A DNA stretch of 20,000 bases from an uncultured virus (IMG/VR IMGVR_UViG_3300031539_000017) (IMGVR_UViG_3300031539_000017); one strand, 5' to 3'. Positions 1-20,000 are shown, numbered from the stretch's first letter. Program-made: numbers and translations. The notes: generated by a model from the sequence alone, not told the origin.

Positions 1-468
1 AACCCGCGGATTGAAAAGCACTTCCGTGCCTTCGAGTGGGGTAGCGGTTGGAGCACTATCTGGCTGGCTGCGCGGTGTGCCAGCGTGGTCAGCGTAGAGC
101 ATGACCGAGAATGGTTTCAGGACGCGGAGTCCAACATGCGGCGGTATGGGGTGGGGGAGAACGTGAGCCTGCTGCACATACCCAAGGACCGAGGCGCGTC
201 GGAGTACGCGTACTATGCCGACGTCATCCTGGGCTATCCCGATGAGCACTTTCACATCATCTGCGTGGACGGACGCAACCGGGCAGGGTGTATCCGGAAC
301 GCCATGGTGAAGCTGGTGAGGCCCGGCGGGATGATGGTGGTGGATGACTACCCCAGGGCGCAGTACCAGGAGGCTTTGCAGCTGATGGACAGTTGGAGCC
401 GTAACCTGGTCTATCGGGGCACCGAGACCATGGCCACGGGCGTGTGGTTCAGACCGACGGAGGGGTGA
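1..468 (+). CDS. Class I SAM-dependent methyltransferase (Methyltransf_24 / polysaccharide O-methyltransferase-like), 5' truncated by window edge
   Basis: Frame is open from base 1: NPRIEKHFRAFEWGSGWSTIWLAARCASVVSVEHD. Motif I (FEWGSGWST), SVEHD, ICVDGRNR and GGMMVVDD are typical of this family. Confidence 0.85.
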   Translation, partial: NPRIEKHFRAFEWGSGWSTIWLAARCASVVSVEHDREWFQDAESNMRRYGVGENVSLLHIPKDRGASEYAYYADVILGYPDEHFHIICVDGRNRAGCIRNAMVKLVRPGGMMVVDDYPRAQYQEALQLMDSWSRNLVYRGTETMATGVWFRPTEG

Positions 469-469
469 G

Positions 470-1228
470 ATGACCCTTTTCGCTCATACTCACTGTGTAG
501 CGTTTGAGCTGTCTAATACCTGTCCGTATGCCTGGTTACACAAGAAGTGCCCTCTACACTTGGAGTTGGCATCGGCCTTTCGACTGAAGGAGACAAAACA
601 CCTGCCCGGCAGTGTTGTAAGGGCTGTGCTGGACACTTTGGGAAAGCACGGGTACAAGAGTACCATCTCCTTTCATCAGTACAATGAGCCGTTAGTTGAC
701 CCGCGCCTGTTCGAGTTCATCCGCTACGCCAGGAAGCAATGCCCGGAGGCCAGGATCATCATTCTGACCAACGGGGTTTTTCTATCGCGGCAACTGGCCC
801 TGGAACTGGAAGAGGCTGGCCTGACGGGCTTGTGGGTGACGCTTTACGGTGGTCAGGAGGATGAAGGGGCTACATGGGAATGGATGAAACGTGAGATCAT
901 ACCCATCTTCTCGGAGAGCAATGTCCAGACCTGGGCTATGAATGATGGACTGGATGACAGGCTGTGCATTTATGATCGGGAATATCAGACTGACAGGCGC
1001 AATTGTTATGCGCCGTTTAGTGCAGTCATTATCACCAGGGATGCGGAATGGGGATTGTGTTGTATGGATTGGAAGCGCACGGTATCCCTGGGGAGCCTGA
1101 GGGAGCATACCCTGGAAGAACTGATGCAGTCCGGTGAGCCGGAGCGCATCTATGCGGCATTGCAAGGGGGGGATCGGACGGTATTGGACCTGTGCCGCCG
1201 CTGCACGTTTACGATAACCCCAAGGTGA
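470..1228 (+). CDS. Radical SAM / SPASM(twitch)-domain protein with atypical cluster motif
   Basis: ELSNTC-PYAWL-H-KK-C lies at the CxxxCxxC position. It is followed by YNEPL, ILTNG and a C-terminal SPASM-like CYAPF..IT.D..LCCMDW..LGSL..LEEL..CRRC. Confidence 0.85.
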   Translation: MTLFAHTHCVAFELSNTCPYAWLHKKCPLHLELASAFRLKETKHLPGSVVRAVLDTLGKHGYKSTISFHQYNEPLVDPRLFEFIRYARKQCPEARIIILTNGVFLSRQLALELEEAGLTGLWVTLYGGQEDEGATWEWMKREIIPIFSESNVQTWAMNDGLDDRLCIYDREYQTDRRNCYAPFSAVIITRDAEWGLCCMDWKRTVSLGSLREHTLEELMQSGEPERIYAALQGGDRTVLDLCRRCTFTITPR

Positions 1229-1230
1229 GA

Positions 1231-1280
1231 CCTTTGCTGGCAAAAGGTTTGGGTGTGGTATATTTTGTGCAAAAGGGAGG
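1231..1280 (+). promoter_or_regulatory. Palindromic element copy 1: TTTGCTGGCAAA, extended -10 (TGGTATATT), TTTTGTGCAAAA and SD GGGAGG
   Basis: Dyad at 1233-1244, TATATT at 1259-1264, second dyad at 1263-1274, SD at 1275-1280, ATG at 1286. The architecture recurs at 11269 and 19518. Confidence 0.6.
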
Positions 1281-1285
1281 ACACC

Positions 1286-1495
1286 ATGTTTGAGATTTTT
1301 CAGGGCGTTATTCTTAAATCGGATTGCCGACTAATCATTGTGTTTCGTGATGAGGGGTCTATGCAGGCTGAGTTGATAACCCTCAATACTCATGGTCTGT
1401 TGGTCCATGCTGAAGGGGGCACTATGTATGTGCCTTGGACCTCAGTCAAGACTGTCGAGCTTCTTGATATTCTCGATGATTCTAGTGGGGAATAG
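1286..1495 (+). CDS. Small hypothetical protein (69 aa, beta-rich, lower GC than neighbours)
   Basis: ATG 1286 follows GGGAGG and is in frame with ORF 1253..1495. The stop overlaps the next GTG. Confidence 0.7.
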   Translation: MFEIFQGVILKSDCRLIIVFRDEGSMQAELITLNTHGLLVHAEGGTMYVPWTSVKTVELLDILDDSSGE

Positions 1496-2697
1496 TGGAG
1501 CCAAGGGGCATTCTCTACTTTGCCATAGGTAGTAGGTATCTCATGCAGGCACAGAAGGCCGTGGCTCGCGTGCGGGACGTGTGGCCTGGGATGCCGTGCG
1601 CTATCTGGACGGAGCGGGTACCTGGTCCGGTGATGCTATCCCGTATGGAGGCCTGGCGGCAATCACCCTTCGAGCGCACCCTGGCCCTGGATGCAGACGT
1701 GTGGCTGGCGGAGCCGGTGCCGGAGGTCTTTGACTTACTGGACCGCTTCGACCTGGCGGCGGCGTATGCCCCCTGGAGAGAGGGTTATCCTGTGAATGTG
1801 CCCGATGCCTTCCCGGAGCACAACTGCGGCGTGGTGGCCTTTCGTAAAGATGTGATCCTACTGGATTTCATGAACGATTGGGAGCGGAGGTTCCGGGAGC
1901 GCTACAGGGACATAGAGGAGATCAAGGGTTTCCACAATGATCAACCCGCTTTCCGGGAGGCCCTGTACTACTCAAGGGTGCGTGTCGCTACCCTGCCAGC
2001 GGAGTACAACTGGCGGGGTGTGGGTTATGTTTGGGGGAAAGTGAAGGTGCTGCACGTCAGGCGCCCGCCCCAGATGGTAGAACGGGAGATCAATGAGCGA
2101 CTTGGACCAAGGGTGTGTATGAACTGGAAGATTCACTATGGAGAGGAGTTCCACCCGTCGATGATGCTGGAGGCGATAGACCTGACTGGCAAGGACTACC
2201 ATCACGAGCTAGAGGACATAGACACGCTGAAACGGCTGGCGGGGATGCTGCCCAGGGATGCGGTGGTAGTCAACATCGGGGCTGCGTTTGGTACGAGCGC
2301 CCTAGCACTCCTGGAGGCCCGTGAGGACCTGTTCGTGTTCTCTGTGGATGTGAAGCCCTGTGAGAAGGAGAGGGAACACCTGGCGCAGTCGGGCGTGGAC
2401 CCGGCGCGGTGCGTGCGGGTGCTGGGTCGCTCTCAGGAGATAGGGTGGCCGCGTGTGGTGGATATGGTTTTTCTGGATGGTTCCCATGCCCGCAAGGACG
2501 TGATAGCGGACATCGAGGCATGGCTGCCCCGAATCAAGCCAGGGGGCATCGTGGCGGCTGATGACTACGAGAAGGGCTGCACACCTGCGGTGAAGCCTGT
2601 GGTGGATGAGGTGCTGATGGGCAAGTATGAGATGATCCTGCACGTGGGGGATATCGTGGCATTCAGGATACAGGGAGGGGACGATGGCAGAGCGTGA
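1495..2697 (+). CDS. Fusion: GT-A nucleotide-diphospho-sugar glycosyltransferase (GT8/GT77-like, N-terminal) + Methyltransf_24-like SAM methyltransferase (C-terminal)
   Basis: GT motifs: SPFERTLALDADVW (DxD), HNCGVVAFR, NDQPAFREALY, LPAEYNWR, VLH. MTase motifs: VNIGAAFGTS, FSVD, VFLDGSH, IKPGGIVAADDY. Confidence 0.85.
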   Translation: MEPRGILYFAIGSRYLMQAQKAVARVRDVWPGMPCAIWTERVPGPVMLSRMEAWRQSPFERTLALDADVWLAEPVPEVFDLLDRFDLAAAYAPWREGYPVNVPDAFPEHNCGVVAFRKDVILLDFMNDWERRFRERYRDIEEIKGFHNDQPAFREALYYSRVRVATLPAEYNWRGVGYVWGKVKVLHVRRPPQMVEREINERLGPRVCMNWKIHYGEEFHPSMMLEAIDLTGKDYHHELEDIDTLKRLAGMLPRDAVVVNIGAAFGTSALALLEAREDLFVFSVDVKPCEKEREHLAQSGVDPARCVRVLGRSQEIGWPRVVDMVFLDGSHARKDVIADIEAWLPRIKPGGIVAADDYEKGCTPAVKPVVDEVLMGKYEMILHVGDIVAFRIQGGDDGRA

Positions 2698-2875
2698 GTG
2701 CCTGGAGTGCGGCTGCGTGCGCGGCGAGTACCTGTGCCGGGTGGCGGAGCATCTCTGGGGCAGGGTAGAGTCGTTCTACCAGCGCAGCCAGAGGATGGGC
2801 TTCGATGAGAAGACCTGGAGCGATTATCAAGGGGCGCTGGCAGACTACAAGGCGCATTTCGGCAGGGAATCATGA
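2684..2875 (+). CDS. Small hypothetical protein (63 aa, N-terminal CxxCxC)
   Basis: SD GGGAGGGG precedes ATG 2684, and there is an ATGA overlap with the next gene. Confidence 0.65.
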   Translation: MAERECLECGCVRGEYLCRVAEHLWGRVESFYQRSQRMGFDEKTWSDYQGALADYKAHFGRES

Positions 2876-3678
2876 ATGAGCAAGACCTCAAGGACGCCTT
2901 CGCGGCCCTGGAGCCGATGAGTGACGAGGCCCCGCCCCGGTACACGTGGGAGCGGCACCGGTGGGAGATGCGCCGCCATGTGCGCCGGGATCCCATTGCG
3001 GGGTTCTTGAACTGGCCCACGGTGACGGCTACCATGTTCGCGGGGGAGACCCCGTTTATCCGTTCTGAGCTGGAGGCCCTGCGGGCGCAGCCTGATTGGG
3101 CGATCCCTTGGCGGCCTGCCATCGCGGATAGCGGAATAGGCAATGCCCCACGGATGTCCGGCGACACTTCCACGAACGCCAATATGATTCATCAGGCTTT
3201 TCACCTGATGATGTGGAACAAGGCCACGCTCAAGGAGCTGCGGGACCTGGAGACCATCACGGAGTTCGGTGGGGGCTATGGGGCCATGTGCCTGATAGCG
3301 TCAAGATTGGGGTTCCGGGGCACCTACCGCATGGTGGACTTCCCCGAGATGCGGCTTCTGCAGACCTACTACCTGTCACAGCACGAGCTGGGGTGCACGG
3401 TGGAGTTTCGGGAGGTCATCGGCCCACCGCGTTCAGACCTGTTGGTGGCTTGTTATTCGCTGAGTGAGGTCCCGCTAGAGGATCGCAAGCCGCTTCTCGG
3501 GGACGGGCGCGCTGACCATGCGGCCAATAGCTATCTCTTTGCCATGCAGGATAAGTGGGATGACGTGGACAATCTGGATTGGGTGAGGCAGTTTACTATG
3601 TGGGACAGGGACGACTTGCTGTGGTCCATCTTCCCGATGGTGAGGCCGGGGCACTGGTACGCGATGGGCAATGCCTAA
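2872..3678 (+). CDS. Putative sugar O-methyltransferase (class I SAM)
   Basis: ITEFGGGYGAMC (motif I), YRMVDFPEMRLLQTYYL and DLLVACYSLSE match the signature of the putative sugar O-methyltransferase family. Confidence 0.8.
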   Translation: MNEQDLKDAFAALEPMSDEAPPRYTWERHRWEMRRHVRRDPIAGFLNWPTVTATMFAGETPFIRSELEALRAQPDWAIPWRPAIADSGIGNAPRMSGDTSTNANMIHQAFHLMMWNKATLKELRDLETITEFGGGYGAMCLIASRLGFRGTYRMVDFPEMRLLQTYYLSQHELGCTVEFREVIGPPRSDLLVACYSLSEVPLEDRKPLLGDGRADHAANSYLFAMQDKWDDVDNLDWVRQFTMWDRDDLLWSIFPMVRPGHWYAMGNA

Positions 3679-3733
3679 ATGGATCAACGACCTAAATGCA
3701 CAGGTCATAGAGTGTGATGAAGGTGGAGGATGA
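3671..3733 (+). repeat. Copy 1 of HNH-gene 5' repeat; mini-ORF MPKWINDLNAQVIECDEGGG*
   Basis: By manual alignment, 40/50 nt are identical to 4204-4253 and 50/63 to 3890-3952. Confidence 0.9.
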
Positions 3734-3742
3734 GGAGGAGAA

Positions 3743-3889
3743 ATGAATGAGATAGTTGCGGTGCTCGTGGTGGTCTTGGTGCTGTTCTTTGTAGGGGTGC
3801 CCCTGGCGATGGTGCTCATTTCTCTTGGATGGCGCTGGCTTGACTTCGTAAATAGCAAGCTACATATCGTCAAGGGTCCGTGGGACTAG
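3743..3889 (+). CDS. Small membrane protein (48 aa), absent from ORF track
   Basis: SD GGAGGAG then ATG 3743 gives MNEIVAVLVVVLVLFFVGVPLAMVLISLGWRWLDFVNSKLHIVKGPWD*, which has a long hydrophobic segment. Confidence 0.75.
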   Translation: MNEIVAVLVVVLVLFFVGVPLAMVLISLGWRWLDFVNSKLHIVKGPWD

Positions 3890-3952
3890 ATGCCCAAGTG
3901 GACTGAGGATCTAAACGCATAGGTCATAGAACGCGACGAAGGTGGAGGATGA
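3890..3952 (+). repeat. Copy 2 of HNH-gene 5' repeat; MPKWTEDLNA*VIERDEGGG* (in-frame TAG)
   Basis: 42/50 nt are identical to 4204-4253, and it shares the GAAGGTGGAGGATGAGG tail with copy 1. Confidence 0.9.
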
Positions 3953-3955
3953 GGG

Positions 3956-4228
3956 ATGACCGAGAATGATGCTAGGTACTGTCTCAAGCTGCTACGAGAT
4001 GAGTTGCCAGACGGGATAGACAAGGTTCTTGCCGAAGACCCCGACGTGGTAGTGCTGGCTAAGGAGTTGATGGAAGAGCATACCCTCATGGACGAAGAGG
4101 GAGTTCTGTGGGTGAACTTAGAGCACGGGCTGCTAGAGGGCATCTTAGAGGTGCAGTTCGGCATTCGCCTGACGCCCGGTGGCTATGAGTGGGTAGGAGG
4201 ACAATGCCTAAGTGGATCGACGATCTAA
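3956..4228 (+). CDS. Hypothetical acidic protein (90 aa)
   Basis: ATG follows GGAGG within the repeat tail, and the stop lies inside repeat copy 3. Confidence 0.7.
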   Translation: MTENDARYCLKLLRDELPDGIDKVLAEDPDVVVLAKELMEEHTLMDEEGVLWVNLEHGLLEGILEVQFGIRLTPGGYEWVGGQCLSGSTI

Positions 4229-4497
4229 ACCTAGAGGTCATAGAACGCGATGAGGAACGATGTATCCTCTGTCCTGCGCCAGCGATGTATAAGCCGCACC
4301 ACATCGTCCCCAGGTCTAGGGGCAAGGGGCGGAGTCCGAAACTATGGCGCTTAGAGAATATGTGTTGCGTCTGCCCACTACACCATGACAATACCAAGGC
4401 ACTGCGAATCAGGTTGCTTGAGAGAATGGTTGAGCTTGGGCATGATATGACTTGGGCCAGAGAATTTGTCGGCGAGATCGCGGGGGTGACATGCTAA
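4204..4497 (+). CDS. HNH endonuclease (97 aa)
   Basis: SD AGGAGG precedes ATG 4204. Sequence shows RDEERCILC..HHIVPRSRG..LENMCCVCPLHH, a Zn-binding HNH fold. Confidence 0.9.
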   Translation: MPKWIDDLNLEVIERDEERCILCPAPAMYKPHHIVPRSRGKGRSPKLWRLENMCCVCPLHHDNTKALRIRLLERMVELGHDMTWAREFVGEIAGVTC

Positions 4498-5888
4498 TCT
4501 GCGCTGACTCTAGGGCTGCGCTGGCAGAGATAGAAGAGGGGAGCGTACAGTGCTGCATCACCTCTCCGCCATACTGGAGCCTCCGCAGGTACGGCGATGC
4601 AGCGGAGATGGTCTTTGGCGGCGATGCTGGCTGTGAGCATGAGTGGGGGCAGCACATTGTCAATCGGCGGGGCGCAGGCGGCGAGAGGGAATATGGCAGC
4701 TCTGATAGCGGTGTGGGCCGGGGGCCGGCACCCGAGTTGCCCTCCTCCAATATCTGCTCCCTCTGCGGCTGCTGGCGCGGTCAGTTCGGATTAGAGCCCA
4801 CCCCCGAGATGTACGTGGAGCACATGCTGGACTTTTTGCGGGCAATATGGCGGGTGCTGAGGGATGATGGGACGCTGTGGCTGAATCTCGGGGACTCTTA
4901 TGCGAGTCAGGGGGGGGCTAAGACAGAAGCCTCATACGCCTCAGCAGGCACGGGCAATAGTGCCAATCGGACGCTGCGGGTTGATGCCCGGAGACCACCC
5001 GGAGGCCTCAAGCCCAAGGACCTCGTGATGATCCCCTTCCGCGTGGCGTTGGCTGCGCAGGCAGACGGGTGGTGGGTGCGGTCGGTGATCATCTGGTCCA
5101 AGCCTAACCCCATGCCAGAGTCAGTGCGGGACAGGCCGACAACGGCGCATGAATACGTGTTCCTCTTGACGAAGAGCAAGACCTACTTCTACGATGCCGA
5201 TGCGATAAGGGAGCCATGTACCATGACGCCCCAGGCCAGGTTGACTCCACGAGACATGAAGAATGGCAAGGATAGCCAGCGGGCCGTTCACCGTAGACCA
5301 CAATACCAGCTCCGAGATGAGCCAGGGGTAGAGGGCAACCCATTAGGCCGCAACAAGCGTACGGTCTGGGAGATAGCCACGGCCCCATATCCCGGCGCCC
5401 ACTACGCAACATTTCCTCCCAAGCTAGTAGAGCCGATGATACTGACCACGCCCACGAAGGTCTGCGCTGAGTGCGGGGCTGGGTGGGAGAGGGTGGTTCA
5501 GAAGCCCGACATGAAGGAGCGACCAAAGCGCAACCAGCAGAAATACGGAGCAGAGCGCATCAATGTTGGCTGGGGTGACTACCCGCAGAGCGCGGGGCAG
5601 GAGTGGCAAAAGTGGCGCAACGAGAACCCTGACGTAACCCTTGGCTTCCGCCCCACCTGCTCCTGTGATGCTGAGACCAAGCCCGCCGTCATCTTAGACC
5701 CCTTCTGTGGTAGGGGCACCGTTCTCAAAGAGGCAAGAGCGCATGGCCGGGACTGGATAGGCATAGACGTCGATCCTCAATCTATCAAGCTGGCGGAGGA
5801 ATGGCTGGGGCTAGGGGAGGTTACCTATGAGATTGACGAAGAGCATTGGATACAGCCGCAATTAGTCAATGAGGAGTCAGCACAATGA
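4491..5888 (+). CDS. Site-specific DNA methyltransferase (N4-C/N6-A, beta class) with Cys-rich insertions
   Basis: Catalytic TSPPYW is N-terminal, followed by WLNLGDSY, IIWSKPNPMPES, HEYVFLL and HYATFP. SAM-binding DPFCGRGT is C-terminal. Start 4491 follows GGGGGTG. Confidence 0.93.
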   Translation: MLICADSRAALAEIEEGSVQCCITSPPYWSLRRYGDAAEMVFGGDAGCEHEWGQHIVNRRGAGGEREYGSSDSGVGRGPAPELPSSNICSLCGCWRGQFGLEPTPEMYVEHMLDFLRAIWRVLRDDGTLWLNLGDSYASQGGAKTEASYASAGTGNSANRTLRVDARRPPGGLKPKDLVMIPFRVALAAQADGWWVRSVIIWSKPNPMPESVRDRPTTAHEYVFLLTKSKTYFYDADAIREPCTMTPQARLTPRDMKNGKDSQRAVHRRPQYQLRDEPGVEGNPLGRNKRTVWEIATAPYPGAHYATFPPKLVEPMILTTPTKVCAECGAGWERVVQKPDMKERPKRNQQKYGAERINVGWGDYPQSAGQEWQKWRNENPDVTLGFRPTCSCDAETKPAVILDPFCGRGTVLKEARAHGRDWIGIDVDPQSIKLAEEWLGLGEVTYEIDEEHWIQPQLVNEESAQ

Positions 5889-7147
5889 TCTTTTCCAATC
5901 GTCACGAGGTGGAGACACACCTGGCTGAGCAGGCCGATGGGGGTGTCATCGTCGAAGTGGGCTGCGGCGTAGGCGATGGCCTGGTGGCCCTGCTCAACGG
6001 CACGCGGTACGGTAGACTTTTGCCTGTGTATGCTGTCGATCCTTATACTCCCTACGTGGACAAGCTGGGGGGCACCTACGGGCCGGAGAGCAAGCAGGAG
6101 GCCCTGGATAAGGTGGTGGGCACGGGGTTGGGGCGGTTGGTGGCCTTCGTCGAGGAGGACGGCGTACTGGTGGGCGAAAATTGGGACTTGCCTACGGCCC
6201 TGGTGTGGATTGACGTCAGCATGGAGTATGACGGTCTCAAATGCGTCTGGGACGCCTGGGCGGACAAGGTCATGGAGGACGGACATATCGCTATCGCGGG
6301 CCTGGGTTATAGCAGCCTGGGTACAGCGCGGGTGATGCAGGAGGCCGTTGACTCGGGGGACTTCGTGCGGGTGCTGTCGGAGCAGGACAGGGTGGCGGTA
6401 CTACGCAGGGTGCCCCGGAATAGGCGGGCCGTGTTCTACATCGTGGATGGTGAACCCTATGCTGAGGAGGCGGCTTACAGTGCGTCCAGTGTCAAGGAGC
6501 ACATGCCCGGCGTGGAGACCTTTCTGTTTGCGGTGGGTGGCACAGGGGCCAGGGAGAGCATCGACCACGTAGTGCTCTTGCCGCCTCGGGAGAGCGAGCT
6601 GTGGTACCTGGACAGCACGCGGTACTTCAACCAGGCGGTGGCGCACCTCCACGAGTACAACCGTCTTTTGTACCTTGACACGGATACCTGGGTGGCCTGG
6701 GACTGTTTGGATATGTGGTGGCTCCTAGAGCAGTTTGACGTGTGCCTGGGGCACAGTGCGGGCCGGGAGGCCATGCCTTCAGCGATTGGGACGCCCCCGG
6801 CGTTCACTACCCTGTCTATCGGGGTTAGTTTATTCCGCAACAACGCGGAGGTCCGGGCTACGCTGGCGGACTGGCTGGCGTTCTACGAGAAGTACCAGGG
6901 CATCTACGGCGACAATGATGAGAGTCCTTTAAGGGATGTGCTGTGGCTGAATCGGCAGGGGCTGAAAATGTATATCCTGCCCCCTGAGTACAACGTCCGA
7001 GCTGGGTTTGGGTGCTGGCTCTACGGTCGGGCTAGGATAGTTCATGCTCGGCTGCCTCGGTTGAGGCATGTAGCAGAGCAGTTGAATGAGCACACGTCTA
7101 TGCGTTTGTGGCACGATGGTGAGTTCTTGTGGTGGCATCAGAAGTGA
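5885..7147 (+). CDS. Fusion: Methyltransf_24-like domain (N-terminal) + GT-A glycosyltransferase (GT8/GT77-like, C-terminal)
   Basis: N-terminal motifs: IVEVGCGVG, VYAVDPY, LVWID. C-terminal motifs: LYLDTDTW (DxD), IGVSLFR, NDESPLR, LPPEYNVR, IVH. Confidence 0.82.
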   Translation: MIFSNRHEVETHLAEQADGGVIVEVGCGVGDGLVALLNGTRYGRLLPVYAVDPYTPYVDKLGGTYGPESKQEALDKVVGTGLGRLVAFVEEDGVLVGENWDLPTALVWIDVSMEYDGLKCVWDAWADKVMEDGHIAIAGLGYSSLGTARVMQEAVDSGDFVRVLSEQDRVAVLRRVPRNRRAVFYIVDGEPYAEEAAYSASSVKEHMPGVETFLFAVGGTGARESIDHVVLLPPRESELWYLDSTRYFNQAVAHLHEYNRLLYLDTDTWVAWDCLDMWWLLEQFDVCLGHSAGREAMPSAIGTPPAFTTLSIGVSLFRNNAEVRATLADWLAFYEKYQGIYGDNDESPLRDVLWLNRQGLKMYILPPEYNVRAGFGCWLYGRARIVHARLPRLRHVAEQLNEHTSMRLWHDGEFLWWHQK

Positions 7148-7160
7148 AAGGTGGTGAAGG

Positions 7161-7439
7161 ATGGACAGCAACGTCTTAACCCGAGGCATAATTCCCCTGA
7201 GGCGCATCAAGCGCCTGCGTAGGTGCATGAACCCCAGTTGCCGCTTCGTGGTCGGCGCGGGCAAGATGGCCTTGGAGAGCACCAACATCGGTGAGTTCGC
7301 GCGGTTGACCTGCCCTAAGTGCGGAGCACTGCATGTGTTCAACCCCATCTCTACTGTGAGGCCTGATGCTGAGCGGCACATCTTCGTGGTCCGTGACCGG
7401 GGTGGTCAGGTAGAGCATATTTTCCCGAGGGTGCAATGA
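7161..7439 (+). CDS. Zinc-ribbon protein
   Basis: CMNPSC...CPKCG, with an ATGA overlap to the next gene. Confidence 0.65.
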   Translation: MDSNVLTRGIIPLRRIKRLRRCMNPSCRFVVGAGKMALESTNIGEFARLTCPKCGALHVFNPISTVRPDAERHIFVVRDRGGQVEHIFPRVQ

Positions 7440-7885
7440 GGCGGCGCTACTTTGAGTGGGATTACGTTAGTAACCGCATGACTGAGTGGGCTCGCGTGGG
7501 GCACTGCTGCCAGTGCGCCGCGTGTTGTCAGAACAGCATCGGCTTCAAGTTTGAGAGCAGCAAGCTCTATGAAGCGAAGAAATCGGGCAGTTACTACACC
7601 ACTGGCAAGGGCATCTGGCAGGAGGTCCGCGTAGGGGGCCGGTACAGGCACTTCTTCCAAATGGAGTACGTGGCTGCCAAAGGGAAGGGGTGCGCCAGCC
7701 TGGAGCGTGGCTTGTGCGAGGAGTATGAGCACCGTACTTGGATTTGCCGGGAGTGGCCCTTCTCGCCGCGCTGCATAGAAGCCACCTCGGAGTGTACTTA
7801 TGGATTCCGCGAGGTTGATCGTAGGTCTTTTGTGGTCGTCGTCCCTGAGAAGGACGAGGGCGATTTCGTACATGTGCCATTGTAG
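7436..7885 (+). CDS. YkgJ-family (CxxCxxCC) cysteine-cluster protein
   Basis: CCQCAACC...CASL..GLCEEYEHRTWICREWPF. Confidence 0.85.
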   Translation: MRRRYFEWDYVSNRMTEWARVGHCCQCAACCQNSIGFKFESSKLYEAKKSGSYYTTGKGIWQEVRVGGRYRHFFQMEYVAAKGKGCASLERGLCEEYEHRTWICREWPFSPRCIEATSECTYGFREVDRRSFVVVVPEKDEGDFVHVPL

Positions 7886-7894
7886 GAGGGTGTT

Positions 7895-8554
7895 ATGGTC
7901 ACTAAGGCCATCATGCTCATCCACGTCTTCCGGACCGGTGGTTACATGGTGCAGGGGGTCCTACGGAAGGTCCCTGGCCTGGTGATGGTCTCGGATAGGC
8001 CCACGGAGCACCTGACCTATGATCAGATGGCTGTGGTGTGCGCGAGAGAACGCATGGGGAACCCGCCCGCTATGGTTTTTATCCGCAACCCTTTTGACTG
8101 GTATGTCTCTATGTGGTGCTGGGTCAACATGGCGCCGAACATGCCTCCAGTCTCGGAGTTCCGCGAATACCTGGAGGTCATCCGGGTGCGGCGCTATGGC
8201 ACCACGGGGACGGGCCGCAACTATAGCAGGCTCTCCGAGCACTGGGCTGACATGGGGGCAGGCAAGGCGCAGTGGGAGGGGCGCTTTGAGACTCTACGGG
8301 AGGACTTCATGGACATCATGCTCAAGGTCATGCCCAGCCTGGTGAACGAGAAGATGTTAGGGGACCTCATGGCCAAGGAACCCATCTATCACCCCAGCAG
8401 GCATCCTCAGACAGGTAGGCATCCTGGGGACTATCGGCAATACTACACCCCGGAGACAAGGGCATTGGTCGAGGAGTGGGACAGTGAGCTTCTAGAGCGG
8501 TTCGGTTACACTTTTGAGGAGAAGGTAGATGATATACCCAATCCCGGTGCCTGA
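7895..8554 (+). CDS. Sulfotransferase (Sulfotransfer_2-like)
   Basis: IHVFRTGG (5'-PSB-like), FIRNPFDWYVSMW (3'-PB), GRFETLREDF and YRQYY..LERFGYTF. SD AGGAGG is present. Confidence 0.82.
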   Translation: MVTKAIMLIHVFRTGGYMVQGVLRKVPGLVMVSDRPTEHLTYDQMAVVCARERMGNPPAMVFIRNPFDWYVSMWCWVNMAPNMPPVSEFREYLEVIRVRRYGTTGTGRNYSRLSEHWADMGAGKAQWEGRFETLREDFMDIMLKVMPSLVNEKMLGDLMAKEPIYHPSRHPQTGRHPGDYRQYYTPETRALVEEWDSELLERFGYTFEEKVDDIPNPGA

Positions 8555-9422
8555 TGAGTTCCGCCCGGCCAGCCAGGGTTACACTATGCCGCCGCACTGC
8601 CCGCCGGAGGGGTACGGCGTGGAGCAGGACTTTGACGCTTGGTTACGGACGCAAGGGGAGCTTTTGACTGATTCCGCGGAGGCCGACTGGCTGTACCTCC
8701 CGGTGTTCTGGAACCGGCTCTTTATTGCCACCTGGAAGTGGGCGCAGGATGAGGCCGCCATAGCCCGCTGCGCCGATTGGCTGGCGGCTCTCAGGGATAG
8801 TTTGGGCGGCTTTGAGAGGGTGTTCACCGTCTGTGAATGGGACCTGACCACGGAGCGGCAGGAGCTGGGCACGGACGGGCTGACTGTGTTCACGGCGGGG
8901 CGTCGGGATCGCGCAGGCCTTGATATACCGTTGCTCTGTGCCCCACATGGCGTCCCGCCGGTTTCATACGGCAAGCAATACCTGGCGTCATTTGTGGGCA
9001 ACATTGGGACGTCAGGCTGGCGTCAGGGTATGTTGGAGGCCCTGGAGGGCTACGGCGGGGTCCTCATCGAGCACGCACAGAAGGGGCCAGCCTATTTCTG
9101 TGATGTGATGACCAAGAGCTACGTGGCCCTGGCCCCCAGGGGTCACCGGGGGCAGAGCTTCCGGTTCTACGAGGCCATGGACATGGGTGTGGCCCCGGTC
9201 CTGATCGGTGATATGGATACCCGGCCCTTTAAGAATTGGGTCAATTGGGACTCATGCTCTTACTACGTTCCTGACGCCTCGGAACTTCCCGGCTTTATTG
9301 ACAACCTGGACCTGGAGGACGCGTTACGCAAGGGCGCGGAGGCGGCACGGGTATACCATGAGTGTCTGCGGTTCGGGCGGTGGTGCATGTTTGTGGTGCC
9401 TGAGCTGCTGAGCGTGCCGTAA
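8529..9422 (+). CDS. Exostosin-like GT47 glycosyltransferase
   Basis: ADWLYLPVFW, YLASFVG and SYVALAPRGHRGQSFRFYEAMDMGVAPVLIGD match the GT47 signature. Confidence 0.85.
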   Translation: MIYPIPVPDEFRPASQGYTMPPHCPPEGYGVEQDFDAWLRTQGELLTDSAEADWLYLPVFWNRLFIATWKWAQDEAAIARCADWLAALRDSLGGFERVFTVCEWDLTTERQELGTDGLTVFTAGRRDRAGLDIPLLCAPHGVPPVSYGKQYLASFVGNIGTSGWRQGMLEALEGYGGVLIEHAQKGPAYFCDVMTKSYVALAPRGHRGQSFRFYEAMDMGVAPVLIGDMDTRPFKNWVNWDSCSYYVPDASELPGFIDNLDLEDALRKGAEAARVYHECLRFGRWCMFVVPELLSVP

Positions 9423-9427
9423 CTCCT

Positions 9428-9494
9428 GCCACCTTGCCAGGGGTGGCGCGTTTCCTCCTTTTGGGGGCGGGTGGGGCCGGGCCTGCCCGCCCCC
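9428..9494 (+). terminator. Two GC-rich hairpins after module 1; probable terminator or processing signal
   Basis: GCCACCTT/GGGGTGGC (9428-9447) is followed by GCGTTTCCTCCTTTT. A second hairpin GGGGGCGGGTGGG/CCTGCCCGCCCCC spans 9463-9494. The U-tract is imperfect. Confidence 0.5.
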
Positions 9495-9696
9495 TCCTAT
9501 AAGGATTTCGGCCCGGTTTTCCCTCTTGGTTGGTATGTAAATGGCGCTTTTCCTGTTTATCCGCGACCCTGCCCCCAAACGTCACCAGAGACACCCAGGT
9601 CACCCAGGGCGGTGTTGGGGTGTGAATAGGTGGCTTGATATCCCCAAATGCTTAGAGCGGCTTGTGGTGAATCATGTTAGAATACTAAACTGGTAC

Positions 9697-9725
9697 TTGA
9701 CAAAATATAAACGATGTGTTATAAT
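9697..9725 (+). promoter_or_regulatory. Consensus sigma70 promoter with extended -10
   Basis: TTGACA (9697-9702), 17 bp spacer, TG-T-TATAAT (TATAAT 9720-9725), in an AT-rich context upstream of the gene at 9783. Confidence 0.92.
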
Positions 9726-9782
9726 ATAGGTAAGATGAGGAACCAGAGAGCAGAGTAACAGGATACCACAGAGGAGGAGACG

Positions 9783-10016
9783 ATGGCAGAGAGAACGGAT
9801 TACCCAAGGAACCTAGCTGAGATTGCAATACAGGGCGCTATTGCCCAGCTTGGTCAGGCAGATAGCCTCTTGCAGAGGTATCAGGCTGAGTACGACCTTC
9901 TTCACCACGAATTGGGTGATGATGGCGGCACGGAAGCCGCGCCAGCGCGCCATGCGGTGGAACAGGCCCTCAATCGTCTGGAATATGCCTTGCAGGAGAC
10001 TAAGCAACTCTCATAG
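9783..10016 (+). CDS. Hypothetical helical protein (77 aa), first gene after the strong promoter
   Basis: Strong SD GAGGAGGAG. Confidence 0.8.
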   Translation: MAERTDYPRNLAEIAIQGAIAQLGQADSLLQRYQAEYDLLHHELGDDGGTEAAPARHAVEQALNRLEYALQETKQLS

Positions 10017-10086
10017 CCGAAACTGGGGTGGAGGCCCCGGTCACCCGCGATGCCGCCGTGCGGGTCCGATGAGGCGATGGGCGGCG
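10010..10086 (+). ncRNA. Type II hammerhead ribozyme (variant core CCGAUGA) with loop-I pseudoknot
   Basis: Order is GCC-GAAA(10019-22), stem III CUGGGG/CCCCGG, UC (cut predicted after C10042), stem I ACCCGC/GCGGGU, CCGAUGA(10066-72), GGC. Loop I GCCGCC (10052-57) is complementary to GGCGGC (10080-85). Confidence 0.82.
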
Positions 10087-10100
10087 AGAGGAGGCAACAC

Positions 10101-10763
10101 ATGAAAATCCTGGCAACTGATGAGCAGAGTCTTGCACGCTGGCAGCGCCTACGCCCTACACCCAAGCAGATGCTCCGGATGGGCACCAATAAGAAGACAT
10201 TTCACTGCGTGCGCTTTGGGCAGCTGGAGGCCTGGGGCAACGGGTTCTTCCTGCTGGTGGGGAACTCGCCGGACGTGCCTATGGAGGATATGACCCAGCG
10301 CATGCAGCGGTTCTCGGACTGGTCTGACATGAAGGACCGGCTGCTGACGCCGGGGGCTTGCCCTGTGGAGCCGCTGCTGTACCTGGAGGCTGACCGCTAC
10401 AGCGTGCAGGAGCGCCGCTTGCTGGTGATGGAGATGCGGTCGCCCACGGACAGCGATGTGATCATGGAGCACCTTACCGTCAATGCAACCATGGCGCTCT
10501 TCATAGAACGTGAGTGCAGGGCGCGGTTCCCCGAGGACTGGATATTGGGCTGGCGGGGCAACCTGTCGGCGGAGGCCAGGATTCACGGGTGCGCCAAGGT
10601 ACATCCCAAGCCATTGACGTATTGCGTAAGGGGTCCGGGAGCTGGCTATACCGCTGCTGGCGTGCTGATGCCCAGGACGTGGGGGAGTCAGTTGGTGAGC
10701 AAGGATGGTAGTGTGGCGCTCCAGTATGATGTGACCCGCAGGGTTTGTTATCGAGACGCTTGA
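10101..10763 (+). CDS. Hypothetical protein (220 aa)
   Basis: SD GAGGAGG precedes ATG 10101, in frame with ORF 10050..10763. Confidence 0.75.
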   Translation: MKILATDEQSLARWQRLRPTPKQMLRMGTNKKTFHCVRFGQLEAWGNGFFLLVGNSPDVPMEDMTQRMQRFSDWSDMKDRLLTPGACPVEPLLYLEADRYSVQERRLLVMEMRSPTDSDVIMEHLTVNATMALFIERECRARFPEDWILGWRGNLSAEARIHGCAKVHPKPLTYCVRGPGAGYTAAGVLMPRTWGSQLVSKDGSVALQYDVTRRVCYRDA

Positions 10764-10779
10764 TGAAAGGGGATAGAAG

Positions 10780-11022
10780 ATGACTGGCGCTGAGGTGATT
10801 GTATACGGGTTTGCTGCTGTTGGGTTCATAATAGTACTCTGCGTAGCACTAGGGGCTACAGAGGTAGTCGCCGAAGGTATGGTTGAGGATCGCAGGGAAC
10901 AAGCTGAAATAGATACTCGGAAGGTGATTCAGGAACTTGAGATAGCCCTGCGCCACGCACGTCAGCCAGAGCACATTCTACTGCCCGCTATGATGGAGGT
11001 GAACGATGTCGCACATAGTTGA
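10780..11022 (+). CDS. Small membrane-anchored protein
   Basis: N-terminal hydrophobic stretch VIVYGFAAVGFIIVLCVALGA. Confidence 0.7.
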   Translation: MTGAEVIVYGFAAVGFIIVLCVALGATEVVAEGMVEDRREQAEIDTRKVIQELEIALRHARQPEHILLPAMMEVNDVAHS

Positions 11023-11266
11023 TCCGCGCAATGTGAGGCCGGGGGACCTGAAGCCTGGCGATGTAATGATAAGAACGGTGGCGCTTCATGTGTTGCCGGA
11101 CTACACGGGAGGCCGGTTGATGTACCCGATGTACCTGTGCCCGTGGCCGGATTCATCCCTTGTAGATGGTGTGCCCCAGGGCGCACGCATGGAGGGCAAG
11201 CCTGAGACCATGCAAGAGATATTCCCGGTGGTGGGCAATGCTGGGGCCAAGCCGGACCCGATGTGA
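11006..11266 (+). CDS. Hypothetical protein (86 aa)
   Basis: SD GGAGGTG precedes ATG 11006. Confidence 0.72.
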   Translation: MSHIVDPRNVRPGDLKPGDVMIRTVALHVLPDYTGGRLMYPMYLCPWPDSSLVDGVPQGARMEGKPETMQEIFPVVGNAGAKPDPM

Positions 11267-11268
11267 TG

Positions 11269-11317
11269 TTTTGCTGGCAAAGGAAAGTATGGGCTGCGCT
11301 TTTGCGCAAAAGGGAGG
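11269..11317 (+). promoter_or_regulatory. Palindromic element copy 2: TTTGCTGGCAAA-N18-TTTTGCGCAAAA-GGGAGG
   Basis: Same two dyads, same 18 nt spacing and same SD as 1233-1280. It lacks a recognisable -10. Confidence 0.6.
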
Positions 11318-11322
11318 GAGAG

Positions 11323-11871
11323 ATGGATATACTCAGTGCTTTCGTGGAGCGTGATGTGTATCGGTTGTGGCTTGAGAAGACCGAGAAGGAGCGCAACACG
11401 GCCAAGCTCCAGGGGCTAACAGAGTGCCAGTGCTGCGGCTTCTGCTGTGCCCGGCGGACATGTGTGCCCCTGCCGGATGAGTTGGAGTCCATTGCGGCCA
11501 ACCTCCAGCTTTCTGTAGATGAGATGATCGGGAAGTACATGGTCGGCGATGCACAATCCACGGAATCCGGCGCTTGGGCTCAGTTCCTTCGCTGGGCGAA
11601 CACGGCCCAGCTAGACTTGACGGGCACCTTCTTGTCGACGGATCGCACTTACGATAAGGGGGATTGCGTGCTCTACGATCCACAGAAACGCGAATGCCGT
11701 ATCTGGGCCGTCCGGCCTGTTGACGCGCAGCAGACTACATGCTGGAAACCGTACCAGGGTGATGATTCGCGTGATGGTTGGACAGATGGCCAACTGCAAA
11801 GGGTTTGCCCGTCGATGAACCTTGACCCGGATGAGGATTGGGATGATGAGGAATGGGACGATGATGGATAA
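11323..11871 (+). CDS. YkgJ-family (CxxCxxCC) cysteine-cluster protein with acidic tail
   Basis: ECQCCGFCC..C..DCVLYD..ECRIWAVRP. Start 11323 follows GGGAGGGAG. Confidence 0.83.
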   Translation: MDILSAFVERDVYRLWLEKTEKERNTAKLQGLTECQCCGFCCARRTCVPLPDELESIAANLQLSVDEMIGKYMVGDAQSTESGAWAQFLRWANTAQLDLTGTFLSTDRTYDKGDCVLYDPQKRECRIWAVRPVDAQQTTCWKPYQGDDSRDGWTDGQLQRVCPSMNLDPDEDWDDEEWDDDG

Positions 11872-12079
11872 ACCGAGGGGCCAGTATCCGACGGTGCCCT
11901 GCATGGAGCAGCGCCTTGAGGAGTACCTGGACAAAGAGGACCGCTGCGTCCTAGAGGACGATTACTGGTGGGAGATGAAGGACGCGGCGGCCAACAGCGG
12001 GGTGGACATGATGACCCTGGTGGAGGAGATACCGTTTGAGAAGTGGCTGCGGGCCAGGAGGGAGGGGCGTGGTGGATAA
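11861..12079 (+). CDS. Hypothetical protein (~72 aa)
   Basis: ATG 11861/11864 overlaps the previous stop and fits the gene tiling. Confidence 0.65.
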   Translation: MMDKPRGQYPTVPCMEQRLEEYLDKEDRCVLEDDYWWEMKDAAANSGVDMMTLVEEIPFEKWLRARREGRGG

Positions 12080-12269
12080 GTGGCAGAGACTGCAGAAGCT
12101 TGTGGACCTATGGCTGGAGCACATTCATGAGACCCCTGATCACACGACCCCGCTCACGGAGGATGGTGAGGCCACCTATGATACCAGCCCGTCGGCTTAC
12201 CGCATTTACTGCTGCGCCTCGGGCTGTGATTGGCAGCAGGAGATAGATGATGACCGCCCTGGCGAGTAG
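12072..12269 (+). CDS. Hypothetical protein (~65 aa, C-terminal Cys pair)
   Basis: GTG follows GGAGGG; YCCASGCDW is near the C-terminus. Confidence 0.6.
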   Translation: MDKWQRLQKLVDLWLEHIHETPDHTTPLTEDGEATYDTSPSAYRIYCCASGCDWQQEIDDDRPGE

Positions 12270-12699
12270 GGTCAAGCGTGCCCGTGCGGTAGTGGACGCG
12301 GGCATGGTGGAGGTCCTGCGGAGGAAGGGCAACCGGCAGCGGGCCTGGCGGATGCCCAGCGCCTCGGTGATGGGTAGCTGGTATGAGGTCTTCACCAAGC
12401 TCACTTGTGACAATGGCGTAGTCAAGGCGCATTTCTTCTGTAACCGGTGCTATGTGGCGCCTGACGGCAACGGCATGTCTAAGTGTGAGGGCAACCGCAA
12501 CACGGTCTGCTATCACTGCCTGGCGGCGATGGTCAAACTGGCCAAGGGGCGCAGGATGACGGTGCAGTTCCTTAGTAGCCGCAAGAAGGCCCTGGCCCTA
12601 TTCCGGATGGGAACCGTGGTAGAGATGCACGGTGAGGGCCAGAGCCAGCCGAGGGTGTGGGCTGTGATGAAGAAGCGAGGAAGGAGGAAAGGGAAATGA
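12247..12699 (+). CDS. SWIM-type zinc-finger protein
   Basis: S..GSWYEV...FFCNRC...CEGNRNTVCYHCLAA fits a SWIM-like C..C..CxH; the tail is basic. Confidence 0.65.
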   Translation: MMTALASRVKRARAVVDAGMVEVLRRKGNRQRAWRMPSASVMGSWYEVFTKLTCDNGVVKAHFFCNRCYVAPDGNGMSKCEGNRNTVCYHCLAAMVKLAKGRRMTVQFLSSRKKALALFRMGTVVEMHGEGQSQPRVWAVMKKRGRRKGK

Positions 12700-13007
12700 A
12701 GTGGGAATGTGAGCATTGTGGGCGTCTGAACCGAGAAAGTGACCCCTATTGTTACGGTTGCGGTTCGGATGATAGGCCACCGCTGCCAACCCAGGAATTG
12801 GATATTGGCGAGTTGACCATCATATTTTCACCAAATTTGGTCGGCAAGGATGCTGATGGCAAAGAGTGTTATCGGGCAGGTATCATCGGGCAAATGCAGT
12901 TGGAGTGCAAATATATGCCCGCCTATCTGCGCAAGCGGGTAGAGGGATGGGTGCGGAGGGCGTGTGAGGCCCAGGATATAGGCAAGCGGTTGGTGCCCAG
13001 TGGCTAA
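12696..13007 (+). CDS. Protein with N-terminal RanBP2-like zinc finger
   Basis: MKWECEHCGRLNRESDPYCYGCGS, with an ATGA overlap at 12696. Confidence 0.72.
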   Translation: MKWECEHCGRLNRESDPYCYGCGSDDRPPLPTQELDIGELTIIFSPNLVGKDADGKECYRAGIIGQMQLECKYMPAYLRKRVEGWVRRACEAQDIGKRLVPSG

Positions 13008-13404
13008 ACCCCGGTTCCGCGCCCGGTTCAAGCAGCATCGCCTGCGTGCCCGGTATGTGTGCCCCAAGTGTGGCCGCGTGGCCTACTATCCGTGTTACCT
13101 GGATGGGCCTGGGGAGCGCGTTCGCGGGCGACCCATAGAGGACTACTGCACCTGCGGGGCGCTCACTGAGTATTGGGGATTCACGAGCCGTTACAAGGGC
13201 ACGGTGCCCTACGCTTGGGGCGGGCGGTGGATGCGGGATTGCAAGGACTGTAAGAAGTCTACGGAACACGCTCGCATGGAGGAGGGGGGCAAGCTGTGTC
13301 GCTGTATGGAGTGCGGTCAGCAGCGGCGTCTCGATGATGAAGAGGAGAAGCGTCGAGAGAAGTCCCAGGATTTGACCGCAACAGATATCTGGGGGCTGGG
13401 TTGA
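13000..13404 (+). CDS. Multi-zinc-ribbon protein
   Basis: CPKCG, CTCG, CKDC and CMECG. Confidence 0.7.
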   Translation: MAKPRFRARFKQHRLRARYVCPKCGRVAYYPCYLDGPGERVRGRPIEDYCTCGALTEYWGFTSRYKGTVPYAWGGRWMRDCKDCKKSTEHARMEEGGKLCRCMECGQQRRLDDEEEKRREKSQDLTATDIWGLG

Positions 13405-13433
13405 TGAGCCCCGTTTTTCAGGAGGGTAGTGAA

Positions 13434-13673
13434 ATGGTGATGTCAATCTATACTCAGTATGTCGATATTAGGGTGAAGGTTGCAGGTATACGGGTAGAGC
13501 ATGAGTCCTGTGATGGTGGTGATGGGACTCGGACAGATTTCGCGAAGTTGAGGGAAGTGGATGAGACGGCATACAACCGTGCTCTAGAATGCCTCAAGGG
13601 CTGGCTGGAGAGTTGCCCGGCGGAAGTGGATCGTGTGCGCGGCGGTAATAGCTCTGCTATCACATCACCATGA
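13434..13673 (+). CDS. Hypothetical protein (~79 aa)
   Basis: SD GGAGG at 13421 precedes ATG 13434, in frame with ORF 13401..13673. Confidence 0.6.
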   Translation: MVMSIYTQYVDIRVKVAGIRVEHESCDGGDGTRTDFAKLREVDETAYNRALECLKGWLESCPAEVDRVRGGNSSAITSP

Positions 13674-13734
13674 TCCATCTCACGGCCCCGGAGCCGCGGG
13701 TGGGAGACCGTGAAAATCATAATAGGAGGGAAAC

Positions 13735-14934
13735 GTGGAGGAGTATTCTGTCTGGAATGAACAAACGATGGCTCTTCAGGTGGCCATGCGGGCTAATGTG
13801 CCGGCGTTGTTATTGGGTGTGCCGGGGATTGCCAAGACGGCGTTTATCAAGGCATTGACAAAAGCCTGGGGATGGGACGTATTTGTGTTTCTTGGCAGCA
13901 TCCGGCAACCTTCTGACATCATTGGGTACCTGGCCCCGGACATGGAGCGCGGCGTGACGAGGGAGTTGCCCCTGGAATGGGCAGTACATATCAGTGAACG
14001 CGCCAAGCGGGGTGATGTGACTGTGGTGTTCCTCGAGGAGCTGACCACGGTGTTCCCGGCTATGCAGGCGGCGCAGCTGCGGTTCGTGCATGAGCGCAAG
14101 GTGGGTGAGTGTGACCTGGGGGAGAGCACCCGCATCGTGGCTGCGGCTAACCCGCCCGAGATGGCACCCGGTGGGTTTCAGCTGGCACCGCCGATGGCCA
14201 ACCGGCTTTTACACCTGGGGTGGAGGGAGGACGTGATGCACTGGGCCGATAACATGCTGCTGGACTTCCCGGCCCCGGTACTGCCTACGTTCAATAAGGA
14301 CAAGGCAGCGGAGGCCCGTGAGCGTTGGAAGGCCCTCATTCACGCTTACATTCGAGGTTATCGCCAGGAGCACCTTGTGGTCATGCCTGCGGACAGCGAG
14401 GGGCGTGTGGATGAGGAACGGGCTTCTGGTCCGTGGGCCAGTGAGCGCACCTGGTATGAGTACCTGCTGCCCTGTCTATCTTGGTTAGACGCCGTACAGG
14501 GCATCTCCAGGCAGCTCTACGAGAGCGTGAGGGAGCGGCTGGCCACGGGGTCCATCGGCGCGGTGGGCGCGGAGTTCCTTCTGTGGGTGGACAACCTGGA
14601 CCTCACTTCGGCACAGGATATGCTCAAACAGGGGTCCAAGTATGAGGTCCCGGACCGCCAGGACAGGGCCTATGCGGAGCTGGCGAACCTGTCGATTCAC
14701 GTGGCGGGGTTTGGTGACAATCTCACAGAGAAGATGTGGCTGGCAGCGTGGACAGTCTTTGCGGCTGCGGCAAAGCAGGGTAAGGTGGCTACGGCTGCGG
14801 CTGCGGCGAAGTTACTGGCATCTCAGGCCAGGGCTGACCTGCCCCTGGTTTATGAGCAGATGGCGCCGTTCAGGCCCCTACTGGAGGCTGCACGGATGAT
14901 ACCGCGGATTGATGATATGCTGACGGAGTTGTGA
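13735..14934 (+). CDS. MoxR-like AAA+ ATPase (AAA_5)
   Basis: Walker A GVPGIAKT, Walker B VVFLEE, sensor-1 AAANP and Arg finger PPMANR. SD AGGAGG precedes the GTG. Confidence 0.9.
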   Translation: MEEYSVWNEQTMALQVAMRANVPALLLGVPGIAKTAFIKALTKAWGWDVFVFLGSIRQPSDIIGYLAPDMERGVTRELPLEWAVHISERAKRGDVTVVFLEELTTVFPAMQAAQLRFVHERKVGECDLGESTRIVAAANPPEMAPGGFQLAPPMANRLLHLGWREDVMHWADNMLLDFPAPVLPTFNKDKAAEARERWKALIHAYIRGYRQEHLVVMPADSEGRVDEERASGPWASERTWYEYLLPCLSWLDAVQGISRQLYESVRERLATGSIGAVGAEFLLWVDNLDLTSAQDMLKQGSKYEVPDRQDRAYAELANLSIHVAGFGDNLTEKMWLAAWTVFAAAAKQGKVATAAAAAKLLASQARADLPLVYEQMAPFRPLLEAARMIPRIDDMLTEL

Positions 14935-14945
14935 GGAGCCTACTG

Positions 14946-16373
14946 ATGACCGATCATGACGCTGCCCTGGCTATGGACGCTGCACGTATCCGGCTGAACC
15001 ATCTGCGGGGATACCTACGGGCTGTGCTTTGGACTATGCGCATAGTGCCTGCGCCGGGCATTCAGACCATGGCCATGTCCAAGGACGCGGTGGTCTACTA
15101 TGACCCCGAGGAGGTGTCTAGCTGGCCCTTGGAGGTCTGTGTGACCATGCTGTATCACGAGATAGGTCACTGGATGCGGCGGCACTATGAGCGCATGGTG
15201 TCCTTCCCGGATGTGAAACACGCACAGGTGGCGGCGGAGCTGGAGCTGCAGTGCGACATAGTGGAGGAGGTCCTGAGGGATAAGAACCTGGAGATGCCTG
15301 AGAGGGGCTACATAGTGCCGGGCAAGCCGCCTTTTAGAGACCTGCCCAGGGGCCTCTTGGCTGAGGAATACTATCGACTTCTGGAGCAGGAATGCCAGAA
15401 GTCCAGCAGTCAAGGCCAGCAACAAGGCCAGGGTCAGCAACAACAGGGTCAACAGGGTCAGGACCAGCAAGGTCAGGGCCAGGGCCAGAATCAGCAACAG
15501 CAGCAACAACGGGGTCAAGGCCCGCAACAGAATCAGCAGCAAGGGCAACAGGGTCAAGGTCAACAACAGCAGCAACAGGGTCAAGGCTCACAACAGGGGC
15601 AGATGCCGCCCCAGGGTTCTGTATCTGATGGGCGATGGAAGGACTGGGAAGAGTGCGATCACCCAGAGGGCATCACGGAAGCTCAGGGGCGGCTCATAGC
15701 CCGCCGGTTGGCAGAGGACATCGCTGAGGCCGTGCGTAAGGAGGAGTCTAGCCGGGGCATCGGGTCAGTACCTGCATGGATGAAGCGCTGGGCTCAGTTG
15801 CAACTCTCCCCGCAGGTGCCATGGCACAAGGTTCTGGACCGGTGGATACGTCAGTCTATCGGGCACGTGCTGGGGTTCTCGGATTACTCATTCAGGACAC
15901 CGAACCGCAGGGCTGCCCTGAGCGGCCTCATTTTACCGGGATTGGTCAAGCCGGTGCCCCGGATCGCCGTTGTGTTGGACACCTCGGGGTCTATGTCGGG
16001 CAGGCAGATCGGCATGGCCCTGACAGAGATCGGCGGCGTGCTCAAGGCGATGGGGGTCCTGGAGGGTGTGTGGGTGCTGGCTACGGACGCGGAGGCCCAC
16101 ACGTGTCAGCGTGTGTTCAATCCCCGCCAGGTGGACGTGGTGGGCGGCGGGGGCACCATCCTGGAGTCCGGCATTGCCAGGGCCATGAAACTGCGGCCCC
16201 GGCCCGAGATCGTGATCGTCATCTCGGACTGCTACAACTACTGGGACGATGTCAAGCCCGCCAGGGTGAGCATCGTGATCGTGCGCGTGGGGGGTGGAAA
16301 AGCCCCTGCGTGGGCGGACAAGGTGATTGACGTGGAGGATGTGGTAGAGGACCGGGTAGTATGGACAAGATGA
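14946..16373 (+). CDS. DUF2201-type protein: HExxH metallopeptidase-like domain + Q/G-rich linker + vWA domain (alternative start GTG 14931)
   Basis: LYHEIGHWMRRH, MIDAS VVLDTSGSMS, GGGGT and ISD. It lies directly after the MoxR ATPase, the standard pairing. Confidence 0.9.
   Translation: MTDHDAALAMDAARIRLNHLRGYLRAVLWTMRIVPAPGIQTMAMSKDAVVYYDPEEVSSWPLEVCVTMLYHEIGHWMRRHYERMVSFPDVKHAQVAAELELQCDIVEEVLRDKNLEMPERGYIVPGKPPFRDLPRGLLAEEYYRLLEQECQKSSSQGQQQGQGQQQQGQQGQDQQGQGQGQNQQQQQQRGQGPQQNQQQGQQGQGQQQQQQGQGSQQGQMPPQGSVSDGRWKDWEECDHPEGITEAQGRLIARRLAEDIAEAVRKEESSRGIGSVPAWMKRWAQLQLSPQVPWHKVLDRWIRQSIGHVLGFSDYSFRTPNRRAALSGLILPGLVKPVPRIAVVLDTSGSMSGRQIGMALTEIGGVLKAMGVLEGVWVLATDAEAHTCQRVFNPRQVDVVGGGGTILESGIARAMKLRPRPEIVIVISDCYNYWDDVKPARVSIVIVRVGGGKAPAWADKVIDVEDVVEDRVVWTR
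15411..15603 (+). repeat. Low-complexity CAA/CAG/GGT repeat encoding a poly-Gln/Gly linker
   Basis: QGQQQGQGQQQQGQQGQDQQGQGQGQNQQQQQQRGQGPQQNQQQGQQGQGQQQQQQGQGSQQGQ. Confidence 0.9.
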
Positions 16374-16807
16374 ATAACAAGCCATTGTTCAATATAGAAG
16401 AGTTTCCGAACACCGATATACATGTTGGCGGTTTTTGGACGCGTCAACGGTATCCTGGGTTGGATGCCCTTATCAATGCTATGCCTACGGTTCCGCCTTG
16501 GGAGAGGTTGGAGTTCTTGCATCGTCATTTTGAGTGCATCTTGGGAAGCGAATGGAGAAAATGGCTGATTGAGATCCCAGTACCGTCATTGGCCAGTATG
16601 GTTTTCCGGTTGTCGGATAGGCCCTTTACTGTCTTGGTTCTTGTGGAAGATCCATCTTTTGTGAGGCCATTGCGATACACCTATCACTTCTACCACCTTG
16701 TCTGGCGCGTCTGGTGGCGCAAGATAGACCCCCGAAAGGACAAGAGGCTGCGTGTTATCCTCAGCGGGGCTATGGCCCTTGACGCCCTGGCTGGGAGGGA
16801 GCCGTGA
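16370..16807 (+). CDS. Hypothetical protein with C-terminal LSGAMALDAL motif
   Basis: ATGA overlap with the vWA gene stop and GTGA overlap with the next gene. Confidence 0.75.
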   Translation: MNNKPLFNIEEFPNTDIHVGGFWTRQRYPGLDALINAMPTVPPWERLEFLHRHFECILGSEWRKWLIEIPVPSLASMVFRLSDRPFTVLVLVEDPSFVRPLRYTYHFYHLVWRVWWRKIDPRKDKRLRVILSGAMALDALAGREP

Positions 16808-17250
16808 CGGTGAAGCCTGCCCTTGATGAACCGTACTTTGAGATGGAGAACGCCGTGCGGTGGTTCAGCAGGCACTACACGAAGGTGAGACCTGACCAGC
16901 TAATGAGCCTGTGCGCCTTGGAGCCGCCACCGGGGTATGCTGATTTGCAGGAACAGGAGCTTGCAAAGAGCCGGTGGAACAAGCCACAGTGGCATCACTT
17001 TCGGCTCACTCCATCCAAGGGAGCACCGGCACTGGCTGTGGTGCTGGAGACGCGTAAAGACATGGTGTTGTCGCCTCTGAACATATCCCCTTTCGCTGCT
17101 GTACCGATGTCATTATTCCCGGTGACCTGGCGTGTGTGGCTCTACCAGTACCAGCAGGGCCGGGGTTGGGTGTGTCTGGACCCCTCGGATGATTCCCATG
17201 AGGTCGTGCGCAGGCTGCGCGGCAAGATGATCCTGGAAGCATTGAGATGA
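16804..17250 (+). CDS. Hypothetical protein with C-terminal LRGKMILEAL motif
   Basis: Translationally coupled; shares WRVW..DP..LxGxMxLxAL with the preceding ORF. Confidence 0.75.
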   Translation: MTVKPALDEPYFEMENAVRWFSRHYTKVRPDQLMSLCALEPPPGYADLQEQELAKSRWNKPQWHHFRLTPSKGAPALAVVLETRKDMVLSPLNISPFAAVPMSLFPVTWRVWLYQYQQGRGWVCLDPSDDSHEVVRRLRGKMILEALR

Positions 17251-17543
17251 CTACCAAGCTCCGCATGTATGTGATTCCTAATGGAAGGGGCGTTGTCTTC
17301 TGCCCGGAGTGTCGGGCGTGCCCGGTGCCCGAGAGTGATTACGTGCTCCGCTGTGACGTGGGCTTGTTTCACGTGTACATTTGTGAGGGTGTGTCGCAGG
17401 GTTGGCTGATGGGCCGCAAGGCGTGTGACCCTGCTCGCGTGTGTTTGGTGACGCGTATGAGGTGGCTACGCCCCGTTTTGGATGAGCAGGGGTGTCACAT
17501 TCTGGACAGTTTCGTGAGTTTGGTGGCGATGGCGAGGGGATGA
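17247..17543 (+). CDS. Hypothetical Cys-rich protein (98 aa)
   Basis: FCPECRAC, with ATGA overlaps at both ends. Confidence 0.7.
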   Translation: MTTKLRMYVIPNGRGVVFCPECRACPVPESDYVLRCDVGLFHVYICEGVSQGWLMGRKACDPARVCLVTRMRWLRPVLDEQGCHILDSFVSLVAMARG

Positions 17544-18841
17544 AGATGATAGATCTGTTTGGTACTCAGGTTTTCCTGGAGGTCCGTAACGAGTTCCGGG
17601 CCGTCTTGCAGGCTGGGGCAAGGGAGGTTCGCTTCCTTGGGGATAGCGGTCGTTCGGATGCGGTGCGGCTCCTGGCCGCAACCAGTAACGGTGTGCCCAT
17701 ATTCCTGGACGAAGAGAGGCTGCCCGGTTTGCGAAAGGGCGGCCTGCGTGCGACCTTCGAGTGGTGCCGACTGTTCATCGAGGCCAACGGTGCTGCGTTT
17801 CCTGGGGTTATGATTGTCAGGGAGAACGGGACCGCGATGTTTGTTCGGCTGCTGCCCGGCTCTCCCGTGCAGGTCACCGTGGATGTGACCGAGCCCGCGG
17901 CTTTCAACGAGGCGGGGGATGGTTTACGGGGATCGAGGGCCTTGCAGCTAGATCGCGTGGCGGCGGCGGTGCTACTCAACCCCTGGACGGTGACCAGGCC
18001 TCCCGCAGACCCAGCGCAGGTTGATCTCTATACGATGCCCGGTAAAGGGCCGGGGCAAGTACGGGAAGGTAAGGTAGCTGCTACGGACTTACTTACACGG
18101 TCTGTGGTTGTGAGCGTGGTCACTGCCAGCCCGGAAGAGGTCGAGGCGGCGCGGGTTATCCTGATGGGTATCTTGGATTCTTATCAGCGCTCCAGGGCCT
18201 CCTGTGAGCACCTGTACGGGCTGATGGAGGAGGCAGGCCGTTCCGGTCTCAGTGACGCAGCTTTTGAGCAGGCCTTGGACAGTTTGCCAGAGAAGGGTCA
18301 GGATGTCTTCGGTCAGTTAGTGAACGGTTTGATAGACGTGGACTATGAGTGGGAGGGGTTCATGCCCCGGCCAAGCCCGGACTGGACCTACCGGGGGGAC
18401 TACGCGGTCAAGTGGGTGGGTCACAAGGCATGCGACCTCCAGGTGGGTAAGTATCAAAGACTCCTTCGGGCCTGGGAGATCATGGTGCGGAAGATAGCGG
18501 GGCTGCTGGACCTGGAATGGACTTTCACGCCGGGGTTCCTAATGGGTGATGAGGACTATCTGGCTGAGATTTCAGAGTGGGGGGGGCAGACGTTTGTCCT
18601 GTTGAACCCACAGGGGTTGCGCGTCAGTGCAGCCAAGAGCGAGACGGTTCTACTGCTACGGGACCGGGCAGCGCATGTGGTGGCCCATGTGGGATGCCCG
18701 AACCATGATGAGGTTTGGGCCAGGCGATACGGGTTTTTGCTGGAGGAGAGCGCCCCACTGCTGTCAGCCTGGGCGCGTGATGAGTTGGCATGGGTGAGCA
18801 GTTACGGGGCAAGTACAATAGCGAAAGGGGTGCCAAGATGA
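17540..18841 (+). CDS. Hypothetical protein (433 aa) with degenerate zincin-like C-terminal motif
   Basis: ATGA overlap at 17540. AAHVVAHVGCPNHDEVW resembles HExxH..H with the Glu replaced by Val. Confidence 0.75.
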   Translation: MKMIDLFGTQVFLEVRNEFRAVLQAGAREVRFLGDSGRSDAVRLLAATSNGVPIFLDEERLPGLRKGGLRATFEWCRLFIEANGAAFPGVMIVRENGTAMFVRLLPGSPVQVTVDVTEPAAFNEAGDGLRGSRALQLDRVAAAVLLNPWTVTRPPADPAQVDLYTMPGKGPGQVREGKVAATDLLTRSVVVSVVTASPEEVEAARVILMGILDSYQRSRASCEHLYGLMEEAGRSGLSDAAFEQALDSLPEKGQDVFGQLVNGLIDVDYEWEGFMPRPSPDWTYRGDYAVKWVGHKACDLQVGKYQRLLRAWEIMVRKIAGLLDLEWTFTPGFLMGDEDYLAEISEWGGQTFVLLNPQGLRVSAAKSETVLLLRDRAAHVVAHVGCPNHDEVWARRYGFLLEESAPLLSAWARDELAWVSSYGASTIAKGVPR

Positions 18842-19134
18842 AGGAGACTGAGGTTCGTTTGGAAGAGATGAAGGTGGTGGACCCGCAGCTTACGTTAGTG
18901 CAGTCCCTGGACCTGAAGAACAGGCTGGCCAGTGCCTTGAAGGACATTGGGCGCGGGGATTTCGCCGACAGCCTGGGCATGGCCAGGGCGCGGTGGTGGC
19001 GCTGGCGGACCAAGGGCGTGGCGCCGGTGAAGGTAAACGACTACCTGCATATCATCGCCCGGTTCCCGGAGCTACGGGGCAAGGTTTGGCGGCACCTGCT
19101 ACATCGTGCCTTGACAGAAGTGGATCGGGAATGA
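18838..19134 (+). CDS. Possible Cro/XRE-like helix-turn-helix protein (98 aa)
   Basis: IGRGDFADSLGMARARWWRWRTKGVAP fits the HTH pattern; ATGA overlaps at both ends. Confidence 0.55.
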   Translation: MKETEVRLEEMKVVDPQLTLVQSLDLKNRLASALKDIGRGDFADSLGMARARWWRWRTKGVAPVKVNDYLHIIARFPELRGKVWRHLLHRALTEVDRE

Positions 19135-19550
19135 GGCGGATAGTAGTCTGGCCAGTCCCTGTAAATGAGCATGCCCACATATCGTGCTCGAAGTGCAGGG
19201 TTATTACGGGTTCCTTCATATTTGTGGACGTGCCCATAATGTGCCTGTACCTCCCTTTCATGGGGCACCTCTGGGAAGTGGTGGGGTTGGAATGCAGGGG
19301 GTGGATCCGGGATAGCTCATCATGGGAAGCGTGGGGGGTTTTGGGACAACCGCTTTGTGGGGCTGAGGCGATGGGGAGTTATTACTACAAGAAGCCTCCC
19401 TATGATTTCATGTGGGCGTGGAGGCTCTTGAGCTGTACTAAACCAGAGGACTGGCGGGACTTGAAGGGAACCTTGATGATGGCGGCCCTGAATGGGGGCT
19501 ATGTACCGTCAGGGCATCTTTTGCCAGCAAAAGGTTCTAGCGGGTTATAA
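19131..19550 (+). CDS. Hypothetical protein (139 aa; CxxC; near-C-terminal LKGTLMMAAL motif)
   Basis: ATGA overlap at 19131, in frame with ORF 18993..19550. Confidence 0.7.
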   Translation: MRRIVVWPVPVNEHAHISCSKCRVITGSFIFVDVPIMCLYLPFMGHLWEVVGLECRGWIRDSSSWEAWGVLGQPLCGAEAMGSYYYKKPPYDFMWAWRLLSCTKPEDWRDLKGTLMMAALNGGYVPSGHLLPAKGSSGL

Positions 19551-19551
19551 T
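19518..19551 (+). promoter_or_regulatory. Palindromic element copy 3: CTTTTGCCAGCAAAAG with TATAAT at the same offset as the -10 in copy 1
   Basis: Dyad with 7 bp arms at 19518-19533; TATAAT at 19546-19551. Confidence 0.55.
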
Positions 19552-19573
19552 AGGTGAGTGAAGTAAATGAGGC

Positions 19574-19602
19574 TTGACAAACCGGAAGGAATCTGCTATA
19601 CT
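19574..19602 (+). promoter_or_regulatory. Sigma70 promoter for tnpB
   Basis: TTGACA (19574-79), 17 bp spacer, TG-C-TATACT (19597-19602). Confidence 0.85.
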
Positions 19603-19608
19603 GATAAT

Positions 19609-19705
19609 GCTACAGGTGCGGCGTGGTTGTTTTGTTATAGAAGGGGTCATGCAGGCCACGCGCACCTGTAGCGGGACGTGAGGCATAAGCATGGCCCCTT
19701 TGACA
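19609..19705 (+). ncRNA. Structured 5' leader (long hairpin plus pseudoknot or alternative helix) upstream of tnpB
   Basis: GCTACAGGTGCG (19609-20) and CGCACCTGTAGC (19661-72) form a perfect 12 bp helix, extended by CGTGG/CCACG. Loop AAGGGGTCATGC (19641-52) pairs with GCATGGCCCCTT (19689-700). Confidence 0.6.
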
Positions 19706-19712
19706 TAGGGCG

Positions 19713-20000
19713 ATGATTGTACAGAAGAGCCATAGGATACAACTGAGACCCAACAATGAGCACCGAAGCGGTTTCAACCGCTGGGTTGGTGCTTACCGTT
19801 GGACCTACAACTGGGCGCTAGAACAGAAGAAGACAGCCTATGAGCAAGAGGGCAAGTCACTGAGTAAGTACGATGTGCAGAAACTCTTGACTATTGAGAA
19901 ACACACGCTGGAAAGGGCGTGGCTCAATGATATCCTGCGAGACACGCTTGTCAATGCAATATGGAACATGGACAGGGCATACCAGAACTTCTTCCGGCGG
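19713..20000 (+). CDS. tnpB: TnpB / OrfB (IS200/IS605-IS607 family RNA-guided endonuclease), N-terminal 96 aa, truncated by window edge
   Basis: MIVQKSHRIQLRPNNEHRSGFNRWVGAYRWTYNWALEQKKTAYEQEGKSLSKYDVQKLLT...WLNDILRDTLVNAIWNMDRAYQNFFRR shows the OrfB N-terminal HTH with the YNxAL and AYxNFF signatures. Confidence 0.9.
   Translation, partial: MIVQKSHRIQLRPNNEHRSGFNRWVGAYRWTYNWALEQKKTAYEQEGKSLSKYDVQKLLTIEKHTLERAWLNDILRDTLVNAIWNMDRAYQNFFRR

Follow-up and report, generated by a model that had tools for sequence, protein, structure and literature searches.

Hammerhead ribozymes are common in phage and prophage operons, and the nearly invariant U4 of their core is part of the catalytic U-turn. Type II hammerheads, in which loop I forms a pseudoknot with the 3′ tail, are common in bacteria and occur near prophage genes, and their fast cleavage requires the pseudoknot (PMC3088659). 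The occurrence of such pseudoknotted elements near phage genes, which a first-pass annotation of the DNA studied here had taken as established, is indeed documented in the same paper. Three type II hammerheads near phage-like genes have been reported to cleave in vivo in Desulfovibrio vulgaris (PMC8782182).

Rare natural variants of the core have been recorded, U4C among them (PMC3088659). This substitution causes a considerable loss of activity in vitro, yet what activity remains suffices for a viroid in vivo (Ambros and Flores 1998, cited in PMC3088659). Another natural variant, U13a, in which a U is inserted in the GAAA segment, is expected to change the structure only minimally (PMC3088659). 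In a pairwise mutational scan, the CUGA U-turn mutated at one or two positions had low co-transcriptional activity, except when the C:G pair was swapped (PMC9901934), and a natural A6C variant from phage Bcep176 cleaves well with Mn2+ but hardly at all with Mg2+ (PMC7151607). We found no report of U4C in a phage or in a type II hammerhead in the open-access literature, no description of a variant combining C4 with U13a in the accessible parts of PMC3088659, and no mention of U13a or U4C in the text of its supplement.

Architecture of the element

The window analyzed here is a stretch of 20,000 nucleotides from an uncultured virus (IMG/VR IMGVR_UViG_3300031539_000017), corresponding to positions 116506-136505 of a 143,142-bp record (G000:C1). 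Coordinates are those of the window, + strand, unless the record or another contig is named. The first-pass annotation had proposed a type II hammerhead with a U4C core, and a direct read of window 9800-10300 recovered every hammerhead element that it listed, each in its place.

The element starts inside the stop codon of the upstream gene P0002 (TAG, 10014-10016), the G of which is the first base of stem II. The 3′ strand of this stem (GCC, 10016-10018, positions 11.3-11.1) pairs with its 5′ strand (GGC, 10073-10075, positions 10.1-10.3) and is invariant in 5/5 distinct family sequences. It is followed by the core residues G12, A13, and A14 (10019-10021), aligned to the GAAA of the Rfam model RF02276 (Hammerhead_II), and by the stem III hairpin (10022-10041), formed by ACUGGGG (10022-10028) and CCCCGGU (10035-10041), which includes the A15.1-U16.1 pair and closes on the loop UGGAGG. 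The GUC triplet (10040-10042) also aligns to that of RF02276 and ends with C17 (10042), and the predicted cleavage site lies between 10042 and 10043, 3′ of C17 and 5′ of A1.1. Then comes the stem I hairpin (10043-10065), in which ACCCGC (10043-10048) pairs with GCGGGU (10060-10065) around an 11-nt loop (GAUGCCGCCGU, 10049-10059). The core strand C3 C4 G5 A6 U7 G8 A9 (10066-10072), read from the sequence and aligned to RF02276, is CCGAUGA, with C10067 in place of the near-invariant U4, as the earlier reading had it.

Loop I and the 3′ tail can form the predicted pseudoknot through six Watson-Crick pairs between GCCGCC (10052-10057) and GGCGGC (10080-10085), and a U10051-G10086 wobble is a possible seventh pair, extending the tail to 10080-10086 and its partner to 10051-10057. 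The computed energy of this duplex is −13.2 kcal/mol. The element ends directly before the Shine-Dalgarno sequence of the gene at 10101: the region GAGAGGAGG (10086-10094) adjoins the pseudoknot tail, and the same arrangement was found in all orthologues. Only one detail of the proposed anatomy fared less well. The CAU/AUG extension of stem II is present in the window but, according to the family alignment, is unable to pair in the orthologues. Because it is not conserved, we rejected it as part of stem II and treat this stem as 3 bp long.

The segments thus described follow the three-way junction order II(3′)-GAAA-III-H17-I-CUGANGA-II(5′), with stem II open and stems I and III closed by loops, and the tertiary contact of type II hammerheads, a pseudoknot of at least four pairs that joins loop I to the tail following stem II, is present. 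The sole mismatch to the full consensus core is position 4 (C10067). When only nested pairs were allowed, the minimum-energy fold (−39.2 kcal/mol) kept stems I and III, but the tail paired with the GCCG of stem II instead of leaving the junction to form; with the pseudoknot residues blocked, the minimum-energy fold was the hammerhead three-way junction. The z-score of the minimum free energy (−0.72) is uninformative either way.

Similarity to the Rfam model

Searching the element against Rfam, as the first-pass annotation had suggested, gave a divided answer: it aligned over the full length of RF02276 (model positions 1-66 of 66), but with a score of 27.5 bits, below the gathering score of 37 bits. 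The E-value was 6.7e-4 when 201 nt were compared with all 4227 families, and 1.1e-4 when this single family was searched over the whole 143,142-bp record. The Rfam model is unable to score the pseudoknot. Scans at gathering thresholds returned no match in the window and none in the whole record; such a default scan is silent because 27.5 bits lies below the gathering score. No tRNAs were found in the whole record.

We also wrote a structural descriptor that accepts a core of CUGANGA or CCGANGA, GAAA or GAUAA, at least four pairs in each of stems III and I, and at least two pairs in stem II. On both strands of the record it matched twice, at the window site and at an orthologous site described below, whereas 100 simulated records (first-order Markov, same dinucleotide transitions) gave no match.

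Two related units and a mosaic boundary

Comparing the record with itself revealed two collinear related units, A (1 to ~70 kb) and B (77.5 to 143 kb, which includes the window), which are offset by 73-77 kb and share 70-94% DNA identity. A separate IMG/VR record of 69 kb corresponds to unit A position by position. The 143-kb record, labeled a "complete" virus, probably consists of two sister phages of ~70-75 kb joined in assembly. A second copy of the element lies at record positions 53611-53688; on this reading it is an orthologue in the sister phage and not a paralogue, and C4 is then fixed in each of two lineages, which differ by ~30% in the DNA of their flanking genes.

Units A and B lose their similarity just past the promoter and regain it precisely at the element's 5′ edge (53614 versus 126519 in the record). 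Between promoter and element, unit B carries one gene (P0002) and unit A ~1.2 kb of other small open reading frames (ORFs). A similar break separates unit A (contig L034) from a further relative, L009: their elements are 100% identical and the downstream DNA is 95-97% identical, while the upstream DNA is unrelated. A mosaic boundary, with variable genes on its upstream side and a conserved module on its downstream side, is thus marked by the element.

Promoter and neighboring genes

As had been proposed, the element sits between the first two genes of its operon. The operon is driven by a perfect extended −10 promoter, a sigma-70-type TTGACA-17-TATAAT sequence with a TG before the −10 box (9697-9725, + strand; 12/12 consensus matches). 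Calling the resulting transcript "early" is an assumption. A homologous promoter module occupies the matching place in unit A (L034 267-295), and ~75 nt around the promoter are conserved in both units (window 9672-9746, L034 242-316); other near-consensus promoters also occur in matching pairs across units A and B. The 57 nt that separate the −10 box from the first ATG (9727-9783) form a leader that was found with 6 differences in contigs of three runs, with flanks unlike those of the window, and that may be a mobile or recombining segment.

P0002 (9783-10016, 77 aa) has no family match. Its stop codon overlaps the first base of stem II, and in 6/6 checkable loci a frame open for at least 77 codons ends in a stop codon that overlaps or adjoins this stem. 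The downstream gene P0001 (10101-10763, 220 aa, ATG at 10101) is the conserved partner of the element. Its homologues share 50-66% identity, and besides its own cluster, 5 clusters were found in an index of 5.8 billion proteins. No Pfam, PHROG, or PDB match was obtained for P0001, its AlphaFold model (mean pLDDT of 49.5) was too poor for a structure search, and the ESM Atlas offered no lead above noise.

Neighboring genes with family matches lie within window positions 4452-7147, 8529-9422, and 13735-16373. They encode an N6/N4 DNA methylase fused to a second methyltransferase domain, a Methyltransf_24 protein, an exostosin GT47-like glycosyltransferase, which is unusual in a phage, and an ATPase followed by an HNH endonuclease-family protein.

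Orthologues upstream of P0001 homologues

Using R1, a covariance model that we derived from three of the sequences (window, L013, and L014), we found the element upstream of a P0001 homologue in 6/7 distinct loci having upstream sequence: the window, unit A (L034/L008/L002), L009/L010, L012, L013, and L014, with R1 scores of 62.6 to 107.2 bits. A further locus, L007, starts 15 nt before the gene and was left out. The element belongs to a small phage-specific subfamily sitting just upstream of one conserved gene.

The members differ mainly in their cores. L013 and L014, whose P0001 homologues share 50-53% protein identity with that of the window, have the consensus core CUGAGGA with U4, GAAA, and GUC, and a G-C instead of an A-U at stem I pair 1.1-2.1; they score 35.1 and 34.9 bits against RF02276. 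C4 is common to the window, the unit-A orthologue, and L009/L010, and the latter two (P0001 homologues 64-65% identical in protein) combine the core CCGAUGA with GAUAA in place of GAAA and score 28.2 bits. The unit-A sequence, represented by L008/L034, is identical to two IMG/VR records, L002/L003. At the other end of the series, the L012 element (899-973) reads CAAA for GAAA, a GUU triplet, and CAGAUGC for CUGAUGA, and has a C-A mismatch in stem I, although its loop I and pseudoknot tail are identical to those of the other members and its stem III is kept by compensatory changes. It lies ~230 nt upstream of its P0001 homologue (59% protein identity), with a small ORF in between.

The R1 search found no element upstream of the P0001 homologue of L011. 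In this contig (209-439), the gene directly follows a TTGACA...TATAAT promoter with a leader of ~165 nt. From this single case, the ribozyme may be present only where other genes separate the promoter from the P0001 homologue.

In L009, and likewise in L010, another type II hammerhead, distinct from the first, lies ~220 nt farther upstream (L009 817-886). It combines a canonical CUGAUGA core with GAUAA and scores 37.9 bits, above Rfam gathering. One small gene is thereby bracketed by two hammerheads. Tandem hammerhead arrangements have been described (PMC3088659).

Other searches added little. Three pattern scans and an alignment-based scan of viral contigs recovered only the two records matching unit A, and GenBank phages gave no match either to the DNA or to P0001. 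Fourteen loci from a 21-mer scan of species genomes were rejected as chance: 13 of them match R1 at the stem I hairpin only, and the fourteenth, L032, gave a full-length R1 match of 27.1 bits but has neither the GAAA-stem III segment nor a CUGANGA core. When four DNA runs were compared with the window, none of the letter differences listed fell within the element. A low-depth contig of X6 carries a further relative, with a UAG overlapping the GCC, GAAAC, and a different stem III, which joins the window sequence at 10036-10095 with 5 differences.

The Rfam threshold misses the whole subfamily, canonical-core members included. The unit-A orthologue (L040 17611-17688) was also missed by the Rfam family search of the record and by an E-value scan of 56 kb, although it scored its 28.2 bits when presented in a short stretch, and such filter losses can hide sub-threshold hammerheads with a core insertion.

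Covariation and conservation

Stem covariation among homologues, on which the first-pass annotation had made its assignment depend, was found: three pairs show compensatory changes among 5 distinct sequences. Two of them belong to the six modeled pairs of stem III, and the other is stem I pair 1.1-2.1, which is A-U in 3 distinct sequences and G-C in 2. The alignment covers 22 pairs, pseudoknot included, and was fitted to model R1, which favors covariation. In this alignment, 109/110 cells pair (99.1%), against 24-44% in controls with slid partners, and between 5 and 14 of 500 column shuffles reached the observed values on four of five measures; for the fifth, further pair types, 99/500 did. 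The six Watson-Crick pairs of the pseudoknot are invariant in 5/5 distinct sequences, and its seventh pair is U-G in the window and U-A in the other 4, a single-sided change that keeps the pairing. Because the set is small and the alignment model-fitted, we take the covariation as support rather than proof.

The element is 74-100% identical in pairwise comparisons and exceeds the first 400 nt of the downstream gene in every comparable pair. Between the two C4 lineages it is 87% identical, versus 66-71% for the downstream coding sequence, and the genes adjoining it are only ~70% identical in DNA. Both lineages retain C3, G5, A6, G8, A9, G12, A13, A14, A15.1-U16.1, and C17 unchanged, with the U insertion as an extra change in unit A. 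Given that orthologues have canonical cores (L013 and L014) and that the stems show compensatory changes, descent of the element from a standard type II hammerhead can be deduced from these sequences with near certainty.

Does the C4 element cleave?

Our preferred explanation is that the element is a type II hammerhead with an open stem II, stems I and III as hairpins, and the 6-7 bp pseudoknot between loop I and the tail as tertiary contact, in which the near-invariant U4 of the U-turn has become C in this phage and its nearest relatives. Judging from its sequence, we lean slightly toward self-cleavage after C10042 at a biologically useful rate; it would probably be slower than in a consensus hammerhead, or occur only in favorable conditions. 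Where the first-pass annotation had suggested that the substitution may tune the rate, the published results point to a considerable decrease in vitro for U4C and to low activity for U-turn mutants. Such cleavage would split the polycistronic transcript, separating the variable promoter-proximal gene or genes from the conserved downstream module. The last structure of the 5′ product would be the GC-rich, 7-bp stem III hairpin, followed by one nucleotide with a 2′,3′-cyclic phosphate. The 3′ product would carry a 5′-OH and open, without unpaired 5′ nucleotides, on an H-type pseudoknot (stem I with the helix between loop I and tail) that immediately precedes the ribosome-binding site and lies four nucleotides upstream of GGAGG. 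The downstream message would then gain a fixed, protected 5′ end regardless of the upstream sequence, and the element would act as a natural insulator. The capped ends of the predicted products and the mosaic boundary suggest this insulating role, and we infer cleavage, its rate, and its consequences for stability and translation from these features.

Could the resemblance to a hammerhead have arisen by chance in GC-rich intergenic DNA, with no function attached? The score under the Rfam gathering threshold, the unremarkable folding z-score, and the one core position off consensus are what such a reading would expect. However, the descriptor found its two orthologous sites in the real record and none in the simulated ones, the element is kept upstream of the same gene in 6/7 loci, two of them with canonical cores, its stems carry compensatory changes, and it is better conserved than the neighboring coding sequence. 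With the simulated-record count, the recurrence across loci, the covariation, and the scores of the canonical-core relatives taken together, we consider chance resemblance refuted and its remaining probability extremely small. Two other candidate identities were rejected as well: an intrinsic terminator, as there is no U run, and a protein-coding sequence on either strand, since the element lengths of 75, 77, and 78 nt differ by changes that are not multiples of three.

A more serious alternative is that C4 effectively abolished cleavage and that the folded scaffold of stem I, the loop I-tail pseudoknot, and stem III was kept as a non-catalytic leader, which might control access to the adjacent ribosome-binding site, serve as a protein-binding structure, or shield an unprocessed transcript from ribonucleases. 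L012 speaks for it, with its identical loop I and tail and its compensated stem III despite G12C, U4A, A9C, and a stem I mismatch, as does the graded series of cores from canonical to C4, C4 with the U insertion, and wrecked. The loop I and pseudoknot sequences are invariant in 5/5, which is stricter than pairing alone demands, the activity of U-turn mutants in vitro is low, and the tail abuts the Shine-Dalgarno sequence in every member. On the other hand, all other catalytic positions are intact in two C4 lineages although the flanking genes diverged by ~30% in DNA, which would be unexpected had selection on catalysis been relaxed from their common ancestor onward, and L012 is itself an example of such decay. 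The further change seen in unit A corresponds to a published natural variant, U13a, of probably minimal structural effect (PMC3088659), and the same U insertion is present in the hammerhead at L009 817-886, with its canonical core and its score above gathering. U4C also supported viroid function in vivo, as cited in PMC3088659. Loss of catalysis is, on this evidence, possible but rather doubtful. Alternatively, C4 might tie cleavage to a divalent metal other than Mg2+, or to a low pH that would protonate C4, and the host's state would then influence how the operon is processed. The Bcep176 A6C variant, poor with Mg2+ and good with Mn2+, provides a phage precedent (PMC7151607), saltern hammerhead variants have been proposed to be salt-tuned (PMC3088659), and C4 is fixed in two diverged phage lineages; but the argument is one of analogy, and such a conditionally active ribozyme would be a sub-case of our preferred explanation and not a true alternative to it. 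We hold it to be quite improbable.

Returning to the reading in which the C4 element still cleaves, continued catalysis is favored because the other core positions are intact in both C4 lineages, because the only further change is U13a, because the scaffold with the pseudoknot for high-speed activity is intact, and because U4C has an in vivo precedent; it is disfavored because U4C is costly in vitro. Conservation of the scaffold is no proof of catalysis, since L012 keeps it with a core that should be dead. It is conceivable, though we would call it unlikely, that the subfamily is a hammerhead in the course of leaving catalysis, with the pseudoknotted scaffold under strict selection for a role that is either non-catalytic or conditionally catalytic, depending on metal ion or pH. 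If so, the module would be a structured insulating leader, located at a recombination boundary, that defines where translation of a conserved gene starts.

Whichever reading applies, the same element stands before the same gene in four states, consensus, U4C, U4C with U13a, and dead core, and this compact natural series bears both on the catalysis that a phage messenger needs and on the use of the pseudoknotted scaffold itself. As the element lies at a sharp boundary between variable cargo genes and a conserved module, the insulator idea is directly testable.

Comparison with known hammerheads

The closest described class is the type II hammerhead of RF02276 (Perreault et al. 2011, PMC3088659), with which the element shares the permutation, an open stem II of 3 bp, and an intergenic position in a phage polycistron. 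The GAAA, the A15.1-U16.1 pair, the GUC triplet, C3, G5, A6, G8, and A9 are likewise shared, as is a pseudoknot joining loop I to the tail that immediately follows stem II on its 3′ side. The window differs by C instead of U at core position 4 and by its loop I/tail sequences, GCCGCC/GGCGGC, which depart from the model consensus, and even its canonical-core orthologues reach only 34.9-35.1 bits against the gathering score of 37. Because this threshold and the strict core consensus are both missed, we regard the element as a relative of type II hammerheads with a variant core.

The A6C hammerhead of Bcep176 is, like the window element, a phage intergenic ribozyme sequence with a single substitution at a near-invariant core position, A6 there and U4 here; the Mn2+ preference of the former has been demonstrated (PMC7151607), whereas the latter is known from sequence. 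Compared with the U13a variant, the unit-A and L009/L010 orthologues and the hammerhead at L009 817-886 read GAUAA; the window copy has a plain GAAA, while the unit-A and L009/L010 orthologues combine U13a with C4. Finally, the viroid U4C hammerhead cited in PMC3088659 carries the same natural substitution at the same core position. The window element differs from it as a type II, pseudoknot-stabilized element in the mRNA of a double-stranded DNA phage, with C4 present in at least two diverged lineages.
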